Below are positions 1-64,000 of a DNA stretch of 64,000 bases, one piece after another; the stretch's first letter is position 1, and the number at the start of each line of letters is the position of its first letter. Source of the stretch: a virus (lineage: Duplodnaviria; Caudoviricetes); the IMG/VR virus record IMGVR_UViG_3300032250_000184, positions 1-64,000 of that record; one strand, written 5' to 3'. The translations under genes were made by a program, and so were the position numbers. The notes below the pieces were generated by a model. The model worked only from the letters and a program-made list of their open reading frames with translations, searched no databases and was not told where the DNA came from.

Positions 1-302
1 AACTGGTACACAGCGGCATGCACAGCATCCGTGATGTTCAGTCTGCGTTTAATATCGTCAGCCTGTTTTTGTAATACGGTGACTAACTCCATAATCCGAT
101 CATATTCTTGCTGAGCATACATTCTCGCATGATTAATCATCAAGTCTTTTTGTTGAGTTACAGGAACTAGTTCAAATTTAACTGCACCTGCCTCTGTGGG
201 ATATTCTGATATATTTCGGTTAAGGAAAGGTACCAGAGTTCCACCTATGTCGGCATCGAAACTGTGTCGGCCTTTGGCAAGATTCGATTTATTATCTGGC
301 AT
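1..302 (-). CDS. DUF2452-like conserved phage protein (3' end outside the window)
   Basis: Manual translation MPDNKSNLAK...KDLMINHARMYAQQEYDRIMELVTVLQKQADDIKRRLNITDAVH; open frame to the window edge. Confidence 0.65.
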   Translation of the reverse strand, partial: MPDNKSNLAKGRHSFDADIGGTLVPFLNRNISEYPTEAGAVKFELVPVTQQKDLMINHARMYAQQEYDRIMELVTVLQKQADDIKRRLNITDAVHAAVYQ

Positions 303-478
303 TAATGGATAATGTTTAAGGATGTATTGAGGTGCTCAAACGGAGATTAGAATAATAAATGTAGTAATAACTGGTAGATATTGGAGGGAAAGCCCGGAAG
401 CGCCGGAAAGAATAAAGGTCATTGTAGTATCCAAAGTATATAATATGTCTAGTGTTGCGTTTCGTTTTGTTACCTGTG

Positions 479-811
479 TTACTTATCTTTCCAGTTAAAT
501 CCTAAGAGTTTGTGTAACTTACTTTGTAACCATGTTGGTTTCGTTTCGAGTCCAACACGGATGCCACCGATAGAGAGTTCACCAACAGAATGTATCGGAG
601 TGATGGTGAGTTGTGGAGTAATAGTGGTGGTAGATAATGATCCCCAAGTGTATGATATGCCTTCACTTAGAGAAACAAGTTTAGGTTTAGTATCACATCC
701 TTCATAGGACATTTCTAATGGAATCTGTTCGGTGAGTGGCCAGAATTGTTTCAGTTCCAGTTCGAGTTGATTCCAGTCTTTAAATATGGGTTCGGTATAA
801 AAGAAACTCAT
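479..811 (-). CDS. hypothetical protein
   Basis: 110-aa ORF in a tightly packed minus-strand run. Confidence 0.6.
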   Translation of the reverse strand: MSFFYTEPIFKDWNQLELELKQFWPLTEQIPLEMSYEGCDTKPKLVSLSEGISYTWGSLSTTTITPQLTITPIHSVGELSIGGIRVGLETKPTWLQSKLHKLLGFNWKDK

Positions 812-996
812 TCGGTTTTCTCCTTGGGTTTATCACAAACTAAATCTGGTGTGCAACGGACTGCTGAACCATCTTGTGTATTGAAACGGATTAATCCATG
901 TTCATCGGAAGTATAAGAGTATTTGGCATTATATGATTCTGGTCGAACCGTCTGATACGACAATAACAATGCCACAAATATTTCTAAACCCAACAC
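808..996 (-). CDS. small exported/membrane hypothetical protein
   Basis: Hydrophobic N-terminus, overlaps the next gene by 4 nt. Confidence 0.55.
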   Translation of the reverse strand: MLGLEIFVALLLSYQTVRPESYNAKYSYTSDEHGLIRFNTQDGSAVRCTPDLVCDKPKEKTE

Positions 997-998
997 GA

Positions 999-1193
999 TT
1001 ATTTCTTTGTTTTATTTGATTCAATAATGAAATCAACAATCACTTTTTGTGTCTTGGAGTACTTCTCATTCATTCTACGAAACTCATTTAATTCGGTCAG
1101 CATTGGATTGGTGTGATACCCGTCCATGACCGCATCTTCATAGCCTGGATGATAAGGTGCTTCTGCTACAATTTGTTCTGGTGTCTTGTTCAT
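999..1193 (-). CDS. hypothetical protein carrying the IVAEAPYxPGYEDAV motif
   Basis: ATGA overlap with the upstream stop supports a start at 1193; motif shared with 52731..53117. Confidence 0.6.
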   Translation of the reverse strand: MNKTPEQIVAEAPYHPGYEDAVMDGYHTNPMLTELNEFRRMNEKYSKTQKVIVDFIIESNKTKK

Positions 1194-1795
1194 AGTTTCC
1201 ATACCCATTGATAACCGTTGTGAATTCGTTCTCGTTTGATTTGTTCCATAAACTGCTTAACATATAATCCTTTACCCATCTCAACTATATTGCCTTTACT
1301 GTCTTGGCATAATGGATTATCATCTACACATATCAGAGTACCTTCTTTGAGTGAAGGCATAATGGCGACTAGTTCCATGACATGGTGTAATGAGGATGGG
1401 TGTGGATTGGTTACATCAAAATCGTATGAATCGAGATAGAGTACGTCAATCTTTCGGTTGTTTGCAACCCACGATTTGGATTGATTGTATAAAAACGAAA
1501 CCGAATCGCCACAGAATACATTGGCTGTCTTACAATGTTGCGTTGCAAACTTGACATTATCAGGATTAATATCAACTGAGTAGAAATCTCCACCATGGTA
1601 CTCGACCAGTTTATCAAAGAGTATCGTGGACATACCGTCACCATCAAAGTTGTTTTCTTGTCGAGCACAACCTGTTTCTACGATAAGTGGATTATCAATA
1701 CTGAGTGCATGATTCATCATCATGGCAAATGATTCGGCTCGCTTACCTGTTTTGTTTACGAGTTCTTCTAGGTGTTTGGTTTGTTCTGGTGTCAT
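1190..1795 (-). CDS. class I SAM-dependent methyltransferase (Methyltransf_24-like)
   Basis: IVETGC, SVDIN, GDSVSFL, VLYLDSYD and ICVDD motifs. Confidence 0.75.
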   Translation of the reverse strand: MTPEQTKHLEELVNKTGKRAESFAMMMNHALSIDNPLIVETGCARQENNFDGDGMSTILFDKLVEYHGGDFYSVDINPDNVKFATQHCKTANVFCGDSVSFLYNQSKSWVANNRKIDVLYLDSYDFDVTNPHPSSLHHVMELVAIMPSLKEGTLICVDDNPLCQDSKGNIVEMGKGLYVKQFMEQIKRERIHNGYQWVWKL

Positions 1796-1850
1796 AATGA
1801 AAGGTTATAATGTATATACGCTACTATTACAATTAGTAATATAGTGATAG

Positions 1851-2231
1851 TTATTGCTGTCTTTGTTTCCATAAGTCCTCGCACATTGATTTTTTACCAG
1901 TTAGAGATAAGCAATCTTCCATATAGTGTTGCTCATTCTTACTTATCTGATTAGGGATTACCTTATCGGATTCAGGTTTAAATTCAATTACGGGTGTTAC
2001 GGGTATTACTTCGGTAGTATATGGCACAGGTTTGGTTATAACTTCTATATCAACAGGTTCAGACCTTGAAAATACGAATAGTAAAATCAAGGCAAAGAAA
2101 CCTGCCAACAAGAACTTCCAGTACATCACAGCAATAATACCAATACCAATGGCAATGACTGTGAATATAATAATAGTTTCTAATCGACCTTGAGTAACAC
2201 CAATGGTCGATAGTATCTGATTATAGTCCAT
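1851..2231 (-). CDS. membrane protein
   Basis: Two hydrophobic helices near the N-terminus. Confidence 0.6.
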   Translation of the reverse strand: MDYNQILSTIGVTQGRLETIIIFTVIAIGIGIIAVMYWKFLLAGFFALILLFVFSRSEPVDIEVITKPVPYTTEVIPVTPVIEFKPESDKVIPNQISKNEQHYMEDCLSLTGKKSMCEDLWKQRQQ

Positions 2232-2233
2232 GA

Positions 2234-2473
2234 TTACTTGGCACGCTTAGGATCACAATGCACATTGATGGGCACCAATACTTTTCCGTGTACTGTTGTT
2301 TGTGTAACATACTCAACATAAGGTTTCATATTGGCATCTTCACATTCATTAACACTACGGATAACATCACGGCGTTCCATCTTTTCAATTTTTTCGTTAC
2401 CAGCAACCACGGGTGGTTTAGAAGCACAAGCTGGCAATAAAACTACGGCTAACATAATAAAAAAATACTTCAC
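2234..2473 (-). CDS. putative lipoprotein
   Basis: Signal peptide with lipobox LLPAC. Confidence 0.65.
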   Translation of the reverse strand: MKYFFIMLAVVLLPACASKPPVVAGNEKIEKMERRDVIRSVNECEDANMKPYVEYVTQTTVHGKVLVPINVHCDPKRAK

Positions 2474-2500
2474 TTTAAATCTCCATAAGTTTAAGACTAC

Positions 2501-2529
2501 ATTATACTACAAGTTAAAAAAACTAGCAA
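2501..2529 (-). promoter_or_regulatory. sigma70-like early promoter TTGCTA-17-TATAAT
   Basis: Hexamers and 17-nt spacer read directly. Confidence 0.55.
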
Positions 2530-2852
2530 CCTGTCCAACGAATATTACCATAATCTTTCGTCTTGACATTACCACGAGGAAAGTTTTTCGCTGGTGCTTT
2601 CCAACTTGCCGCTTTCCAAATATTACCCTCATAATCTACAAATGAGTGGCAACTTCTTTGTTTGAATGAACTACCATCTTCGTACCAATGAAAGATTTTC
2701 ACATACTTGGTACCGGGTTCAAATCCAACCGTAAATCCTAAATCGTGAGAAAATTTACACTTGACCGAGTACTGATTATAATTATCTATTAGATATTTTC
2801 TATAATCTTCCAGATGAACTAAGATGTTGTCGAGTTTTTGATTTTTACTCAT
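2523..2852 (-). CDS. conserved small early phage protein
   Basis: HSFVD..GNIWKAASWKAPAK..RGN motif typical of a widespread phage family. Confidence 0.6.
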   Translation of the reverse strand: MSKNQKLDNILVHLEDYRKYLIDNYNQYSVKCKFSHDLGFTVGFEPGTKYVKIFHWYEDGSSFKQRSCHSFVDYEGNIWKAASWKAPAKNFPRGNVKTKDYGNIRWTGC

Positions 2853-3004
2853 TACACCACCTCATCTAAAATATTATAATAATTTTCAATAATACCAACT
2901 ACATCATCAACCGATAAATCATATTTCTCGGCTAACTTGAACTCACTATCACCCCGTGAATAATCATCAATAACATCAATAATCAAATTTTTCATAACAC
3001 TCAT
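2852..3004 (-). CDS. small acidic hypothetical protein (50 aa, below track cutoff)
   Basis: Manual translation MSVMKNLIIDVIDDYSRGDSEF...; AGGAG SD; TAATG overlap with the next gene. Confidence 0.55.
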   Translation of the reverse strand: MSVMKNLIIDVIDDYSRGDSEFKLAEKYDLSVDDVVGIIENYYNILDEVV

Positions 3005-3033
3005 AATAAAACTCCTTCTCAATTTATGATACC

Positions 3034-3061
3034 ATTATAACACAACCACGGAGGTTGTCAA
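3034..3061 (-). promoter_or_regulatory. sigma70-like early promoter TTGACA-16-TATAAT
   Basis: Consensus hexamers; upstream TGTTG-N8-CAACA at 3068-3085. Confidence 0.65.
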
Positions 3062-3086
3062 TACCAGTGTTGTACCAAAACAACAG

Positions 3087-3623
3087 TTAGGAATTGGCAT
3101 CCGATATTAATTTTGGTATTACTGTTAAAGGATCCTCTATAACAAACCATTCACGGTTACTACGAACACGAACATAACCCAAAGATTCCAATATTTTGTG
3201 TATTTGTTTGTCGGATGTTTTACCTGCGTGCCAGTATGCAATTAATTTTAATTCACCACTATTACTGGTTGTGTCTTGTTCTTGAATTCTATCGTATGGA
3301 CTTTTTTTAGTTTCACCTATTTTATACCTATTAAATGTTCTTTCAGTATCGGTTGTATATACATAAATGTATTTTATTTGTCCATCTGTATAAATTAAAG
3401 GATTGATTTGTTTTATCCATCCAGTTTTTAATTTATGAATATAAGAATTATATCTCTGTTCTTCTTCATCTTGTAGTTGTAATTCACGAGCCTTTTTTGC
3501 TTGTTCCCATGGTGTAAATTTCCATAAAAACTTTAATAATTTCCATAACAATTTTGCTGTTATTATAATTATAAAAAAGAAACTTAGGAGTAGATAACCA
3601 AATATAGTGAATATTATTTTCAT
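3087..3623 (-). CDS. T5orf172/GIY-YIG-like domain protein with N-terminal TM helix
   Basis: YIYVY..RYKIGET..PYDRIQE..IH..L..REWF pattern; hydrophobic first ~30 aa. Confidence 0.7.
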   Translation of the reverse strand: MKIIFTIFGYLLLSFFFIIIITAKLLWKLLKFLWKFTPWEQAKKARELQLQDEEEQRYNSYIHKLKTGWIKQINPLIYTDGQIKYIYVYTTDTERTFNRYKIGETKKSPYDRIQEQDTTSNSGELKLIAYWHAGKTSDKQIHKILESLGYVRVRSNREWFVIEDPLTVIPKLISDANS

Positions 3624-3638
3624 ATAAAACCAATAATA

Positions 3639-3752
3639 CTATTTACCACCTAAGGATTGTATTAATTCATTCAATAGATTTCTGGCCATGGAATTAGCAG
3701 GTGTCCAACACCTAATCTTTTTTAGATGTTCTAATAATTCTCTGATATCCAT
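3639..3752 (-). CDS. small hypothetical protein (37 aa)
   Basis: Manual translation MDIRELLEHLKKIRCWTPANSMARNLLNELIQSLGGK fills the gap with a TAATG overlap. Confidence 0.45.
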   Translation of the reverse strand: MDIRELLEHLKKIRCWTPANSMARNLLNELIQSLGGK

Positions 3753-4024
3753 TATTTGTAAATACCCGACCAAGTTTTAAGTTTTTCTTTTTTATTTTGT
3801 CTTGCGCCGTTTATGTTACCATCAGAGATAACACATTGGTCAACGAGAACATCAATCATGGCAAGTAAATCACCAATCTCTTCCTCTAGTCTTGCTTTAT
3901 TGTTTGGACCATCTGCTGGCCATTGTGCATCAAATCCAAAACGAAATACTTTGGATATTGCTTGCGTTACTTCAGCACATTCTTCTTGTAAAATCAATAG
4001 TGCTTCTTTTTGCTTCTCATTCAT
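3752..4024 (-). CDS. MazG-like nucleotide pyrophosphohydrolase
   Basis: LQEECAEV..ISK..RFG and LEEEIGDLLAM (EExxE/ExxD). Confidence 0.75.
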   Translation of the reverse strand: MNEKQKEALLILQEECAEVTQAISKVFRFGFDAQWPADGPNNKARLEEEIGDLLAMIDVLVDQCVISDGNINGARQNKKEKLKTWSGIYK

Positions 4025-4283
4025 TATTATCTTCTTCAACAAATTTAATTACAGGCATATATTCTTCCACTTTTTTAAGTGCTTCCAATTTCGTTGGAGC
4101 AATTACTTTGCAAGTATATAAACCATCTCTCATACTAATGGTAAATGGAACAACTCCATTAATAAACCATTCTTCTTTTACATAACACTTGATGTGCCAT
4201 TCTCTGGCATCAAGGCATCGTTTAATCATTTCATCAGCGATCCTTTTAGGATCAAAATCATCAGCTTCAATTATATCAGGCAT
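4017..4283 (-). CDS. hypothetical protein
   Basis: Packed ORF. Confidence 0.6.
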   Translation of the reverse strand: MPDIIEADDFDPKRIADEMIKRCLDAREWHIKCYVKEEWFINGVVPFTISMRDGLYTCKVIAPTKLEALKKVEEYMPVIKFVEEDNNE

Positions 4284-4479
4284 TTTCGTTCAGTAATTGT
4301 TGATTACGACCTTCATTTAAGAATACTTCAACCATATGTTTAGCATCAACCAAAGTTTCTAATACGTTCATCTTTCTATATAAACGGTCACCAATATACA
4401 ACTCAACAACATAACAATGCTCATTATGAAATATGTTGGCCTTTCTATCAGCACCATAACCAGTGTGTAATAGTTTCAT
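4276..4479 (-). CDS. hypothetical protein
   Basis: Packed ORF. Confidence 0.6.
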   Translation of the reverse strand: MKLLHTGYGADRKANIFHNEHCYVVELYIGDRLYRKMNVLETLVDAKHMVEVFLNEGRNQQLLNENA

Positions 4480-4691
4480 TTTACATCCTCTATTATTCCG
4501 TCAAAGGCATATTTCTTAGCCGCCTCTTCAGCTTCTTCTTCACTACTAAAAAACTTTGTCAATTTTGAACCAGTTGCATTATCGATAAAGTCAACAATGT
4601 AAAATGGCGTGACTACACAGGTGGCAAGGAAGCCGATTTCGGACATACGGTGTCCTTGAGCACCAATGAATGTTACAATTTCTTGTATCAT
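4476..4691 (-). CDS. hypothetical protein
   Basis: Packed ORF. Confidence 0.55.
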   Translation of the reverse strand: MIQEIVTFIGAQGHRMSEIGFLATCVVTPFYIVDFIDNATGSKLTKFFSSEEEAEEAAKKYAFDGIIEDVK

Positions 4692-6808
4692 GATATTAAT
4701 CCTATAAATCTGTTTAGTACTACACGGTTAGCAACACGGCCTCCTGTATATTTACTGAAAGCCGAAACGAGACCACGGGTCGTGGCATTTTGTTTCACTT
4801 CAAATCCAACATCATCTTCCGTATCAAGTGCTTCAGAACGCAGAACATAATATTCATCGAACCCAGCAGTCTTAACCACAGCAAATTTATTCTTACGAAA
4901 GCTTGCCTTGATAACTTCATGATTAACACTCTTTGGATAAAAGCAATGAATTTTACGGTTAAATTCTCTACCTGCAATTACATAAAAACCAAGAACATTA
5001 CAACCAGTCTTTGCTTTTAATAGTTTCACATAGGCCGCAGTATGTGAAGCACAATCGTATATATTCTCAACCGTTTCTTGATGCTTTGTAATTGGGTCAC
5101 GAATAACTAAACCTGCTTGAGCTCTACCATAAGCATCACTACCACGAGAAATGATTCTGCCATCAACATCGTGTTCCTGATAAACAGAACGAATTGTATG
5201 ACCATCACCATCGGTTAAGAATACAGCATTTACAATTTGTAATTTGTATTGTTTTTGAAAGTGTGGAACAATTTCCATTGCTGCAATAGTTGCTTCGTTC
5301 AATGGTGTGCCACCCATTGTCATCCAGTAAGGAATATAACGAGGTGATAATGACATCTTAACTAAAGAAGATGCTGCAAAAGTAAATTCACCTGCTGTCA
5401 TTTTACTTGATAACAAGTTCATCAAATAAAAATCTCTAGACGCCAAATCACCTGCTTTTGGTGTGCAAGAATATTGCAAAGATTCGTGAGATTCTGGTGT
5501 CGCAAAAGCATACACATCATATGGAATGTTTACTTTCTTGCAGAACATAACCAAAGAGATTAGTTGCTTCATTGTATTTTCAATATGATTAGACATAGAA
5601 CCAGACCAATCAAGGAACATTACAAGGCCGTGTGATTTGCCGTTTGGTACAACAGAAATCTTTTTAAAGATATCATCATTGAATTGATAAGAGAAAATCT
5701 TCTTCATATCAAGGTCACCAGTTTTAGCAGTAGTTGCTCGTTTTAACTGGTCGGCATTTTTACGCAATTCGAATTCTTTTACCAAGTAGGAAACAACCTT
5801 GTTGGTTTCACGGCGTAATTTTAAATATTTTGTATGGTCATTGATATCTTTCTTATAGTCAGACATCGATTCTTTGTATCTTTTGTATAGTACTTTGTAT
5901 GACATAATACCTTTGTTCATGTCAAACTTAGGAATGTTACCATACATATAATTCTTCGCATTTTCAGCAAAGAGTTTCTTTTCGTTTTGTTTATATGATT
6001 CATCGGTGAATGAACGAACATTATCTTCTTCCACTTCTTTGTGGTCAAAGCGTTCATCATTATTGATTAACTCATCATCATCTTCTGGAGTTTTTTCACC
6101 TTCGTTAGAGTCAGTAGGTTTCGATTGGGTTTCTTCATCAGTTTCTTCGCCTTCATCATCAAAGTCAGCTTCATCATCCCAATTACCAAAACCGTCAATA
6201 TCTTCTTCATCTTCTTCAACTTCTTCAGGAGGCATTTTAGACTTACGCTCTTCTTCCTGTTCTTTCATGTATGCAACGATGCGTTTAGTCACCTCAATAA
6301 CTTCATCATAAGTTTGAGTTGTTTCCACATCTTTAAGCAATACTTTCTCAACTGGTTCAAATTTAATACCAAGAGCTGGACCAAGTTTGCAATGAATATT
6401 CAAACGGTCAATAAAATTCATTTCATTGAGGTCGATGCCATTAGTACCAAAGAAATCTTTTGCAAAAAGTTCTTTGTATGCTCGAACAAAAGAATTGCGT
6501 AAGCCAGGATATTTGTATTTGATTTTTCGTTCAATGCGAGAATCTTCTACGACATTGAGAATGGATGGATTTACTTTTTCTTCTCGTGCCTTGAGCATTC
6601 CATCCATAGGAGTATAGAGTGCGTGGCCAACTTCATGACCAACAAACAAGTCATATGTGTGACCATTGATATTATCATCAAGAACAGGAATTACCAATAC
6701 TCGATTTTTTACATCGAACATGGCGGTTGATACTTTGCGGTGCTCTACCACAAGATTTTCTGTTGCCATTAGTTTGGCAAGTAATGATTTAGTGTCCTGT
6801 AATTGCAT
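4688..6808 (-). CDS. metallopeptidase-like + acidic linker + vWA (CobT-like) protein
   Basis: HEVGH zincin motif, NVVEDSRIE, MIDAS DWSGS...T...FLTDG; a common T4-like accessory gene. Confidence 0.8.
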   Translation of the reverse strand: MQLQDTKSLLAKLMATENLVVEHRKVSTAMFDVKNRVLVIPVLDDNINGHTYDLFVGHEVGHALYTPMDGMLKAREEKVNPSILNVVEDSRIERKIKYKYPGLRNSFVRAYKELFAKDFFGTNGIDLNEMNFIDRLNIHCKLGPALGIKFEPVEKVLLKDVETTQTYDEVIEVTKRIVAYMKEQEEERKSKMPPEEVEEDEEDIDGFGNWDDEADFDDEGEETDEETQSKPTDSNEGEKTPEDDDELINNDERFDHKEVEEDNVRSFTDESYKQNEKKLFAENAKNYMYGNIPKFDMNKGIMSYKVLYKRYKESMSDYKKDINDHTKYLKLRRETNKVVSYLVKEFELRKNADQLKRATTAKTGDLDMKKIFSYQFNDDIFKKISVVPNGKSHGLVMFLDWSGSMSNHIENTMKQLISLVMFCKKVNIPYDVYAFATPESHESLQYSCTPKAGDLASRDFYLMNLLSSKMTAGEFTFAASSLVKMSLSPRYIPYWMTMGGTPLNEATIAAMEIVPHFQKQYKLQIVNAVFLTDGDGHTIRSVYQEHDVDGRIISRGSDAYGRAQAGLVIRDPITKHQETVENIYDCASHTAAYVKLLKAKTGCNVLGFYVIAGREFNRKIHCFYPKSVNHEVIKASFRKNKFAVVKTAGFDEYYVLRSEALDTEDDVGFEVKQNATTRGLVSAFSKYTGGRVANRVVLNRFIGLIS

Positions 6809-6831
6809 GAAATCTCCTAGTTAATTCCATT

Positions 6832-6859
6832 ATTATACAGGAATCCTATATTCCGTCAA
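6832..6859 (-). promoter_or_regulatory. sigma70-like promoter TTGACG-16-TATAAT
   Basis: Hexamers read directly; TGTTG-N8-CAACA at 6876-6893. Confidence 0.6.
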
Positions 6860-6899
6860 GAACTATGTTTGGATGTGTTGTTTTTTAGCAACACCATGA

Positions 6900-7061
6900 T
6901 TATTCGTACATTTCCTTGCGTTTTTGGTAGTCGGAAAGGTCTTTTTCCATTCCCGATAGTGCAACCCACTTCCGAGTAACAATATCCAAGCGTTTCCAAG
7001 CAGGAATTTCTTCATCATCTGTTATTGCCGAGAAAATTAACGGCTGATTTTGCTCAATCAT
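6900..7061 (-). CDS. small hypothetical protein
   Basis: AAGGAAG SD before MIEQNQ. Confidence 0.5.
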   Translation of the reverse strand: MIEQNQPLIFSAITDDEEIPAWKRLDIVTRKWVALSGMEKDLSDYQKRKEMYE

Positions 7062-7242
7062 ACTTACTTCCTTCATTTTTATCAAAAATTTGTTGTTCCA
7101 ACGCTGATGCAAGCTCTTCTGCAAGATTCGGATTGAATTTTACAAGAAAATAAGCTACATCTTGAGCAGGAATATGACGTAAATTGAACATAATCTCATC
7201 TACGCCTCGATAAATCTGTGTTTCTTCCCATTGTGATAACAT
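7054..7242 (-). CDS. hypothetical protein
   Basis: Packed ORF. Confidence 0.55.
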   Translation of the reverse strand: MLSQWEETQIYRGVDEIMFNLRHIPAQDVAYFLVKFNPNLAEELASALEQQIFDKNEGSKYD

Positions 7243-7248
7243 TTTTTC

Positions 7249-7419
7249 TCACATATCATAATATTGATTAATAACAACTACATTTTTACCACTCTTTTTT
7301 GCTTCTCCGAGTGCTTTCATAGATTGTAACTCAAGTTCTTGCTCTTGGCAAGTTAAACTTGACATATAATCCTGAAATTCGTCCCAATCTTCATTTGTCC
7401 AACCTTTTGGTGCGTCCAT
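7249..7419 (-). CDS. small hypothetical protein (56 aa)
   Basis: Manual translation MDAPKGWTNEDWDEFQDYM... fills the gap. Confidence 0.5.
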   Translation of the reverse strand: MDAPKGWTNEDWDEFQDYMSSLTCQEQELELQSMKALGEAKKSGKNVVVINQYYDM

Positions 7420-7420
7420 A

Positions 7421-7765
7421 TTACCTTCTCATGCTTGAAATTTCTTGTGCTTCTTTATCGGTGAATACAGGAACAGCATTTGACTTATGCATTGTAGCCA
7501 CACCTTTCATTTTGTCGCCTGTATATGAACTTTGGGATTTTTTAGTACAAGGTATAAAACCTGTATCAATGGAAACACATTGGGGAGTTTCCCTGCCAGC
7601 TGGAACTTTAGGAACTGGCATTGATTTAACCAACGGTCTGGAAATTGTTTTATTTGAAATCCGAGGTATTTCGGAAATCATCTTTAACCAATCTTCGTGA
7701 CGTTGCTTCACAATTTTTGGAACTTTGCGTTTTTTCTGTTTTGGAATGTAACCGTGTATAATCAT
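7421..7765 (-). CDS. basic conserved hypothetical protein
   Basis: YTGDKMKGVATMHKSNAVPVF..ISSMRR C-terminus typical of a T4-like family; AGGAG SD. Confidence 0.65.
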   Translation of the reverse strand: MIIHGYIPKQKKRKVPKIVKQRHEDWLKMISEIPRISNKTISRPLVKSMPVPKVPAGRETPQCVSIDTGFIPCTKKSQSSYTGDKMKGVATMHKSNAVPVFTDKEAQEISSMRR

Positions 7766-7792
7766 AATATAAACTCCTGATTGGAATTTACA

Positions 7793-7821
7793 ATAATACA
7801 CTAGTTCTGATGAGATGTCAA
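7793..7821 (-). promoter_or_regulatory. sigma70-like promoter TTGACA-17-TATTAT
   Basis: Hexamers and spacer read directly. Confidence 0.55.
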
Positions 7822-7952
7822 GCTGACTGTTGTTTTTATGACACACCTTGGTACCATAAGGTTCTAAAGCTTTATTTTAAAGCAGGACACCGGTACTTAT
7901 AATGAAAAAAAGAGAATTGATTGGTATATTTGAGTTATTTCATTTGGTGAAA

Positions 7953-8135
7953 TTAACTGTTTTCCCATCTCTTGTCAGATTCAGCTGCCTCAGCTGCTTC
8001 CGAGAGTTCTTCTTCTTCATGTTGTGTTAATAACTTCTTAATCTCGGTGTGTTCGTTACGATGCCTACTGTGTGTGTAATTGTAATCATCATTATACTCT
8101 TTGTTTTTACGAAACTTACCTACAAACTTACTCAC
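7953..8135 (-). CDS. hypothetical protein
   Basis: 60-aa ORF with AGGAG SD. Confidence 0.55.
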   Translation of the reverse strand: MSKFVGKFRKNKEYNDDYNYTHSRHRNEHTEIKKLLTQHEEEELSEAAEAAESDKRWENS

Positions 8136-8144
8136 TTACTTCTC

Positions 8145-8516
8145 CTATTTCATGGTTTCAAAAGTTATGCCTCGAATTTTAGTTTCTGGCATATTATGCA
8201 TATCCATATTTGACACATAGGTGATGTCGGAATTAGGATAACAAATTTTTACGATTTTTAATAGTTGGCAAACTGTACCGTCAGTATCATTGAAAGAAAA
8301 TATCTCATCAACGCATTTAATGTTTGAAAGTATCTCTCGGCGAGTTTCATAGTTCTGTACAAAACCTCCAACAGAATAAACCATCCACCAATCCGAATGT
8401 AAACCAACGACAAGCCAATCACCTTTGCGTTTACACTTTTTTAGAAAACGCAAATCATCCACATCCAATGGATCGAATTCTCCAGTAACGATTATTATCT
8501 TTTCTTTATCGTGCAT
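8145..8516 (-). CDS. cytidylyltransferase-like protein with degenerate HxGH motif
   Basis: TGEFDPL..GDWLVVGLHSD..R.EILSNIKCVDEI; HxGH replaced by DVDD. Confidence 0.65.
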   Translation of the reverse strand: MHDKEKIIIVTGEFDPLDVDDLRFLKKCKRKGDWLVVGLHSDWWMVYSVGGFVQNYETRREILSNIKCVDEIFSFNDTDGTVCQLLKIVKICYPNSDITYVSNMDMHNMPETKIRGITFETMK

Positions 8517-8938
8517 TAAGGTATTAAAGTCGGAAATGCCTCTTTTACAAACTTATAATCTAAACCTTTTACGCCTTGGTCTTTTTTAAAGATACCAATA
8601 ACAACTTCAGCTTCACGAGGTTCTATTGATTCAAGTAAAAGAATGAGTAACTCATTCTGCCGTCTTGGTGATAACTTCTCTGCTTCAGGATGTCCTTCTT
8701 GAAACAGATATAATTTTCGAATCTCTGTGGAAAGTTGACATAACGATATACCTGGTTTTGTATCAGGAATTTTATAATTCTCAGGCATATCTTTGATTTT
8801 CCATTTACAATCTGGATGAAAGGTAAACTGTAGAACATCCACCAATGTCTTGGACAGATTCCTCTCAATTACTGCCATTCTTTCTTTTTTGTTTTTAGCT
8901 TCTTCAAACTCATCAAATACTTCGTAAATATTTTTCAT
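8516..8938 (-). CDS. conserved T4-like protein (DUF6433-like)
   Basis: Position next to rnh; LE.I.PREAEVVI motif. Confidence 0.6.
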   Translation of the reverse strand: MKNIYEVFDEFEEAKNKKERMAVIERNLSKTLVDVLQFTFHPDCKWKIKDMPENYKIPDTKPGISLCQLSTEIRKLYLFQEGHPEAEKLSPRRQNELLILLLESIEPREAEVVIGIFKKDQGVKGLDYKFVKEAFPTLIP

Positions 8939-9786
8939 CAGAATTCCTCAATTACATCCATTAAATTCTTTAGTTTATGTTCTATAAAATAGTTCAATAA
9001 CTTTTGGCGAGATGCCGGTTTTGTTTCATCATATGTATTTATAATTTTCTCTTTAATCTCTTTTGGAATTAAAGTCAAATCAATAAGAGTGGCATTTCTA
9101 GAATAATTAGTTTTATCCGTTTCACTATACTCAGACACATCTTCTTTTAAATACTTATCCAAAACTCCTTTGGTGATTGGTTTCTGTCTTAGGTCACGGA
9201 CAAAACAATCAGACGGTGAAAACATATTAGGAATGCCGTCACCTTTATCACCACGAATAATCTTTTCTTTTAATTCAAGAATTGGATCGGTTGATTTAAT
9301 AAACTTCTTTTGTGCCGGATTATACTGTTTTACATTTTCACCATAGTGTTGTAGTTGCAGAAAGTCTCCATCACTCGATAGAATCAAAACCTTTTCGTGT
9401 TTTGCATATATTGGCACCAATGTACCAATAATGTCATCAGCTTCAGCTCCTTCAACATCGATTACTTTGTAAGGAAAGTTTTCACGGAGTTCTGATTTGA
9501 ATTTGGCTAACATATCAAAAATCATATGCCAATCTAAATCCGACTTTTCTCTGGTTTTCTTACGACCTGCTTTATAGAATGGAAAATATTCTTTACGCCA
9601 ATACTTGCGATTATCACAACATAAAACAACATCACCATAATCCTTACGGAAGTTTCTGATGTGCATACGGAGAATATTAAGAATCAGGTGTCGAACTAGA
9701 CTTTCATCCAGTTTCAACCCTTTTTGATTTGAAATCTGTGCCATTAGGCCAGATAGCAGTACTTGATTTAAATCCACGAGAATCAT
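8938..9786 (-). CDS. rnh: RNase H (T4-type 5'-3' exonuclease)
   Basis: MILVDLNQ, YWRKEYFPFYKAGR, EADDIIG, SSDGDFLQL, GDKGDGIPN. Confidence 0.93.
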   Translation of the reverse strand: MILVDLNQVLLSGLMAQISNQKGLKLDESLVRHLILNILRMHIRNFRKDYGDVVLCCDNRKYWRKEYFPFYKAGRKKTREKSDLDWHMIFDMLAKFKSELRENFPYKVIDVEGAEADDIIGTLVPIYAKHEKVLILSSDGDFLQLQHYGENVKQYNPAQKKFIKSTDPILELKEKIIRGDKGDGIPNMFSPSDCFVRDLRQKPITKGVLDKYLKEDVSEYSETDKTNYSRNATLIDLTLIPKEIKEKIINTYDETKPASRQKLLNYFIEHKLKNLMDVIEEF

Positions 9787-9819
9787 AACAAACTTTCAAT
9801 AGTTTCTAAAGACTACATC

Positions 9820-10170
9820 CTACATTGTTTTCTTCATTGTGTCAAGCAGTTTGTCTATGATTTTGTGTGAAGTGGTAGTTTTTTTTGCAATTATACCATA
9901 AAAACCACCTGGTATTAATCCAGAGATATATTCAAGGGGATCGGCAAGTATTGCCTCAAACGAATCCAAGTCACCGTAGGCGTCTTTCTCAGTCTTACTA
10001 TCTCTGAACAAGACAATATGATAAGTTAAACCTAGTTCGCTTCCGCCAATTGGTTCGCCTTTGTTGGCGTACTCTTGTCCTACAATTGCAATTTCGTTAT
10101 CGGTATCACCAGCTAAGAAAGTTAAAAAGTCAAAGCTCTCTTGTTTCATTGGTTTTAAGAAGTCTAGCAT
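9820..10170 (-). CDS. hypothetical protein
   Basis: 116-aa ORF. Confidence 0.55.
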   Translation of the reverse strand: MLDFLKPMKQESFDFLTFLAGDTDNEIAIVGQEYANKGEPIGGSELGLTYHIVLFRDSKTEKDAYGDLDSFEAILADPLEYISGLIPGGFYGIIAKKTTTSHKIIDKLLDTMKKTM

Positions 10171-10573
10171 TATAGTCCTTGATGTGTGATTTTCTCACCC
10201 TTACCATAATCCAAGTATTGTAGTAATCGTCCGTTTCCATGACGCCACGGACGAATTGTTCTTTTGCTTCAAGATAACCACACTCACCCTTAGATTGGCA
10301 AAGATGTAATATTTCACGATTAAAATTGTCGTGACCTAATTGTAACACATCTTGCTTCAGTATGTCACTACTTCCGTAGTAAGTTTGCCAATCACTTGGT
10401 ACTTTTATCTTTTTCTTTTTACCTTTGACTTGCTTGGTTTTGGCAGAATAAAAGAATTTCTTGCCTATGTATTTTTTACCATTCGTCAGATTAGTTATCT
10501 GATACACGAACCCGTAATTATTACCAATCAAGTCTTCCGTAAAATCGATGCCATTATATTGCCAAGACATCAC
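10130..10573 (-). CDS. GIY-YIG-family protein (conserved T4-like Seg-related)
   Basis: YGFVYQITN..KKYIGKK..WQTYYGSS..REIL. Confidence 0.75.
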   Translation of the reverse strand: MMSWQYNGIDFTEDLIGNNYGFVYQITNLTNGKKYIGKKFFYSAKTKQVKGKKKKIKVPSDWQTYYGSSDILKQDVLQLGHDNFNREILHLCQSKGECGYLEAKEQFVRGVMETDDYYNTWIMVRVRKSHIKDYNARLLKTNETREL

Positions 10574-10833
10574 TTGTTATTCTTAACATTCAATTTGGAT
10601 ATTTCTTTAACTGTTATATTCTTCATTCCGTGTTTATTGGCATGAGCTAAAGCTAATTCATGTGCGTGTTTATCGGATTTAGCCGGGCCAGACCAATCAA
10701 ATCTTGTTCTATTTACGCCAGTAATGTTTTGAGCGTTCATACGCACATGATATTGATGGTCATTATCTTCCTCATTTTGTAATTCAATTTTTTCACCTAA
10801 AAGTGTTTTTATGATAGTTGTTCTAAAATCCAT
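10570..10833 (-). CDS. hypothetical protein
   Basis: GGAG SD before MDFRTTIIKTLLGE. Confidence 0.55.
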   Translation of the reverse strand: MDFRTTIIKTLLGEKIELQNEEDNDHQYHVRMNAQNITGVNRTRFDWSGPAKSDKHAHELALAHANKHGMKNITVKEISKLNVKNNK

Positions 10834-10844
10834 GTTATTCTCCG

Positions 10845-10852
10845 TATAAATA
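10845..10852 (+). promoter_or_regulatory. T4-type late promoter TATAAATA
   Basis: Exact consensus ~60 nt upstream of the plus-strand endonuclease. Confidence 0.65.
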
Positions 10853-10910
10853 GGTGTATGTCGCCGGACTGGCATCCGCACATACTCTAATACGAAAGGA
10901 CCGTGTCAGC

Positions 10911-11444
10911 ATGAATATTTATCATTTCATTTATAAGACAACCCATATCAACGGAAACTACTATTATGGTAGACACACCACTACAAACCTAGATGATGGT
11001 TATATGGGCTCAGGAACTTGGGTACGAAAAATAAGAAAACTGGATAACCTAACTAGAGAAATTATAGAATACGCAAATTCCGTTGAATCACTTAAAGATT
11101 TAGAGCAAAAATACTTGGATGAACATTTTGGTAATCCAAGATGTATGAATCGTAGAAAAAGTTCTTGTGGTTTTGATAGTGAAACTAATCCTATGAAAAC
11201 TATGAGAATCAACAAAGGTTCATTCAAAAAAGGTCACAAGCCAGTATTTTCACCAGAAAGTAATAAGAAAAAGAGTTTAACTAAAATGGGAAAAAATAAT
11301 CCTATGTTTGGTAAAGCAGAAGCTTCAAAACACTTAAATATATCCAACGAACAATGTCGTTACTGTGGTATAATTACAACAATAGGAAACATTGGTCGTT
11401 GGCACAATGATAGGTGTAAGTTAGTCCCAATCTCCAGTATCTAA
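10911..11444 (+). mobile_element. free-standing GIY-YIG homing endonuclease (Seg-like, NUMOD3-type tail)
   Basis: FIYKTT..YYYGRH..YMGSG..REII; SNKKKSLTKMGKNNPMFGK; opposite strand to its neighbours. Confidence 0.8.
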
Positions 11445-11606
11445 ATCATCATCATCTTCTTCGACACATTCTTCCGTCAGTTCCTCTATTTCTGAACCAC
11501 AGAATGGACAATATTCCGGTAAATCTTGAGATACTTCTTCTTCCATAAATTCTACACTATATTGTGATTCACAGTTGAGGCAATCGCCTGAAAGTACTTT
11601 GTTCAT
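11421..11606 (-). CDS. small zinc-ribbon protein with acidic tail
   Basis: CLNC and CPFC pairs. Confidence 0.7.
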   Translation of the reverse strand: MNKVLSGDCLNCESQYSVEFMEEEVSQDLPEYCPFCGSEIEELTEECVEEDDDDLDTGDWD

Positions 11607-11615
11607 ACTGATTCC

Positions 11616-12602
11616 TTAATGAGCCCAAACATCACCCCAATCTCCTGATAAAGAACCTTTTGCATAGTCGGTTGCTCTATTCTCAAAGAAGTTTGTATGT
11701 GTTGGTGCGTTAATCATTTCTTCTACCCATGGTAGAGGATTTCTTTTCACTTTAAACACACCTTTGAGTCCTAAAGAAATCAATCGGCGGTCTGCAATAT
11801 AACGAATGTATTTTTTGACATCTTCAGCAGATAAATCTTCCATGGCACCCATCTTGAAAGCCAGGTCAATAAATTTATCTTCTAATTCTACCATGCGTTC
11901 TGCAATTGTATATAGACGACCTTTCAGTTCATCATTCCAGATTTCTTTGTTTTCTTCGATATATGTTCTGAATAGTTTAACCATATTCTCGGTATGTTGT
12001 GTTTCATCAACAATCGACCAAGTTACGATTTGACCCATACCTTTCATTTTACCGTGGCGTGGGAAGTTGAGTAACATAATGAATGATGAGAATAACTGCA
12101 TACCTTCAGTAAATGCCGAGAATACAGCAATATGTGTAGCAGTATTTTCTTTCGTGGTATTTTGACCAGAGATATTCATAACATAATCATGTTTTTCTTT
12201 CATCTCTGCATAGGCCATAAACTCATTGTAGGTTGTGTCTGGAAGACCTAAGGTTTCGATTAAGTGTGAATACGCAGCAATGTGTAACGCTTCTCTTGCG
12301 GCGAACCCCAACAACATCATCCTAATTTCTGGTTGTGGAAAATAAGGAAGATAATTATTAACATAACCACCAGCAACGTCAATGTCTCCTTGGGTAAAGA
12401 ATCGGAAGATATGTGTAAGGAATTGTTTTTCTTCTTTAGTAAGTTTCTTTTTCCAATCTTTGACATCTTCCAACATTGGAACTTCGGTATGTAACCAATG
12501 AGATTGCTCATGCTTAAGCCATGCATCATAAGCCCAAGCGTAATTAAAAGGTTTAAAGTAAGAGCGTTCATCTGTTAACCTCGAATCTGTTTTTTTAATC
12601 AT
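11616..12602 (-). CDS. nrdB: ribonucleotide reductase class Ia beta subunit
   Basis: FFTQGDIDV, EALH..AY, EGMQLFSSF, DETQH, NFFE..ATDY. Confidence 0.95.
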   Translation of the reverse strand: MIKKTDSRLTDERSYFKPFNYAWAYDAWLKHEQSHWLHTEVPMLEDVKDWKKKLTKEEKQFLTHIFRFFTQGDIDVAGGYVNNYLPYFPQPEIRMMLLGFAAREALHIAAYSHLIETLGLPDTTYNEFMAYAEMKEKHDYVMNISGQNTTKENTATHIAVFSAFTEGMQLFSSFIMLLNFPRHGKMKGMGQIVTWSIVDETQHTENMVKLFRTYIEENKEIWNDELKGRLYTIAERMVELEDKFIDLAFKMGAMEDLSAEDVKKYIRYIADRRLISLGLKGVFKVKRNPLPWVEEMINAPTHTNFFENRATDYAKGSLSGDWGDVWAH

Positions 12603-13236
12603 TTTCTTTTCTTTCGTACATTACTGTGTTTGTATCTCCGAGAGCCCACTTAGGATCAGTTTCAACCGACCAACGTTTGGTTGCAACTTTAAAGTCAGGC
12701 ATCTTCAATTGTTTTGGGTTACTACTAGGTTCTAATACTATCATTCGATTGTTGGGTTGAGCGGCAAATTGTCCATTATCCAACTTAATAAAGTTATAAG
12801 ATTTATGATCTTCTACATCTTCAGAAAAACCAGTATCTAAAGTGTTGAAGTCGGGATGAGCTGAATCCACAGTAAACATATATTCACCATAAGCCCAATC
12901 ACCACTTTTTAATTTAATTTTGCACTTCATCGATTGCAACTGTGCTTTTTTTATTACTGTGATATCATAAGACAAACAATCCCAAAGTTGTAGATAATCT
13001 AACGGTAATGGTTCACCTTCAATTGGTTTCCAACAATAGGCATGTAAAGGAAGTTTATCGTATAATGCACCATAATTATTCAAATATGATTCAATACGAA
13101 ATGCTTGACCTCTTAATGATTTGATACTTATCCACCAGCAAGGTTCGAGTTCTTCATGACCTCTTTCAAAGTCATAGAGAAATTCTTTACGAATAAAACA
13201 CTTTACTGGTGGTAAGTTAGCAACTATGTGTGACAC
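12595..13236 (-). CDS. conserved hypothetical protein between nrdA and nrdB
   Basis: GTG start right after the nrdA stop; GALYDKLPLHA, QLWDC, NGQFAAQPNNR. Confidence 0.7.
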   Translation of the reverse strand: MSHIVANLPPVKCFIRKEFLYDFERGHEELEPCWWISIKSLRGQAFRIESYLNNYGALYDKLPLHAYCWKPIEGEPLPLDYLQLWDCLSYDITVIKKAQLQSMKCKIKLKSGDWAYGEYMFTVDSAHPDFNTLDTGFSEDVEDHKSYNFIKLDNGQFAAQPNNRMIVLEPSSNPKQLKMPDFKVATKRWSVETDPKWALGDTNTVMYERKEND

Positions 13237-13237
13237 A

Positions 13238-15022
13238 TTAACCTTCGCAAGCAATACAATCGTTACCTTGAGCAATCTGTGTCATATCTAGCTCTTTGAT
13301 AACATTTCTTTCAATCTTCTTAGATACTTTATCTGCCTTACCAATCTTTTCGGAACGGCAGTAGTAAAGTGTTTTCAGTCCTTTTTTCCATGCCATAAAA
13401 TGAATAGCATGAATATACTTGATGTGTGCATCTGGTCTAAAGAATAGGTTTAATGATTGAGCTTGGTCGATATATGCTTGTCTGTCACTAGCCAATTCAA
13501 TTACCCATCTTTGGTCAATCTCCATGGATGTTTTGAATACATCCTTTTCGTGTTGGTCCAAAATGTCTAAGTGTTGGCAAGAACCATCGTTAGCAATAAT
13601 GCTAGACCAAGTATCGTTATAATCCAATTCATCTTTTGTTTTCTCTTTAATAATTTTATCCAACCAACGATTCTTATTTAAGAAAGAACCGGATAAAGTA
13701 TCTTGTCTATATGCATTTGCACGGTAGGGCTCAATAGAGGGAGAAGTGTTTCCCATGATGATAGAAGAAGAAGCATTGGGAGCAATAGCCATAAGATGAC
13801 TGAACCTACGACCAGTGCCTTCCGCATCGGGTGCTTCACCTCTCTCTTTTCCCAGTTGAATGTTAGCGGCATCTAGTCCCTCTCGAATTGATTTGAAGAT
13901 TCTGTTATTGGCCACTTTCGCCATAACACCCTCAAAAGCGATTCCGTTACGCTGTAGATAAGCATGAAACCCGAGAGCACCGATGCCAATAGAACGCTCT
14001 CGTTGAGCGGAGTATTTGGCACGAGAGATAGCATCAGGAGCGTTATCAATAAAGTAATTGAGCACGTTATCGAGCATTTCAGCAACGTCTTTAAGAAATA
14101 GTTCATTATTTTTCCATTCATCATAAGTTTCCAAATTTAAAGAAGATAAACAACATACTGCCGTTCTTTCTTCATTCGTAGGCAGAATGATTTCAGAACA
14201 CAGGTTTGATTGGTGAACTTTCAAACCTTTAACTTTCAACCATTCTGGTAAATGGTTGTTACTTGTATCGATGTAATGAATGTATGGTTCACCAGTATGC
14301 ATACGTAATTCTAGAATCATTTGCCATAACATCTTTGCAGATACAGTTTCACGAACTTCTTTAGATGCTGGATCGATTAAATTCCAAGAATCATCAAATT
14401 CTGGATCCAACATGGCCTGCTCAATGATATGCATGAAGTCATCTGTGATATTAATACCATGATGTAAATTCAAACAACGCTGGTTTGGATCACCAGTCGG
14501 CTTACGCATTTCTAAAAACCCAATAATGTCTGGATGAGAAATGTTGAGGTAAGCAGCATAACTACCACGGCGAGTACGGCCTTGGCGATAGGCCAAAGAA
14601 GATGCATCATAGATTTTGAGGTGAGGCATGACACCAGTAGATTTATCGTCTGCTGAACGAATACCAAAGCCAATACCAACACCACCTCCAAGCATAGAAA
14701 GCCAATTAGTTTCTGATAGATTATCAACTAGTCCTTCAGCAGTATCTTCAATATAATTAAGGAAACATGATATAGGCATGCCACGCTTACTACGACCAAA
14801 AGAGAGAATGGGAGTAGAATAAGAGAGCCAATGCTTGCTACTATATTCGTAAAGTCTTTGTGCATGTTCTTTATTACTTCCAAATGATTTTGATACAAAT
14901 GCAAATCTATGTTGCGGTGATGTTTCATCTTCCTTCATGTACGATTCTTGTAATCGTTTAATTCCTAATTCATCAAAAAGTTTATCTCGTTCTAAATCTA
15001 TATTAATGCCTAGGTATTCCAT
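13238..15022 (-). CDS. nrdA: ribonucleotide reductase class Ia alpha subunit (short, no ATP cone)
   Basis: ISCF, SNLCSEI, VCCLSSLNL, IAPNASSSI, KTLYY, C-terminal CxAC. Confidence 0.95.
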   Translation of the reverse strand: MEYLGINIDLERDKLFDELGIKRLQESYMKEDETSPQHRFAFVSKSFGSNKEHAQRLYEYSSKHWLSYSTPILSFGRSKRGMPISCFLNYIEDTAEGLVDNLSETNWLSMLGGGVGIGFGIRSADDKSTGVMPHLKIYDASSLAYRQGRTRRGSYAAYLNISHPDIIGFLEMRKPTGDPNQRCLNLHHGINITDDFMHIIEQAMLDPEFDDSWNLIDPASKEVRETVSAKMLWQMILELRMHTGEPYIHYIDTSNNHLPEWLKVKGLKVHQSNLCSEIILPTNEERTAVCCLSSLNLETYDEWKNNELFLKDVAEMLDNVLNYFIDNAPDAISRAKYSAQRERSIGIGALGFHAYLQRNGIAFEGVMAKVANNRIFKSIREGLDAANIQLGKERGEAPDAEGTGRRFSHLMAIAPNASSSIIMGNTSPSIEPYRANAYRQDTLSGSFLNKNRWLDKIIKEKTKDELDYNDTWSSIIANDGSCQHLDILDQHEKDVFKTSMEIDQRWVIELASDRQAYIDQAQSLNLFFRPDAHIKYIHAIHFMAWKKGLKTLYYCRSEKIGKADKVSKKIERNVIKELDMTQIAQGNDCIACEG

Positions 15023-15043
15023 ATATTTGCCTCATTGTTATTT

Positions 15044-15691
15044 TTATTTGACGAATTCTTTAATCATTGGAAAGATTGGTTCGATTGCATCTACGCAAGC
15101 TAAAGCAATTTCTCGATGTTCCTTTTGTGTTTCTACTCCACTACGAAGCTGTATATAGTGAACCCACGACCGTAGAGTTCCATTCATATACAACCTTGAT
15201 ACTGTAATGCCTTCAGGTAAAACCGCACGAGCTTGTTCTTTTGCAATACCGTGTTCTAGTGCCCAACGATAGGCTCTTTCGGCTGCCACAATTACATAAT
15301 CTTGTTGTGTTTCCCAATTCAATTGCAAACCAACATCTTTCGTTTCAATACTATTTTGTCGGTTCTTTTCATCTTGTAATCTTGCTTCCTTGAATTCAAA
15401 TCCTAAATCTGCAACAGCATATCTCTGAGAGAACTCCTGGAATGAAAAAGAACGGTGCCGCAATATTTGTCTTGCAATGTCACGAGTTGTTTCAATCTCC
15501 AAACATATACTCACCATTTCAAGTGGTGACCAATGTTGGTGTTTAATAAGATATCGAATTAACTTCTCACTGGTTTCATGGTTTGCTTGATTACTCGGAT
15601 TCGAAACTCTTGCACAGAAGGCAATAAGTTCGGTCAAGTTTTCAGCAAAGTGTTGAGCTGGCTGTGTGTATGATAATAATTCCACCTTCAT
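15044..15691 (-). CDS. thyX: FAD-dependent thymidylate synthase
   Basis: RHRSFSFQEFSQRY ThyX motif. Confidence 0.95.
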   Translation of the reverse strand: MKVELLSYTQPAQHFAENLTELIAFCARVSNPSNQANHETSEKLIRYLIKHQHWSPLEMVSICLEIETTRDIARQILRHRSFSFQEFSQRYAVADLGFEFKEARLQDEKNRQNSIETKDVGLQLNWETQQDYVIVAAERAYRWALEHGIAKEQARAVLPEGITVSRLYMNGTLRSWVHYIQLRSGVETQKEHREIALACVDAIEPIFPMIKEFVK

Positions 15692-15695
15692 AATT

Positions 15696-16709
15696 TTATA
15701 CTTTCTTCCAATTCACAAGTTCTGCTTTTGCTCTCAAATTAACGAATGTGTATTTACTTATAATGTCTTGAATTTCATCTGGTGAGAATCCATCCAGTAT
15801 CATATCGTTAATGTCTTTAGATTCAATCATTTCTGGCCAAATCACTACATGATAATGTTTTTCTATTGCATCATCAATTTTTTTAATGATCTCTTTATTA
15901 CGAGGTTCATTATCAAATACTAGCACTACTTTACTCTTGTCGTATATGGATGTAATTGATTCCAAGTTACTGTCTGCCGTAGCAACAGCATTGTCTAAGA
16001 ACAGGCTGTCAATAGGACCTTCCACTACATATATCGTCTTGTCCTCGTCTATCCTATCAGAACCAAAGACTTTATGGTTATCATCATGCAACTTGATGGT
16101 GATGTATCTAAGTTTGGATTCTCCTAACGCTCGCCCCTGTATTGCGACCAGATTTTTCTCTTGGTCGTAAAACGGAATAACGAGGCGTGGGTCATTCTTG
16201 TGAAGTCCATCTTTCTCAATCCCAAGATTTTGTATGAAGGCTGCGAAATCTTCCGCAAAGTATAGTTGCGAGTAAAAGGTCTCCGGAATCCTTCTTTGCT
16301 GAACATAGACTTTAGCAAAATGCGCTTCTGGTAACGACTCGATTGATGGAAGTTCCAAGGCCTTTTTGAAGATGGGCGCTGGCGACTTATACTCCTCGAA
16401 ATTTGGCTCACTATGGTTGGATTTGTTATTGTCTCCATTTTTATATCTTTCAAGTGAATATTCTTTAATGAGTGTAGGATCAACTCTATCTAAAAAGTTA
16501 TAAAAAGAACAGGATGCACCACAGTTATGGCACATATAGAAGTAGTCATTCTTTTTGCGAAAAATATAACCACGACACTTTGTTTTATTCTTTTGAGAAT
16601 CTCCACATAAAGGACACCGAAAATTATAAAGGTCGTCTTTCTTTTGAGAAAACCTTTGTAGTTTTGGTGAAATGCGGAGTAGGAAAGTTCTGTCAATAAA
16701 GACACTCAT
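15696..16709 (-). CDS. gp61: DNA primase (gp61-like)
   Basis: RCPLCGDS..CHNCG zinc finger; TOPRIM VVEGPIDS, FDNEPRN, KDINDM. Confidence 0.93.
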   Translation of the reverse strand: MSVFIDRTFLLRISPKLQRFSQKKDDLYNFRCPLCGDSQKNKTKCRGYIFRKKNDYFYMCHNCGASCSFYNFLDRVDPTLIKEYSLERYKNGDNNKSNHSEPNFEEYKSPAPIFKKALELPSIESLPEAHFAKVYVQQRRIPETFYSQLYFAEDFAAFIQNLGIEKDGLHKNDPRLVIPFYDQEKNLVAIQGRALGESKLRYITIKLHDDNHKVFGSDRIDEDKTIYVVEGPIDSLFLDNAVATADSNLESITSIYDKSKVVLVFDNEPRNKEIIKKIDDAIEKHYHVVIWPEMIESKDINDMILDGFSPDEIQDIISKYTFVNLRAKAELVNWKKV

Positions 16710-16739
16710 GATATATTCAATTCAAATTGTGGTAAAAAA

Positions 16740-17168
16740 TTATTTAGCTATATGAAGTATTGTATCAAGATTTACATGAGAAATCAAGTAGGAGATTGCA
16801 ATTATACCACCGGCAACCATCCACTTCCACTCCAAAAGCTTATCCAAAGATTCTTTTTCTTTTTTATTGTGGTCTGACATATCTTTTCTTATGGCTTTGA
16901 ATTCTTCCATAATCTTTTCATTGGAATCTTCCATCTTTTGCAACACGGTATCAATTCTACGATCAATTTCTTTGATATCTTTATCGGTTTCTATTCTACG
17001 CTGGTCCATGTCAGCATACACCTTTGCTATGTGTCTGTCGTGTTGATCCACGAGTTTTTCGATAACAATATCCATTTTATTACATAAAGCGGATAATGTC
17101 AATACTTGGGTCTTTAAAACACCAATGTCTACTTGTACATCGACCATTTCGTTAAAATCGGATGCCAT
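16740..17168 (-). CDS. coiled-coil protein with C-terminal TM (possible holin/antiholin)
   Basis: Heptad-rich body, WKWMVAGGIIAISYLI anchor, next to the endolysin. Confidence 0.55.
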   Translation of the reverse strand: MASDFNEMVDVQVDIGVLKTQVLTLSALCNKMDIVIEKLVDQHDRHIAKVYADMDQRRIETDKDIKEIDRRIDTVLQKMEDSNEKIMEEFKAIRKDMSDHNKKEKESLDKLLEWKWMVAGGIIAISYLISHVNLDTILHIAK

Positions 17169-17169
17169 A

Positions 17170-17778
17170 TTATGTTCCTAAAATATTCAGCGCTTTTCTA
17201 TAATTCTCTTCCCTCTCAGGCAAACCAATGTATCCGCCATTAATCACTTTAGTCATTACCTTAATATCACCGACATCTGCATATGAGTTGAGTTTATTGT
17301 TCTTCCAGAATAAACAAGCCGCCTCAGCTGCGCCTTGTTTGGTTTCTAGATACCTAGTTACTTGTTCTAAGTCCATTCCAACAGTATCGGCAAACTTTTG
17401 ATAGTTATATTTGCCTGTTAATTGAATTAGACCTCTACCTCTGTATTTCCATCCATCTCCACTCAATTCATCACCATTGCCTAAACGATTAGCATAAACA
17501 AAATTAGCAATCATCTCAGGTTGTCTAGCATACTTATTTGCTAGTTCTGGTGATGTAAATCTTTTTGGCCAAGTCATCACTAAACCTTTGGCGCCATAAT
17601 TTAAATTTTCTATTAGTTTCTCAAAATGTCCAGATTCATGTGAACATTGAGCTATAAATGCAGCAATCCTCTGTGGAGAGTCTATATTATATTTAGGCAA
17701 TAAATTGTTTAGAATTTCAGCCCATTCAATAGAATCTTTTTTTATTTGTAATTTTTGTAACATCTCAGAAGTAATCAT
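17170..17778 (-). CDS. glycoside hydrolase family 19 endolysin
   Basis: AQCSHESG, ENLNY, DGWKYRGRGLIQLTGKYNY, INGG. Confidence 0.9.
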   Translation of the reverse strand: MITSEMLQKLQIKKDSIEWAEILNNLLPKYNIDSPQRIAAFIAQCSHESGHFEKLIENLNYGAKGLVMTWPKRFTSPELANKYARQPEMIANFVYANRLGNGDELSGDGWKYRGRGLIQLTGKYNYQKFADTVGMDLEQVTRYLETKQGAAEAACLFWKNNKLNSYADVGDIKVMTKVINGGYIGLPEREENYRKALNILGT

Positions 17779-18149
17779 AATCTTCTTTCAAATTCTTCGT
17801 CTGTGCGACCCATTCTTTTAATTGGTGTTTCTTCGCCATCACGGTCTTTAATGTATTTTCCAATTAATGCATTTGCTACCCACGCACCCATATATCCTAT
17901 AAAATACCATTCGTCTAGTCGATCAGTTACTATGAGGTAAATGAATCCCCATGTACTAACAATCCACGCACCAAACCTAGAAAACTTTCTTTCATTCAAT
18001 TTGCCGTTAATGGAAATCAAATCAATTAAGCTTATTGAACTTTTTTGATCCACATTTAGTTTCCACAAATAAAGTGTACACACCAACACAATTATTGTTA
18101 ATATGATATACATTACATCTATAGAGTTGAGTGTGTTGAAAAGGCTCAT
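17775..18149 (-). CDS. putative holin (multi-TM)
   Basis: About 3 hydrophobic segments, charged C-tail, adjacent to the endolysin. Confidence 0.55.
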   Translation of the reverse strand: MSLFNTLNSIDVMYIILTIIVLVCTLYLWKLNVDQKSSISLIDLISINGKLNERKFSRFGAWIVSTWGFIYLIVTDRLDEWYFIGYMGAWVANALIGKYIKDRDGEETPIKRMGRTDEEFERRL

Positions 18150-18730
18150 TGAACCTCTCCAAATATCTTCTTTTGATTTTTATACCACTCTTGCCAACCT
18201 TTTACTTGTTCAACGAGTTTGTAGTAGGTTGCGTTGTTGTTGTTGACTGTGTTGAGGAGTTCAGAGATTGTAATTTCTGAGGTTCCCGTAATAGTGTTGA
18301 TGGTGCTGTCGGGAAGTTCTGCTTGACTGGAACTGTTGAACAAGCTAACAGAAGCATTGGACAAACGACAGCTATCAGTAGCATACTTATTGATTGCACT
18401 TTTAATTTCATTTTGTTTATCCTTAATAATATTTTCTTTTTCAACGATTGTTTCAACCAATATGGTGTTCACTTGTGCAGATTGTGTTTCAGATTGAGCA
18501 ATTTTAACTTCCAATTCTTTTACTTTGAGTAACCATGAATTGTTATTGCTGTTAGCTCCTTCAATCCAAATACCAAACACCAATACAATAATTGAAATGA
18601 TTTGGATGGGTAATTTATATTGACTAACGAAAGGCATGAAACTGAAGAACCAACTGACAATAATACCCAACACACCTGCGATGACCATCAGGTGAATTAC
18701 AAAATTAGGTACCCAATTCAACAACCACAT
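18146..18730 (-). CDS. putative i-spanin (Rz-like)
   Basis: N-terminal TM segments followed by coiled coil; contains a nested lipoprotein ORF. Confidence 0.7.
   Translation of the reverse strand: MWLLNWVPNFVIHLMVIAGVLGIIVSWFFSFMPFVSQYKLPIQIISIIVLVFGIWIEGANSNNNSWLLKVKELEVKIAQSETQSAQVNTILVETIVEKENIIKDKQNEIKSAINKYATDSCRLSNASVSLFNSSSQAELPDSTINTITGTSEITISELLNTVNNNNATYYKLVEQVKGWQEWYKNQKKIFGEVQ
18202..18411 (-). CDS. putative o-spanin lipoprotein (Rz1-like), nested
   Basis: Lipobox LLLAC followed by Pro-rich STVPVKQNFPTAP, wholly inside the Rz-like ORF in another frame; start could be 18384. Confidence 0.7.
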   Translation of the reverse strand: MKLKVQSISMLLIAVVCPMLLLACSTVPVKQNFPTAPSTLLREPQKLQSLNSSTQSTTTTQPTTNSLNK

Positions 18731-18731
18731 A

Positions 18732-19406
18732 TTACTTAACCGGTTTTCTTTTAATCATATCCATGAGTACGGCACTCTTTTTTCTTCTTGGTAAATAAAC
18801 TCCTGGCTCACCACCTTTACCGCCTGTTCCGGCAATTGCGCCGCCACCGACCACATTCGTTGGACCAACAGAACCACCCATTGCACCATCTTCACTAACT
18901 GTTTCTTCGGTTCTCCATCCGCCACCCATTGCTTTGTATTTTTTCGATGCCCATCCATTTGCATATGCGGATGGGTATACTGCAAATTTAGATTTGGCAG
19001 CTGCCTTAGCACGAGCCCACTTTTCTGGACTTGTTGGTACATTCTTTTCATCAATAGATTCAACTTCTTCTGGTACGCAATTAGGTACCATGCGATTGCC
19101 TTTTTTCTTCAGGCCTTTGGCTGTATATCCATCCCAACAGGCTTCATCGACTTCTTCTGTCTTTACATTGATTGGTGCACCACGGCGCTCTGGATTAGGA
19201 TCCTCTCTGCGCTTTCTTTGAGCAGCAGAAGCACGAGCTTCTTTGCCTATTGCATGAGCTTTTGCTTGAGGTAAACACTTTGGTTTACCTTCACCTGGTT
19301 CTCTTGCACAATCACCTTTAATATTACCTTTAGTGTCCATGCGAACCCACTTCTGTTTAAACCATTGTCTTAAATCTTCATCAAGATATTGTTTAAATGT
19401 TTTCAT
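18732..19406 (-). CDS. putative internal head polyprotein with CTS-like N-terminus
   Basis: MKTFKQYLDE start; small basic modules separated by xxE sites. Confidence 0.65.
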   Translation of the reverse strand: MKTFKQYLDEDLRQWFKQKWVRMDTKGNIKGDCAREPGEGKPKCLPQAKAHAIGKEARASAAQRKRREDPNPERRGAPINVKTEEVDEACWDGYTAKGLKKKGNRMVPNCVPEEVESIDEKNVPTSPEKWARAKAAAKSKFAVYPSAYANGWASKKYKAMGGGWRTEETVSEDGAMGGSVGPTNVVGGGAIAGTGGKGGEPGVYLPRRKKSAVLMDMIKRKPVK

Positions 19407-19726
19407 CAACAATTCCACTTTCTTAAAGCTTTGTTGATACGGCTATCTGGATCATTTGCGGTTTTGGCTGAAGTTAATCTTTTCTTCATGCCACCCATAC
19501 GAGCACAAAATGATTTTCTACGATTAGCAGATTTTGAACCTGGTTTTAATTTGGATGGTTTTGTTGTAACGGCCATAGACAACTTTGAACCAGGATTTTC
19601 TCTGCGATAAGATGCAATACCTTTACGATTTAAACCACCTTCTGGATCTTTGCCGGCAGATCGTTGCCAAGCTGGAGATTTCTCATCCAAATAATCTTCT
19701 TCTAGGAATTGTTTAAATGTTTTCAT
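19406..19726 (-). CDS. DUF6321-like basic protein with CTS-like N-terminus
   Basis: MKTFKQFLEE; AWQR..GK.PEGGLN.KG, RRKSFCARM, SRINKALRKWNC. Confidence 0.7.
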   Translation of the reverse strand: MKTFKQFLEEDYLDEKSPAWQRSAGKDPEGGLNRKGIASYRRENPGSKLSMAVTTKPSKLKPGSKSANRRKSFCARMGGMKKRLTSAKTANDPDSRINKALRKWNC

Positions 19727-20109
19727 ATTCGTCTAAGTATCTCTGCGATATTATTATCTATTGGAATTTCTGCAACTGGAATGTTTTTACCTTTAACACC
19801 GTAAACCATTTCAGGAACTATATTCAAATAAGACAAAAAAGTTTTCAAAATATCATAATCTCTTTCGTCTATTTTATAGAACAATATTCTTGCCGTGTGT
19901 TCTGGTCCAAAAACATTATTCAATAAAATAATGTGATTCAATATCAATCTCTCTTTAAGAGATTTTGTAATCTTATATCTACGAAACAATCGTTTTAAGT
20001 ACTTTGTTCGTTTGATATCACTTTCAAATTCAGACATGATACAATGTGGTGCATTATAGCACTTAACTGCATATATCATAAAATTGTCGTCATTCAAATC
20101 ATCAAACAT
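19723..20109 (-). CDS. conserved T4-like protein (DUF7207-like)
   Basis: KYLKRLFRRY..LKERLILNHIILLNNVFG. Confidence 0.65.
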   Translation of the reverse strand: MFDDLNDDNFMIYAVKCYNAPHCIMSEFESDIKRTKYLKRLFRRYKITKSLKERLILNHIILLNNVFGPEHTARILFYKIDERDYDILKTFLSYLNIVPEMVYGVKGKNIPVAEIPIDNNIAEILRRI

Positions 20110-20127
20110 ATTATTCTTATTATAAAA

Positions 20128-20147
20128 TGGGAGCCGAAGCTCCCATA
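20128..20147 (-). terminator. intrinsic terminator, UUCG loop
   Basis: ATGGGAGC-TTCG-GCTCCCAT then TTT. Confidence 0.75.
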
Positions 20148-20166
20148 TATTCAGTTTAAACTACTA

Positions 20167-20847
20167 TTAAACTACATCCAACTTAGCAGGTGTTGAGTTT
20201 GCTGTAGCTTCTGTGCCTGTTGCAGATACAACAACACGATAGTACCAATTATCAGCATTAGTAAATGTAGGTGTTACTACCAATGCAGCGGATGTACCAC
20301 CAGAGTATGTTGTATTTGCTGGTGTACCGTTAGTTACAGTCGAGTATGTATTGCTGATACCGTTAGCGGCAAACCATTGGTATGTCAACGGAGCTGCTGT
20401 ATTGCCTTCGGTGATACTCGCTGTTACACGGAATGTAGCTGTATTACCAACTGTCAAGTTAGCAGTATTGCTGCCTGGTTGCGAACTGATAGTAATTGTG
20501 GCGTCTGGATAAACTGGACTTGTGTTATCAGTAATCATATCACTCATAGCAACCAAAACTTCTTGTGTAACACGACCTGCACGACCACCAGTACCGACTG
20601 TGCGTAATACCCACCCTGTATGTGCGCCTTGAGCATTGACATCAGCTTCAAATTTATCTACACCGAATATACCAACAGCGGTATTAGCAAGACGGACACC
20701 GCCATTTGGCAATGCATCTTCCCAATATCCTACAGTAGTATTTTGAAACAAATTAGCCGTATTGACTCTTGTTGGTGCAACCTTGACTGCGGCCGTAGAC
20801 CACAACGGTGTGTTAGCTGCGTTATCGTAATTTCCCCATGCTGGCAT
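20167..20847 (-). CDS. virion structural protein with C-terminal Ig-like domain
   Basis: HTGWV..GGRAGRV..EVLVAM N-domain; ITISSQP..TATFRVTA..LTYQW..YYRVVVS Ig pattern. Confidence 0.75.
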   Translation of the reverse strand: MPAWGNYDNAANTPLWSTAAVKVAPTRVNTANLFQNTTVGYWEDALPNGGVRLANTAVGIFGVDKFEADVNAQGAHTGWVLRTVGTGGRAGRVTQEVLVAMSDMITDNTSPVYPDATITISSQPGSNTANLTVGNTATFRVTASITEGNTAAPLTYQWFAANGISNTYSTVTNGTPANTTYSGGTSAALVVTPTFTNADNWYYRVVVSATGTEATANSTPAKLDVV

Positions 20848-20877
20848 TTTATTCTCCTTAAATAGCCTTGTTTTTGT

Positions 20878-22308
20878 TTATTTATCTGTTTTCGTACTGC
20901 TGTTTTTGTTATTAGGACTTGATGGTTTTCTCATTACAGGATCAATTTCGAGGGTATCTCTAGTTTGACCCGTTAGTGTCTTGCCACCCTTCAACACCAT
21001 AGCTGCTTGGTTATTTTCGTCACCATCAACTTGTACCTTTTCGACCTTTGGTTTCTTACCATAGGTTGCTACGGACTTATCTTCTTTTTCATGGTCGTAA
21101 AGTTCTTCTTTGACCATCTTGTGTTTCTTATACAAAGATTTAATCATTCGAGCAGACTTGGACATTTCTTTTTTACGAGAATAGGTGGGTTCTCTGTCAT
21201 CAGCTTGAGTTCCCATATCAAAGGCTGTCTGAGTTGCTGCCTGCGGATCTTGATAGACATCTTCACCCATAGGTTTTACACCTTGTTTGCGTTGAAGATA
21301 TCCCATCAGACCTTTTACACGTTTCTTGGCAATTGCATTGGACTTGGCATGTAAATCAGCAAAACCTTTAGACATATCTTTACCTGGTTCAGCTGCATCA
21401 CGATTTGTTTGAGCAGTTTTAAGACTTGTTCTAGACTTATCTCTGTAAGAATCTAAAGTCGATTTTGAAATTTCATCAATCTGTTCAACATCTTCAATCA
21501 CCCAAGGAACTTCTTCTTTCACTTTCATTTCATCTTTTCTTTTACCAAAAGTGCTATGAACGAGTTTATCTAACTTTTTATGAAATGAAGTTTCTTTTGT
21601 TTTGCTTATACCATCAGATTCTTTAACAACAGCATCGTGTGGATATTTTTCAGCTGAACTTTTTCCATCTCTAACAACATGCACAGATTGGTTATCTACT
21701 TTGGTTACTTTACCTTTTTGTTTACCAAAAAATTTAGAATTGACCGTAACAGAATCACCAACTTTATGTGTCTTTGCTAATTTATTGAGTGAGTCGATAA
21801 ACTTTTGATCCGCTTCATTAACTTCAGATTCTTCTTTGTTTAGTTGTTTTTCTAAACGGTCAATAGAACCTTTCATATCTTCTTTACCAGCAGCATGACG
21901 AGCTTTCATTTCTCTCTCGATGTCATCGTGCTTTCTTGCTCTTTCTGCTGCAGCTTGACGAAACTTATCTAAAGCAGTACCTTGAATAGTTTTGGCTTCA
22001 TCGACCTGCACTTCTTCTCTTTGAGCTTTCATCTTATCTCTTGTAACAGAAGAAACATAATCAGCAGGATCATCAAATCTATGGTCTCGTTTCCATTTGG
22101 AAAATTCAGCAGATTTAGCGTGTGAAATTTTTGTATCTCTACTTACAAATTCAGGATTGATTCCTCTTGATTTTAAGTAAGAGGATAAAAATCCAGCTTC
22201 ACCTTCTGTGATTCCGGCACGGGCTGACCATGGTTCATTAGGATCGGTGCCAAAGGTGGGTTTTAGTTCACCTTTGATAATCACCTTTAGTTTTTTAGCT
22301 AAACTCAT
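20878..22308 (-). CDS. highly charged putative internal/core head protein
   Basis: Many I/L/V-x-E sites (ITE, VDE, VNE, IDE); K/E rich. Confidence 0.55.
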   Translation of the reverse strand: MSLAKKLKVIIKGELKPTFGTDPNEPWSARAGITEGEAGFLSSYLKSRGINPEFVSRDTKISHAKSAEFSKWKRDHRFDDPADYVSSVTRDKMKAQREEVQVDEAKTIQGTALDKFRQAAAERARKHDDIEREMKARHAAGKEDMKGSIDRLEKQLNKEESEVNEADQKFIDSLNKLAKTHKVGDSVTVNSKFFGKQKGKVTKVDNQSVHVVRDGKSSAEKYPHDAVVKESDGISKTKETSFHKKLDKLVHSTFGKRKDEMKVKEEVPWVIEDVEQIDEISKSTLDSYRDKSRTSLKTAQTNRDAAEPGKDMSKGFADLHAKSNAIAKKRVKGLMGYLQRKQGVKPMGEDVYQDPQAATQTAFDMGTQADDREPTYSRKKEMSKSARMIKSLYKKHKMVKEELYDHEKEDKSVATYGKKPKVEKVQVDGDENNQAAMVLKGGKTLTGQTRDTLEIDPVMRKPSSPNNKNSSTKTDK

Positions 22309-22316
22309 CTTGTACC

Positions 22317-23684
22317 TTAACCGTTATTACCAGGAGCCTTACCCAGCATTTCTGTTTTAACACGTTTCATTGCTGATTGAGCCAAATCTTTTGCACGACT
22401 CATTGGTGTGTGTTTTGCACCAGATTTATCTGTCGTTACTTTATCAATTTTTTTGTATGGACCATCAAAAGGAGGTTGGTCTGCATTTGTTACAAAAGGA
22501 ACATTATCTGTTTCTGGCTGTTTGCCTTCGTTAGTTTCTTTTTTACCTGCCAAGAAACGGCCAAAGTTTTTCAAGTCAGACTTAACTGTGGGTTTTTTAC
22601 CCATATCTTTTAAATAAGATTTGTCTGCAATGTCTGTATTCTTTGGTGGAGTTGCCTCATCCAACTCAACTTCTTCTTTACGAACAATGCCTGCTGGAGG
22701 AATTGATACCAAACCACCATGGCCAACATGTGGGTCACGAGCAGTCATGTTCATTGGATCAGAGTTTGGGATCCTATTTTTTGTTTCAGCCGCTTCTTTA
22801 TCTTTAGCTGAAACTCTTACTTTGAATTGTTTAAATGTGTTTGACATACCACCCGGCATACGACCAGCAACGGTGTCTGTTGTTACAGGATAACTATCAT
22901 CTACCGACTCATTGCGTTTCTTTGCATAGTAAGCTGCAAGTGCCATCTTTTGACGCTTCTTAACTGATTTACCAGCAAATTTAGGATTATCCGAATGAAC
23001 AAAATCACTAATCCAATCACCAGCAGTTGCATCTTTAGATAGCACTTCATTGAGTTCAGCTTCAAACTGAGCTTCTTCTTCGATGTAGTTTGTGATTAGT
23101 CTATCTTTGAAAAATTCTTCTTTCTTGACTTTTTCTTTCTCAACACCAACCAGTTGTTTAGTTGTAGGACCTTTGATTTTATCAATATCCTTCTTAACTT
23201 GGTCACGGCGTGCTTTAGCTGAATCACCATAAGAAGATCCATAAACTTTCATGCCTGTAGTCGTAGCTACTTTTTCAGCTTCGTCCAATTCAGTTTCTTC
23301 ACCACGCAACTTAGCCAAATCACCAGCATCAATTTCATCTTTTGGATGATTGAGTTTAGCAATCTTCTTTTGTTTTGGTGATAGTTCTTCTTTATGCATC
23401 TTATCTACATGCTTACTGACTTCACCATCTTTGCCGTGTAATCTTTTTTCGTGCTTTTTCACTTCATCTTCACAAGAAGCTTCTTTTATTTCTTTACCGT
23501 ATGAAACTTCTTCACCTTGAACTTTAACAGGATATGTTTTGCCTTTAAACGAAAACATTTTTTCGCCTTTGGTGTGAGCAGCATAAGCGGCTTTGCGTAG
23601 ACCTGTTTCTTCCAAGTCGGCTTCGTCCATACACTTTTTAACTGCTTCAGCAATTTCATCCATCTTTAACTTATTGACAAACAT
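22317..23684 (-). CDS. highly charged putative internal/core head protein
   Basis: EEVELDE, ELNE, TELDE sites; SDNPKFAGKS..KR.KMALAAYY module. Confidence 0.55.
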   Translation of the reverse strand: MFVNKLKMDEIAEAVKKCMDEADLEETGLRKAAYAAHTKGEKMFSFKGKTYPVKVQGEEVSYGKEIKEASCEDEVKKHEKRLHGKDGEVSKHVDKMHKEELSPKQKKIAKLNHPKDEIDAGDLAKLRGEETELDEAEKVATTTGMKVYGSSYGDSAKARRDQVKKDIDKIKGPTTKQLVGVEKEKVKKEEFFKDRLITNYIEEEAQFEAELNEVLSKDATAGDWISDFVHSDNPKFAGKSVKKRQKMALAAYYAKKRNESVDDSYPVTTDTVAGRMPGGMSNTFKQFKVRVSAKDKEAAETKNRIPNSDPMNMTARDPHVGHGGLVSIPPAGIVRKEEVELDEATPPKNTDIADKSYLKDMGKKPTVKSDLKNFGRFLAGKKETNEGKQPETDNVPFVTNADQPPFDGPYKKIDKVTTDKSGAKHTPMSRAKDLAQSAMKRVKTEMLGKAPGNNG

Positions 23685-23685
23685 T

Positions 23686-25671
23686 TTATTTCTCCTGTTT
23701 TTTGTCTTTTATCCAACAATCTGGTATTTTACCGTGCTTCTTTACAAAATCGTTATGTAAATCTTTTCCTGTTATGTTTTCATCTTTGGCGATTTTCATC
23801 ATCAATTTATGTATTGTGTCATAATCAGTATTTTGTAGTTTTTTTAAACCACTTTCTAATTTTTCTACATGATCCTCTTTAATGGATTTCTTTTTCTTGG
23901 TAATAGCCACACCAATATTTCGCTCTGCATCTTTGTAAGACTGCATGGGTTCAAAATTTGTCGCACCATTCAGAACACCACCTACTCCCATATCCGATAT
24001 GGAAGTATCATTCTGAAATCCTTTGTATTCTTTAATTGTTTTTCTAAAACTATTAAATTCTTTTTGTTCTCTGTATGTTACATCGCCTAGACCGGACATG
24101 GGATATACTGTTCCCTGCTGGCGTGTATCGAATTCTGGCCCCACACCCGTGGTGTTTCGTAGTCTTTGACTTACTGTTGGAGCATCCGAATATCGTTTTT
24201 TATTCTTTACTTTGTCTTTGTCTTGGGAGAAGTTGGCTTCTTTTGGGACTGGGTTGATCGTGAGCGTGGGTTTGCTTTCTTCGCTGTAGGTGCGGAAGAT
24301 GTAGGTTTTTGTTCTTTTTGGTGCGTCCCACTTGATGTCGTCTGCGTTGGGGTCTCCTGCACGATTGTCGGCTGGGATACTGTCAAGACCGGCGGCTTGG
24401 AGTCCTCGGTTGGTTTTGATCTGAATAAATTTATTAGCGCTTTGAACATTTCTTTCTTCCTTAATAATATCAAGTTTATCACCTATATTTAACTTACCGT
24501 GGTTTTCGAGCCATGATAATGATACTTCATTATAGGATTTATTTTCTATAAATGCATTTATATTTATGTAGGTATTTGTGATATCTTGTTCAATTGATTC
24601 CAATGAACCAGTATTGTCAATTTGTATAAAATCACCAAAAGATTCTGAAAAAAGTCTTTTGTTTTTCTGAGATTGTGACCACTTGTCATATCTAATCGAT
24701 TCGACCATCATCCTAGACAGTTTGGTGTTTCTTTCTTGACTAATTTCGTTTGTTGTATTGACAAACACCATCATTGTGGAATAACCTAATTCTTCCAGTT
24801 CTTCTTTAATATGGTTAATCTTATCAATATTATCTGCTGGTCCATTAATGATTAAAGGACCACGATTTCGAATGGACTCTCTACGGAAATCGCTTGTCTT
24901 TTCTGCAAGTTTCTGTTTATCAGCAAGGTAATCAAAGGCTTGCGTAGCATTCAATTCTACCGCTCTCGATTCTGCAATGGCTTCACGAATAATAACATCT
25001 TTGCCTGAACCAGGTCCACCAGTAACAAAGATAGCTTTGAATAGTCCACGATTGATATTTTCGTGTATTCCCATGCCTTTACGAGTATCATGATAGAGTT
25101 CTTTTGCTTGGTGGTCGGCAACATGACCAGGAACACCTTTTTTGAATTCTTTATAATTACCTGAAGCCGCATGACTACGCATTTTGGTGCCTGACATACC
25201 TTCAGAACCCTCTGCATCAGGATCACGATGGCCTGCGGAATGTACAGTAATTTTCTTAAAGTTGTATAATGCACCTTTGTGTGTGCCATTATATTGGTGC
25301 AGTTTTTCTTTCATTTCTTTAACACGGTCAGAACCAACGACCATGTGTAAATGAGTTACGCCAGCCTTATGTAACTTCTCTGCGTGATGTAAGAATGTTG
25401 GATGTTCTTTTGAGGACGACTCAATGTGAGTGCCTGGAGAGTATCTTTTGAGATGTTTGACCTTGGTTTCACCAGATAGTGGATTCTTCTTAGAATCCTG
25501 TGAGTGAGAAACCACAACAGAATGACTGGCTTTATTTTTATCAGCGACTTCTTTTACTTTGTCGATTAACTTTAAATGACCTGTGGTTGGTGGATTCATC
25601 CGACCAAAGGTCATTACATGGTGTTTTTCGCCTTGTTTTGTTTCTTCGACTAACTCTAAAAAAGATTTCAT
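23686..25671 (-). CDS. HIGH-family nucleotidyltransferase fused to P-loop kinase, CTS-like start
   Basis: GRMNPPTTGH, VVGSDR, MSGTKMR; GGPGSGKD; MKSFLELVEE. Confidence 0.75.
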   Translation of the reverse strand: MKSFLELVEETKQGEKHHVMTFGRMNPPTTGHLKLIDKVKEVADKNKASHSVVVSHSQDSKKNPLSGETKVKHLKRYSPGTHIESSSKEHPTFLHHAEKLHKAGVTHLHMVVGSDRVKEMKEKLHQYNGTHKGALYNFKKITVHSAGHRDPDAEGSEGMSGTKMRSHAASGNYKEFKKGVPGHVADHQAKELYHDTRKGMGIHENINRGLFKAIFVTGGPGSGKDVIIREAIAESRAVELNATQAFDYLADKQKLAEKTSDFRRESIRNRGPLIINGPADNIDKINHIKEELEELGYSTMMVFVNTTNEISQERNTKLSRMMVESIRYDKWSQSQKNKRLFSESFGDFIQIDNTGSLESIEQDITNTYININAFIENKSYNEVSLSWLENHGKLNIGDKLDIIKEERNVQSANKFIQIKTNRGLQAAGLDSIPADNRAGDPNADDIKWDAPKRTKTYIFRTYSEESKPTLTINPVPKEANFSQDKDKVKNKKRYSDAPTVSQRLRNTTGVGPEFDTRQQGTVYPMSGLGDVTYREQKEFNSFRKTIKEYKGFQNDTSISDMGVGGVLNGATNFEPMQSYKDAERNIGVAITKKKKSIKEDHVEKLESGLKKLQNTDYDTIHKLMMKIAKDENITGKDLHNDFVKKHGKIPDCWIKDKKQEK

Positions 25672-26858
25672 TTTCTAACTTTTAATAAATTTTGTTTAGC
25701 AAATTCAGCACGGTTAACCAATTTGGTTGGTTGATTGTCGTGATGAACTACGAAACCTTCAGGTTTAGACTTTTTACCTTCAATATGGTGTTGGTAATGT
25801 CCCTCATGTGTTTCTAATGATTTAACCAAAGCGTTTTTGGCTTGGTGTAAATGGTGATGCATTGACAATAAGTTTCCATAATGTGCTTTGTGTTTTTCAA
25901 CATGAGAGATTTCAGACTCTCCCTGTTTTGTTTTTTCTGATTTGGATTTATCAGTTTTAACTTTTGCAGCCATTTTAGAATGAACATCATGTAAGTGTTC
26001 TTTAAAACCTTTTACACTAGGCACTTCATCGTGTCTTACTGTCTTGTTTATGTATGTCGATAGGTGGCCAGCTTCTCCACTATGATTTTTGTGTATAGAA
26101 TCATACATTTTGTGGCCATGGGTATCATGAATTTCTTTGGCGGCCGCCATATGTTTCTGAAAGTGTTTCTCGTTCTCGGCTGAGTGTTTAACTTTACTTG
26201 TATCATGTTCAGCACCATGGATGTGTACATCCGGATGTTCTTTAAACTTACTCATATCAACATGAGGTGTATTGTGTTTCAAGTCGTGACTATATTGAGT
26301 GTGAACCACGACACCAACTTTAGACTTTTTAATCTTGTCAGCTTCTTTACCTTTAGCGGTATATGTGATGGTATTTGGTGTGAAAGAAACATCACCTTTA
26401 GCTTCTGCTAGATAACCCTCGTGTAGTGTTTTGGTATCTGCATGGTGCATCAAGTCGCCTTGAAACACTCCTTGTTTAGGTGTTACTTTTGGTAGATGTT
26501 TGAGAGCGTGTTTGAGTGTTTTTGCTAATCCTGGTGCATGGCCATGATTTCTATCAATATCAGCTTCTGTGTGGTTAATCTTTGGATTCTTATTGAAAGC
26601 CGATTTGGTCGCAACAAAGAATTTATTATTCTTAGGATGATGACCAAAAACAATCGATGGTGAACCATCATATTTCATTGTCAGATTGGTACTTTTATGT
26701 CCACCAGTCATGTGTGCGTGGGCTTTCATCAAAGCTGCATGGGCGTGTTCAAAACCAGAATGTCCATGCATTAAAGGTCTATCTTCAGCATGATGAATGT
26801 GTTTAAGTTCAGAACCTGTTTCAGATTCTTCTTTTAAGAATGACTTAAATGATAACAT
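25668..26858 (-). CDS. DUF6267-like ATP-dependent ligase-fold protein, His-rich, CTS-like start
   Basis: TMKYDGSP (motif I KxDG), QGDLM, EGFVV (IV), TKLVN (V); MLSFKSFLKEE. Confidence 0.7.
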   Translation of the reverse strand: MLSFKSFLKEESETGSELKHIHHAEDRPLMHGHSGFEHAHAALMKAHAHMTGGHKSTNLTMKYDGSPSIVFGHHPKNNKFFVATKSAFNKNPKINHTEADIDRNHGHAPGLAKTLKHALKHLPKVTPKQGVFQGDLMHHADTKTLHEGYLAEAKGDVSFTPNTITYTAKGKEADKIKKSKVGVVVHTQYSHDLKHNTPHVDMSKFKEHPDVHIHGAEHDTSKVKHSAENEKHFQKHMAAAKEIHDTHGHKMYDSIHKNHSGEAGHLSTYINKTVRHDEVPSVKGFKEHLHDVHSKMAAKVKTDKSKSEKTKQGESEISHVEKHKAHYGNLLSMHHHLHQAKNALVKSLETHEGHYQHHIEGKKSKPEGFVVHHDNQPTKLVNRAEFAKQNLLKVRK

Positions 26859-26903
26859 TGATTTCCTTACTAGATTTGCAACACACTTTGGTTGCCGTTC
26901 GCT

Positions 26904-26911
26904 TATTTATA
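26904..26911 (-). promoter_or_regulatory. T4-type late promoter TATAAATA
   Basis: Exact consensus upstream of the CTS-protein cluster. Confidence 0.7.
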
Positions 26912-26982
26912 CAACTTTTGGATTTATACAGCTAAACTATAGAAAGATTGGGTTCGATACATAGTGCATCAAATGTTGTCTT

Positions 26983-27696
26983 TTAATTCCATTTTGTATT
27001 TTCAAAATCCAACCAATAGTTTGACATGATACCTTTTCCTTGTAATAGATAGAATGGTAAAGTATGAATCAATCCTCTACTGGAGTTGTAGTATAACATA
27101 TCCTTAGGTCCTCTGTCAAGCGCCCATGCAAAATGACTAGAACCAGTATCACCACCTACAAATACCTCGGCTGTGGTAATGTGGTAATAATTCTGAACAA
27201 AGTTGGTAGAATACCGCCAGCCTTCAAATGGGCAACCTTCTGTTGGCTCACCTTTTTTACAGATTATTTTCTCATAATCTTTATATTCATCAGCACTAAA
27301 TTTTTCAATTAATTTTGGTAAGAGTTCTTTAGGCCAATTTCGATATGTGTTATATGGTGCATCAAACAATGGAAAAATAACAATCTTCTTCTCCATTTGA
27401 GCATCGTTAGGTATTTTTACCAGGTCACCAGAGATATCTCTAAAGTCCCAAACATTGACCTTTCTCCAAGGTAAAGACTCCGCACCTTCTTCTTTGGAGA
27501 AATAGTTAGTCATCTTCAACATTATCTCATAAAATGTTTGACAATGTGTGTCTGAGCTAACATTTCCTGGTTTCAAATGAAACTGTATTGTAGGATTGTT
27601 ATTTGTTTTTCTGATGTGTTCCAATACATTGGCAACAGCAATCATATCACCATTACGAATTGTACCAAAGGTGTCTGGTTCAATGTTAATGATCAT
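26983..27696 (-). CDS. glycosyltransferase-like protein (GT-B/GT9-like C-terminus)
   Basis: EVFVGGDTGSSHFA resembles the GT9 DTG.MH motif; in the glycan cluster. Confidence 0.55.
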   Translation of the reverse strand: MIINIEPDTFGTIRNGDMIAVANVLEHIRKTNNNPTIQFHLKPGNVSSDTHCQTFYEIMLKMTNYFSKEEGAESLPWRKVNVWDFRDISGDLVKIPNDAQMEKKIVIFPLFDAPYNTYRNWPKELLPKLIEKFSADEYKDYEKIICKKGEPTEGCPFEGWRYSTNFVQNYYHITTAEVFVGGDTGSSHFAWALDRGPKDMLYYNSSRGLIHTLPFYLLQGKGIMSNYWLDFENTKWN

Positions 27697-28424
27697 ATTG
27701 TGATATCCTTCACATGAATCAATTTCGATTTACGATTACCATAATAGTGTCGTTTAAAATCGAACTCAACCGGATGGCCATCCCAAGTTCTCATATCTTC
27801 GTCCCAACCAACGATTGTTTCTTTATTCATTAGGTCAGCAATAATACCAATACCTGTAAATGTAGTAATAAATGGATTAGGATTCTGTTTGATAAGATTG
27901 CAATTATACATTAATGTCTTTGAGTAGTCCATGTATACAACTTTGTCATCATCAAGATTTGCACCATTCTCAATTACATTGGTGTATCGTCTTGCATCAA
28001 CATTAGGATCTTGTTTTGCGGACCACCTATCACCAATAATAGTTTTATTACGCAAATCATCAATAAGCATTGGGAAAACTTTAATCTCAAAGTCATCATC
28101 AACTTGAAACAACATTCTATAATTGTCATTTACCCAATTCTCATAACGACAGGTCTCAATAGGACGATTCGAATCTTCTTGGTCCATGCGTGTCCATGAA
28201 CTAATAGTCATAACATCACCAAAAACAAGTAAATCATCTGAGAAATCCACATCCCCAATCATTGGTTGATATTTTAGAAACTCTTTGATGCCATTAAACT
28301 TACGCATTTCTGGTCTAATGATAAGGTGAATTTTCTCATTCTTGTATTTTGAGATACCGGATATTACAGGTAATGCATTACAGAAATCACCAAGATTGGC
28401 CGTGCAATCAATTTTAATCTTCAT
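27693..28424 (-). CDS. glycosyltransferase-like protein (GT9-like)
   Basis: NLGDFCNALP resembles the heptosyltransferase GD motif. Confidence 0.5.
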   Translation of the reverse strand: MKIKIDCTANLGDFCNALPVISGISKYKNEKIHLIIRPEMRKFNGIKEFLKYQPMIGDVDFSDDLLVFGDVMTISSWTRMDQEDSNRPIETCRYENWVNDNYRMLFQVDDDFEIKVFPMLIDDLRNKTIIGDRWSAKQDPNVDARRYTNVIENGANLDDDKVVYMDYSKTLMYNCNLIKQNPNPFITTFTGIGIIADLMNKETIVGWDEDMRTWDGHPVEFDFKRHYYGNRKSKLIHVKDITI

Positions 28425-29211
28425 TATATTCCTTAAAAGCTACAAACCAATCATCACCAGAAACTCTGTGCAACTCAAAGATTTCAGGTTTTTGTAAGTA
28501 TGACATCAACAACAAAGTCTGGTCATCATCAATCAAGTCATTCTTAATTAATTCAGTAATGCTATGGTAAACTAAGGCTTCGAGTGTGGGCCACATATCC
28601 TTACTAGCAACAATACATGGACCTGTAATGTGTACATCATTGTTTGCAATAATATCTTGAATGTATGTACCATCAACATAATCTTTGATATTAAAAAAAT
28701 GAATCTTCTCTTTATCAAAATTATATTTCCACTTCTTTACACCATTGAGTGTTGATGCATCACGGCAGTAGCCAAAATCTAACCAAGCGACCAAATCGGT
28801 TTTTATGAGTTGGCTCTGTAAAGCTCTTGTAACAAAGGACGACTTTAAAGCATTTACTACGACATAATCAGCGTTCCAATATTCTGGATTGCGTACTTGC
28901 ATGGGATTTATTTTAGATTGATATTCTGGATTCTTTTGTACTTTAGAAACTTCTCCTTTAAGTTTTTCAAAAGATTCATTAAAATCAATAATGAGTATTT
29001 CGGTTGGCCTATTTTGCCTCAAAAATCGTATATCATCAGAAAATTCTTTAGATGTATATACAACCATTGGATTTTCTAACTTGGCTAAGTGGCCAAATCT
29101 TTCCAAATAGGTCTTACTTGTTCGTTGCAGATAGTGTGGTAATCCTTTTTCTGGAGTCCAATCACCTCTGCCAATATCAAAGAAAGCAGTTACAATTGTT
29201 ATTTCACTCAT
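28414..29211 (-). CDS. HtrL/YibB (WlaTC) family glycosyltransferase
   Basis: IVTAFFDIGRGDW, YLERF..LAKLENPMVVYT, AWLDFGY, DDDQTLLL. Confidence 0.8.
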   Translation of the reverse strand: MSEITIVTAFFDIGRGDWTPEKGLPHYLQRTSKTYLERFGHLAKLENPMVVYTSKEFSDDIRFLRQNRPTEILIIDFNESFEKLKGEVSKVQKNPEYQSKINPMQVRNPEYWNADYVVVNALKSSFVTRALQSQLIKTDLVAWLDFGYCRDASTLNGVKKWKYNFDKEKIHFFNIKDYVDGTYIQDIIANNDVHITGPCIVASKDMWPTLEALVYHSITELIKNDLIDDDQTLLLMSYLQKPEIFELHRVSGDDWFVAFKEYNED

Positions 29212-29213
29212 GA

Positions 29214-29987
29214 TTATTCTGTTCTAAATGTAAGCACTTCATCATCGGCTGGCCAATAATATTTTTTATAGTTGTTGATAATTTCAATATGTTCAGGTTG
29301 TTCTTCTACAAACTTATCAAAATCAAAACCCTTCTGGTGATGATGTGTGTCTGTCATATAAGGATTCTCTGTGTAATCTTTTCCACAAAACATATAATAA
29401 GATACCATAAAACAATCCATCCAACCTATTGTGGGATAATGATTGTCTTGAATATAATCCCATTGTTCATTGATATAGTTTGTTATTTTTGTATAATTCT
29501 TTAAGAAAGTCTTAACATTGTATATTGACCCTCCACCACCACCATAAAAATCTGTTTTAGGTCTTACACCAGAGAATCTCTCCATCATGTCTAAAACGGC
29601 CTCAGGAAAACGATTACCGTGACTTATTTTGTGGCATGACATTTCCCATTCATCGTGAACTGTAATTGGTTTTTTAATCCATACATCATCTTCTACCATC
29701 ATGATGTGTGATGTGCCACAATTCTCAGCTGCATGGTGAAATCGTTTTAACCACAACAATACTCTTTCTTTTCTGTATCCAAATGGTTGTGATGGATAAC
29801 CAAGTTTTTCATCAAAGTAATTATAATCTAATTTATATTGTTTGGCAATATCCGACAAATCATCTGCCGCATCCGATCCTAAAAAATAGTAAGCATCTGG
29901 ATGGTATTGTCTAATGTTACTAACAACTTTTTCTGTTGAAATCTTTTTACCAGCAGAGGCTAAGTGTAGAAATGATATAGATGCCAT
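29214..29987 (-). CDS. GT-A-like glycosyltransferase
   Basis: MMVEDDV (DxD-like), YGGGGGSI. Confidence 0.55.
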   Translation of the reverse strand: MASISFLHLASAGKKISTEKVVSNIRQYHPDAYYFLGSDAADDLSDIAKQYKLDYNYFDEKLGYPSQPFGYRKERVLLWLKRFHHAAENCGTSHIMMVEDDVWIKKPITVHDEWEMSCHKISHGNRFPEAVLDMMERFSGVRPKTDFYGGGGGSIYNVKTFLKNYTKITNYINEQWDYIQDNHYPTIGWMDCFMVSYYMFCGKDYTENPYMTDTHHHQKGFDFDKFVEEQPEHIEIINNYKKYYWPADDEVLTFRTE

Positions 29988-30988
29988 TACATCAACCTGT
30001 CTTTCCATGTTTTAGGTGTCTTGTCGGAGATTATTTCTAATGGGTAAGAATAATCAAACTCTTTAGGTCCCTTTTTCTTAATATAGTCCACAGTTTCTTG
30101 AATGGACTTTTCTAATGTAGTTTTGGTCTCATACTGTAATAACCATCTGGCTTTATCGGCAGAACAATCAGCATGTTTAACTTCTCTTGGACGGTCAGGC
30201 ATATGAATTGCTGCACCATCGAATCCTGTTTCTTTTGCAACCAATACTGCCAACTCTTTGATTGAGATTGTACCATCGTCAGGACCAATATTGATAATCT
30301 CACCAACAACCTTTGGATCCAATGCCATCTTCTCCAAACAGTTGATACAGTCAGCAACATAAGAGAAACAACGGGTTTGATTGCCATCGCCATAGATGAT
30401 TGCAGGTAGACCACGGAGATTACGATTGGCCATGATACTCATTACATTACGGAAAGGGTCATCAAACTTTTGGCGAGGACCAACGATGTTATGTGGTACA
30501 GCAATGTTCCATTCCATGCCATGAGTTTCAGCAAGAATTTTTAATACATCTTCACCACCAACTTTAGCGACACCATATGGGTCTACTGGTTTGGGTGCCA
30601 TATCTTCTGTGAAAGGATGTGGTTGATTGCCGTATCGTGCCATCGAAGTGCAATATACAAATCGTTTTACTTTATTCTGAACAGCCGCAGAGATTGTTGC
30701 AACAGAAGCTTCAAAGATATTTTTTGTAATGAAACTAGGACTGAATACTGATAGTCCTTCATGTGCAGTTGCAGCTGAGTGTATAACAACATCACAACCT
30801 TGCATGATGTAAGTCATTTTTTCAATGTCACAACAGTCTACAACATAGAGTGTTGCTTTTTGGGGAACATTATCACGATAACCACCAATTAAAGTGTCGT
30901 TACCAACAACTTCATGTCCCAATTCAATCATTCTATCTGCAAGGTGACTACCTAAGAAACCTGCAATTCCTGTAATAAAGATTTTCAT
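29987..30988 (-). CDS. NAD-dependent epimerase/dehydratase (GalE/WcaG-like)
   Basis: ITGIAGFLGS, YGVAK (YxxxK), NIVGPRQ, RCFSYV. Confidence 0.92.
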   Translation of the reverse strand: MKIFITGIAGFLGSHLADRMIELGHEVVGNDTLIGGYRDNVPQKATLYVVDCCDIEKMTYIMQGCDVVIHSAATAHEGLSVFSPSFITKNIFEASVATISAAVQNKVKRFVYCTSMARYGNQPHPFTEDMAPKPVDPYGVAKVGGEDVLKILAETHGMEWNIAVPHNIVGPRQKFDDPFRNVMSIMANRNLRGLPAIIYGDGNQTRCFSYVADCINCLEKMALDPKVVGEIINIGPDDGTISIKELAVLVAKETGFDGAAIHMPDRPREVKHADCSADKARWLLQYETKTTLEKSIQETVDYIKKKGPKEFDYSYPLEIISDKTPKTWKDRLM

Positions 30989-31515
30989 TATACTCTCTTT
31001 AAAATTGTTAAACCGTTGTTATTGGTTCGTCTTTCAATTAATTGCCATTCAGGATGCGAATCCATAAATTCTTGAATTGCTTGCCAAATTCCTTTTCCAC
31101 CAAATTCACCACGGTCAGCAAATAATGTGGTGTCATGGAACAACAAATATTTTTTAACTTTACCTGCGTGTAGTTCTAATTCTTTTTGTACCTGTTCATA
31201 AACATGTAGACTGTCTACCAACATCAAATCGGTTTCTTCAATTTGAATATTTCTTGTATCAGCAATATGTAGTGTTACATTTCGGCCAGCATTTCTTGCT
31301 TGAACAAAGAAATCAACAATTCCAGGTTGTGGAGAGTATTCATAACTATGTAACTCAACATCATGTCGTAAGAAAGCTCTAGTGCTTTGAGCCCAACCAA
31401 CACCAAGTTCGGTTACATGATTGCATTGCGATGTTAAATCGGATAATACTGGTAAATGTTCATGTATGTCGGTAACTCTTATACACGCATCTTGATATTC
31501 TTTTTCAAAGTCCAT
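30988..31515 (-). CDS. class I SAM-dependent methyltransferase
   Basis: TELGVG, DLMLVDSLH.YEQ, LFHDT. Confidence 0.8.
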   Translation of the reverse strand: MDFEKEYQDACIRVTDIHEHLPVLSDLTSQCNHVTELGVGWAQSTRAFLRHDVELHSYEYSPQPGIVDFFVQARNAGRNVTLHIADTRNIQIEETDLMLVDSLHVYEQVQKELELHAGKVKKYLLFHDTTLFADRGEFGGKGIWQAIQEFMDSHPEWQLIERRTNNNGLTILKRV

Positions 31516-32372
31516 TATGTTGTCCTAAATGTAATTAAATCTTCTTGTCCGTATTTTTTCTCAACAAACTTTTTCCATTCAGGTACTCGGTCATATTGAT
31601 GCACAATACAGAAAGGTTGTCCCAAAGATGTCTTAACAACACCTTCCTCAAATTTAGGCTCAGCCTCCAGTAGATGTGGCCTAAACTGTTCTATTTTGGA
31701 TGGATCTACTGTTGTTCCTGCCTGACATGCCCATCCATCCAATTGATATGCAAAATAAGTAATGTCACTATATGGTACAGTATTGATTAATACATTGTAG
31801 ACCGCTTGGTCAACGATAGGAATTGGTCGGTTGGTGGCATTAGTGAAGATGTTGAATACTAAGTCTTTAACATACTCCGATTCACCACCAATCGTTCCTA
31901 CATTGTAAATTGTATTGTCTTTGAATAGACTGTGTACATACGGACCATAGGCTTGCATTAAGTTCTCATTACCCCAAGGCTCATCTTTGTATCTCATACC
32001 TTCTGAACCGGCAACCAATTTACAAGAACCTAAATTGTTTTCTAACCATTGAAATGGATTCTTTTGAAAATATACATCTTTAACATCTGTGGTAACCACA
32101 TATCGATATTTGTTATAGTTTGTTCTTAGATATTCGTATATGGAAAGAAAACGAAGAACATGCACAGGAATATTTGCTTGTGGCATATCAACTAAAGTGA
32201 AATTTCTCTTTATTAGTTCATCTTTAGTTTCTTGTGAAGCATTACCAACAACCATTACCTTTTCGATGTTGTCTGAACCATACAGTTCATCAATCGATTC
32301 AACCCAAGGCTTTAGTTGATTGTAATTGTAATTTGTAAATGCACCAATGATTAAATCTTTTTTGCTCGCCAT
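31515..32372 (-). CDS. GT-A glycosyltransferase-like protein
   Basis: TTDVKDVYFQ, NVGTIGG, DQAVYN, IVHQYDR. Confidence 0.7.
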   Translation of the reverse strand: MASKKDLIIGAFTNYNYNQLKPWVESIDELYGSDNIEKVMVVGNASQETKDELIKRNFTLVDMPQANIPVHVLRFLSIYEYLRTNYNKYRYVVTTDVKDVYFQKNPFQWLENNLGSCKLVAGSEGMRYKDEPWGNENLMQAYGPYVHSLFKDNTIYNVGTIGGESEYVKDLVFNIFTNATNRPIPIVDQAVYNVLINTVPYSDITYFAYQLDGWACQAGTTVDPSKIEQFRPHLLEAEPKFEEGVVKTSLGQPFCIVHQYDRVPEWKKFVEKKYGQEDLITFRTT

Positions 32373-33067
32373 GGGAAAACTCCATTATATTTTTCATTCA
32401 TTATCTTATTACCATTCTGAAAGAATTCTGCTGTAACAGAACCTTGACCACCGTCCACTCTATAACAAGTTGTGTATTCACCAGTGCAATAGAACTTGGG
32501 AAAATGTTTAGTGATTGCCTGTAGAAAAACTCTATCTTGTCCCCAACCACCGTGCCAAACACTTGCAATTTTTGTTGCCACATCTGTTTTTATAAAATAA
32601 CAATTAGTATCTATGTGATGATGGCCATGATATGTTGGCCAAATACCTAAAGATTCACAGTCATCAAAGGTGACCAGTTTTCCTTGTTTGTTGTATATCT
32701 GTCGTAACGAATAACACCAGTCTAGGTTTGATTTTTGAATTGTGTCAATACACTCTTTAACATGTGATCGATGTAACCAATTATCTTGATCCAGATAAGA
32801 AACATATTCAGTATCAACTAGGTGGGTAAATGCAGCATAGACACGGTGACCATAGAAACCTTTGGCACCGACATTGATGGGTAATGAACAAATTCGTACT
32901 CGTTCATCATTTAGAGTTGAATCCAATACTTCTAATGTTTTTTCTACATTCTCATCACCATCAATTACAACGTAACATGTGGTAGGATGACTTTGATTCA
33001 GAACAGATTCGACAGCAAGTTTAACTTCTGGTGATCCAGTAGTTGGTATAATCACGGTAGCAGACAT
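32351..33067 (-). CDS. family 2 glycosyltransferase
   Basis: VIIPT, SVLNQS, VVIDG, SYLDQDN. Confidence 0.85.
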   Translation of the reverse strand: MSATVIIPTTGSPEVKLAVESVLNQSHPTTCYVVIDGDENVEKTLEVLDSTLNDERVRICSLPINVGAKGFYGHRVYAAFTHLVDTEYVSYLDQDNWLHRSHVKECIDTIQKSNLDWCYSLRQIYNKQGKLVTFDDCESLGIWPTYHGHHHIDTNCYFIKTDVATKIASVWHGGWGQDRVFLQAITKHFPKFYCTGEYTTCYRVDGGQGSVTAEFFQNGNKIMNEKYNGVFPWRAKKI

Positions 33068-33070
33068 AAT

Positions 33071-33352
33071 TTAATCCCTAGTTAATTTCAATATTCTTTC
33101 AATTTGTTTTTCAATAATCGGTTTACGATTAGGCCAATATATGTATTCTTTGTCTCCAGTCGAATACAACTTCTGAAGAAAAGGAATAATCATCTTTTCC
33201 ACTTCTTGTAATCTAACTTTATAATCATCAGCCGTTTCAGCTGTCTTATTGATAACAGCATTGTATTCTTCTTCACTTACAGCAGAAAAACCAAAGTCAT
33301 CTTCAATGCCAGCATACTCTTTTGCGAGTTTATCAAAATCAATTAATCCCAT
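33071..33352 (-). CDS. hypothetical protein
   Basis: 93-aa packed ORF. Confidence 0.6.
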   Translation of the reverse strand: MGLIDFDKLAKEYAGIEDDFGFSAVSEEEYNAVINKTAETADDYKVRLQEVEKMIIPFLQKLYSTGDKEYIYWPNRKPIIEKQIERILKLTRD

Positions 33353-33360
33353 GGTGTACC

Positions 33361-34461
33361 TTAACTATATTTAATGAATATACTACTGTTTGATGTTGCT
33401 GAAGAACCATATCCATACAACCAACTAAGAACTTGATCTAATTTTTTAGCTTGAGATACAGTATAAACATAATCTACACCTATATATTTTGACATCCACC
33501 AGGTTTTATCTTGTTTCTGATAACTCTTGGCCTCAGCAACCAATTCATCAATTTTCTTTTTAGATCCAGTTAAACTCTTAAACATCATAGCAAAGTTTTT
33601 AAAAGTCGCTTCGGTTGGTCTATCAATTTGACTTTGAAATTGTTGTGGTATCATTAGTTTATTTTGTGGCACACCAGATTCAATTGCAGCTCTCATTACA
33701 AGTCCGCCTCCAATTTTACCGCCGGCCGCAGTTTTACCTTTGATTTCACCTTGCCATGAACTTGGTACAGGACGACTTGAGAAATTTCTTAATTGAATCT
33801 CTCCTGATCCTTTACCTGGAGCATTAAATTGTAAATAGATGTCTTTAGAGTCGAACATATTTTGGCCCAACTTAACACCAGTGAATTTAGCAATAACAGG
33901 TTTTCCATTATTAAAAATTTCAGAATGTGGTTGACCTTTAGGCACTTTTTTGAGTGAAATTCCAATCAAGTTTGTTTTTGCGAATTCATTATAAATGTAT
34001 AAATTGTACTCACTCAAAGTTTTAAATCCGCCTTTAAAATTAAATCCTTTTTTTATCATCCAAATATCCGCTGGATTCCATTTGTCATCACCAGTGATAC
34101 CACTATCTTTTCTGAATTTACCAAATTCACTATAAATTAAACCAACGATTCTTCCACCACGATGAAAAGTAAATTTCTGTGAAGAACTATCTGGTACATC
34201 ACGAAATATTTGATTGGCAGTAACAATGACACTATGAAACCAATCGTCATCTAATGTCGCCAAACAAGATTTTAGTGTTCTATCACAATCAGCATCCTTA
34301 GTTGTCTTTTCGGTAACTTCAGATATATCGGTCAAATCTCTACCCAAATATTGTCTGGTTGCACAGGTATAAGCCTGTAGTGATTCAGCTAAGGCAGTCA
34401 CTTCAGATCCGGCACCAGAACCCATTGTAGGTGCATTGTTTACTTTTGTAGGAATTTTCAT
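33361..34461 (-). CDS. putative PD-(D/E)xK nuclease-like protein
   Basis: AES..A, DKWNPADIW..IGISLKK pattern; late-promoter-like ATAAATA upstream. Confidence 0.55.
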   Translation of the reverse strand: MKIPTKVNNAPTMGSGAGSEVTALAESLQAYTCATRQYLGRDLTDISEVTEKTTKDADCDRTLKSCLATLDDDWFHSVIVTANQIFRDVPDSSSQKFTFHRGGRIVGLIYSEFGKFRKDSGITGDDKWNPADIWMIKKGFNFKGGFKTLSEYNLYIYNEFAKTNLIGISLKKVPKGQPHSEIFNNGKPVIAKFTGVKLGQNMFDSKDIYLQFNAPGKGSGEIQLRNFSSRPVPSSWQGEIKGKTAAGGKIGGGLVMRAAIESGVPQNKLMIPQQFQSQIDRPTEATFKNFAMMFKSLTGSKKKIDELVAEAKSYQKQDKTWWMSKYIGVDYVYTVSQAKKLDQVLSWLYGYGSSATSNSSIFIKYS

Positions 34462-34503
34462 TTAAATACTCAATAGTTGTTTAAGAGTATTTATTATACA
34501 CAC

Positions 34504-35610
34504 CTACCGGATAATGTCAATATTTGTGTCGTTGGTCCATATCTCAAGTGTTGTGCGGAGACGACCTTCTGTTTTCAATGTATCATAACGGTTACTGGCT
34601 TTCTGTTTCCACCATTGTATCACATTTTCCAATTCATGTTTATGGTAGTTTTCACCAGGTAAAAGAGTATCCGTTTTACAGGTTACATAATCAACCATGT
34701 TCTTAAAACCATAATCTGAAATATAGTATCGTTTCTGTTCTGTCAACTTTTTAGCATTTTCAATCGTTGTATCAAATGCAGACAGTTCATCTGTACCTTT
34801 CAATGCAGCTCTGGTTAAAGATATCATCTTCATAGAGATTTTTAGTTTACGACTAGAAATTCCATCATCAACAAACTTTCCAATTTTTGATTCAACAAAT
34901 GCAACCAAATCTGAATAAGGTTTACCATGCATCATAGGCAAAAAATCTGATTCTGTCAAGCCTTTATATCGAATATATGGTTTCATGCCATCATATTGTG
35001 AAGATGCCTTTGTTGAACCATACAGACTTGTGGTCTCAAATAAACACATATTCATATTGTATTTTTTGTTTACCAGTTCTCTTACTGTGTGACTGGTGCA
35101 GATTGCAGCCAGTAGTTTGCCACCAAGATAATTGAAACCAAATGGTTGTGCTGGTACAATAACAAACCCCATCATTGCGGAGTCATTGAATCGTTTACCC
35201 CACTCAGGTTGTTGCGTAAACACTTGTCCAAGCATTTCATTTCGTGGTCGACAGTTGATGACAGGTGAACCTAACCGAATGAAACCTACGAACTTTCCTG
35301 AGTTCTTTTCTTTAACGGCAAGTTTTAATTGACGACCAACAGGTGCAATATTGATATGTGAACTGGTAATACTCAACAATGTTTCCCATGTATCACTTGG
35401 AATTTCCAATACTTCTAGATCCATATCGTTTGGATGCATTGAAAAATCGGAGAATAAATCTTCTTCAATTGGAAATAATGGGTTGATTGAGATTTCAGAA
35501 AGAGAGGCTAGTTTCTGGTCACGCATATAATCATCGATGCGAGCAAAGTTACCAAAGTAATCTTGGAACACCTTAGCAACATGAATACCATCTTCTTTAC
35601 TTAACATCAT
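34504..35610 (-). CDS. DruA/DUF4338-like protein (copy 1)
   Basis: GRQLKLAV..GKFVGFIRLGSP, GFNYLGGKLLA..C.S, ETTSLYG..SQYDG. Confidence 0.65.
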   Translation of the reverse strand: MMLSKEDGIHVAKVFQDYFGNFARIDDYMRDQKLASLSEISINPLFPIEEDLFSDFSMHPNDMDLEVLEIPSDTWETLLSITSSHINIAPVGRQLKLAVKEKNSGKFVGFIRLGSPVINCRPRNEMLGQVFTQQPEWGKRFNDSAMMGFVIVPAQPFGFNYLGGKLLAAICTSHTVRELVNKKYNMNMCLFETTSLYGSTKASSQYDGMKPYIRYKGLTESDFLPMMHGKPYSDLVAFVESKIGKFVDDGISSRKLKISMKMISLTRAALKGTDELSAFDTTIENAKKLTEQKRYYISDYGFKNMVDYVTCKTDTLLPGENYHKHELENVIQWWKQKASNRYDTLKTEGRLRTTLEIWTNDTNIDIIR

Positions 35611-36989
35611 ACTTTAAAGCCTTCAAATTTCTTTTCATGTTTAATTTTGTTGTGAGCACCAATACCAGAATGGCCAGCATCAGCAATACCCATTTGTGCA
35701 GACTGTTCGATATCAAACAATTTCATCTTTGCACGGTCAACACCAAGAGTGAATCGTTTATGAAATGTTGGATCATTGTATCGATTCTTCAGTTGTTTCA
35801 CCATAATCTGGCCAAGTTCTTCCAGTTCTTCGGAAGAAATCAAAGCAAACATTAAGTCGGCGGTTGCAGGTAACCCGAATGACTCACTCGTATCTTCCAA
35901 ACCAGGATCGCTCGATGTAAATCCACTCCTTGTAGTCTGTGTAGCAGATACAATAGGAACATTATGTTCAACCGCAAGGCCCCTAAGTTCTTCTGCGATT
36001 GACTTAACGTAAGTGTAAGAGTTAATATTCGCACCAGCCTTAATACGAGAAGAACAACAGATATTAAGATAATCAATAAAGATAATGTCAGGTACGAAAG
36101 ACCTTTTGAGATTGAGTTCATTTAATAAAGTTCTGAAGTGTGTAACGGAAGCAGAAGCTGTTGGGTATTCTTTAATGATAAGTTTGCCGGTACATTTCTC
36201 ACGAACTCGAGCAACCTTCTTGTCATATAAATCTTTAGGTAGTTCCATCAAATCATCAAGTGAAACATTCAATAAGTTTGCATCTATTCTTTCAGCAATC
36301 TTTTCTTCAGCCATTTCAAGTGTAATATATAACACATTTTTTCCTTGAACCATAGCACCGGCAGCAACATGACACATAAACAAAGATTTACCAACGCCAG
36401 TACCAGCAAGAGCAATATTAAGGGTTTTGGTAGGTAGTCCTCCCTTTGTAATTTTGTTAAAATATTCCAAATCAAAGGGTATTCGTTCTTCTTTTCTATG
36501 GTAAAATTCATATCGTTCATCTGAGTTTTCTAAGTAATCATGCCCTACGGAGTTGTCGAAAGAAATGGCCAAAGCATCCGATAATATCTTGGGAATCGCA
36601 CCTTTGTCATTTGTTTTATCTTTACCATCGAGAATTGAAATAGACCCCAATACTGCATTGTATATCGCCTTCTCTTGGCAAAACGATTCGGTTTTGTCAA
36701 CAAGCCATTGAATCTTGGTTTCTGTTTGGCCATTAGCTTCGATTTCTTTAAGATAAGATTCACATCTCTTAACTTCGTCATCCGTGAGATTACGCCTTTC
36801 TTTGACGGCAATACCAATTGCTTCAACCGATGGCGCAGCATTGTAAGTTTCCGTGAACGATGTAATCTCATTAAATAACGTCCTCTCTACACTATCACTA
36901 AAATATTCCGTCTTTAAAAATGGTAAAACTTTCCGTAGAAATTCTTCATTATAAATCAGGGTTTTTAATATCGTCTGTTCCAGTTTCAT
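35607..36989 (-). CDS. gp41: replicative DNA helicase (gp41-like)
   Basis: AGTGVGKS, TLEMAE, DYLNIC, ATQTTR, SESFGLPATAD, VKQLKNRY. Confidence 0.95.
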   Translation of the reverse strand: MKLEQTILKTLIYNEEFLRKVLPFLKTEYFSDSVERTLFNEITSFTETYNAAPSVEAIGIAVKERRNLTDDEVKRCESYLKEIEANGQTETKIQWLVDKTESFCQEKAIYNAVLGSISILDGKDKTNDKGAIPKILSDALAISFDNSVGHDYLENSDERYEFYHRKEERIPFDLEYFNKITKGGLPTKTLNIALAGTGVGKSLFMCHVAAGAMVQGKNVLYITLEMAEEKIAERIDANLLNVSLDDLMELPKDLYDKKVARVREKCTGKLIIKEYPTASASVTHFRTLLNELNLKRSFVPDIIFIDYLNICCSSRIKAGANINSYTYVKSIAEELRGLAVEHNVPIVSATQTTRSGFTSSDPGLEDTSESFGLPATADLMFALISSEELEELGQIMVKQLKNRYNDPTFHKRFTLGVDRAKMKLFDIEQSAQMGIADAGHSGIGAHNKIKHEKKFEGFKV

Positions 36990-37269
36990 CCACTATTTCC
37001 TGCTCAATATTATTTGACATCAATTCGACAAGCAAATCACCTAGGTAATCTTTAAACTTGCCATCTTTCTCCAGTTTCTTAGGAGTATCTACGGTGGATT
37101 CTAACACATCGTAGGCGAAAAGTAAATAGATTTGTTCATTTTCTTCTTTGAACTTTACCTTACCATATTTGAATAGGGTGTCTTTATATGGTCCTTGCAA
37201 TAATCTGATGTTTACCGCAGTATTATCATCTTTAGGATAGATGAAACAATAATCAATACCTTCTGTCAT
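36949..37269 (-). CDS. conserved protein between uvsX and gp41 (positional gp40 analogue)
   Basis: Synteny with T4 uvsX-40-41; no diagnostic motif. Confidence 0.4.
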   Translation of the reverse strand: MTEGIDYCFIYPKDDNTAVNIRLLQGPYKDTLFKYGKVKFKEENEQIYLLFAYDVLESTVDTPKKLEKDGKFKDYLGDLLVELMSNNIEQEIVDETGTDDIKNPDL

Positions 37270-38342
37270 TATTCGGATCCATTTATAGTTTCAACTTCAT
37301 CAAACAAGTTTTCACTACCACCTTGCATGATTTCACCAGAAGCAATCTGATATTTGTCGGTCACAAATTTTTGAAACTTTTTGTTTTTCAAGATTGGCAT
37401 CCAGAAAGTGGATGTATCGGTTTCTTTGATACGATATTTTTTATCTTCAATGACACCATCTTCATCTACTTTCGAGTACCAGCCATTAGAAGGTTTAACA
37501 ACAAATCCACCATCGAGTGCAATATCAAGTAACCCACTCCAACGGCTAATACCACCATCAAAAGATACAGAAACGGGGATTTTTGATTTTTCTTTGACAT
37601 ATCTGGATTTCTCCACATTGATTATGAAATTATAACCAACAACTTCTGTACCTTCTTTTTCTTGTTGGCGACCAAGGATAAAGATGTTATCGGCAGAATA
37701 GTAAGAACCTGTACCACCGCCAACGATATCTTTAGGAAACATACCAATTTCTTTGTAAGTATGATTAACTACAATCATTGGAATATCTTTCATTGTCAGA
37801 TGAGGTGTTACCATTCTGAATAATGATTTGACTTGTTTTGCACGGGACATATCTGCAACAGATTTGCCTTCGAGTGCATCATCAACTTCTTTCTTAGATG
37901 CCAAGTTACCAATTGAATCAATGATGATAATCAATTTATCATTTCGTTCTAAACTTGTCAACTGTTGCATTATATCAAACTTCAATTGTTCAATGTCGGT
38001 AAGTGGTGTATGTAGAACTCTGTCAGTATCAATACCAAAAGAATCAAAGTAGGATTGTGGTGTGCCAAATTCTGAATCATAAAAGAGTAAAGCGGATTCA
38101 GGATATTTGTCAAGATATGATTTGGCCATCAATAATGAAAATGCAGTTTTAAAATGTTTGGATGGACCTGCCCACATTGTAAGACCTGGTGTCAAACCAC
38201 CATCGAGTTTACCACTTAGTGCCACATTAATGATTGGCACCGATGTTGCAATCATATCCTTCTGTGTGAAGAATTTTGATTTGGATAGAATGGCCGATTC
38301 TTTGATACTACTATTCTTTTTGATTTTATCTAATATACTCAT
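37269..38342 (-). CDS. uvsX: RecA-like recombinase
   Basis: AGPSKHFKT, YDSEFG, IDSIGNL, DMSRAK, GGTG..YSA, KSRYVKEK. Confidence 0.95.
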   Translation of the reverse strand: MSILDKIKKNSSIKESAILSKSKFFTQKDMIATSVPIINVALSGKLDGGLTPGLTMWAGPSKHFKTAFSLLMAKSYLDKYPESALLFYDSEFGTPQSYFDSFGIDTDRVLHTPLTDIEQLKFDIMQQLTSLERNDKLIIIIDSIGNLASKKEVDDALEGKSVADMSRAKQVKSLFRMVTPHLTMKDIPMIVVNHTYKEIGMFPKDIVGGGTGSYYSADNIFILGRQQEKEGTEVVGYNFIINVEKSRYVKEKSKIPVSVSFDGGISRWSGLLDIALDGGFVVKPSNGWYSKVDEDGVIEDKKYRIKETDTSTFWMPILKNKKFQKFVTDKYQIASGEIMQGGSENLFDEVETINGSE

Positions 38343-38364
38343 AATTCACCTTTTTAAAAAACCA

Positions 38365-39339
38365 TCATTTATTTTTTTCTTTAAAAGCAAGTTCTGCTTT
38401 CTCATCATATTTACTTATATCTTCTATTTTGTTGGATTTTCTGTTAGGAAATCCTCGTTTCTGAGTCAACGGAGGAATCGTTTCGTCACTAGTGGCATCA
38501 ATGACGATCTCCTCAGTTTTCGATTCAATATCCTCCTCGATTGAAGTGATGTTTTCTTTGGGTATTTCAATCTTATCGTCCGGCCGTTCTTGAATGTCTT
38601 GAATTGCTTCAACACCGAGCTCAGTAGTTTCAGGTACCGAAACGGGAAGTGAAACCTCTGGTTGTTCATCTTTTTTCCTCATTGACATATTCGCTGCTAT
38701 TAATAATAACACAGCTAGAGGGTCAAATACAACCATAATTAACATGATTACCAACCGAACAGCCTTATCTAAACCGTTTTCATCATCAGTACCATAAATC
38801 ATATCACCAATATACTTAATAGGACCAACTTCTGCCTCAAGCTTATTATTCTCTTTTAATAATGGTAACTTTTGTTTATTAAGTTGTGATAATTCTTTTT
38901 GAGTATCTTGAATCTGTTTATCTAAACGATTACTGGCTGTCGATGGATCTTTTGCACGAGCCAACAAATAATCCAACCGTTCTTTTACAATCTTCTCTTG
39001 TTGTAAAATGGTTTTAATTTCAACTGAATTAACACCGGCATCCATTGTAGAATCGATGTGTGCCTTAGATAAGAAACCAAAAATACCCATACTAGTGATT
39101 ATCATTAGAACCACAACGGAGAATGTTAGGTAAGATTTTAACAGTATTGGACAAGTTTTCCAGTTACGATATAACCATGATGCAGTAACCAATTTACTCA
39201 TTTCCAAAACAGAACCCATGAAAACGATTGGCCAAAAAGCACCAGTAAAAATTGCAGCCAATCCAATAATAGAATAATAGGCTGCAATACCCGAAAGTAA
39301 TAAGGCTGAAAGTAGTGTTAAAAATATCATGGGTGTCAT
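38365..39339 (-). CDS. multi-pass membrane protein with coiled coil
   Basis: Three N-terminal TMs, coiled coil, VFDPLAV TM, acidic tail. Confidence 0.65.
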   Translation of the reverse strand: MTPMIFLTLLSALLLSGIAAYYSIIGLAAIFTGAFWPIVFMGSVLEMSKLVTASWLYRNWKTCPILLKSYLTFSVVVLMIITSMGIFGFLSKAHIDSTMDAGVNSVEIKTILQQEKIVKERLDYLLARAKDPSTASNRLDKQIQDTQKELSQLNKQKLPLLKENNKLEAEVGPIKYIGDMIYGTDDENGLDKAVRLVIMLIMVVFDPLAVLLLIAANMSMRKKDEQPEVSLPVSVPETTELGVEAIQDIQERPDDKIEIPKENITSIEEDIESKTEEIVIDATSDETIPPLTQKRGFPNRKSNKIEDISKYDEKAELAFKEKNK

Positions 39340-41873
39340 GAAAAGAAATCCTCTATTGAACTAGTTTTTTCTGTTGACCACTTCATACAATCTAAAATAA
39401 CTTTGATAGGTTCAAGAAATGCTTTGTCGAATTGCATATCATAATCGATGTATTCTTGCATTTCAAATTCTTTAGGTAAACGAGAAGGATAAGATATGAC
39501 TGTATCTTTAAATGGATTTGGCATTTTTAAATAAGTAAACTTAACTTTTTCACCTTCTTGTATTAGTGGATACTTTTTGGTGAGATTCAATCGTTTTAGA
39601 TTCGTATTATAGATAATCGCACCCTTAACATGAATTGGTGTGCCTTTCTTGTAAAGATGTACCGCATCAGAATAGGTATTTAGCCCATTTAGTCCACGAG
39701 GAAAAGATATTTCTTCTACAGGCAGAGTTTTAAATTCTGCTCTGAAATCTGCAATGAACTTATGAATATCTTCTTGTGTTCCGTTTACCATTAATTGAAT
39801 TGCCTGTTTCATCTTCTCACGAATGGCAGAAGGTGTGGACGATTTAATCATCTCAAGACCCATCACCTTCATCTGCGGCTCGTTATACTGCACACCCTCA
39901 TTATTGTATACATTTAGAATGTAACGCTTCTTGGCCGTCCAAATACCTTTATTGGAAAGGCCTTCTCGTTTCATCTGCATTTTTTGGTCATAAGCATGAA
40001 CATACGTAGCAAGCTCTTGATAACTTTTGTCAATAAAAGGTTGTAACTTATCTTCACAGACCTTGTCCATGAAGGCGATAACTTGTTTAATGTCAGTCTG
40101 GTTTGGATACACCTTCTTAACAAGTTCACCAAGGTGGAGATAAATCGAATCTGTGTCAGAGGCGATAACATAATCTTCTTCCGTTTTCAATAAGTTGTTC
40201 ATGTATTGGTTAATCTTATTTTCGATCCAACGAATACTTAATTGTCCAGCAGTTGTAACACCCAAAGCCATTCTTAGGTCATAAAATCTAAAATATTGAG
40301 AACCAAGAGCACCGTAAGCAGAGTTAAGAGAAACTTTTTTGGCGAGCTGAATATTGTTGTACTTAGCGATTCGTTTTTCGATTTCGTATTTTTTCGATTC
40401 ATCTGTTTCATTTTCATACTCCTGTTTTGCAGCCAACATCATCTTTTTAAACTTACTTCTATCTTGATACATTTCTTCCATCATCTTAGGTAAGAAACCT
40501 TGAATGTCTGTACGAAAGAATTGTCCGTTTGGAGTGAGTGTAACATTCTCTAAACCAGATGTATCAACCGATTTAGTTAGGAGTTTTTCGACCGAAACAC
40601 CTTGTGATAAAACATTCCTCATCTCTTGAGTATAATCTTCAGGCTCGATCAAAGTTTCTGGAGAAATATTATATTGCATCATCAGGTGTGGATAGAGTGA
40701 GTTCAAATCGAAACTAGCAACCCAATCATGTAGTCCTGTCTTTGGTGTTTTAACATATGCACCCTCAAACATTCCATCTTTTTCTTTTACTTCTCTTGGT
40801 GGAACAATAATGTTTTTCTCACGCAAGTAGGAATAAGTCATTGCATCCCACATGCGAGTCTGTGCAAAAATATCTTCATAGTTGGATTTTGTATCGTAGG
40901 CCAGAGTTACACCTAGTTCCAACAGTTTCAACTTTTCTTCAAGACGAACAATCAATTCAACGTCTTTAATGTTATACTCAATAAACTTTTGATAGTTTAA
41001 ACGATATAGTGCATGTAGATTATCATATTCATCATAGGCAATCTTACCTTCACCCAGCTCGACTTGTGCAATGTTATCTAAACGATAAGATTCTTGTGAC
41101 TTACCACCTGGCGCATACCATTTGTATAGTTCAATATAATCAAGTGATGCAACACCAACAATGTCGTAAGCGATTAACTCACGGCCATTGATTCGGGTCT
41201 TTCTTTCGGTAAGATATTTCCAAGGAGACAAGGTTTTGGTTTCATCTTCACCTAGAATTTTACGGAAACGATTGATGATGTATGGTATGTCAAAGAACTT
41301 GGTATTCCAACCAGTAAGAATATCAGGACACACTTTTGTCCAGAGTGCCATGAATTGTTTGCATAAAGAATATTCATCTTTACACTTCACATAAACTTCT
41401 TCACCTTGTGTAACATACTCACCACAACCAAACACATAAGTTTTACCGTTAAGGTATTTTACCGCAATTGCTGTGATGGGTTCGTTTGCTTCATAAGGAT
41501 CAGGAAATCCATTCTCGGAACCAACCTCGATATCGATTACAGCAATTAAGACTTTATCTTGGTCATAGTCAACCATGCCTTGGTGTTGGTCGGCAATGTA
41601 AGCATATTCAAATCGTGTTTGGCCATAGACTTTAGAAGCACCAGACACACCTTCAAACTGCTTGATGTAATCTCTTGCCTCTTTAGTTGTACCAAATACT
41701 TTTTGATCTAGATAATCACCAGTGAGTGTGGTGAAATTAGTAACTCGTTTGGATGGTAGAAAAAGAGAAGGAGAATACTCAATTCTTTGCTTTACTCTCT
41801 TACCATCTATAATACCACGGTAGAGAATGTTACTACCAAAACATTGAACATTAGTATAGAATGATGAACTCAA
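39336..41873 (-). CDS. gp43: family B DNA polymerase
   Basis: DIEV, TGWN..FFDIPY, YNIKD, SFDLNSLYP, K..LNSAYG, SDTDS, KKRY. Confidence 0.97.
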   Translation of the reverse strand: MSSSFYTNVQCFGSNILYRGIIDGKRVKQRIEYSPSLFLPSKRVTNFTTLTGDYLDQKVFGTTKEARDYIKQFEGVSGASKVYGQTRFEYAYIADQHQGMVDYDQDKVLIAVIDIEVGSENGFPDPYEANEPITAIAVKYLNGKTYVFGCGEYVTQGEEVYVKCKDEYSLCKQFMALWTKVCPDILTGWNTKFFDIPYIINRFRKILGEDETKTLSPWKYLTERKTRINGRELIAYDIVGVASLDYIELYKWYAPGGKSQESYRLDNIAQVELGEGKIAYDEYDNLHALYRLNYQKFIEYNIKDVELIVRLEEKLKLLELGVTLAYDTKSNYEDIFAQTRMWDAMTYSYLREKNIIVPPREVKEKDGMFEGAYVKTPKTGLHDWVASFDLNSLYPHLMMQYNISPETLIEPEDYTQEMRNVLSQGVSVEKLLTKSVDTSGLENVTLTPNGQFFRTDIQGFLPKMMEEMYQDRSKFKKMMLAAKQEYENETDESKKYEIEKRIAKYNNIQLAKKVSLNSAYGALGSQYFRFYDLRMALGVTTAGQLSIRWIENKINQYMNNLLKTEEDYVIASDTDSIYLHLGELVKKVYPNQTDIKQVIAFMDKVCEDKLQPFIDKSYQELATYVHAYDQKMQMKREGLSNKGIWTAKKRYILNVYNNEGVQYNEPQMKVMGLEMIKSSTPSAIREKMKQAIQLMVNGTQEDIHKFIADFRAEFKTLPVEEISFPRGLNGLNTYSDAVHLYKKGTPIHVKGAIIYNTNLKRLNLTKKYPLIQEGEKVKFTYLKMPNPFKDTVISYPSRLPKEFEMQEYIDYDMQFDKAFLEPIKVILDCMKWSTEKTSSIEDFFS

Positions 41874-41874
41874 T

Positions 41875-42186
41875 TTAGCCTGTAATTAAAGATTTGGTTG
41901 GCGGAAGAACGATACCAGAACCAAAAATTTGATTGTAGTTTGTAATAAAATCTTCCGCAGGAACATAGGAGTATACTACATTCTTCTTAGCTAAGGCAAC
42001 CAGTGCATTTGATTTTTGTTCGGCATGAATGGGAAACGGTGCGAATCCAACAGAGGGTTGGCCATCTTTACCACGAACCACGGCAATACCAACAGGATTA
42101 ACTATTACAAATTCGGTTTCAGATTCAGATTCAACTTCTCCAAGAACATCTTCACCGGTTATTAATTTAAGTGCTAAAACTTTCAT
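41875..42186 (-). CDS. conserved Sm-like-fold T4-type protein
   Basis: LKLITGEDVLG; resembles 60038..60415. Confidence 0.55.
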   Translation of the reverse strand: MKVLALKLITGEDVLGEVESESETEFVIVNPVGIAVVRGKDGQPSVGFAPFPIHAEQKSNALVALAKKNVVYSYVPAEDFITNYNQIFGSGIVLPPTKSLITG

Positions 42187-42207
42187 TATACTATCTCCAT
42201 TTTTGAT

Positions 42208-42281
42208 TGGTTGCGGATCCTGGAGTCGAACCAAGAACTGAGGATTATGAGTCCTCTGTGATACCTTTTCACCAACCCGCT
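42208..42281 (-). tRNA. tRNA-Met(CAT), initiator-like acceptor stem
   Basis: A1:A72 mismatch, GCGGG/CCGC-A-CCA, loop CT-CAT-AA, TTCGACT. Confidence 0.85.
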
Positions 42282-42288
42282 ATATTTT

Positions 42289-42528
42289 TTAACCGTAAAT
42301 AAAAATTACTTCGTTGATAGGAACAACATATTGTTCATCTTCAACTTTTACCGCTTTGTTCCAATTTAAGAGCAACTCATCACCAATTGAAACCTCATCG
42401 ACTTTAGGACCAAGAGCAACAACTACAGCTCGATCAGGTTCTTCTGTCCACTTTAAAATGATTCCAGACTCGGTTTGTTTTTCTGCTGCAATTCGTGTTA
42501 CAATAATGTTATCTCTTAACGGTTTCAT
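42289..42528 (-). CDS. GroES-like co-chaperonin (gp31-like)
   Basis: KPLRDNIIV, ESGIIL, VVALGP, VSIGD. Confidence 0.85.
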   Translation of the reverse strand: MKPLRDNIIVTRIAAEKQTESGIILKWTEEPDRAVVVALGPKVDEVSIGDELLLNWNKAVKVEDEQYVVPINEVIFIYG

Positions 42529-42540
42529 AATTACCTTTCA

Positions 42541-42915
42541 TGTGAATTTGATGTTGCATTGTTGAGAATACTGTTTCGTGTTTAAAAGATTCTGGCCTGT
42601 GCTGGTTAACCCAGTCATTGCACGGATCTTTCCTCAATCGCATCGTTTACTCGGCATCAGCGTTCCGATATTTCCCAGATTTTGGGCTGACTTAACAAGG
42701 ATAGTTCACTTCCCTAACAGTTGGGATTGCTTACTCTTTCGCTCACATTCTCAACAATGCTCTCTGTCCCTAAACAGAGAACTTTGTGTCTTGTTACTTT
42801 TGGACGACAATCCTCAGGCCTGAATGAGGATACTCGGACACGGCCATTCGTCTTTGTATTTTTAGCCTGTTTGTGCATAACAGAATAGGGATTATCTGTC
42901 ATAGGCATGGCACCT
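42541..42915 (-). ncRNA. candidate large structured ncRNA directly 3' of tRNA-Gly
   Basis: 14-bp perfect inverted repeat 42556-69/42747-60 plus several hairpins; GC-richer than its flanks. Confidence 0.55.
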
Positions 42916-42920
42916 CTGTT

Positions 42921-42994
42921 TGGAGCGGGATGTCAGAATCGAACTGACAACGAAAGGTTGGAAACCTTTAGTTTTACCATTAAACTAATCCCGC
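42921..42994 (-). tRNA. tRNA-Gly(TCC)
   Basis: GCGGGA acceptor, U73-CCA, loop TT-TCC-AA. Confidence 0.92.
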
Positions 42995-42995
42995 A

Positions 42996-43130
42996 TTAAT
43001 CTTTATCTTTTCTTGCTTTTTTCTTTGCTTCTAATCTATCTAATAAATCTAATAATTCTTGTTTTGTTAATGTTCTACCCCAGCTAGATGTTGTTGTGTT
43101 TGCTTCAGGAACATCTTTAACTTTTTTCAC
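42996..43130 (-). CDS. small hypothetical protein (44 aa, GTG start)
   Basis: Manual translation VKKVKDVPEANTTTSSWGRTL... Confidence 0.4.
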   Translation of the reverse strand: MKKVKDVPEANTTTSSWGRTLTKQELLDLLDRLEAKKKARKDKD

Positions 43131-43133
43131 GAC

Positions 43134-43349
43134 TTATTCTGTAGCTACTGGCTCTGCACTTTTGCCAAAAGTTTGTGTTTGTAAACGATTTGCAATAGCT
43201 CTTTTAATTTTAGAAATGTGTTTCTTACGAGCACTATCTAACAATTTTGTTAATTGAGCAATGTTCAAAGGACCTAAACGTGGCTTGCCAGTTTTGGTCA
43301 ACATAGGATTTGCTTTACGAGTTTTTTGATTTGAACCTTTTCCTGCCAT
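43134..43349 (-). CDS. small basic hypothetical protein
   Basis: AAGGA SD; K/R rich. Confidence 0.6.
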   Translation of the reverse strand: MAGKGSNQKTRKANPMLTKTGKPRLGPLNIAQLTKLLDSARKKHISKIKRAIANRLQTQTFGKSAEPVATE

Positions 43350-43375
43350 AATATTTTATCCTTTAAACTAAAATT

Positions 43376-43442
43376 TGGAGCGGTGGTCTGCTATGCTCAG
43401 ATAATTCAAGAGGGTATCTCAAATCGTACTATTACACACCGC
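43376..43442 (-). ncRNA. non-canonical tRNA-Gly-like RNA (67 nt)
   Basis: GCGGTG/CACCGC-U-CCA acceptor, mini D-arm, loop AUACCCU, T-loop AGCAUAG. Confidence 0.7.
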
Positions 43443-43510
43443 ATATCCTGCTTACCGGTTACAGGGTCACTTAATGACGGAAGTTTTGCTGTTTCACAAC
43501 AGTAAATCTA

Positions 43511-43539
43511 ATTATATACTTATCTATGATGTTTGTCAA
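43511..43539 (-). promoter_or_regulatory. sigma70 promoter TTGACA-17-TATAAT
   Basis: Perfect consensus ~70 nt upstream of the tRNA-Gly-like RNA. Confidence 0.8.
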
Positions 43540-43557
43540 TAGATAATGTGGTACACT

Positions 43558-43632
43558 TGGTGGGCCAAGATAGAATTGAACTATCACTCCATCGATTATG
43601 AGTCGATTGCTTTACCATTAAGCTACTGGCCC
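43558..43632 (-). tRNA. tRNA(CAT), probably Ile2 (lysidine type)
   Basis: GGGCC acceptor, A73, anticodon arm ATCGA-CTCATAA-TCGAT like bacterial tRNA-Ile2. Confidence 0.8.
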
Positions 43633-43633
43633 C

Positions 43634-43708
43634 TGGTCCGGCTAGCAGGAATCGAACCCACATTAAGGGAGTAGAAATCCCCTGTATTATCCATTATACT
43701 ATAGCCAG
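43634..43708 (-). tRNA. tRNA-Arg(TCT)
   Basis: Loop TT-TCT-AC, TTCGATT, CCA end. Confidence 0.9.
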
Positions 43709-43713
43709 AATTA

Positions 43714-43953
43714 TTATAGTGAAGCCACACCAAGGTGAAATGAACTTATTAGTAAATCCTTGGAAATACCACAGAGGTTCCGGCTTACCAATCCCGACCT
43801 GTTAAGGTTTAGGTGTGCTTCACTATAATAATTCTTTTTAGATTTCTCTAATCGTCTTATAGCTTTGTTACTTTTTTTATGACTCCCAGCTTTACGAAAC
43901 AATGCCAATTTGACAAGATAGTTTCGTGGTTGAGGAGTATTTTTCTTCTTCAT
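43714..43953 (-). CDS. small basic hypothetical protein
   Basis: AGGAG SD; RKAGSHKKSNKA. Confidence 0.55.
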   Translation of the reverse strand: MKKKNTPQPRNYLVKLALFRKAGSHKKSNKAIRRLEKSKKNYYSEAHLNLNRSGLVSRNLCGISKDLLISSFHLGVASL

Positions 43954-43971
43954 AATACTCTCCTTAAAAAA

Positions 43972-44046
43972 TGGTGGTAATGAGTAGATTCGAACTACTG
44001 ACCTACTCCGTATGAAGGAGTTGCACTACCGCTGTGCTACATTACC
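43972..44046 (-). tRNA. tRNA-Met(CAT), elongator type
   Basis: Fully paired acceptor, loop TT-CAT-AC, CCA. Confidence 0.88.
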
Positions 44047-44047
44047 A

Positions 44048-44138
44048 TGGAGCTCGTTGTGTAAACGGGACGGCAAACTCCGTTGTTGTTCGGCCGAGAG
44101 GATCACCCAGCCCAATCATTACACTTGATACAACAATC
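44048..44138 (-). ncRNA. 91-nt CCA-ending tRNA-like RNA between tRNA-Tyr and tRNA-Met
   Basis: Ends pair (GATTGTTGT/ACAACGAGC) followed by U-CCA; internal GC-rich hairpins. Confidence 0.6.
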
Positions 44139-44223
44139 TGGTGGGGAATACTGGGATCGAACCAGTCGTGCCGCAAGGCGGCGGATTTACAGTCCGCTGA
44201 ATCACCATTGATTCTTCTTCCCC
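44139..44223 (-). tRNA. tRNA-Tyr(GTA)
   Basis: Loop CT-GTA-AA, long variable arm, CCA. Confidence 0.92.
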
Positions 44224-44229
44224 AAAACT

Positions 44230-44306
44230 TGGCTCCCTAGCGTGGGTACGATCCACGGACCTTCTGATTAACAGTCAGACGCTACTACCAACTGAGCTAC
44301 TAGGGA
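44230..44306 (-). tRNA. tRNA-Asn(GTT)
   Basis: Loop CT-GTT-AA, G73-CCA; variant T-loop ATCGTAC. Confidence 0.9.
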
Positions 44307-44944
44307 ATATTCTTAATTACTCTACCTTTTTTCCAACCTTCAGGTATGATATCGTTCTTTTTAATTCTAATACTTTCAATTCCATTTGTGATCCACATTG
44401 TACCATATTGTGAATTGCCTAAACCTTTTTGGTGAATACTGTTTTTTTCACCTATTTTTTTCTTGGATTCTTCTTTGTGTTTTTTACCTATCCAAGAGTA
44501 AGTATCTTTCCACGTTCTTAACAAACCTTTTTTGTGTAGTTCTTTGGATTGTTTTCTATTTCTTTCAATATATTCTTCACGAAATTTTGAATCTTCATTT
44601 AATCTTTTTATTAAAGCATCACTACCTAATTTACCAATTCGTTTTCGTTGTTCGTCTGTTATATTTTTGTTTATAAAATCAAAACCACCATCACCACCTT
44701 TTTTCAAGTTGTATGTGTGTGGCCCAATTTCAACCAATTCTTTTTCTTTCTCAAACATTTCTTCGGCTGAAGAAGCTTCAAAAATAATTTCTTTAATAAA
44801 ACTATCTACACCATATTTTGATATAGCTCGTTTTAAATATTTACCGGAACCAAAATAACCATCATTTTTGTCTCTGGTTTTATGACAACCGATATAAATC
44901 TTATTGTTAATAGTATTTGTTATCTTATATACAAGGTAAAACAT
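44300..44944 (-). mobile_element. Seg-like GIY-YIG homing endonuclease inside the tRNA cluster
   Basis: LVYKITN..KIYIGCH..YFGSG..KEII; KHKEESKKKIG (NUMOD3-like); WITNG..PEGWKKGR. Confidence 0.85.
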
Positions 44945-44988
44945 ATTTTCTCCCAATTATATAATATATATAAAAGTTCGATATTGTA

Positions 44989-45059
44989 TGCTCTGTGAGA
45001 GAATCGAACTCCCATATCAGGATTACAAATCCAGCGTAATACCATTATACTAACAGAGC
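44989..45059 (-). tRNA. tRNA-Thr(TGT), no encoded CCA
   Basis: Loop TT-TGT-AA; 3' end A-TAC. Confidence 0.85.
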
Positions 45060-45063
45060 CTAG

Positions 45064-45138
45064 TGGTACACGATACCAGAATCGAACTGGTCTTACCGCC
45101 GTGAAAGGGCGGTGTCCTAACCGATAGACGAATCGTGC
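45064..45138 (-). tRNA. tRNA-Glu(TTC)
   Basis: CCGCC-CTTTCAC-GGCGG, CCA. Confidence 0.92.
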
Positions 45139-45151
45139 ATCTAAGTAAAAC

Positions 45152-45180
45152 ATTATACATCAATCCACACAATAAGTCAA
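45152..45180 (-). promoter_or_regulatory. internal sigma70 promoter TTGACT-17-TATAAT
   Basis: Upstream of tRNA-Glu; TGTTG-N8-CAACA at 45186-45203. Confidence 0.7.
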
Positions 45181-45204
45181 GCGGCTGTTGTATGGAAACA
45201 ACAC

Positions 45205-45279
45205 TGGTCGGAGTAGAAAGAATCGAACTTTCGAAATCTCGCTCCCAAAGCGAGTGACATACCACTTGCCGATACTCCG
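45205..45279 (-). tRNA. tRNA-Pro(TGG)
   Basis: CTCGC-TTTGGGA-GCGAG, C1-G72, CCA. Confidence 0.92.
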
Positions 45280-45297
45280 TTTAACTTTACAATAACC

Positions 45298-45371
45298 GGG
45301 CATCCCGTGAGAGAATCGAACTCCCGCCAAGGCGTTTGGAGTGCCTTGTGCTACCATTACACCAACGAGAA
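45298..45371 (-). tRNA. tRNA-Trp(CCA), 3' end G-CCC
   Basis: Loop CT-CCA-AA, G73; CCA not encoded. Confidence 0.82.
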
Positions 45372-45373
45372 CT

Positions 45374-45460
45374 TGGCGGAAAGTATTGGGATCGAACCAA
45401 TGCACCCATTTCTGAATGACGGTTTAGCAAACCGTTGCCTTGCCACTCGGCCAACTTTCC
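45374..45460 (-). tRNA. tRNA-Ser(GCT)
   Basis: Loop TT-GCT-AA, long variable arm, G73-CCA. Confidence 0.92.
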
Positions 45461-45466
45461 GTAATC

Positions 45467-45554
45467 TGGAGGAAGATGTGAGATTCGAACTCACGGACCT
45501 ATTACAGCCTCTAGTTTTCAAGACTAGTGCAATCGACCACTCTGCCAATCTTCC
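45467..45554 (-). tRNA. tRNA-Ser(TGA)
   Basis: Loop CT-TGA-AA, long variable arm, CCA. Confidence 0.92.
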
Positions 45555-45556
45555 TT

Positions 45557-45633
45557 TGGTGGAGGTGACAGAGAATCGAACCTGCGACCTACTGCTTGCA
45601 AAGCAGCCGCTCTACCAACTGAGCTACACCCCC
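45557..45633 (-). tRNA. tRNA-Ala(TGC)
   Basis: G3:U70, loop TT-TGC-AA, CCA; one extra nt in the T-stem. Confidence 0.9.
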
Positions 45634-45668
45634 AAAAACAAAAAACCCAAGATGTTTAGTCTTGGGTT
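45634..45668 (-). terminator. attenuator terminator before the first tRNA
   Basis: AACCCAAGA-CTAAACA-TCTTGGGTT followed by TTTTGTTTTT. Confidence 0.8.
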
Positions 45669-45693
45669 CGTATAAACTTTGTTACTTAAAAAT

Positions 45694-45768
45694 TTACAAA
45701 CGAACCCCTACCTGCCACCCTGCGGCTGGTGATGTATAATTGGATGGGCTTGTAAATATATTTTTCAT
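45694..45768 (-). CDS. putative leaderless leader peptide MKNIFTSPSNYTSPAAGWQVGVRL
   Basis: ATG is the 7th nt after the -10 box; last codons contain GGGTTCGT, complementary to the terminator 5' arm. Confidence 0.7.
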   Translation of the reverse strand: MKNIFTSPSNYTSPAAGWQVGVRL

Positions 45769-45774
45769 TGTTCT

Positions 45775-45803
45775 ATTATATAGGATCTTTTTTGTCTTGT
45801 CAA
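45775..45803 (-). promoter_or_regulatory. tRNA-operon promoter TTGACA-17-TATAAT
   Basis: Perfect consensus with AT-rich upstream region. Confidence 0.85.
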
Positions 45804-45816
45804 GCAATTTTATTAA

Positions 45817-46314
45817 TTATTTCCAACCAAGCGGTTCTATTTCTATTGGTGAGTCAGGATCAACAACATGGTCAAATACTTCCCACAACTTTTCTTTTAC
45901 TGCAAACTTTGTAAACAATCCAGATTGCATCCCGTAAGCTTCTACTTCCCATGGTTGGAACCAATAATCTGGTTCCAAAACTTTACTACCTTTCCATCGA
46001 GTAAGATTTATATTAACATCACCATGTACATACTGTTTAATATGTACCATCTCATGACTTAGTGTTTTTAATATCTCAGCTGCACCAATACCTGGATGTA
46101 ATTCTATTTCAAATTGTCTTGGTTTATTACTACGACTAAACTCTACAACTGAAGCATATCCGTGTGCATTAATTTTTGAACTGAACTTAATTCTTAAAAA
46201 AATGTTTTCCAACATCCTAGGTGTCATTAAAGATTCTGCGTAAAACAGAGCAGCCCTTTTCACATAGGGACGGAAACGTTGTTTATCGGGACAACCGACT
46301 ATACTTAACTGCAT
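45817..46314 (-). CDS. zincin-like metallopeptidase (SprT-like)
   Basis: LSHEMVHIKQ, PWEVEAY; AGGAGA SD before MQLS. Confidence 0.7.
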   Translation of the reverse strand: MQLSIVGCPDKQRFRPYVKRAALFYAESLMTPRMLENIFLRIKFSSKINAHGYASVVEFSRSNKPRQFEIELHPGIGAAEILKTLSHEMVHIKQYVHGDVNINLTRWKGSKVLEPDYWFQPWEVEAYGMQSGLFTKFAVKEKLWEVFDHVVDPDSPIEIEPLGWK

Positions 46315-46411
46315 TTTAGGTCTCTCCTTAGTAAATTGACCCAATAATTGCATTAATCCGTTGATACTCACACTGCTTATTTATGACCAACACACATTTC
46401 ACCAGGTGAAA

Positions 46412-46846
46412 TTACTTCTGTATTTGTTCTATTATTATATCACATTTGGTCAAAAAGTCAAGCCCCTGTGAATCCCTGTAGGAATCACGGTAATATACCT
46501 TTTTGATGCCTGCGGTATATATTTGTTTAGCACAATCAATGCAAGGTGCATGGGTCAGGAACATCATGGAACCATCTCCAGACTCGGAACTCTTGGCCAA
46601 CTTAGCGATGGCATTGGCCTCAGCGTGAATCACCTCAGGTTTGGTTTTTGAGAATACCGTATCATCTGATAGTACGGTATAGTTTTCACATTCATTTGTC
46701 CAACCAGCAGGCATTCCATTATAACCAATAGAGATAATTCTATCTTCTTTAACTACAATCGCACCTACCTGTAACCGTTTGGCTGAAGATAATTTGGCAA
46801 ACCTTTCGGCCACGTCCATGTAGGCATCAATAAATTTTTGTTTCAT
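46412..46846 (-). CDS. cd: dCMP deaminase
   Basis: VGAIVV, GYNG, HAEANAI, PCIDCAK. Confidence 0.9.
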   Translation of the reverse strand: MKQKFIDAYMDVAERFAKLSSAKRLQVGAIVVKEDRIISIGYNGMPAGWTNECENYTVLSDDTVFSKTKPEVIHAEANAIAKLAKSSESGDGSMMFLTHAPCIDCAKQIYTAGIKKVYYRDSYRDSQGLDFLTKCDIIIEQIQK

Positions 46847-47439
46847 CGTTTTGTAAAACTTTCAATAATTCTAATAAATGACCATACATTATTCCTAATG
46901 GATGAATCATAAAGTGCCATCTGTTCTAATACAGCATCTTCAATTCCAGCACTAAATTGATTTTTCGAAATTTTAATTGTGGCTTCTTTTTCGAAAGAAT
47001 CTAAAGTAACAATCGTCATGTTATTCTTTTTGGCAATATGTTGTATCGTTTTATTCTCCGACAAACAATGCATGAATAATGATTCCGAACCCATTGCTCT
47101 GGCCCAAATAGCACCACGATTAAACAATTCTTGGCCAATTTTTTGATCACGATAATCAGGACTAACCGTTAATCCTAATTCAGCAGATTTTGTTTTTTTG
47201 TCGTAAGCAACATGACAAGAAGCTACAAAATTGCATCCATCTTCCACAACAAACCACATATTCTTAAAACCATAATGTTCGAAAGATTTATCACAAATGT
47301 ATCTTTCTATGATATCATCATTAACAATGTTGCCAAATCTCAATCTCCTATCATCACCACGAATGTCATCATAGAAGTGTTTTACCAATCTATCAATGTC
47401 CATTTTGTGTGGAACTAATTTTCTAGGAATCATTACCAA
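46843..47439 (-). CDS. GNAT acetyltransferase
   Basis: AELGLTVSPDYRDQKIGQEL (motif A), N..IQHIAKK. Confidence 0.8.
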   Translation of the reverse strand: MVMIPRKLVPHKMDIDRLVKHFYDDIRGDDRRLRFGNIVNDDIIERYICDKSFEHYGFKNMWFVVEDGCNFVASCHVAYDKKTKSAELGLTVSPDYRDQKIGQELFNRGAIWARAMGSESLFMHCLSENKTIQHIAKKNNMTIVTLDSFEKEATIKISKNQFSAGIEDAVLEQMALYDSSIRNNVWSFIRIIESFTKR

Positions 47440-47615
47440 CTCCCATCATCAAACCAAACTCGAATCGTGATTGGTAACAATTCAACAATCAAAGCATCTT
47501 GTTCCCAAGCCTCGTTTGTCTTAAAATACTCAAAACCTATTCTCCAATGAAAAGGATTTAATTTGAGTGTGATATTACATCCAGAATATTTAAACCACTT
47601 AATGATTGATTTCAT
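47433..47615 (-). CDS. hypothetical protein
   Basis: Packed ORF. Confidence 0.55.
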   Translation of the reverse strand: MKSIIKWFKYSGCNITLKLNPFHWRIGFEYFKTNEAWEQDALIVELLPITIRVWFDDGSW

Positions 47616-47818
47616 TTCAATCCTTTGAGTGTATATTTTGTGATTTTATCTTTGACCATGGAAGGTATATCTAAGTAAGGCCATTCTAGAAAGAATGGAC
47701 ATCCATCTTTTCCCCATGAATGGTTGTGTAGATACTTTCTAACCAATACCAAATCGTCTTTGTTACTGGCGTCAAATTCATGACGTTGCATATTTTTAAA
47801 ATTTTGAATTTTATTCAT
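47612..47818 (-). CDS. hypothetical protein
   Basis: W.KDGCPFFLEWPYLDIP motif. Confidence 0.6.
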   Translation of the reverse strand: MNKIQNFKNMQRHEFDASNKDDLVLVRKYLHNHSWGKDGCPFFLEWPYLDIPSMVKDKITKYTLKGLK

Positions 47819-48003
47819 TTCACATACTCCACATTATCTTTACGCATCCAAAATGTATGCTGTAGTTTTTGACTAGGTAAATCCTTGACAACAGGAATAA
47901 AAGTAACACCCTCAATCTGTTTGGTTTCCCAATTAGAGTAGGTGTAGTAGATATCGGAGTTAGTTTTAGAACGAACTTTTTTGAGTATAGGTTTCACATT
48001 TTT
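47815..48003 (-). CDS. hypothetical protein
   Basis: Likely start MKNVKP just after the promoter at 48013-48041. Confidence 0.55.
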   Translation of the reverse strand, partial: KNVKPILKKVRSKTNSDIYYTYSNWETKQIEGVTFIPVVKDLPSQKLQHTFWMRKDNVEYVK

Positions 48004-48012
48004 CATAATATA

Positions 48013-48041
48013 ATTATAACAGAAAGATGAGGGATTGGCAA
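48013..48041 (-). promoter_or_regulatory. sigma70 promoter TTGCCA-17-TATAAT
   Basis: Hexamers read directly. Confidence 0.6.
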
Positions 48042-48065
48042 CCAACCCCTCACATTATTACCAAA

Positions 48066-48497
48066 TTATTTAATGGCAATCTTTTTGATGTTATCTTGGG
48101 TTTGTACCAAAGATTCCAACCAGATTTTTAACATACCATTCATCATTTCTGCATTACCAATTTCTACCTTGTCGGCAAGTTTAAATGTATGTTGGAAATC
48201 ACGGTTAGCAATTCCTTTGTGTATAAATTCACCAACTTCAGAATCATCTTCTTTAGCTGCACCAGAAACAATCAGTTTGTTACCGTCCAATGTAAGTTCA
48301 ATATCAGACTTAGTGAAACCAGCAACAGCCATTTCAATGACCCACTTCTTTTCATTTACTTTTCTGATGTTGTATGGAGGGTATTTCTGAAGTTGTTTGG
48401 AAGCCAATTCATTAATTTCAGCAATATCATCTAAGATATGTGAAAAACCAATTGAGAATGGATCAAACGTTTTGTGAAATTCATTTACTGTGAACAT
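48066..48497 (-). CDS. hsp20: small heat shock protein Hsp20
   Basis: YPPYNI, EMAVAGF, HKGIANRDF, NGMLKI. Confidence 0.92.
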   Translation of the reverse strand: MFTVNEFHKTFDPFSIGFSHILDDIAEINELASKQLQKYPPYNIRKVNEKKWVIEMAVAGFTKSDIELTLDGNKLIVSGAAKEDDSEVGEFIHKGIANRDFQHTFKLADKVEIGNAEMMNGMLKIWLESLVQTQDNIKKIAIK

Positions 48498-48645
48498 ATA
48501 GTTCTCCTTATATTAAGCGAGTTTTTCAAAAGTGATACCCCGAAGGCGTATCTGTTTTACTGGTTACGGTATCCAGCGGCATCGTAGCGTCATGCCCGCT
48601 TTAAAACGCTTCGTAACTTAGCGGTCCTAAGGTGAAGCCAGTATA
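48498..48645 (-). promoter_or_regulatory. structured hsp20 5' leader with ROSE-like SD-sequestering hairpin
   Basis: CTCGCTTA-ATA-TAAGGAG (UCGCU motif with bulged G opposite the SD) plus four upstream hairpins. Confidence 0.7.
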
Positions 48646-48649
48646 TCAG

Positions 48650-48657
48650 TATTTATA
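48650..48657 (-). promoter_or_regulatory. T4-type late promoter TATAAATA
   Basis: Exact consensus upstream of the hsp20 leader. Confidence 0.65.
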
Positions 48658-48664
48658 CTAAGAG

Positions 48665-49072
48665 TCAATAAATTCCTGGTTTTTTACCAATACTGTATTT
48701 TGGTACTAATTCCCAATCGTCTTTTTCTTTGTGTGAAAGAATCTTAATTTGCGACAAAAATATTGGTGGTGGAATTTCTATTTGTTGTTTTCTGACAATG
48801 GTTATTAAACCCCAATCTTGCAATAACTTTATAATTGCATTCCTGCGAGATAAATCATTCTCTGTAATTTCGGTTGGTTTACCATCTAGTGCAAACAATT
48901 CTTTAAAGTGAACAATATAATATTGTCCTCTTTTGTGTAGTATATGACACGATTGAAATAGTATCTGGTCTTTTTTAGACGCCACTCCAATACGGGTTAG
49001 TGTTTCTCTAACTTTTAGAAAATCATCCTTTTCACCTAAAGTCACTTCAACTAAATCTGTAATATTAATCAT
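48665..49072 (-). CDS. regA: translational repressor RegA
   Basis: DFLKVRETLTRIGVAS, QSCHILHKRGQYYIVHFKELF. Confidence 0.95.
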   Translation of the reverse strand: MINITDLVEVTLGEKDDFLKVRETLTRIGVASKKDQILFQSCHILHKRGQYYIVHFKELFALDGKPTEITENDLSRRNAIIKLLQDWGLITIVRKQQIEIPPPIFLSQIKILSHKEKDDWELVPKYSIGKKPGIY

Positions 49073-49461
49073 TACTTGTTCACTCCGCCTTTATCTGTTT
49101 TTCTTTTTATTTCAGCGATTTGTTCATCAGTAAGAATTCGTAAAGCCTCTTTAGCCTTCTGGTTTGAGTACCCAAAGTAGGTTTTAACACATTCTATATT
49201 CTTGTCGGCCTCTGATTTCTGCCACGGTTGGAATTTCCGTTTCATAGACCTTACGGTATTTAGAAGATATTGGTATTGAAGGTCTTTATCGACCTCAGGA
49301 TACAAATTCATCTCATTCGCATATAGAACACAATCCATATGATAAGACAAAGCTCTATTGACCACAAAGGGCGTATAGTCTTTGGCGTCTATATCATCAT
49401 GAATTACAGACTTTTTAGTTTGAAGTATGGAAGGTATAATCTCCTTGAATAAATCTGGCAT
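49072..49461 (-). CDS. gp62: clamp loader small subunit
   Basis: Y.PFVVNRALS, ANEMN, YFGYS.QKA; synteny. Confidence 0.9.
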   Translation of the reverse strand: MPDLFKEIIPSILQTKKSVIHDDIDAKDYTPFVVNRALSYHMDCVLYANEMNLYPEVDKDLQYQYLLNTVRSMKRKFQPWQKSEADKNIECVKTYFGYSNQKAKEALRILTDEQIAEIKRKTDKGGVNK

Positions 49462-50393
49462 TATTTGAACTCACAATCCACCATAATTTCTGTCAAACAG
49501 GCAATCAGATTAATCTCAGCATCAGCCACAAAAGCGGCTTGATATTGATATCGTGCAAGTATAAGAACCAACTGTGGTACAGATTGTGGTTTTAATGATT
49601 CATATAAACCATCATACAGTTTACGGAAGATTCTGGCTGGATCGTTATCCAGATTATTAGTAACCCATTTACGAGCCGATGCAAAGTCTTTCTCTTTGAG
49701 TGCCTTGATTAATTCACCAAGTTGTATATCACTAACGGAAGAAAGAATGCCTTTATCGATTGTACCAGAAACGGCATATCGTTGTAGTTCATTTAGAATT
49801 CTACGATTATCAGGAAAGTGTTTTGTGATAACTGCAGCCACCACCTCTTTGTCGTATGTAACACCTTCTTGTTCTAGAATCCATTCTACTCTCTTAAAGA
49901 ATTGAGCAGCCATTTTAGCCTTTTGGCCATTAAGTCGGAAGTCAATAACGGTACAACGAGAATGAATCGGATCAATAATACGATTCTTAAAGTTGCAAGT
50001 AAAGATAAATGAACAGTTTGAGGCGAACTCCTCAATCGCACCACGCAATGCAGGTTGAGTTGAATTAGGATTTAGATAGTCTGCTTCGTCAATGATGATG
50101 ACCTTACGACCACCCATTAAGGAGACTGATGATGCATAGTTTTTGATTTTAGTACGGAGAACATCAATGCCTGATTCGTCTGAACCGTTGATGATGATAT
50201 AATCACAACCAACTTCTTCACATAAGGCCTTGGCGATTGTTGTCTTGCCAACACCTGCACTACCAGATAACAGTAGGTTAGGTATTTCTTTTTTGTTTAC
50301 ATATTCTTGAAATGTGGATTTGATTGCATCCGGTAGGACGCAATCTTCCACTTTAGATGGTCGATACTTTTCGACCCACAATAAATGTTCCAT
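49461..50393 (-). CDS. gp44: clamp loader large subunit
   Basis: WVEKYRP, GSAGVGKTT, DEAD, IHSRC. Confidence 0.95.
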   Translation of the reverse strand: MEHLLWVEKYRPSKVEDCVLPDAIKSTFQEYVNKKEIPNLLLSGSAGVGKTTIAKALCEEVGCDYIIINGSDESGIDVLRTKIKNYASSVSLMGGRKVIIIDEADYLNPNSTQPALRGAIEEFASNCSFIFTCNFKNRIIDPIHSRCTVIDFRLNGQKAKMAAQFFKRVEWILEQEGVTYDKEVVAAVITKHFPDNRRILNELQRYAVSGTIDKGILSSVSDIQLGELIKALKEKDFASARKWVTNNLDNDPARIFRKLYDGLYESLKPQSVPQLVLILARYQYQAAFVADAEINLIACLTEIMVDCEFK

Positions 50394-50427
50394 TCAAAAC
50401 TCCCATAATATAATTTACAACATCATA

Positions 50428-50456
50428 ATAATAACACGGACCGAAGTCCGTGTCAA
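50428..50456 (-). terminator. UUCG hairpin overlapping a TTGACA-17-TATTAT promoter
   Basis: ACACGGAC-TTCG-GTCCGTGT forms the promoter spacer. Confidence 0.6.
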
Positions 50457-50463
50457 GCGATTC

Positions 50464-51453
50464 TTAATTTTCTTCAATTAATTCCACAAGATCATCATCT
50501 AAGTCCAACAATGAACTATAAGCCTGCAATTGTTTGCCTTTTAAATTCATAACGTAGACAGCAATGCAGTAAGCAATAGATTCATTTGGTATTTTATTTA
50601 ACCTACGGTTGGTCAATGAATCTTGTTTCTTTGGAGGATTAACATTAATATATAAATGAAAATATTCTTGAATTTCTCCGAGAGAAATTGATTCATCCAC
50701 CTCATCATTAACATCCAAAAATTTACCTAAACCACACAACAAATAACCTGAAACATTCGGATCATTCTTCCAAGTATTTTGTATAATTTTGGAAGACTCA
50801 ACAATATTTTGGTGTTGAATTTTTTTGTTTTTCCAACAATCTTTTAACTGAACAAAACCTCCTAAAGTTTTATTTCCAGGATTTAGTTCTTCTACATCAA
50901 GACTGCAATCACGAAGAAAATCCAAAAAATTAAGAGCTTCCGGATCTCTATATTGAATTTCTGCACGGAAGATTTCTTCTTGTTTCATGTTTTCGGTATC
51001 TGCATTACGCATTTTAAACATTTGTGCTTCATATTCTTCACATTGTTTTACTGTGCGATTTGCAGGATGATAATAGATTGATGCTGGAATTGTTTCCAAT
51101 TCACAAATTCCTGCCATAAAAGCACGGCGGAATCCATCCCAAACATACAAATCACCATTAGGTCTTTTAGCCACATCAATATGACCTGCAGCTTCTTTAT
51201 TAAAAGTACCAGCAGATTTAAGTTTATCAATCAACTTCTTAAAACGCATCTTTCTTTGATATCGAATATCCACCTTTAACTCTTTGATTTGAACCAAAGA
51301 TGGTGAATTATCGTATTGTTTTGGCAATTCGATTTGGTCTAATGTTGTTTGTTTGAAGTTTGTTACAGATTTACCAATGTCCACAAGGTCTTTTAATTTG
51401 TAGTCTTGGTAATTAAGATTGGCCAATAGGCCAGCGGCTTCGCTGAATTTCAT
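50464..51453 (-). CDS. ParB/Srx-like N-terminal domain protein (DUF6551-like)
   Basis: LKVDIRYQR, IDVAKRPNG..YVWDGFRR. Confidence 0.65.
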   Translation of the reverse strand: MKFSEAAGLLANLNYQDYKLKDLVDIGKSVTNFKQTTLDQIELPKQYDNSPSLVQIKELKVDIRYQRKMRFKKLIDKLKSAGTFNKEAAGHIDVAKRPNGDLYVWDGFRRAFMAGICELETIPASIYYHPANRTVKQCEEYEAQMFKMRNADTENMKQEEIFRAEIQYRDPEALNFLDFLRDCSLDVEELNPGNKTLGGFVQLKDCWKNKKIQHQNIVESSKIIQNTWKNDPNVSGYLLCGLGKFLDVNDEVDESISLGEIQEYFHLYINVNPPKKQDSLTNRRLNKIPNESIAYCIAVYVMNLKGKQLQAYSSLLDLDDDLVELIEEN

Positions 51454-51527
51454 TTGTATTTCCTTTTAGATAAAAAGTTTAATTAAGGTGAGATAAATTA
51501 ATATCTCATAATTATATATAAAACATT

Positions 51528-51803
51528 TTACTTAACTTCTGTAATACCTTCAAATAATGCTTCAAATTCTTTAAACTCTGCCACTTCTTCTTGTAGTGAT
51601 TGATTGTGTTGTACTTTAGCGATGCGTTTAATAATCTTCTTAGGAATCTTAAAGGTGTCGTAAGCTGCATCCACAATGTCTTTGATTTGACTATTGTGTG
51701 CTTCAATCTGCCGAGTGGCATGGTTAATTTCTTCAATCACACCTTTGAGTGCCTTTAATTGAACTTCATCAAAAGTTCCAAATTGAGTTGTGATTGTTGG
51801 CAT
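51528..51803 (-). CDS. T4 DsbA-like dsDNA-binding protein
   Basis: Size, helical pattern, IKDI..A.DTF.IPKK. Confidence 0.6.
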   Translation of the reverse strand: MPTITTQFGTFDEVQLKALKGVIEEINHATRQIEAHNSQIKDIVDAAYDTFKIPKKIIKRIAKVQHNQSLQEEVAEFKEFEALFEGITEVK

Positions 51804-51991
51804 TAGATTTGTCCTTGTATAACACCAACAACATCAACTTGAGATTCTTCCACAACAACATTACCATTTGATAAACCAAGCACAGTTTTACCTTTCATAT
51901 CACCTTCAGGCAAAACAAAAACCGCAACGACATACTTTGGATTAATTGCTACTTTCATTTGATTGGTTGCATCTGTAAAATATACTAACAT
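51803..51991 (-). CDS. hypothetical protein
   Basis: Packed ORF. Confidence 0.55.
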   Translation of the reverse strand: MLVYFTDATNQMKVAINPKYVVAVFVLPEGDMKGKTVLGLSNGNVVVEESQVDVVGVIQGQI

Positions 51992-51993
51992 AA

Positions 51994-52671
51994 TTACCCT
52001 TCAAATTTAGATTCTTTAGATTCTGTTGCTACCCAATATTCGATATCAACATTTTGATTTTTGAATGATGCCAAGCCTTTAGATGAGATTTCAACATTGT
52101 ATGATCCTGGAATCATTTTAAGGTTGTCTGTTAAGAACACCATCTTAAAGTTTTTACCATTGCCTTCAGCAACTTCAATTGAGTTTGTGTGTGCTGCATC
52201 GTCTTTGGCGTTGAATGTGGTCAAACAGATTTTGTCGCCTTTAGATTCAACAGCAATATGTGGTGATTGTAGAACAGAAGCGCTCTTTAGAAGGTCACTA
52301 AAATCTTCTTTTGTTAAGGTAAAAGCAACATCAACAGAAGGAATACTTAATTCTTTTTCTGGCGGAGTAACAATCATTTCTTTTGCCGTCATACGATATT
52401 TTGTAGACTTCTTAGGACCACTTTTGAAAATAACATTCTTGTCACCTTCAAATTCAATTTCAGTATTGTCAAACAGACCATGAACCGATAAGAACTGATT
52501 TAAATCATAGATACAGAAATCTTGTGGAAATTCATCTTTAAGATTGGCTTTGGCAAGAACTGTCTTACCAGAGGACATCGTTTTGATTGTGTTGCCTTTT
52601 TTGAATTCAATACCAGAATTGATTGTCGAAAAGTTTTTTAATACATCAAGTGTATCTTTGGTTAACTTCAT
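51994..52671 (-). CDS. gp45: sliding clamp
   Basis: MKLTKDTLDVLKNFSTINSGI, FCIYDLNQFL, EYWVA.E. Confidence 0.95.
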   Translation of the reverse strand: MKLTKDTLDVLKNFSTINSGIEFKKGNTIKTMSSGKTVLAKANLKDEFPQDFCIYDLNQFLSVHGLFDNTEIEFEGDKNVIFKSGPKKSTKYRMTAKEMIVTPPEKELSIPSVDVAFTLTKEDFSDLLKSASVLQSPHIAVESKGDKICLTTFNAKDDAAHTNSIEVAEGNGKNFKMVFLTDNLKMIPGSYNVEISSKGLASFKNQNVDIEYWVATESKESKFEG

Positions 52672-52700
52672 TTGTTTCTCCATTATGTAAAGTTGTTACT

Positions 52701-52729
52701 ATCATACTACATTCTAAAAAAGAAGTCAA
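52701..52729 (-). promoter_or_regulatory. sigma70 promoter TTGACT-17-TATGAT
   Basis: Directly upstream of gp45. Confidence 0.6.
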
Positions 52730-52730
52730 G

Positions 52731-53117
52731 TTATTCTTTGGAATACTTAACATCGTGTTCGTATAAAAACATTAGGCAACACATTGCGTGTGCCAGATGC
52801 GGCAATCCAGACTCTTGGTCCGTTTGCTCACCTTGTTTCCAAGCCCAAAGGTGTCGTTGTAAGGCATCGAAATACCTACGCTTAGAATCAGGTACAAACT
52901 GCCAATTATCAGGTTCATATTTTTGAGCACCAAAGGTCAATACTTTAACTGTTTCTTCCAATGCTAATGGTGGAAGAAGTCCATACATCAATTTACCACC
53001 ATCAAACTTACGGCCAATATCTTGTGGTTGCGGTACTGCATCTTCATATCCAGGTTGATAAGGAGCTTCTGCAACAATTCTATCACTATTATTTTTATAT
53101 CCGTAAGGATTTCCCAT
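52731..53117 (-). CDS. dATP/dGTP diphosphohydrolase (DUF5664-like)
   Basis: GRKFDGGK, VLTFGAQKY..DNW, ALQRHL, ESGLPHLAHA.CCL.FL. Confidence 0.85.
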   Translation of the reverse strand: MGNPYGYKNNSDRIVAEAPYQPGYEDAVPQPQDIGRKFDGGKLMYGLLPPLALEETVKVLTFGAQKYEPDNWQFVPDSKRRYFDALQRHLWAWKQGEQTDQESGLPHLAHAMCCLMFLYEHDVKYSKE

Positions 53118-53935
53118 CACATTTCTCCGACAAAATTTGCGACAGCTGGCATATCTCCATGAAAGTGATAGGTACCAATGTGTGATGTTTTCATCCAAGG
53201 ACATAACCAGATTGAACCGCCCATCTTACGCCACATCTGACAGAACATATAATCTTCTGATAGGTAACGATCCGAGCCACCACCAGTGATTGATTCTTTT
53301 GTATCAATGACCGTATCAAAGAAAGCATGAATGTATCGTGATCCATCAAAGTTGGCCTGACCTACATGGTCTGGCTTGTAACGAATAGAAGGATACTGTT
53401 TGGTCATTTTCTCAAACACATCACGGCGAATCATCATGAATCCAGTACCAATTTCTAGTACTTCAAGTGGTTCTGTAACCGAGAATTGTGCAGTACCTTT
53501 AACTGGATTGAAAACATAATCACCAGTAACCTTTTCTAAAGTTTGTGGTTCAATATCTGGTTTCTTCTCAACAGCTTTCTTAACTGATTTCCATTTGATT
53601 GCCTTCTTAGGATAAGGACCGCCTGCAACATCTTTATCGAGTGCAAGTAAGGCAATCACATCTTGTGGATTGAAAGAAATGTCCGAGTCCAAGAACAACA
53701 TATGGGTACATTCAGAACGGTGAATAAACTCATCTACAAGATAGTTTCTTGCACGAGTAATTAGTGATTCATTGAAAAGAAATGAAAATTTAATCTGCAC
53801 ACCATATTGAAAGCAGAGTCCTTGCAAATCTAAACATGCCTTCATGTATAGTCCGTGATTCATGCCGCCATACATTGGTGTAGCGACAAACAGACTCTTT
53901 TTTTGTAATTCTTCTTTTTTAATTGAAATTTCCAT
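53117..53935 (-). CDS. GT-A fold glycosyltransferase-like protein
   Basis: VATPMYGG, NESLITRARN, LFLDSD, GTGFMMI, YLSEDY.FC, HIG. Confidence 0.75.
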   Translation of the reverse strand: MEISIKKEELQKKSLFVATPMYGGMNHGLYMKACLDLQGLCFQYGVQIKFSFLFNESLITRARNYLVDEFIHRSECTHMLFLDSDISFNPQDVIALLALDKDVAGGPYPKKAIKWKSVKKAVEKKPDIEPQTLEKVTGDYVFNPVKGTAQFSVTEPLEVLEIGTGFMMIRRDVFEKMTKQYPSIRYKPDHVGQANFDGSRYIHAFFDTVIDTKESITGGGSDRYLSEDYMFCQMWRKMGGSIWLCPWMKTSHIGTYHFHGDMPAVANFVGEM

Positions 53936-53951
53936 TTGTTCTCCGAGAAAT

Positions 53952-53988
53952 AAAAAAAAAGGGGTAACCACTTTCGTGGAAACCCCCT
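53952..53988 (-). terminator. intrinsic terminator
   Basis: GGGGG..CCAC-GAAA-GTGG..CCCC then T8. Confidence 0.75.
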
Positions 53989-54001
53989 GCATCAAATCAG
54001 A

Positions 54002-54268
54002 TTAGACTGATTGAACACGAACGCCATTAGCACGGCATTGTGCTTTGAAAGACTTGCTTGGTGTACCTAAGCGATACACAGTTTGTACTTCGCCGGCAAT
54101 GTTTTTCTTGTTGCCGTAGATTGCGTAACCTTCTTGACGCAACTCAGAGATACGAGCAGAAACATTGGTGATACCAAAGCGGCGTTGAGCTTGTTTGGTT
54201 GTGAATGTGTTGTAGCCTTCTGTTTGTGTCAAAGCATTCAACATCTTTTCTTTTGCTGATAATTTCAT
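54002..54268 (-). CDS. winged-helix DNA-binding protein
   Basis: FTTKQAQRRFGITNVSARISELRQEGY HTH pattern. Confidence 0.7.
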   Translation of the reverse strand: MKLSAKEKMLNALTQTEGYNTFTTKQAQRRFGITNVSARISELRQEGYAIYGNKKNIAGEVQTVYRLGTPSKSFKAQCRANGVRVQSV

Positions 54269-54328
54269 GTAAAACTCCATAGTTTAGTTAATAATAAATC
54301 TCGTCAGACATCTTCAACGAGTGAACAC

Positions 54329-54357
54329 AGTATAACATTATGTAGTGTGTGTGTCAA
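54329..54357 (-). promoter_or_regulatory. sigma70 promoter TTGACA-17-TATACT
   Basis: Hexamers read directly. Confidence 0.65.
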
Positions 54358-54378
54358 GCATAATTGTGGTACACTTGT

Positions 54379-55644
54379 TTATCTGCCAACTTGTGGCAAA
54401 TACTTGGCCTTGGTTTCTTCCCAAGACAAGTAAATTAGGTCATCATAGAATAAAGAATCGTAAGAAACAGTATTCTTCTTCTGTAATTGCCTAATTCGAC
54501 CCTTAGCATACTTGGTTTTCCAAATATTGGCAAGGGCTTCTTCACTGGTATCAAACGACTTTACCAGATCAGAATCGGTAATCTCCTTACGGAGAAATTC
54601 AAAGGTGTTGTTGTAGAGAGGACTAAAATAGATACCACGTTGATGTTCGGTGCGAATCAGTTCTTTTGGTATTTGCAGTTTAGAATATGCAAAGTTTAAA
54701 GAACGATTCTTATGGTCACGCTTAAGTGGAAGTCCTTGTGTATTCTTGGCTTCCCACCACTCAAAGTATTTACGAGTATGATTCTCTTTGATCCAATCAA
54801 ACACTATTTTTTTGGTTGACCTCGATGGTTCGAAAGCCACAGAACCAGAAGAAAAACCCATAGGATTCCAATGTTCAAGACCATCGTACTGCGAGAGGCC
54901 TCCAGCCTTTGTTTTTCCATAGAGTGACGTTGTAGTAACGCCAACAAGAGTGTCTCCATATTGTCTTTTCCAATCTGCCTGAACTGTATCAGATAAACAC
55001 ATCAATGCCAGTAACTTACCACCCATGTAATTAAAACCTAATGGTTGTAACGGAACGATGGTGGATCCAATTGCGGTGTGATTAATCATGTGTTGCTGTG
55101 TCTTAACATCTCTCGACCATCCGATGGCGTTATCTCTTGGAGTCAAGTCCAGAAAGTCTGAGGAGATACAGATAACACCAAGATACTTACCAGTAACTTC
55201 ATCTGTTAAAACATAAAATAGATTACGACCAATATTTGAATTGTTCTTCATGGTTGATGAGAATGTGCGAATGGCATTCCAACGAGCTGCATCTTCACCA
55301 TTAGACAATACCATAACCGGTTTTAGTTTTTCATAATCATCAGGAGATTCTGGCACCCAAAAGTTTTTTCTAACTTCTTTAATAAGTTTATCTTGCTCAG
55401 GATCAACCATTTGTAACTCTGTACCAAATATAGTACTGGCTTCAAAGACAGGATATCTTTCTTTCACTTCACACCATTTTTGATATAGAGTATATTCACG
55501 AACATCCATTTGTGATGCGTATGTTAAGTCCTTGATGAGGACTTCTTTCATATTTGCTTCATCAATGTGATGAAATGAATTGACAGGATTTTTCTCTTGC
55601 CAATCATTCCATTGTTTTTCTACATACTCAATTGGTGTTGCCAT
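54379..55644 (-). CDS. DruA/DUF4338-like protein (copy 2)
   Basis: IGRNLFY..GKYLGVI, RDNAIGW, GFNYMGGKLLA..C.S, TTTSLYG..SQYDG. Confidence 0.7.
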   Translation of the reverse strand: MATPIEYVEKQWNDWQEKNPVNSFHHIDEANMKEVLIKDLTYASQMDVREYTLYQKWCEVKERYPVFEASTIFGTELQMVDPEQDKLIKEVRKNFWVPESPDDYEKLKPVMVLSNGEDAARWNAIRTFSSTMKNNSNIGRNLFYVLTDEVTGKYLGVICISSDFLDLTPRDNAIGWSRDVKTQQHMINHTAIGSTIVPLQPLGFNYMGGKLLALMCLSDTVQADWKRQYGDTLVGVTTTSLYGKTKAGGLSQYDGLEHWNPMGFSSGSVAFEPSRSTKKIVFDWIKENHTRKYFEWWEAKNTQGLPLKRDHKNRSLNFAYSKLQIPKELIRTEHQRGIYFSPLYNNTFEFLRKEITDSDLVKSFDTSEEALANIWKTKYAKGRIRQLQKKNTVSYDSLFYDDLIYLSWEETKAKYLPQVGR

Positions 55645-56249
55645 TATTTTTTAATCTTTGCCAAGTTGTTATTCATCTTGTTAACCATCTTCAATATCTT
55701 ATCTCGTTTTTTAAAACCACTTTGTAATGCCATTGGTTTTACTTTACTAGTATACACGATTCCATTTAAATGGTCAAGCTCATGTTGAAAACAACGAGCA
55801 GACATACCATTAAAGGTTGCCTGTTTCCATTCTCCATTAAAGTCTTGGTATGTTACCGCAACTTCTTCTGGTCGTGTGATACTCAATGCCAATAAAGGAA
55901 AAGATAAACAACCTTCGGCCATATGCACTTCTTTGTGAGATTTCAATACAATACTTGGATTAAAAAATGCCACAAAATTATCACCAGAGCCCATTACAAA
56001 TACTCGATAAGGAAAACCACATTGGTTGGCAGATAATCCATAGCCATTGTGTTTCTTACAGGTTTCAACCAATGAAGAGGCAAACTCCATTGGATTAACT
56101 GGTGCATTTGTAAAATCAAATTCAGGTAAGACCTGACGAAGAATTGGATCGGTATCTGGTATTAAATCAAATAAAGGAATATCATATGTTGTTGCATAAT
56201 TGTTATCCTTTAATGTATCTTCTGTGTTAAAAACAATTGTTTCACTCAT
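55644..56249 (-). CDS. def: peptide deformylase
   Basis: GYGLSANQ, EGCLS, QHELDHLNG. Confidence 0.92.
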   Translation of the reverse strand: MSETIVFNTEDTLKDNNYATTYDIPLFDLIPDTDPILRQVLPEFDFTNAPVNPMEFASSLVETCKKHNGYGLSANQCGFPYRVFVMGSGDNFVAFFNPSIVLKSHKEVHMAEGCLSFPLLALSITRPEEVAVTYQDFNGEWKQATFNGMSARCFQHELDHLNGIVYTSKVKPMALQSGFKKRDKILKMVNKMNNNLAKIKK

Positions 56250-57961
56250 TTTGCAATCCTACTGAAATTGTTATGCTTCTCGAATTTAATAACCGACCGA
56301 AATTTATCAAACAACTGGTCACCTTTGTGTGAGATAACAAACACATTGGTATCTGTTCCCATCTCATGAATCAACTTCAAAAATTCTTCTGTGCCAACAC
56401 CATCAAGAGAAGAATCAAATACCTCATCAAGAATTAATAGATTGGTATTAGTACTATTTTTTAACTTAGCAATTTGTCGCCACGTAAACAATAGAGCCAA
56501 ATCGATACGCATCTTCTCACCTTCAGAAAAGTTGGCATACGAGAATTCATCACGGTGCCTAGACTTAATTGTTTCTTCAAACGATTCATTGATGTTGAAG
56601 TTTACAAAGAAGTCCATGGCAGTCAAATACTTATTAATCAATTTATTCATGATAGGTAAATATTGACGAATGATTTTGGTTTTGATGCCAGTATCTTTCA
56701 ACAATGATCCTGCAAACTCATAGTATTGTTTTTCTGTGGCCAGTTCTTCTTGTTTTTTAATTAATGCACCAAGTTCTTCTTTGAGTTCTTTTAACTTGGC
56801 ATTTTCTTCTTCAAGACTGTCTTTGTGGTTGGTAAGTTCTTCTACTTCTTTTTGTAATTTTGTAACAAATTTATTGATGGCAGATATTGTTGAGTTGTGT
56901 TTGACCACTTCATTGTTATGTGCCGTAATGTGTTTAAGTCCGTGTTGTATTTCTTCGATTCGTTTATTTGTTGCCGTAATTTGAGCAGAGATATCCGATA
57001 AGGCTGTAGAGACCTCTGACTTGGTATTATTAAGAACAGAAACTTGGTCGGTTCGAAAAGACTCCGCAATTCCTTGTTTGCAAGTTGGGCAATCAGAGTG
57101 TTCTTCATAAAAAGTTACCTCTTTATCAATCTTCTTAATGCGTGATTCAAGTTTAGACTCTAGTTGAATTAACTTGGCACTTTTCTTTTGAACTGCCATT
57201 TGGTCAGAAATCTTACTTTGCAATACGGCAATATGTTTCTGTATTAATTCAACATCTCTTTCTAAAGTAAAGATTTGATCAACTGAATCAGCAATCTCTT
57301 TACGCTTCTTGGCAATTTCTTCATCAGAACGACTTTTATGATCTTCAATACTTTGTTTCTGAAAGTTGATTCTTTCTGAAGATATATCCATCTCATATTT
57401 GTTTTTGATTGAGATGTCTTTGATTGATGACATTTTCTCTTTAACAATTCCGTTCATAGAGGAAAAGATGCCAATGTCCAACAAATCTTCAATAATCAAT
57501 CTGCGATCAGCCGGAGATAATTGCATGAAAGGAACAAACGATGCCGAACCAAGAATAACCACTTGTGTAAATGATTTATAGTTAATCTTGAGAATGAACT
57601 TCTCCAAAAACTCTTGATAGTCTTTTGCCTTGGCATCTTGATCGAGTAGTTTGTCATTAAGATAAACCTCAAACACATTTGGCTTAATACCACGAATTAC
57701 TTTATATTGTTTTTTGCCAATAGAAAATTCAATCTCCACAACACAATCGGATTGGTTGATAGAGTTTAATAATTGTGGTTTGTTTATCTTACGAAACGGT
57801 TTACCAAAAAGACCAAAACACAATGCATCAAGAATCGTGGATTTACCCGCACCATTGTTTCCAATGATGAGAGTATTTGGTGATTTAGTAAAATTTATTT
57901 CCGTAAAGCTTGTGCCGGTCGATAAAAAATTACGCCATCTAACTTTTTGAAAAAATATCAT
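56246..57961 (-). CDS. gp46: recombination endonuclease ATPase subunit
   Basis: G.NGAGKST, CPTC, FSEGEK, LDEVFD. Confidence 0.95.
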   Translation of the reverse strand: MIFFQKVRWRNFLSTGTSFTEINFTKSPNTLIIGNNGAGKSTILDALCFGLFGKPFRKINKPQLLNSINQSDCVVEIEFSIGKKQYKVIRGIKPNVFEVYLNDKLLDQDAKAKDYQEFLEKFILKINYKSFTQVVILGSASFVPFMQLSPADRRLIIEDLLDIGIFSSMNGIVKEKMSSIKDISIKNKYEMDISSERINFQKQSIEDHKSRSDEEIAKKRKEIADSVDQIFTLERDVELIQKHIAVLQSKISDQMAVQKKSAKLIQLESKLESRIKKIDKEVTFYEEHSDCPTCKQGIAESFRTDQVSVLNNTKSEVSTALSDISAQITATNKRIEEIQHGLKHITAHNNEVVKHNSTISAINKFVTKLQKEVEELTNHKDSLEEENAKLKELKEELGALIKKQEELATEKQYYEFAGSLLKDTGIKTKIIRQYLPIMNKLINKYLTAMDFFVNFNINESFEETIKSRHRDEFSYANFSEGEKMRIDLALLFTWRQIAKLKNSTNTNLLILDEVFDSSLDGVGTEEFLKLIHEMGTDTNVFVISHKGDQLFDKFRSVIKFEKHNNFSRIAK

Positions 57962-57964
57962 TCG

Positions 57965-58156
57965 TTATGTGGGTTGTTTTACTTGACTTTGTGCTTGTTG
58001 TACAACTTTATCAATAAGTTTTCTACTGATTTTATGTGGCAATTCATCCAATGAAGCTAATAAAATATTAACTTCAGATAAAGTTAATGTTAAATTGAAT
58101 TCTTGATCTACCTTTTCTGTTTCTTTTACTTCTACATCTTGAACATTTTCGTCCAT
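57965..58156 (-). CDS. hypothetical protein
   Basis: AAGGAG SD. Confidence 0.55.
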   Translation of the reverse strand: MDENVQDVEVKETEKVDQEFNLTLTLSEVNILLASLDELPHKISRKLIDKVVQQAQSQVKQPT

Positions 58157-58175
58157 TTTTTTCTCCTTTTGAAAA

Positions 58176-59300
58176 TTAAGCTTGCTCTTGGTTCAATGCC
58201 TCAACATATAATTCTTTCATTATAGTTTTCAGCTTTTCATTGTCGATATGTTCTTCTTTAATACTGTCTACATACTTGCCAATAATTGACATGGTATCTT
58301 CAGCTTGATCCAGCATATCATCTTCCATGCCTTCTGTCAAGTCTGTAAAGTCTTCCGCAATGGTAATATCGATTGGATTAACTTTGTATAAGTTGTCCAT
58401 AAACTTGTCAAACAGATAGGGATTAGTTTTGTTGAGTACCACAACTTTAACATAGGTATTGGTATACTTACTCAAATCTTTGCTGGTAATCTCCGTAATG
58501 GAGTTTTCTTTATCATCATAAACAATGCGGTGAAACATTACATTGGGGTTTTTTATGAAAGTAAGATCGTAAGTATTAAGATCAAAAAGATGAAACCCTC
58601 TATCGTCATTATAATCTTGCCAAGTAAGTTCATACGGATTGCCAAGATAGTGTATGTTGCCATTTGAACTGCGATGATGATAGTGGCCACTAAAAGTAAA
58701 ATCGAAGCGTCTGAATAAGTCACTACTTAATCCTTCTAATGATGGCATACCACGATGCATGGCAAAACCTGCAATCTCGAAATGACCCATACAAACACTT
58801 GCATCAGTATCCGATAAGACAAACATTGAATCGTTATAATTTTCTGGACAAATCCAAGGCATCATACAAATAGGATATTTTTCATCATTCAACCAAATTG
58901 TGGTTGGTTTGTCGATGACTGTAATATTGGTATACTCTTGTAATAACAATCGAACCGAGTTTACCTCATTTGTATTTTTAAAGTATGTGTCGTGGTTACC
59001 AGCCAACATATAAACTTTGATATTCATATCATACAACCGGTCAAAGAACATTTCTCTGGCTCGTTTGAAGGTAAAAAAGTTAATATATTTTCTACGATCA
59101 AAGGTATCACCAAGTATTAATACCGTGGTAATGCCTTCTTCTTTTAATTTTGGAAAGAAAGTTTCGCTGTAGAACTTCTCATAATAATCTAAGAAATGAA
59201 TTGAATCGTTTCTGGCACCGAAATGTTGGTCGGTAATGATTGCTACTTTAGTTGCGGTCTGGTTTTCTTTTGTCAACATCGTCATAATATTTAATTTCAA
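58176..59300 (-). CDS. gp47: recombination endonuclease nuclease subunit
   Basis: TDQHFG, GDTFD, GNHD, GHFE, SGHYH. Confidence 0.95.
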   Translation of the reverse strand: MKLNIMTMLTKENQTATKVAIITDQHFGARNDSIHFLDYYEKFYSETFFPKLKEEGITTVLILGDTFDRRKYINFFTFKRAREMFFDRLYDMNIKVYMLAGNHDTYFKNTNEVNSVRLLLQEYTNITVIDKPTTIWLNDEKYPICMMPWICPENYNDSMFVLSDTDASVCMGHFEIAGFAMHRGMPSLEGLSSDLFRRFDFTFSGHYHHRSSNGNIHYLGNPYELTWQDYNDDRGFHLFDLNTYDLTFIKNPNVMFHRIVYDDKENSITEITSKDLSKYTNTYVKVVVLNKTNPYLFDKFMDNLYKVNPIDITIAEDFTDLTEGMEDDMLDQAEDTMSIIGKYVDSIKEEHIDNEKLKTIMKELYVEALNQEQA

Positions 59301-59413
59301 TCACAGAATCAATTGGTTGTTTGTTGGCAAACTCTGTTGCCTCGGTTAAGGTTTCAAATCCTTTAAATCGTACAGCCGAGCTCTGTATATAATAACAGAC
59401 TTTATACATTATA

Positions 59414-59956
59414 TCATTCTCCTAAAAACTTTTCAATCCCTTTTGACTTCTTTGCCGTTGCAATATCCTTCTTTGCCTGTTTTGCTTCTTCATAGTTGCC
59501 AATAAACTCTGCAATGTTATCGTATAGTTCAAACTGTTTTGTGGTACCGTCTTCTAGTTCCATCATTTCCATTTCATCCAATATACCCATTTGTTCTGTG
59601 GCTTTGTACTTCACATAGGTCTGTTTCTTTTCTTTTGATATTCTTCGTAAAAAGGCAAAGTATACAATCTGTGTAAAGTAAGCAAATGGATTCTTGGACT
59701 TGGCAGGATCAAAGTTGTCAAAGTACATCAAACAGTTCTCAATACCATCCGACATCATCTCATCACGATAGGTATAGTTAATAAAGTTTGGCTTGTGAGA
59801 AAGACCTTCTGCAATCTTCATAAAGCACTCTCCAATATAGTTTGGAATAGCTGGAGGTGACTTTTTATCTTTAATTGCCTTCTTGCAAGACTCTTTATAG
59901 TCCACCAAAGCTTTCAGAAAATCTTCGTTATTAATGTAATGTTTTTGCTTAGCCAT
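59414..59956 (-). CDS. gp55: late sigma factor
   Basis: HYINNEDF, YIGECF.KIA..LS..PNF..YTYRDEM, NPFAYFTQI. Confidence 0.95.
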   Translation of the reverse strand: MAKQKHYINNEDFLKALVDYKESCKKAIKDKKSPPAIPNYIGECFMKIAEGLSHKPNFINYTYRDEMMSDGIENCLMYFDNFDPAKSKNPFAYFTQIVYFAFLRRISKEKKQTYVKYKATEQMGILDEMEMMELEDGTTKQFELYDNIAEFIGNYEEAKQAKKDIATAKKSKGIEKFLGE

Positions 59957-59977
59957 AAAATATACCATAAAAAGTTG

Positions 59978-60006
59978 TTGACAAAGGGCTTGCCATCGTG
60001 TATAGT
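59978..60006 (+). promoter_or_regulatory. plus-strand sigma70-like promoter TTGACA-17-TATAGT
   Basis: Near-consensus, pointing away from gp55 and antisense into upstream genes. Confidence 0.45.
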
Positions 60007-60037
60007 TCTCGGTGTCCCCCTTTGATGTTAATATTAA

Positions 60038-60415
60038 TCAATGTAATACCTGTCCTTCTGAATCTTGTAATGCATCCATAATATCTTCGATTTCTTCATC
60101 GGTCATCTCGTCAGAGAGTTCTTTTGCCTTCATCAAAGACTTAATCTTTTCCACAGTATTTAAATAGTATTCTTCAAATTCGGTATTAGGTTCAAACACC
60201 GTAAGCACATCACAAGATTTAATGGTAATCTCATTCTTTTTAATGAGTTGTACTGGCAACCAATGATGCATTACTAAACCACTTTCAGAACCTCTGTTAT
60301 TGATGTATACTGACATTGGTTCCTCAATTACAATCTCATCAACTGGATTTCTTGAAAGGCAACCAATCACATCTTCTCCGGTTTTTAACCGAACTATCTT
60401 TACTATGCCGTTCAT
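60038..60415 (-). CDS. conserved Sm-like-fold T4-type protein
   Basis: VRLKTGEDVIG, W.P. Confidence 0.55.
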   Translation of the reverse strand: MNGIVKIVRLKTGEDVIGCLSRNPVDEIVIEEPMSVYINNRGSESGLVMHHWLPVQLIKKNEITIKSCDVLTVFEPNTEFEEYYLNTVEKIKSLMKAKELSDEMTDEEIEDIMDALQDSEGQVLH

Positions 60416-61905
60416 TTCTTGAGTCCTATTTTGTAAGTTTTATAAACAAACTGTTCTTCATTATATATTTTAACTCGTTCAACGAAATGTTTCAAAGTAA
60501 AATTCATATGTTTCTTGTATCTTAAATCGTCTGCAATGTCGTAGAGGGTGGCTTTTTCTTTTCCTTCACTCTGTCGTAATCCTCTGCCGATTGATTGTAA
60601 GTTCCGTACTCTAGACTTTGATGGACTTGCGAATATAATATTGTGCAAGTTTCTAATGTTAATACCAGTACTAAAGGTGCCAAAAGAAGCAACAACAATC
60701 GCATCATTTTCAATTTCCATTATTCGTCTAACTTCTTCTCTATCCGTAACATCAGTACCACCATGGATAAAGAACACTTTTCTATTACCAATATTCTTGG
60801 TGTCTTTAATCATATCATACAGTATTTGTCCATGTTTGTCAACCATTTGATATAATATCAAAGTATTATTACCTAAGCTAACTGCAAGATTCTTAATGAA
60901 TTTATTTCTATTCTCATTTGAAATGAGATACTGTATTTCTTCTTGGTAAGTTGAATCTTTCATTCTCAAACACACATCATCATCGTGTTTAAGTATTAGG
61001 CATTTAATTTCAAAGTCTGATACCTGTTGTTTATCGATCAACTCTCTTGTAGTTATTACCTTTTTAACTGGACCAAATAATCCTTCTAGTACCAGTTTAT
61101 GTGTTTTGGTACCATCTAGAGTGCCTGTAAGACCTATTCTATATTTAGCATTGACACAGGAGGTAAGTATAGTGGTAAGAGATTGAGCTTTGAATAAATG
61201 TGCTTCGTCACCTATGATATAATCAAACTGTTCAAAATATTCTTTTGGAAGTTTATACAAGGACTGCCAAGTGGATATTGTCAACGGTTTGTCTGTGTCT
61301 TTTTCTTTGCCTTGATATATTCTATGAAGATACGGTTCCATATTTTCATTATTATAATCTGCAAAGTCTGAATATAACTGTTCAACCAAAGAAGTGGTTG
61401 GAACAATAACTAGTCCTTTAAGATTTTGGTATTTGTATAACTGTTGGAATATTAAGTAAATGATTAATGATTTACCTGAAGCTGTTGGTGACAATAACAA
61501 ACATCTTCGTTTTTGCATGGCATGAATATATGCCTCTATTTGATGTTCTCTTACCTCAATGGGTTCACCACGAGCATGAACATTTAATTCACCAATAAAT
61601 TTTTTGGCATGATAGACTGAATATTCATCTTGTATATCCAAGCCATCTTCATATTCGAATGTATATTCTCTCGATTCACAAAATTGTTCAATGTAAGGTA
61701 ATAATCCTCGATACAACATGGAGGTTTGTAAGTTATACAAACGTATTTTTCCATCCCATACTCGATTGCGAAATGCAGGAACAAACTGGTGACCAGGAAC
61801 AAAAAAGGTAAAAAACTCCGATAACTCCTGTGCAATGTGTCGTTCACAGGTTATCTTGGCATAGACTTCATCTTTTTTGGAAATTAATATATCATTGTCC
61901 GCCAA
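60412..61905 (-). CDS. uvsW: SF2 DNA helicase
   Basis: SPTASGKS, GDEAH, GLTGT, STGINI, QSIGRGLR. Confidence 0.95.
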   Translation of the reverse strand: MADNDILISKKDEVYAKITCERHIAQELSEFFTFFVPGHQFVPAFRNRVWDGKIRLYNLQTSMLYRGLLPYIEQFCESREYTFEYEDGLDIQDEYSVYHAKKFIGELNVHARGEPIEVREHQIEAYIHAMQKRRCLLLSPTASGKSLIIYLIFQQLYKYQNLKGLVIVPTTSLVEQLYSDFADYNNENMEPYLHRIYQGKEKDTDKPLTISTWQSLYKLPKEYFEQFDYIIGDEAHLFKAQSLTTILTSCVNAKYRIGLTGTLDGTKTHKLVLEGLFGPVKKVITTRELIDKQQVSDFEIKCLILKHDDDVCLRMKDSTYQEEIQYLISNENRNKFIKNLAVSLGNNTLILYQMVDKHGQILYDMIKDTKNIGNRKVFFIHGGTDVTDREEVRRIMEIENDAIVVASFGTFSTGINIRNLHNIIFASPSKSRVRNLQSIGRGLRQSEGKEKATLYDIADDLRYKKHMNFTLKHFVERVKIYNEEQFVYKTYKIGLKK

Positions 61906-62326
61906 TGAATCTCTCCCAATCGATAAATGACTTTAACTCCCAATGCCGATTCTTTAACTCACCCATGATGGATTCTAATACCGAAACCACTTCTTCATGG
62001 TACACCTTCTTTTCAAGTAACTTAATTAAGTGTGCATCAGCCTCAAGATAGGCATTAATATCCGATTTCAATACAAACTCAAAAGGTTCCCATCCATATT
62101 CTTCCAGTTCTTCTTTGCTTAATCTTCCAGCATAGTAATCTAATCTGATTTTCCTCATGCGTAGATAATCAAAGTGTGCCTTTTTAGAGGCAATCTTGTG
62201 TTTGGTAAGAATGGAGAGATATTTGTTGTGTAGTGTGGGTATGCGAATGAGTTCTTTACCAGGCTCTGTCTGGTCCATTGCCGCATCATTTTCCCAATGT
62301 TTTAATACTTGTTCTAGATTTTCCAT
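61892..62326 (-). CDS. uvsY: recombination mediator
   Basis: IP.LH.KY, LK.RHWELK.FIDW.RF. Confidence 0.88.
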   Translation of the reverse strand: MENLEQVLKHWENDAAMDQTEPGKELIRIPTLHNKYLSILTKHKIASKKAHFDYLRMRKIRLDYYAGRLSKEELEEYGWEPFEFVLKSDINAYLEADAHLIKLLEKKVYHEEVVSVLESIMGELKNRHWELKSFIDWERFIGGQ

Positions 62327-62357
62327 AATATTTTCAATAGTCTAACACCAATTTTAC

Positions 62358-62386
62358 ATCATAACACAATTCATGTTACATGGCAA
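62358..62386 (-). promoter_or_regulatory. sigma70 promoter TTGCCA-17-TATGAT
   Basis: Upstream of uvsY. Confidence 0.55.
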
Positions 62387-62399
62387 GAATTAATGTTAA

Positions 62400-62936
62400 T
62401 TAAACTGGTACAAATTTAAACTGGTCATATACAAAAGTGGCATCTGCCGTAATCACATCATCAGCAGATTGTTTCGTGTCAAATATAATGTCCGATAAAG
62501 ATACAGGGAACATATTGGTAAACTCTACACGGAGTATAGGGTTGTTTAAGGCACTCAATACCGTCAATGTGGCATCCGAGTATTGTTGTTTATCACTAGC
62601 CATATTATTATATTGATTCTGTAATGCGGTTTTTAGATTGCGTTCATCAGTACCATCTGGTGATGCAAAAGAACGGAACCAATCATGCAAGTCTATCCAA
62701 CTCTGTACATCTTCATTGACTAGAAAAGTCATGTTGAAGTTGTTGTATGTTATTTGGTTACCAGGCGAGTATACAACTACACTTGGAAAGTTGATTGGGG
62801 CCTGTCCTACACTTACCCCTGGTATGTTTACTGACTGGCAGAACCATGTGGCATTAGGTATCCGACTGAAGGTCATCAGAAACTTTGTGGGTTGAAGATA
62901 GTTATTATTTTCAGGTGTTCTAGTTAATACAGACAT
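62400..62936 (-). CDS. gp3: tail terminator/sheath stabiliser
   Basis: NYLQPTKF, FCQSVNIPG, F.VNED, DATL, FPVSLS; synteny after gp23. Confidence 0.85.
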   Translation of the reverse strand: MSVLTRTPENNNYLQPTKFLMTFSRIPNATWFCQSVNIPGVSVGQAPINFPSVVVYSPGNQITYNNFNMTFLVNEDVQSWIDLHDWFRSFASPDGTDERNLKTALQNQYNNMASDKQQYSDATLTVLSALNNPILRVEFTNMFPVSLSDIIFDTKQSADDVITADATFVYDQFKFVPV

Positions 62937-62965
62937 GGTATTTCTCTATAATGATATACAGGTAT

Positions 62966-63553
62966 TTAGTCTTGTAATTTAACAGCTTTCCAACCTTTGT
63001 GTGAACCACGAGATAGGTTACCTTGGTCTAGTTCATTATCTCGACAAAATTTTTGAAGATTTTTAATAACCATCTGTTCGCCTGCTGGACTGGTAACAGA
63101 CCATTCTTTGGATAACTTGTCTGCGACCTTTTGTTTCTGTGATTCTGGTTGTTTAAAACCTATACGAGAAAGTCGAAGTTTTTCACGGTCATATATGCCA
63201 TTGGCCCACCGTTCTTTTTGCACTTGACTAATGTGATCTTTTTGTTCTTCAGACCACCAACCTTTATCAAAACCACCATCCAATCCATTTTCACCTTTAA
63301 GATTGGCCCACTCCTTAGATTCAACTATATTGTTTTGTTGTGAGAACTTGGTGGCATATTCTACCAAAGATTCTTCACTATCAAACAATTGGTACCATAA
63401 AGTCTTTACATGTTCTATACCATGTTTCTTGATGTGTCGTTTCCAGTGTATGCCAGAACCAAGATATTTCACTGGATCGCCTTTGGTGGTCTTACCGAAG
63501 TATTTTAGACCAGTAACGGAATGTTGTTTGATGTATAGATATGTGGTTTTCAT
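62966..63553 (-). mobile_element. Seg-like GIY-YIG homing endonuclease
   Basis: YLYIKQH..KYFGKT..YLGSG..W; C-terminal IKNL.KFCR..HKGW (NUMOD-like). Confidence 0.85.
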
Positions 63554-63590
63554 AATGTTAAAATAGTAAAGAATTATATGTATTTAGTCA

Positions 63591-63620
63591 TAAAAAAAGG
63601 GAGTCTTTCGACTCCCTTCT
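63591..63620 (-). terminator. gp23 terminator
   Basis: GAAGGGAGTC-GAAA-GACTCCCTTTTTTT. Confidence 0.85.
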
Positions 63621-63665
63621 TAAACATCACTCTTTTCGGTGATTTAATGTAATGTAAACAACAGC

Positions 63666-64000
63666 TTACATTAAATTTTTGACCCCGAAAATTCTGTAAT
63701 ACTTGTTTGTACGAGCATTCAAACCACCTGAACCAGCTCCAAGTCCTTCTGCGAATGGGTTTGATACCATTCCATAACGAGTCTTGAAACCAATCTTTGG
63801 TTGGAATGTATACTGGTCTACAGCACGAACCATTTGCAATGGAACGTATGGGCAATAGAACAAACCAGCATCGTATGGGCTAGAACCTTTGTAACCGATA
63901 GTTACGAGTTCTTGATTGCTTGTGTATCCACCGAAGTATGGGTCAATATAAACCTTGATACGACCGTGTAACATACCAGCAAATGTGTTGCCTGTGTCAT
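63666..64000 (-). CDS. gp23: major capsid protein, C-terminal part
   Basis: FAG.L.GRIKVYIDPY, GYKG.SPYDAGLFYCPYVPL, FQPKIGFKTRYG. Confidence 0.97.
   Translation of the reverse strand, partial: DTGNTFAGMLHGRIKVYIDPYFGGYTSNQELVTIGYKGSSPYDAGLFYCPYVPLQMVRAVDQYTFQPKIGFKTRYGMVSNPFAEGLGAGSGGLNARTNKYYRIFGVKNLM

Follow-up and report, generated by a model that had tools for sequence, protein, structure and literature searches.

The minus strand of positions 42920 to 42556 encodes a non-coding RNA of about 366 nt, the first base of which comes right after the CCA of a tRNA-Gly gene. The window, that is, the whole stretch of 64,000 nucleotides analysed here, is part of a 72.7-kb IMG/VR viral record. The RNA belongs to an uncatalogued family that is specific to the tRNA arrays of uncultivated T4-like phages, and it consists of two modules: a 3′ core shared by all members and a 5′ domain that only some of them carry. 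I am confident that the family is a genuine structured non-coding RNA family. The full proposal, in which such an RNA is made by the tRNA-processing enzymes and acts in trans, is probable and no more than that; its function is unknown, and there are no data on its expression or on its ends.

The phage is T4-like, and its DNA polymerase is ~51% identical to cyanomyophage polymerases. Every gene around the RNA locus lies on the minus strand, and 14 tRNA genes were found on this strand by ARAGORN from 42208 to 45633. In the local order of transcription, there are two small ORFs of 71 and 44 amino acids (43134–43349 and 42996–43130), tRNA-Gly(UCC) (42921–42994; 68.1 bits with the Rfam tRNA model), the RNA directly after the 3′ CCA of this tRNA, a GroES/Cpn10-like gene (42289–42528; Pfam Cpn10, E = 2.8e-9; PHROG co-chaperonin GroES) whose start lies 27 nt past helix P1 of the RNA, and finally tRNA-Met(CAU) (42208–42281). 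All of them are preceded by a promoter-like site at 43511–43539 on the minus strand, which is a perfect sigma-70 consensus (TTGACA, 17 nt, TATAAT) and is known only as a consensus match. No terminator-like site was found on the minus strand between this consensus and the RNA. A second perfect consensus of the same composition (TTGACA, 17 nt, TATAAT) is located at 45775–45803 on the minus strand, upstream of the whole tRNA array. The tRNA-Met at 42208–42281, one of three CAU tRNAs in the array, has an A1-A72 mismatch and an acceptor stem resembling that of an initiator tRNA. The listed TTG start of a 119-aa ORF (41875–42234, minus strand) falls inside this tRNA-Met; the true start is probably the ATG at 42189, giving 104 amino acids. 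The product of this ORF matches phrog_527 (function unknown), and the DNA polymerase gene adjoins it. The 44- and 71-aa ORFs encode very basic proteins that matched no Pfam or PHROG family and are kept as neighbours in about one third of the loci. They were considered as partner proteins of the RNA and rejected, because they also occur in a relative lacking the RNA and are not specific to RNA-bearing phages.

A reading of the letters alone, hereafter the sequence-only reading, had placed a candidate phage RNA at 42541–42915, starting next to tRNA-Gly. The adjacency held, and the bounds were refined to 42920 and about 42556. The region is GC-richer than its flanks, as had been noticed, albeit modestly (G+C 0.42–0.44 versus 0.33–0.37 in the flanks). 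The structural features that had been listed are read here as RNA on the minus strand, which is the tRNA strand. Folding energy makes only a small contribution: the z-score is −2.4 for 391 nt, which is only mildly unusual, and that of the core is −3.05 on the minus strand versus −2.5 on the plus strand. Folding energy alone is weak evidence, and the decisive support comes from the comparative data.

The first homologues of the 205-nt core came from loci found via the neighbouring Cpn10 protein. In some of these loci the domain was in the same place, while in others it was elsewhere in the tRNA array. IMG/VR and the JGI/ENA metagenomes were scanned with sequence patterns, and the matches were screened by the covariance model R1, which was built from nine members with the helices P1, P2, P3, P3b, P3c, and P4. 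The window sequence is one of the nine seeds, and the E-values of R1 are rough. In this way, 61 distinct homologues with a core of 167–240 nt were collected from viral and metagenome contigs, and they share a conserved RNA fold, as a covariation survey of homologues would have to show if the sequence-only reading were right. The window scores 193.5 bits over model positions 1–209. Over the whole family, R1 scores range from 54 to 230 bits on the tRNA strand and never exceed 27.5 bits on its complement, and the members outside the R1 seed score 54–223 bits. Since the collection patterns demand the most conserved motifs, the invariance of these motifs is partly built in, and more divergent members were missed. 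A divergent subtype was noticed at L143:390–589 (plus strand) and L087:6705–6871 (minus strand), scoring only 46–54 bits. It has a small extra hairpin in the joining strand J1/2 and the C-G version of one pseudoknot pair (see below). In L143, the divergent copy is followed after 80 nt by a normal copy of 169 nt, and a tRNA-Leu separates the two. A pattern scan of viral contigs for relatives of this subtype returned none.

Is the RNA present in one copy, and is it found outside these phages? Each of five viral records searched in whole, including two complete genomes of 236 and 162 kb, has one copy. The 72.7-kb record of the window gives one R1 match. Two metagenome contigs (L092 and L143) have two copies each. 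Two pattern scans of about 185,000 prokaryotic species genomes found no true member; the 5′ pattern gave no match, and the 3′ pattern gave eight, all of them chance matches with R1 scores of at most 18 bits. When 42296–42995 was compared by blastn with 50,697 GenBank phage records, only the tRNA-Gly part was matched. A 105-kb relative that is 63% complete and has a cpn10 82% identical to that of the window has no copy of the RNA in the part available, and the RNA may therefore be dispensable. A full-text literature search found no paper describing the motif, and the motif is not described in the text of the catalogue of viral structured RNAs by Fremin et al. (2023).

The conserved core (42556–42760, minus strand, about 205 nt), as defined by R1 and by the pair counts, is a four-way junction of the helices P1, P2, P3, and P4 with a likely pseudoknot. 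It is closed by P1, in which the 5′ strand GCAUUGUUGAGAAU (42747–42760) pairs with 42556–42569. This is the perfect 14-bp inverted repeat that had been pointed out in the sequence-only reading, with 177 nt between the arms; by a rough estimate, the chance of a perfect 14-mer pair in 461 nt is ~4e-4. Across the family, P1 is 14–16 bp long. Covariation is seen at its outer seven pairs (for instance, with A-U exchanged for G-C, in 17 and 17 sequences), and its inner eight are almost invariant. P1 is followed by J1/2 (42727–42746), a purine-rich joining strand of 20 nt with the consensus GUG NNNN AAAGA NU AAGCAA, which is conserved in alignments A2, A5, and A8 except at the four free positions. 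A pairing partner for these four bases was sought and rejected, because they vary independently of all other segments in my reading of the alignment. The next element is the P2 hairpin, UCCC-AACUGUUA-GGGA (42711–42726), which is 100% paired with two covarying pairs, and whose loop contains ACUGUU (42716–42721), the 5′ half of the pseudoknot.

P2 is joined by J2/3 to the P3 domain (42631–42701), which forms a three-way junction with P3b (42674–42686) and P3c (42651–42668). P3 itself is a 6-bp helix of UCCUUG (42696–42701) with UGAGGA (42631–42636). Covariation was found at five of the six pairs of P3, all four of P3c, and two of the three of P3b. Directly after P3 comes P4 (42586–42630), which has the base AAGAU/AUCUU in the window and a base of the GAGA/UCUC type in the family; all five base pairs covary. 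The distal insert of P4 ranges from about 20 to 110 nt, and the 169-nt members have merely a short hairpin there. The smaller hairpins that had been picked out by eye find their places in this fold: UCCC..GGGA is P2, CCCA-AAAUC-UGGG is P3b, and CUGG-GUUAA-CCAG is the tip of P4. P4 is followed by J4/1 (UUAAACACGA, 42576–42585; family motif CUUAAACAC NN A) and then, beside P1, by AACAGU (42570–42575), the 3′ half of the pseudoknot. The P4 insert of one subtype (L007:2890–2915; L036, L047, and L028) holds CCUUAAACG, a near copy of CUUAAACAC in J4/1. It might represent a second copy of a binding site, or might have arisen by partial duplication within the RNA.

The pairs of the core were counted in model-based alignments of 33 and 44 distinct sequences. 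Paired cells amount to 95.4–95.7%, compared with 42–57% when the partners were slid along the alignment, and compensatory changes occur at 26 of the 43 pairs; none of 500 shuffles reached the observed values. By my own count, about 66 G.U cells are tolerated in the core, which would be A.C mismatches on the other strand. It should be kept in mind that, in alignments A5 and A8, the sequences were fitted to the structure of the model. From the first whole-family alignment, made with MAFFT (A2), RNAalifold gave only P1, P2, and part of P3c. This result was partial because A2 did not align the structure in the middle part of the RNA, and model-based alignment was used instead.

In the likely pseudoknot, the P2 loop pairs with the segment that immediately precedes the returning strand of P1. 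The two strands, ACUGUU and AACAGU, are paired in 99.6% of the cells and are both almost invariant. One U-A pair has become C-G in L085, L087, and the second copy of L143, and U.G in four other sequences. Since there is a single exchange of this kind between near-invariant strands, the support is thin, and the pseudoknot remains a prediction. The near-invariant joining strands, the pseudoknot, and the inner P1 together point to a precise tertiary fold or a binding site.

The 5′ accessory domain (42762–42920, minus strand, about 160 nt; alignments A6, A7, and A9) was found in 12 of the 61 distinct members. It is always fused directly upstream of the core, and it starts at the base after the CCA of a tRNA. 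Two more members, L072 and L124, retain its last hairpin only. A search for the domain without a core gave a single extra pattern match, L166, which is a chance match in G+C-rich coding DNA. In alignment A9, an unfitted MAFFT alignment of 11 sequences, the accessory helices are 97.4% paired, as against 33–48% with slid partners, and 11 of the 32 pairs show compensatory changes. The domain has three main elements, and both of the 5′ hairpins that the sequence-only reading had claimed, at 42761–42780 and 42810–42831, are present. The H1 arm (42865–42911) has a stem of 42895–42902 with 42877–42884 under two short closing helices, and both-side changes were found at 7 of the 14 pairs of its helices 1 and 2 in the 11 sequences. 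The H2 hairpin (42805–42836) is an inverted repeat, AUCCUCA/UGAGGAU. It overlaps an alternative small hairpin, GGAU-UGUC-GUCC (42802–42813), and the two are mutually exclusive. In L039, L064, L088, and L084, the small hairpin appears to be lengthened to 6–7 bp by different sequences when the alignment is read by eye. Thus, the choice between H2 and the small hairpin remains ambiguous at the level of the alignment. The H3 hairpin (42761–42780) abuts P1 without a linker and shows both-side changes at four of its eight stem pairs. The loop of H3 carries UAGGGA (42767–42772), which is complementary to UCCCUA (42886–42891) in the loop of H1. Both loop motifs are essentially invariant. Since this pairing is 97% complementary with no compensatory change, it has no covariation support, and a loop-loop contact between H1 and H3 is possible but unproven. 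L124, which lacks H1, has UAGAUA in the H3 loop, although this is one case only.

All members sit in tRNA arrays on the tRNA strand. A table of flanking genes was made for 60 distinct members. In 20 of them, the RNA overlaps the upstream tRNA by 3–4 nt, so that the discriminator base and the CCA of the tRNA are the first bases of P1; in these 20 members, the 3′ strand of P1 reads UGGN, matching the NCCA of the tRNA. Ten further members start within 9 nt of the upstream tRNA. On the other side, 28 of the 60 have a tRNA, usually tRNA-Met(CAU), that lies 0–13 nt downstream or overlaps the last bases of P1. The tRNA-Met at 42208–42281 or its homologue is the commonest tRNA just downstream of the RNA. 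The tightest case is the 169-nt member of L143, which is placed between tRNA-Leu and tRNA-Met with no linker. The neighbours vary, with Gly, Thr, Asn, Leu, Tyr, Met, and Ser tRNAs upstream, and Met, Asn, Thr, Gly, Cys, Leu, and Arg tRNAs or cpn10 downstream. Some members have no close tRNA on one side or on both; the end of an ORF or a spacer of 80–260 nt precedes them, or cpn10 follows. At 5 nt upstream of the RNA, L018 (5460–5483), L074, and L137 carry only a piece of a tRNA-Gly 3′ end, CCGCUCCA, and no whole tRNA. These fragments suggest that the RNA moves within the arrays together with the end of the upstream tRNA. Another short sequence, ACUAUAUA(A/C)U, recurs right after P1 in many members (for example, L127, L064, and L071), before a tRNA or cpn10 alike; the window lacks it. 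A late-promoter-like box of the T4 type is one possible interpretation, and an A/U-rich site of cleavage is another.

The flanks abutting tRNAs are the layout expected for an RNA excised by tRNA-processing enzymes. I propose that the RNA may be co-transcribed with the tRNAs, possibly from the consensus promoter at 43539–43511, and released by the tRNA-maturing enzymes in the manner of tRNA punctuation; both the transcription unit and the enzymes are inferred, the latter from gene order only. The cut that frees the 3′ end of tRNA-Gly, by RNase Z/BN or by RNase E plus trimming, would make the 5′ end of the RNA, and in members with a tRNA 0–13 nt downstream, its 3′ end would be generated by RNase P. 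The compactly folded RNA would then act in trans, alone or with a protein. This last step is also inferred. With a single copy per genome and no fixed neighbours, the RNA looks like a trans-acting gene product and not like a per-tRNA processing signal. Judged by its context, the RNA may serve the infection on the side of tRNAs or translation. There is one difficulty. In one third of the members, the CCA of the tRNA is paired in P1, so the tRNA and a full-length P1 cannot both survive separately, and the simple excision picture leaves these members unexplained.

It is conceivable, at a clearly lower level of confidence, that the RNA has an activity of its own, either as a ribozyme or RNase-guiding fold at the 3′ end of a tRNA, or as an RNA-only assembly like those of ROOL and GOLLD, and that it bears on the tRNA supply or on host defences targeting tRNAs. 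For an RNA-only assembly, pairing between molecules might be provided by the two complementary 5′-domain loops or by the strands of the pseudoknot, which is a possibility only.

Does the RNA instead serve the tRNA in front of it? It might be a cis-acting processing element or a self-cleaving ribozyme that frees or gates the 3′ end of the preceding tRNA, or that presents the junction to RNase P. I regard this as rather unlikely. In its favour, the start of the RNA coincides with a tRNA 3′ end or lies no more than 9 nt away from one in half of the members in the flank table (30/60), P1 pairs with the tRNA NCCA in 20 of these, with the 3′ strand of P1 covarying so as to keep the pairing, and, as is seen in catalytic cores, there is hardly any variation in the joining strands and the inner P1. 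HDV-like theta ribozymes are RNA elements located beside and behind phage tRNA genes, and they provide a precedent (PMC10879173). However, there is one copy per array of 10–25 tRNAs instead of one per tRNA, there is no fixed tRNA partner, and some copies follow an ORF or a long spacer. The Rfam models of self-cleaving ribozymes (HDV-like/theta, hammerhead, twister, hatchet, and pistol) gave no match at E-values up to 10. Theta ribozymes are small, minimal HDV-like ribozymes that fold into a nested double pseudoknot and cleave at their own 5′ end. In contrast, the present RNA is 170–240 nt in length, has its 5′ and 3′ ends paired in P1 (unlike the HDV-like topology, in my own reading), is single-copy, and is not tied to one tRNA; the HDV-type models of Rfam do not match it.

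The trans-acting RNA is also preferred over two readings that tie the locus to its neighbouring gene or to the DNA itself. A cis-regulatory leader, namely a riboswitch or thermosensor of the GroES-like gene 27 nt downstream, would fit the window, where the RNA ends just before the ribosome-binding site of cpn10, and cpn10 lies within about 260–280 nt of the centre of the element in 20 of 90 loci (24 of 90 at any distance). But the next gene is often a tRNA at 0–13 nt (28/60), cpn10 is mostly absent or elsewhere, and cpn10 loci without the element exist, which makes a leader very unlikely. Little credit can be given, too, to a purely DNA-level element in which the fold is irrelevant, such as a MITE-like insert bounded by terminal inverted repeats of 14 bp or a site of recombination located at the ends of tRNAs. 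Such an element would account for the perfection of the inverted repeat, for the different positions in the arrays of related phages (for example, L002 versus L007), and for the CCGCUCCA fragments of tRNA-Gly kept without a whole tRNA in L018, L074, and L137. It would not account for the covariation of four internal helices with G.U pairs allowed, nor for the very unequal scores of the two strands (54–230 versus at most 27.5 bits). The element is moreover single-copy, and no target-site duplication was noticed by eye in the flanks.

The sequence-only reading was correct in seeing a large structured phage RNA beside tRNA genes and in allowing for a new class, but its other option, membership in GOLLD or ROOL, was not borne out. 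GOLLD and ROOL are large ornate phage or prophage RNAs of unknown function that are common in the vicinity of phage tRNA islands, and many GOLLD members are longer than 800 nt (PMC12286853). ROOL is a large RNA with multiple pseudoknots. In GOLLD, the 3′ part is conserved and the 5′ part variable (PMC12286853), and the present RNA resembles GOLLD and ROOL in its setting and in having a universal core with an optional 5′ domain. A divergent member of GOLLD, ROOL, RNase P RNA, tmRNA, the group I introns, or the Y RNAs can nevertheless be dismissed almost entirely. At the gathering threshold, Rfam gave only tRNAs or chance-level matches in the whole window, and cmscan with all 4227 models at E-values up to 10 on 42100–43200 and on ten homologous loci gave nothing on the element. 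Thus, the element is not GOLLD or ROOL; with its 170–370 nt it is far below their size, and it has other helices and motifs. RNase P RNA was considered because of GAGGAAAG at 42629–42636, and rejected: this sequence is in a variable part that is not conserved in the family, and the topology differs. The group I intron and tmRNA models of Rfam were without a match at E-values up to 10, and ARAGORN found no tmRNA, an RNA that would also have to show a tRNA-like end and a reading frame for the tag.

A Y RNA is a similar case. YrlA has, like the present RNA, a long closing stem of both ends, conserved pairs, and a link to tRNA-like biology (PMC4201824). The YrlA model, however, matches only tRNAs, weakly, and never the element. 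In addition, the Ro60/TROVE gene is absent from five records, including two complete RNA-bearing genomes, while control genomes gave matches. As far as the Rfam models can see, GOLLD, ROOL, RNase P RNA, tmRNA, the group I introns, YrlA, and the known ribozymes are excluded.

Protein coding is practically ruled out as well. The 64-codon ORF with an AGAGGU Shine-Dalgarno-like motif that had been listed does exist (42714–42908, minus strand), and its first seven codons are similar in homologues; had the region been simply protein-coding, the RNA reading would have fallen. But among the five 5′-domain homologues examined, three meet a stop codon early in the frame (after 7 codons in L064 and L047, and after 8 in L039), there is no Pfam match for the ORF, and the substitutions track base-pairing and not codon positions. 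Thus, the ORF is not a gene.

The tRNA region of phage T4 gives rise to two stable RNAs whose role is unknown (PMC3014915), namely RNAC (species 1, 139 nt) and RNAD (species 2, 119 nt). These RNAs and the present one are alike in being non-coding, on the tRNA strand, and directly behind a tRNA. However, homology was rejected: R1 found nothing in the T4 tRNA region (68000–76000), no shared sequence was seen on reading, and only the genomic setting is common. In my own reading, T4 RNAC ends in a tRNA-like T-arm, which the present RNA does not have. The present RNA is larger than RNAC and RNAD, and has the four-way junction and the pseudoknot described above.

The present RNA is thus a further class of structured RNAs of unknown function in phage tRNA islands, and the family is new to the catalogues. 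The core of the RNA is nearly invariant across the class and probably contains a pseudoknot, and the 5′ domain is modular; the RNA itself is compact, is very well supported by covariation, and is restricted to T4-like phages of lakes and seas. In one third of the members, the closing helix uses the CCA of the neighbouring tRNA, which ties the making of the RNA, and perhaps its role, to tRNA maturation. Such a tie has not been described for the other RNA classes of phage tRNA islands. The family merits an entry in Rfam; phage genomes otherwise show an empty gap at the locus. The roles of T4 RNAC and RNAD have remained unknown for fifty years. With its 170–370 nt, the present RNA is of a size amenable to chemical probing, cleavage assays, cryo-EM, or crystallography, and it could make the roles of phage tRNA-island RNAs experimentally tractable.

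What the first reader, a model, noticed from the sequence alone, without database searches (positions are those of the whole stretch)
43376..43539. Non-canonical 67-nt tRNA-Gly-like RNA with a dedicated consensus promoter
Seen: GCGGTG-T-GTA-ATAG-TAC-GA-TTTGAG-ATACCCT-CTTGAA-TT-ATCTG-AGCATAG-CAGAC-CACCGC-T-CCA. It keeps the bacterial GlyRS identity set (G1-C72, C2-G71, G3-C70, U73, CC in the anticodon loop with apparent ACC) but has a 6-bp acceptor, a minimal D-arm without GG, and no TTC in the T-loop. It has its own TTGACA-17-TATAAT promoter and a ~60-nt leader with small hairpins (CTGTT-GTGA-AACAG, GTCA-TTAAG-TGAC). A normal tRNA-Gly(TCC) is also present. Established: staphylococcal non-proteinogenic tRNA-Gly species with altered D/T-loops serve Fem (GNAT-fold) transferases. 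Inference: this is a Gly donor for non-ribosomal chemistry, or a decoy for tRNA-targeting defences.
Basis: partly seen in the sequence, partly recalled or inferred. Interest (0 to 1): 0.8.

Follow-up and report, generated by a model that had tools for sequence, protein, structure and literature searches.

The report
Phage mini glycine tRNA, non-decoding
An uncultured T4-like phage carries a conserved, shrunken 67-base copy of its glycine tRNA that tRNA finders miss; it keeps what the glycine-charging enzyme reads but has lost marks of ribosomal tRNAs, and in related phages it sits right behind a GNAT-fold enzyme gene, so it probably hands glycine to that enzyme, not to the ribosome.

Summary
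On the minus strand, 43376-43442 encodes a 67-nt cloverleaf RNA with an encoded CCA. It lies behind a perfect TTGACA-17-TATAAT promoter (43539-43511) and a ~63-nt leader. ARAGORN and the Rfam tRNA model do not call it.

It is real and under selection. I found 52+ distinct variants on about 100 IMG/VR contigs of related T4-like phages, and none in 185,579 bacterial or archaeal genomes. Conservation starts at AU|G1 and stops at CCA. All four helices show compensatory changes (98.7% of cells paired, 0/500 shuffles reach the observed values).

A covariance model built from the family otherwise hits only the canonical tRNA-Gly genes of this phage and of T4, so it is a derived tRNA-Gly paralogue. 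It shows no homology to T4 species 2 RNA.

G1-C72, C2-G71, G3-C70, U73, C35, C36 and CCA are invariant, while N34 is A, U, G or C. Only one variant (L202) has both U33 and a purine at 37. The T loop reads [A/U]GC instead of TTC.

In 12 of 66 sufficiently long contexts, a DruA-family gene ends 27-65 nt upstream of it. The window's orthologue is at 54379-55644. Its model has a GNAT fold, and its best solved neighbour is phage Mu Mom, which transfers glycine from Gly-tRNAGly to DNA.

Best reading: a dedicated non-proteinogenic glycyl carrier. Earlier notes of this scan describe the same family on other genomes.

The parts
43534..43539 (-). -35 hexamer TTGACA of the dedicated sigma-70-type promoter
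   Evidence: Promoter scan, 12/12 match. About 33 of 41 contexts in relatives carry a near-consensus promoter upstream.
43511..43516 (-). -10 hexamer TATAAT, 17-nt spacer
   Evidence: In most relatives the -10 ends exactly 9 nt before G1. Here a leader is inserted, leaving 68 nt.
43443..43507 (-). Leader of ~63 nt with a GNRA-capped hairpin and two further hairpins. It is lineage-specific.
   Evidence: Fold. Found only in L223, L235 and, diverged, L286/L295, always between the promoter and the mini-tRNA.
43376..43442 (-). 67-nt reduced tRNA-Gly paralogue. Layout: acceptor 6 bp + U.C, D arm 3 bp with a 4-nt loop, anticodon helix 6-7 bp, T arm 4 bp with loop AGCAUAG, then U73 and an encoded CCA.
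   Evidence: covariation; its covariance model otherwise hits only tRNA-Gly genes.
43413..43415 (-). Anticodon-equivalent ACC (positions 34-36). C35 and C36 are invariant in the family; N34 varies.
43134..43349 (-). ORF71, a small basic protein of unknown function on the same transcript, with an AAAGGA ribosome-binding site.
   Evidence: It starts within 60 nt downstream of the element in 21 of 103 loci. No Pfam or PHROG family.
42921..42994 (-). Canonical phage tRNA-Gly(UCC), the presumed parent or paralogue.
   Evidence: ARAGORN and Rfam. It is the second-best hit of model R1 in the window, 30 bits. In many relatives it follows the mini-tRNA after 3-8 nt.
54379..55644 (-). DruA-family (PF14236) 421-aa protein with a GNAT-fold core. 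Putative glycyl-transferase partner (inferred).
   Evidence: Pfam. AF2 model, pLDDT 85.7. Best PDB neighbour is Mom 8BV8 by Foldseek and VIA-align. Orthologues end 27-65 nt upstream of the mini-tRNA in 12 contexts.
34504..35610 (-). Second DruA-family paralogue, 368 aa. Not adjacent to the RNA in any locus seen.

Best explanation
The element is a functional, structurally reduced paralogue of the phage's own tRNA-Gly: a viral 'non-proteinogenic' tRNA-Gly.

Shown:
- It is a conserved gene family of an uncultured clade of T4-like phages.
- It folds as a mini-cloverleaf supported by compensatory changes.
- It usually has its own near-consensus sigma-70 promoter.
- It always encodes AU|G1...U73-CCA.

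Inferred:
- It is cut at AU|G by RNase P and glycylated by the host GlyRS. The whole bacterial glycine identity set (G1-C72, C2-G71, G3-C70, U73, C35, C36) is invariant while position 34 drifts through all four bases.
- It is a poor ribosomal decoder or EF-Tu ligand. Only one variant has both U33 and a purine at 37. Positions 32:38 are a Watson-Crick pair closing a 5-nt loop. G18G19 and T54-Psi55 are gone. The acceptor/T junction carries mismatches.
- Its glycine is therefore reserved for a tRNA-dependent GNAT-fold transferase of the phage. The candidate is the DruA-family protein at 54379-55644, whose orthologues lie directly upstream of this RNA in several lineages.
- By analogy with phage Mu Mom, the likely target is phage DNA (anti-restriction hypermodification).
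- A private carrier would keep a high-flux glycyl transfer from competing with translation, as the staphylococcal NP-tRNAGly species do for Fem transferases.

Graded confidence: real tRNA-Gly-derived RNA gene, about 0.97. Glycylated and kept out of normal decoding, about 0.7. Donor for the DruA-like GNAT, about 0.5. The figure given is for the whole chain up to the donor role.
For: 1. A real gene under selection.
- 52 distinct variants on ~100 viral contigs.
- Flanks are unrelated, and conservation runs exactly from AU|G1 to CCA.
- 98.7% of cells are paired, with 133 double-change cells; 0/500 shuffles reach these values. Slid controls pair at 33-55%.

2. Derived from tRNA-Gly.
- Beyond itself, model R1 hits only the tRNA-Gly(UCC) of the window (30 bits) and of T4 (20.8 bits). 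The other 20 tRNAs do not score.
- The canonical tRNA-Gly often follows it after 3-8 nt.

3. The glycine identity set is invariant.
-. The identity set is taken from PMC9976931.
- N34 is A, U, G or C.

4. Non-decoder marks.
- Loops are AUACCCU, GUUCCCC, AUUCCCU, ACACCCU, UGUCCAA and GUGCCCC, plus a 6-nt UCCCAA.
- The canonical tRNA-Gly genes I inspected in the same contigs keep U33 and A37.
- The T loop is [A/U]GC instead of TTC. Staphylococcal NP tRNAGly carry the same position-55 change, and those tRNAs bind EF-Tu and ribosomes poorly (PMC7826273).

5. Not a gap-filler for decoding. Loci that hold both canonical GCC and UCC tRNA-Gly genes still keep it.

6. Partner.
- The DruA-like orthologue ends 27-65 nt upstream, on the same strand, in 12 of 66 contexts. 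These cover 8 RNA variants and four spacing/lineage groups.
- It lies 5.5-11 kb upstream in 5 others and in the window.
- All 7 larger records that have the RNA carry DruA-like genes.

7. Fold of the partner.
- Its AF2 model (pLDDT 85.7) has a GNAT fold.
- Mu Mom 8BV8 ranks first in Foldseek (E 4.7e-3, prob 1.0), in VIA-align re-ranking, and in an exhaustive VIA search of 48,161 chains (Z 9.9, rmsd 3.8, 172 aligned; next Z 9.2-9.4 with ~146 aligned). All of the top 50 in the exhaustive VIA search, and nearly all rows in the other two, are GNAT-fold entries, FemA among them.

8. Precedent. Mom transfers glycine from Gly-tRNAGly to N6-adenine of dsDNA (PMC13219725).
Against: - There is no biochemical or expression evidence.
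- The DruA-like family shows no sequence-profile similarity to the Mom family (hhalign probability <1%). PF25680 is absent from five records.
- Mom's lead over other GNATs is under 1 Z unit, which counts as a tie.
- Two near-complete relatives (G002, G003) have DruA-like genes but no mini-tRNA. The enzyme therefore does not need it.
- 49 of 66 contexts have no DruA-like gene within the upstream sequence available. In the window the two genes are 10.9 kb apart.
- Adjacency in related phages is partly inherited, so the 12 contexts are not 12 independent events.
- ACC matches GGU, which makes up 60% of this phage's glycine codons. That fits a decoding role.
- A Watson-Crick 32:38 pair is also possible in the canonical tRNA-Gly genes here.
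- The target of the transferase (DNA or something else) is pure analogy.
Confidence: 0.5

Rival explanations
1. It is an unusual but genuine decoding tRNA-Gly. It would be either a spare that host tRNA-directed nucleases or toxins cannot recognise, or a supplement for the phage's abundant GGU codons. The strong G-C codon-anticodon pairs would let a degenerate anticodon loop still read GGN.
For: - The full four-arm cloverleaf is retained with an NCC triplet in the anticodon position in every variant.
- The anticodon stem is one pair longer and the acceptor/T stack one pair shorter, so the overall length may be preserved (sequence inspection).
- ACC is cognate to GGU, which is 443 of 737 glycine codons here, while the canonical phage tRNA reads GGA/GGG.
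- In one relative a canonical GCC tRNA is paired with a mini UCC.
- Phage tRNAs with altered anticodon loops that evade tRNA-targeting defences are documented (PMC10264068, PMC11464382; listed, abstracts only).
Against: - Only one of 52 variants has both U33 and a purine at 37, whereas the canonical tRNA-Gly genes inspected in these contigs keep both.
- Position 34 changes among A, U, G and C within a closely related family.
- Loci that already hold canonical GCC and UCC tRNA-Gly genes keep the mini as well.
- G32-C38 or A32-U38 closes a 5-nt loop.
- G18G19 and T54-Psi55 are lost.
- From my own knowledge, A34 in tRNA-Gly is avoided across life.
Confidence: 0.2
2. It is a decoy or sponge. An abundant, chargeable tRNA-Gly look-alike would soak up a host (or rival-phage) factor that acts on the acceptor end of Gly-tRNAGly, for example GNAT toxins of the TacT/AtaT2 type. 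Alternatively it would modulate GlyRS or a tRNA-Gly sensor.
For: - A strong dedicated early-type promoter.
- What is strictly kept is the acceptor end (U73, G71) plus the GlyRS elements.
- TacT recognises U73 and G71 of Gly-tRNAGly (PMC9976931).
- It is phage-specific, with no copy in 185,579 prokaryote genomes.
Against: - No known defence targeting tRNA-Gly is linked to these phages.
- A decoy of the acceptor end would not need an invariant D arm and T loop.
- The recurrent linkage is to a phage GNAT gene, which suggests a partner encoded by the phage itself.
- Extra canonical tRNA-Gly copies would dilute a toxin just as well.
Confidence: 0.12
3. It is a cis-acting processing or stability module (a 't-element'). 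A tRNA-shaped leader would be cut out by RNase P and 3' nucleases to mature the downstream tRNA-Gly or ORF71 mRNA, with no function of its own.
For: - It sits first on the transcript, directly before tRNA-Gly(UCC) or ORF71 in many contexts.
- AU|G is a common RNase P context in this cluster.
Against: A pure processing signal does not need an invariant C35 C36, U73, D-arm sequence or T-loop sequence. It also occurs without either downstream partner.
Confidence: 0.05
4. It is a homologue of the T4 stable RNAs (species 2, rnaD), or a decaying tRNA pseudogene.
For: - T4 rnaD shares short motifs (ACCGGUAAG; GAURCCCUCUU) with the leader plus element.
- tRNA finders fail on the element.
Against: - Model R1 does not hit rnaD or rnaC at E<=10.
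- Local alignment scores are no better than shuffles, and no better than the rnaC control (p about 0.04-0.1).
- The CCCUCUU stretch is stem sequence that covaries away in relatives.
- The pseudogene idea is excluded by the conservation and compensatory changes.
Confidence: 0.03

Closest known systems
Staphylococcal non-proteogenic tRNAGly isoacceptors (NP1-NP3; S. epidermidis Ia/Ib) serving FmhB/FemA/FemB (PMC7826273)
   Same: - Extra tRNA-Gly paralogues that stay good GlyRS substrates.
- The T loop lacks the U that becomes pseudouridine (TGC/TGT there; TGC or AGC here).
- The G18G19 region is altered.
- They are thought to be withheld from EF-Tu and the ribosome so that a GNAT-fold transferase gets its own glycine supply.
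   Different: - Viral, not cellular.
- An independent origin from a phage tRNA-Gly.
- Much more reduced: 67 nt, a 3-bp D stem with a 4-nt loop, a 4-bp T stem, and a 6-bp acceptor stem plus a mismatch.
- An anticodon loop without U33 and R37 together, and N34 free.
- The linked enzyme is DruA-family, not Fem. No biochemistry exists.
Phage Mu Mom: Gly-tRNAGly-dependent N6-adenine hypermodification of DNA (PMC13219725; PDB 8BV8)
   Same: A phage GNAT-fold enzyme that takes glycine from charged tRNAGly. Mom is the top structural neighbour of the window's DruA-like protein in three searches.
   Different: - Mu uses the host tRNAGly isoacceptors and encodes no tRNA.
- The protein here belongs to Pfam DruA (PF14236), not Mom (PF25680), and has no detectable sequence-profile similarity to Mom.
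- It is twice as long.
- Its substrate and target are unknown.
Canonical phage tRNA-Gly(UCC) (this window 42921-42994; T4 tRNA-Gly)
   Same: - The same first four acceptor pairs, U73 and encoded CCA.
- The same AU|G 5' context.
- It is the only other hit of the family's covariance model, and often the immediate downstream neighbour.
   Different: The canonical gene has a 7-bp acceptor stem, GG in the D loop, TTCGA in the T loop, and the loop UUUCCAA with U33 and A37. It scores 68 bits on RF00005, while the mini form gets no hit.
T4 stable RNAs species 1 and 2 (rnaC, rnaD)
   Same: Small non-tRNA RNAs encoded inside a T4-type tRNA cluster, of unknown function, ending near CCA.
   Different: No sequence or structure relationship could be shown. 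The T4 RNAs are 139 and 119 nt and carry no Gly identity set.
Phage tRNAs that evade anticodon nucleases (T5 tRNA-Lys vs PARIS, PMC11464382; mycobacteriophage tRNAs, PMC10264068)
   Same: Phage-encoded tRNA variants with changed anticodon loops.
   Different: Those remain canonical, detectable, decoding tRNAs. Here the whole body is reduced and the decoding marks are lost. I saw those two papers as abstracts only.

Membership tests
Canonical bacterial/phage elongator tRNA (Rfam RF00005) | Reaches the family's gathering score, or is called by ARAGORN | tested here: not met
   No RF00005 hit even at E<=10 over 42000-46500. ARAGORN calls nothing in the standard, -mt, -mtmam or -ps modes.
Canonical bacterial/phage elongator tRNA (Rfam RF00005) | 7-bp acceptor stem, G18G19 in the D loop, T54-Psi55-C56 in the T loop | tested here: not met
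   6 bp plus U7.C66. The D loop is AUAG. The T loop is AGCAUAG, and [A/U]GC in all variants.
Canonical bacterial/phage elongator tRNA (Rfam RF00005) | U33 and a purine at 37 in a 7-nt anticodon loop | tested here: not met
   Only one of 52 variants (L202, AUACCAU) has both. Positions 32:38 are always Watson-Crick.
Substrates of bacterial GlyRS (tRNA-Gly identity) | G1-C72, C2-G71 (and G3-C70), discriminator U73, C35, C36 | tested here: met
   All are invariant in 52 variants. The identity set is as reviewed in PMC9976931.
Substrates of bacterial GlyRS (tRNA-Gly identity) | Actual glycylation | not testable with these tools
   Needs an in-vitro charging assay.
Non-proteogenic tRNAGly (functional class, PMC7826273) | T-loop TTC replaced so that no pseudouridine-55 can form; altered D/T arms | tested here: met
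   TGC or AGC in every variant. The staphylococcal feature was read.
Non-proteogenic tRNAGly (functional class, PMC7826273) | [quoted passage not shown] | not testable with these tools
   Only inferred from the lost decoding marks.
Non-proteogenic tRNAGly (functional class, PMC7826273) | A dedicated tRNA-dependent transferase partner | tested here: inconclusive
   A DruA-like GNAT gene is directly upstream in 12 of 66 contexts. Two relatives have the enzyme genes without the RNA.
Non-proteogenic tRNAGly (functional class, PMC7826273) | Membership of the staphylococcal NP lineage by descent | tested here: not met
   The nearest relatives by covariance model are phage tRNA-Gly genes. The paper states that the NP lineage occurs only in staphylococci.
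T4 species 2 RNA (rnaD) | Sequence or structure similarity to T4 rnaD | tested here: not met
   No hit of model R1 on T4 rnaD or rnaC. Alignment scores are within the shuffle range.
Mom family (PF25680), for the linked protein | Match to the Mom HMM or profile | tested here: not met
   PF25680 is absent from the window's record and from 4 relatives. hhalign probability is <1%.
GNAT superfamily, for the linked protein | GNAT fold | tested here: met
   All top 50 of 48,161 chains are GNATs, with Z 7.8-9.9. Mom 8BV8 ranks first with Z 9.9, rmsd 3.8 and 172 aligned residues.

The most novel reading that the evidence does not exclude
The mini tRNA-Gly and the DruA-family GNAT protein form a two-part, virus-encoded, tRNA-dependent glycyl-transfer system. 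It would hypermodify the DNA of a widespread clade of aquatic T4-like phages, using a private carrier RNA kept out of translation. By extension, DruA of type I Druantia defence systems would be a tRNA-dependent GNAT acting on nucleic acid.
Probability: 0.3. Interest if true: 0.85.

Novelty: new variant of a known kind. Interest (0 to 1): 0.72.

Why it matters
If this reading is right, these phages encode their own translation-excluded aminoacyl carrier. It would be a viral counterpart of the staphylococcal cell-wall tRNAGly species. It would also extend the recently shown Mom chemistry (charged tRNA as a donor for DNA modification) to large lytic T4-like phages that bring their own tRNA.

It would also give the first functional handle on the DruA/DUF4338 family, whose role in Druantia defence I believe is unknown. 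It shows that standard tRNA finders and Rfam miss a conserved family present on about 100 viral contigs.

The RNA is small and sharply defined, so it can be tested directly: charging, EF-Tu binding, and co-expression with the GNAT protein followed by nucleoside mass spectrometry.

I found no description of this family in the searched literature.

Tried and rejected
- **T4 rnaD homology.** Shared short motifs looked promising. The covariance model and shuffle tests did not support it.
- **Anti-Shine-Dalgarno mimic (CCCUCUU).** Rejected, because this stretch is stem sequence that covaries away in relatives.
- **Micro-ORF starting at the conserved ATG (AU|G1).** Rejected, because the frame length varies from 8 to 15 codons and is frameshifted among variants (sequence inspection).
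- **First IMG/VR pattern.** It was too loose and gave mostly chance matches. One scan was wasted.
- **blastn against 50,697 cultured phages.** It found only neighbouring canonical tRNAs. The closest cultured polymerases are ~51% identical cyanophages.
- **Bacterial and archaeal genomes.** No exact match to the 3' motif.
- **Strict DruA / mini-tRNA co-occurrence.** It is nested, not exclusive. By my own hand calculation, Fisher p is about 0.11 on 11 records, and the test is confounded by phylogeny.
- **ORF71 as a partner.** It is a frequent neighbour but not universal, and no family or fold information was obtained.
- **L177 (98% polymerase identity).** It lacks the whole tRNA cluster upstream of the polymerase gene, so it is uninformative as a near-isogenic control.
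- **Sequence-level link between the DruA-like protein and Mom.** phmmer against PDB and hhalign with shallow and deeper profiles found nothing.
- **Domain-only AF2 model of the GNAT core.** It was poor (pLDDT 59) and was not used.
- **ESM Atlas.** It gave only a weak 'phage GNAT-like' lead (score 0.83).
Full report
**Setting.** The window is part of a 72.7-kb IMG/VR virus record estimated at 43% complete. Its family-B DNA polymerase (39336-41873, minus strand) is about 51% identical to those of cyanomyoviruses. The phage is therefore an uncultured T4-like myovirus with 35-37% G+C. A cluster of 14 canonical tRNA genes lies on the minus strand between 42208 and 45633. As in T4, a segB-like GIY-YIG homing endonuclease gene interrupts it.

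**Observation.**
- A 12/12 promoter, TTGACA-17-TATAAT, lies at 43539-43511.
- The ~63-nt leader folds into the hairpins described.
- The 67-mer's minimum-free-energy fold is a cloverleaf (-16.6 kcal/mol, z = -2.05).
- ARAGORN, in standard, mitochondrial and relaxed modes, does not report it. Rfam does not report it at the gathering threshold or at E<=10.

**Is it real?**
- Loci fetched through the polymerase gene gave eight relatives. In these, conservation begins at AU|G1 and ends at the CCA, while both flanks are unrelated.
- Two motif scans of IMG/VR then gave about 100 contigs and 52 distinct variants. A profile search of the fetched loci added more divergent members (L138, L157).
- On a model-based alignment of 53 sequences, 98.7% of cells are standard pairs. 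133 cells carry changes on both sides, and no shuffle of 500 reaches these values. Sliding the 3' partners by 1-3 columns drops pairing to 33-55%.
- Every helix has at least one pair with compensatory changes: acceptor pair 5:68 (five pair types), the third D-stem pair (A-U, G-C, U-A), all six anticodon-stem pairs, and three of four T-stem pairs.
- Positions 32:38 also covary (A-U 43, G-C 7, U-A 2).
- The exact 3' motif has no match in one genome each of 185,579 prokaryote species.
- The pseudogene idea is excluded.

**What is it derived from?**
- I built a covariance model (R1) from 25 variants and ran it without filters on the whole window and on the T4 tRNA region.
- Apart from the element itself, it found only the canonical tRNA-Gly(UCC) of this phage (30 bits, E 2e-6) and of T4 (20.8 bits). 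None of the other 20 tRNAs scored, and neither did T4 rnaC or rnaD.
- In many relatives the canonical tRNA-Gly follows the element after 3-8 nt, which fits a tandem duplication.
- Less derived members (L125, L138, L145, L157, L262) still have a 5-bp T stem in some cases. They have the T loop UGCGAAU or UGCAAAC. Four of them have the anticodon loop UGUCCAA, which is the canonical UUUCCAA with U33 changed to G. L125 has a 6-nt UCCCAA loop.
- The apparent similarity to T4 species 2 RNA is no better than chance.

**What is kept and what is lost.**
- Invariant in all variants: G1-C72, C2-G71, G3-C70, G4-C69, U73, CCA, C35 and C36. This is the bacterial glycine identity set as reviewed in PMC9976931.
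- Position 34 is A in most variants, U in about a quarter, G in one and C in one. The triplet is therefore always NCC, but the first base is free.
- Only one variant has both U33 and a purine at 37. The canonical tRNA-Gly genes I inspected in the same contigs keep the loops UUUCCAA or UUGCCAA.
- G18G19 is reduced to a single G in a 4-nt D loop. The T loop reads [A/U]-G-C-A-[U/A]-A-G.
- The acceptor/T junction carries U7.C66 and A49.C65 mismatches. U7-A66 forms in 16 rows.
- The G at T-loop position 55 is the same change that marks the staphylococcal non-proteogenic tRNAGly genes, which carry TGC/TGT instead of TTC and bind EF-Tu and ribosomes poorly (PMC7826273).

**Expression signals.**
- About 33 of 41 distinct contexts have a near-consensus sigma-70 promoter. 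Most have the -10 hexamer ending exactly 9 nt before G1, so transcription would start 2-3 nt upstream of the mature end.
- The window, L223, L235 and L286 instead carry a conserved leader.
- A-2 and U-1 are invariant, but AU|G is also common before other tRNAs of the cluster. It probably reflects RNase P preference (inference).

**Decoder or not?**
- For a decoding role: GGU is 60% of the glycine codons in 37 long ORFs. ACC is cognate to GGU, while the canonical phage tRNA reads GGA/GGG.
- Against it: several loci hold both canonical GCC and UCC tRNA-Gly genes and still keep the mini form. Position 34 drifts. The loop lacks the decoding hallmarks.
- I rate a decoding role at about 0.2.

**Partner.**
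- Earlier notes of this scan on other genomes claimed a link to a Mom-like or DUF4338 enzyme. I tested this independently.
- The literature is real. Silva et al. (Nat Commun 2026, PMC13219725; preprint 10.1101/2023.03.24.534169) show that Mu Mom, a GNAT-fold enzyme (PDB 8BV8), transfers glycine from Gly-tRNAGly to N6 of adenine in dsDNA. All E. coli isoacceptors serve. The paper mentions no phage-encoded tRNA.
- The window encodes two DruA-family (PF14236) proteins, of 421 aa (54379-55644) and 368 aa (34504-35610).
- By tblastn on my loci, orthologues of the 421-aa protein (55-67% identity) end 27-65 nt upstream of the mini-tRNA on the same strand in 12 of 66 contexts that have enough upstream sequence. 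These cover eight RNA variants and four groups that differ in spacing and RNA subtype. The RNA's own promoter sits in the gap.
- In five further loci and in the window, the gene lies 5.5-11 kb upstream on the same strand.
- All seven larger records that have the RNA carry DruA-like genes. Two near-complete relatives have the genes without the RNA, and two records have neither. The RNA thus appears only where the enzyme is present, but the enzyme does not require it. That matches Mom's ability to use any tRNAGly.
- An AF2 model of the 421-aa protein (pLDDT 85.7, pTM 0.81) has a GNAT core at residues ~105-365.
- Mom 8BV8 is the top match in Foldseek (E 4.7e-3, prob 1.0), in VIA-align re-ranking, and in an exhaustive VIA-align search of 48,161 chains (Z 9.9, rmsd 3.8, 172 residues; next Z 9.2 with 146 residues; all top 50 are GNATs, FemA included).
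- The margin over other GNATs is under one Z unit. No sequence-profile similarity to the Mom family exists, and PF25680 is absent from these phages.
- 'GNAT fold' is therefore shown. 'Mom-like' remains a lead.

**Conclusion.**
- With near certainty, the element is a functional, tRNA-Gly-derived RNA gene of a phage-specific family that is absent from Rfam 15, and I found no description of it in the searched literature.
- With good likelihood (about 0.7), it is glycylated and kept out of normal decoding.
- With moderate likelihood (about 0.5), it is the private glycyl donor of the DruA-family GNAT protein. DNA as the target is suggested only by analogy with Mom.
- The same family has been reported by other agents of this scan on other genomes. 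My evidence for structure, ancestry and gene linkage was produced independently here.

Noticed in passing
window 43443-43507 (-); L286:4246-4315: The ~63-nt leader between the promoter and the mini-tRNA is conserved only in a few close relatives. It carries a GNRA-capped hairpin (CUGUU-GUGA/GGGA-AACAG) and CCUG-UAACCGGUAAG-CAGG. RNase P cleavage could release it as a separate small RNA.
   Followed up: partly
window 43134-43349 (-): ORF71 is a 71-aa basic protein with no Pfam or PHROG family. It starts within 60 nt after the mini-tRNA in 21 of 103 loci, and within 200 nt in 33. It may be an RNA-binding partner or just an early-gene neighbour.
   Followed up: partly
L286:4319-4388 and L286:4770-4836: One related contig carries two mini tRNA-Gly copies of different subtypes. 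One is a 70-nt form with a 5-bp T stem, and the other is the 67-nt main form. They are separated by the ORF71 homologue and one more ORF.
   Followed up: partly
window 54379-55644 and 34504-35610 (-): There are two DruA-family (PF14236) paralogues per genome in this phage clade. The larger one has a GNAT core whose best solved neighbour is Mu Mom. This hints that DruA of Druantia may also be a GNAT-type enzyme.
   Followed up: partly
I did not examine it. Model R1 does not hit it.
   Followed up: no
window 44300-44956 (-): A GIY-YIG (segB-like) homing endonuclease gene lies inside the tRNA cluster, at a place equivalent to segB in T4.
   Followed up: no
window 46412-47439 (-): A dCMP-deaminase-type gene and a 198-aa GNAT acetyltransferase gene lie 3-4 kb upstream of the mini-tRNA. 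The GNAT gene keeps a position 2-8 kb upstream of the RNA in at least seven other loci.
   Followed up: partly
L177:1-5522: A contig with a 98%-identical polymerase has no tRNA genes at all in the 5.8 kb upstream of the polymerase gene. Homology to the window breaks at window position ~42199. The tRNA region is a mosaic hot spot.
   Followed up: partly

Follow-up and report, generated by a model that had tools for sequence, protein, structure and literature searches.

A putative ribosome-mediated attenuator with a codon-matched leader peptide ahead of the first tRNA operon of a T4-like phage, and similar units in unrelated phage tRNA arrays

The first tRNA operon of a T4-like phage is likely to be gated by a ribosome-mediated leader-peptide transcription attenuator, and the phage would probably make the five tRNAs behind it only when ribosomes decode the codons of the leader slowly. 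The first-pass annotation had proposed an attenuator at this place, and the proposal is supported by each of its features that can be examined in the sequence as well as by conservation in 17 relatives; that transcription starts at or next to the ATG, that the leader is translated and that the switch responds to tRNA supply is what we infer from these sequence patterns. Beyond this one phage, we lean towards a wider reading, in which codon-matched leader attenuators are a widespread and hitherto undescribed form of tRNA-array control, operating block by block in very different phage lineages (AT-rich T4-like phages of freshwater, GC-rich phages whose genomes have direct terminal repeats, and phages with promoters of the Bacteroidota type). 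Under the same joint reading, each mini-ORF would poll the charged-tRNA pool for exactly the codons of its block, giving a homeostatic tRNA supply, and the lineage studied here would have a putatively leaderless sensor that always carries one Trp codon paired with a tRNA-Trp gene.

The stretch of DNA analyzed here (hereafter the window) covers 64 kb out of a 72.7-kb IMG/VR viral contig, has a GC content of about 36% and comes from a T4-like freshwater phage lineage, with T4-type replication genes for UvsX, a family B polymerase and the clamp-loader subunit gp44. It carries 14 tRNA genes on the minus strand, at 42.2-45.6 kb, and one of its three CAU tRNAs is initiator-like (1:72 mismatch). The gene directly upstream of the leader (45817-46371) encodes a HExxH motif and has no Pfam match, while one distant relative of it is annotated as a WLM protease domain protein. 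By this gene, the nearest cultured phages are Caulobacter phage Cr30 and Methylophilales phage Melnitz (~30-35% identity), neither of which has tRNAs or a leader downstream of the homologue. Apart from tRNA matches, the phage record collection contained no close relative of the window, and a scan of GTDB genomes with the region 2/3 pattern described below gave no match and hence neither a prophage copy nor a hint of the host. The elements of the proposed attenuator, all on the minus strand and in the order of transcription, are as follows.

45798..45803, minus strand: -35 hexamer TTGACA of the leader promoter, part of a full 12/12 promoter match
45775..45780, minus strand: -10 hexamer TATAAT, with the ATG 6 nt downstream
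45694..45768, minus strand: leader ORF of 24 codons plus TAA (protein P0001), an open frame in 17/17 relatives
45742..45757, minus strand: region 1, codons 4-9, predicted to pair with region 2 (anti-antiterminator helix)
45710..45730, minus strand: central hairpin within the ORF, codons 13-20, in the minimum free energy (MFE) fold; a possible pause hairpin
45692..45707, minus strand: region 2, the final four sense codons with the stop and 2 nt more, predicted to pair with region 1 or region 3
45664..45680, minus strand: region 3, the antiterminator 3' strand, whose last 5-6 nt start the terminator 5' arm
45634..45669, minus strand: intrinsic terminator (regions 3:4), with its stem at 45669-45643 and its T-run at 45642-45634
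45205..45633, minus strand: the putatively regulated genes tRNA-Ala(UGC), Ser(UGA), Ser(GCU), Trp(CCA) and Pro(UGG), with no promoter after the terminator
45152..45180, minus strand: next internal promoter (11/12), which precedes tRNA-Glu and tRNA-Thr and ends the attenuated unit

The leader promoter is a sigma-70 promoter of the form TTGACA-17 nt-TATAAT, present on the minus strand at 45803-45775 with all 12 of 12 positions matching, just as annotated in the first pass. This exact pattern occurs in only two copies in the whole 64-kb window, against 0.07 expected by chance, and both copies lie on the minus strand within the tRNA region. The ATG had been placed at the 7th base after the -10 box, and its A is indeed found there, at 45768. 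From this position the leader mRNA would be leaderless or nearly so, and there is no space for a Shine-Dalgarno sequence, given that only 6 nt lie between the -10 box and the ATG here, and 3-6 nt across the relatives. The ORF itself is present exactly as it had been written out, at 45768-45694. Downstream, no promoter-like site was found between the terminator and the five tRNAs (Ala, Ser, Ser, Trp, Pro), and the promoter at 45180-45152 follows tRNA-Pro, in line with the earlier statement that five tRNAs stand ahead of the next internal promoter.

The leader transcript is predicted to fold stably (MFE -34.5 kcal/mol, z = -3.2), with nucleotides 12-77 forming a closed folded domain whose 3' strand is common to the antiterminator. 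The terminator that had been described just before tRNA-Ala has the stem and the T-run expected of it, although the stem is of 10 bp and not 9; it closes a 7-nt loop, and the T-run reaches 45634, with tRNA-Ala starting at 45633. As to the antiterminator, the 8-bp pairing noted earlier is real and extends to 17 pairs, but it does not take up the whole of the terminator 5' arm, with which it overlaps by 5-6 bases only. In the window this 2:3 helix has a predicted energy of -15.8 kcal/mol, compared with -10.8 kcal/mol for the terminator. Missed in the first pass were a strong helix between region 1 and region 2 and the central hairpin inside the ORF. Taken together, the predicted 1:2, 2:3 and 3:4 helices are the complete four-segment layout of a trp-type attenuator.

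With this layout, regulation would proceed as follows. RNA polymerase would start at the ATG or 1 nt before it, and a ribosome would load on the 5' end of the transcript. A fast ribosome would reach the stop codon inside region 2 and mask this region, letting the 3:4 terminator form and transcription end 9 nt before tRNA-Ala. If the leader is left untranslated, 1:2 pairing would again allow the terminator to form, so that read-through from the upstream gene would not reach the tRNAs either. In contrast, a ribosome that is slow on the central codons (Thr, Ser, Pro, Asn, Tyr, Ala, Gly and Trp, for the most part codons that tRNAs of the phage itself can read) would cover region 1 and free region 2, which would then pair with region 3 before region 4 is made, leaving no terminator and letting the tRNAs be transcribed. 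Since the sensed codons are those that the regulated tRNAs read, the outcome would be a negative feedback on tRNA supply, with more phage tRNA synthesis when charged tRNAs are short and shut-off when they are ample. The physiological trigger may be a mismatch in codon usage with the host, or a depletion of particular tRNAs in the host through starvation or anticodon nucleases, to which the phage may in this way respond automatically. Only about 10 nt separate the conserved Trp codon from region 2 downstream of it, so that a ribosome stalled exactly at this codon would cover part of region 2.

A conserved leader ORF and antiterminator were sought in related genomes, starting from the 393 relatives of the upstream gene in IMG/VR and adding three pattern scans, which together yielded 17 distinct leader versions from viral and metagenome contigs that were aligned; all three helices are kept in these 17 relatives, which show signatures that point to both translation and alternative RNA folding. 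The signatures of translation lie in the reading frame. The ATG follows a -10-like box by 3-6 nt (mostly 6) in 17/17, and frame 0 is open in all of them, while stops interrupt the +1 frame in 17/17 and the +2 frame in 14/17. The length of the ORF varies between 22 and 26 codons through in-frame indels only, the 7 distinct gap runs inside it being of 3, 6 or 9 nt, as opposed to 1-2 nt for the 6 that lie after the stop. In every variant the stop codon (TAA) falls within region 2, whose 16 nt are almost invariant, as would follow from its having two pairing partners and also needing to encode the end of the peptide.

The signatures of folding are found in all three helices, with the same order of predicted stability (1:2 > 2:3 > 3:4) in all 17 variants and energies of -13 to -25 kcal/mol for the 1:2 domain, -12 to -16 kcal/mol for 2:3 and about -11 kcal/mol for 3:4. 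The terminator stem is 100% paired across the relatives and includes two covarying pairs (A-U to U-A). The 8-bp core of the 2:3 helix is invariant within the family, hence without covariation, and the 1:2 helix, counted in a fixed register, is 81% paired with no double changes; for these two helices, energy tests of each sequence against shuffles were used in place of fixed-register covariation. The 2:3 helix is more stable than with shuffled spacers in 17/17 (mean z = -2.9), a result that comes from four quite different spacer sequences, and the 1:2 domain is more stable than after shuffling of codon order, also in 17/17 (mean z = -2.25). Region 2 is paired upstream in each of the 17 MFE folds, and the central hairpin appears in the MFE fold of most variants, formed from differing sequences. 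The 5' half of the domain is free in both sequence and register, and in some variants the region 1 motif is even read in another frame.

The leader peptide had been described as written in the operon's own codons. In the window, all 13 codons from 6 to 18 encode amino acids for which there is a tRNA, as claimed, and 11 of the 13 can be read by one of these tRNAs through Watson-Crick or standard wobble pairs, which again agrees with the earlier count; the two exceptions, TCC and GCC, would require non-standard reading by a U34 tRNA. Against a background in which 35.1% of the codons in 47 long window ORFs are cognate to the 14 tRNAs under the same pairing rules, 11/13 has P = 3.6e-4, or P = 0.002 after correction for choosing the best 13-codon stretch. 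A run of 13 residues inside the tRNA amino-acid set has P = 0.0011, and 8 of 23 residues are among the four amino acids of the first five tRNAs, compared with 17% in the background (P = 0.029).

Within the family, the clearest pattern concerns Trp: exactly one Trp codon, at a fixed position, is present in 17/17 leaders (in one variant outside the central hairpin), and tRNA-Trp follows the leader in 14 of the 15 arrays with enough sequence. Ala codons are found in five leaders with a tRNA-Ala heading the array and in one variant without tRNA-Ala, while the ten leaders that lack Ala codons have no tRNA-Ala in the array; Pro codons and tRNA-Pro behave similarly. As these are related variants, the co-variation of Ala and Pro may reflect one or two evolutionary events. 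The expectation that leader codons co-vary with tRNA content is accordingly borne out by the Ala, Pro and Trp patterns and fails in three mismatches: L097 has kept its Ala and Pro codons and has neither tRNA-Ala nor tRNA-Pro, L103 has Ser and His codons and no such tRNAs within 3.9 kb, and L220 has no tRNA-Trp within 3.8 kb.

Independent units came from a metagenome scan with the region 2/3/terminator pattern. About three quarters of its matches were the 3' ends of tRNAs or tmRNAs with their terminators, which were discarded, and the non-tRNA matches included classical Leu-rich bacterial leaders; this shows that the pattern is selective for attenuators as a class, in which region 2 has to look like region 4. 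Two units lie in a single tRNA cluster of a complete 109.5-kb GC-rich phage (G001). The first, at the head of the cluster (L233:11754-11882), has all 16 amino acids of the tRNA block that follows (P = 0.012) and an in-set run of 33 (P = 0.0014), with Gln and Tyr absent from the leader. The second (L104:1304-1387) has 15 consecutive residues made solely of Leu, Ser, Tyr and Gln, and its terminator is followed by eight tRNAs (Leu, Leu, Leu, Ser, Tyr, Ser, Gln, Gln). No run as long was seen in 400,000 simulated peptides (P < 2.5e-6), and 12 of the 15 codons of the run are directly cognate by manual reading. The leader had predicted a tRNA-Tyr in this array before one was called, which took a relaxed ARAGORN threshold. 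The two G001 leaders thus divide the genetic code the way the two tRNA blocks do.

A comparable unit in G003 (L234:6460-6543) has 15 consecutive residues drawn from Leu, Ser, Asn, Tyr and Cys ahead of an array of Leu, Cys, four further Leu, Ser, Ser, Asn, Ser and, further on, Tyr; 16 of its 26 residues are in the set (P = 3e-6), and all 15 codons of the run are cognate by manual reading. On a contig with a Bacteroidota-type promoter, L205:2087-2170 has a run of Thr, Arg, Gln, Pro and His before an array of Pro, an inserted HNH endonuclease gene, Arg, His, Gln, Arg and Thr (P = 0.0009-0.0065; the run itself has P = 0.0009 when ambiguous bases are scored against the match). Longer arrays of 20-31 tRNAs are preceded by the leaders L236:1420-1518 and L002:3619-3720, whose 31-32 residues cover 19 of the 20 amino acids, a nearly complete checklist (P = 0.003 and 0.006, respectively); in L236 the ATG lies 6 nt after a -10 box, and L002 comes from relatives of the window's phage. 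On folding, the independent units other than L205, whose sequence contains N, gave the same alternative helices, and in the other phage families the stop codon comes 8-29 nt downstream of where region 2 begins. In a further tRNA region, an attenuator-like unit (L226:3297-3395) stands ahead of a gene for a small protein, and the tRNAs farther on have their own promoter; its leader shows no significant match to those tRNAs (P = 0.18) and was dropped as support for codon matching. The description of the leader as written in the codons of its own operon is supported by the 11/13 of the window and in part by the Ala codons of the relatives, and the tRNA arrays of unrelated phages, with leaders drawn from exactly the amino acids of the tRNAs that follow the terminator, give it the strongest support.

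It is in these arrays that the preferred reading parts from the likeliest of its alternatives, an attenuator that also depends on ribosomes but reads out the general state of translation (how available ribosomes are, how well transcription and translation are coupled, or how far the cell can initiate on leaderless mRNA) and not particular tRNAs, with little weight on leader composition. The same anatomy would fit such a device, and leaderless initiation is responsive to physiological state. Moreover, each sensed codon is present in the leader only 1-3 times, unlike the tandem runs of his and phe leaders, so that sensitivity to any single tRNA may be low, and several relatives have leader codons with no matching phage tRNA. 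We nevertheless regard it as unlikely, in that leader composition tracks the tRNA set far beyond chance in several unrelated phages, and that two leaders in one genome (G001) split the 20 amino acids as the tRNA blocks do, for which a general sensor would have no use.

Less probable still is that the ORF is simply one of the small genes of the phage, served by a promoter and a terminator of its own, with an incidental alternative pairing and with tRNAs that come from leaky read-through. Small ORFs are indeed common between the tRNA genes of large phages, and the C-terminal half of the peptide is well conserved, but the conserved C-terminus coincides with region 2, and other families read the same RNA motif in other frames, which indicates that it is the RNA and not the peptide that is conserved. 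The 2:3 and 1:2 helices, each of which beats its shuffled controls in 17/17, also argue against an incidental pairing, as do the five tRNAs without another promoter, and a gene of this kind would leave unexplained why leaders in independent phages match the tRNA set.

We give slightly less credence still to a structured RNA switch (riboswitch-like, binding a protein or a tRNA), in which the 1:2 pairing would act as P1, the ORF would be untranslated and a ligand would decide. Such a switch would be consistent with the closed domain of nucleotides 12-77, which shares its 3' strand with the antiterminator like riboswitch expression platforms, and is at odds with a reading frame whose indels are all multiples of 3, in contrast to those outside it, with frame 0 as the only one open in 17/17, and with an ATG that keeps its place at the predicted start of the transcript. 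Sequence and register both vary freely in the 5' half of the domain, and no Rfam family, T-box included, was matched at E <= 1: a scan of 41500-47000 at this threshold returned only tRNAs and nothing in 45634-45803, and an Rfam scan at E <= 1 gave no family for the tRNA-like unit of the relatives either.

Three further candidates were ruled out: a T-box riboswitch by the empty Rfam result at E <= 1 in 45634-45803; an arrest peptide of the TnaC/SecM type, given that the conserved C-terminal residues coincide with region 2 and that the frame, and with it the residues encoded by the motif, differs between families; and a tRNA gene or pseudogene, for which neither ARAGORN nor the Rfam tRNA model gave any call in 45634-45768, the T-arm-like look of region 2 being due to its need to resemble region 4.

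With the trpL, hisL, leuL, thrL, ilv and pheL leaders of enterobacteria, the phage element would share a promoter-proximal short ORF, the 1:2, 2:3 and 3:4 segments, an intrinsic terminator just ahead of the regulated genes, the masking of region 2 by a ribosome finishing at the stop, and control codons in or next to region 1; as in the multivalent thr and ilv leaders, several amino acids would be polled at once. It differs from them in regulating tRNA genes instead of enzymes, in having as control codons a mixed checklist that matches the downstream tRNAs and not runs for a single amino acid, in making a product (tRNA) that is itself the sensed molecule, which would give direct feedback, and in being phage-borne with an apparently leaderless mRNA. 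In the pheST attenuator of E. coli, a Phe-rich leader controls phenylalanyl-tRNA synthetase, which is likewise attenuation of a component of the translation apparatus with charged tRNA sensed via ribosome speed; unlike in the phage element, the target is a synthetase, one amino acid is polled and the ribosome-binding site is conventional. T-box riboswitches also couple the state of the tRNA pool to terminator read-through by means of an antiterminator, but they bind uncharged tRNA directly and without a ribosome, using a T-box sequence and a specifier loop, and they control synthetase or amino-acid genes, whereas the phage element would control tRNA genes.

The apparent leaderless start has a precedent in mycobacteria, where leaderless polycysteine short ORFs are reported to be Cys-responsive attenuators (bioRxiv 10.1101/834739). 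These resemble the phage element in having a regulatory short ORF at the 5' end of the transcript, with translation coupled to what lies downstream, and differ from it in responding to one amino acid, controlling cysteine-related protein genes and being host-borne (bioRxiv 10.1101/834739). Full-text searches of the literature found no description of attenuators on tRNA genes. Compared with known attenuators, the phage element would stand apart in its tRNA-gene target, its mixed codon checklist, its direct feedback and its apparent leaderless start.

Why phages carry tRNA genes, and how these are timed and dosed, is a long-standing question, and the control of bacterial tRNA genes is thought to act mainly at promoters. 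If true, the present reading would mean that decoding speed feeds back directly on tRNA synthesis, a new use of a very old mechanism; limiting a charged tRNA should then open the terminator, and recoding of the leader should retarget the sensor. The element could also serve as a compact programmable part for sensing the tRNA pool. More speculatively, there may be a bearing on the counter-measures of phages to host defences that cleave tRNAs. For the phages themselves, the leader sequence would show which codons each treats as limiting in its host.

The gene that lies just before the leader promoter, and whose relatives were used to collect variants of the leader (the 24-codon ORF of the candidate attenuator before tRNA-Ala), carries an HExxH motif:

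45817-46371, minus strand, upstream gene with HExxH motif

IMG/VR contains 393 relatives of it, and a distant homologue bears the annotation WLM protease domain protein; a Pfam search with the product itself gave no match. In several relatives the stop codon of this gene adjoins the -10 box of the leader, which accounts for the absence of a -35 element there. In many relatives (L017, L026, L052-L081), a different unit immediately follows the upstream gene's homologue and occupies the position of the leader: a perfect promoter, next an RNA of about 68 nt, and next a small basic ORF, with the tRNAs behind it. The RNA has a tRNA-like acceptor stem and a 3' end of the form N-CCA, and lacks the T-loop consensus; no family was matched in an Rfam scan. 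In the window, a second perfect promoter seems to drive an RNA resembling that of the relatives:

43539-43511, minus strand, second perfect promoter of the window
43376-43539, minus strand, promoter and the similar RNA that it seems to drive

Three tRNA genes of the window have the anticodon CAU:

42208-42281, minus strand, first CAU tRNA, initiator-like with a 1:72 mismatch
43558-43632, minus strand, second CAU tRNA
43972-44046, minus strand, third CAU tRNA

Codon 4 of the leader would need an Ile2 species that reads AUA, and either the second or the third of these tRNAs may be that species.

Among attenuated tRNA arrays of other phages, the complete GC-rich phage G001 carries an identical motif of about 17 nt after both of its attenuators, between terminator and first tRNA (L229, about 2880-2900 and 6405-6430), which may represent either a second promoter element or a site of processing. 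On contig L205, an HNH-type homing endonuclease gene inserted at 2400-2950 splits the first tRNA (Pro) from the remaining attenuated array.

Attenuator-like units were also recovered in other settings. The L226 unit (3297-3453) comprises a perfect promoter, an ATG 6 nt past the -10 box, a 32-codon ORF and a terminator, and sits within a tRNA region, yet the next gene is a protein gene of 56 codons, and the leader of the unit does not significantly match the tRNAs in its neighbourhood. Two further short ORFs start 3-6 nt past a -10 box and end before antiterminator/terminator pairs, one of them being rich in Phe, Tyr and Trp, with no tRNAs near either:

L187, about 3400-3600, minus strand, short ORF
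L126, about 380-500, short ORF

Finally, Leu-rich short ORFs in nine GC-rich bacterial contigs from metagenomes (L130, L155, L170, L178, L190, L215, L228, L132 and L204) end in the same region 2 motif (the segment pairing with region 3 in the antiterminator), with a terminator downstream, and probably represent leucine or branched-chain amino-acid leaders of the classical kind. As these matches demonstrate, the search pattern (region 2, region 3, terminator) picks attenuators in general.
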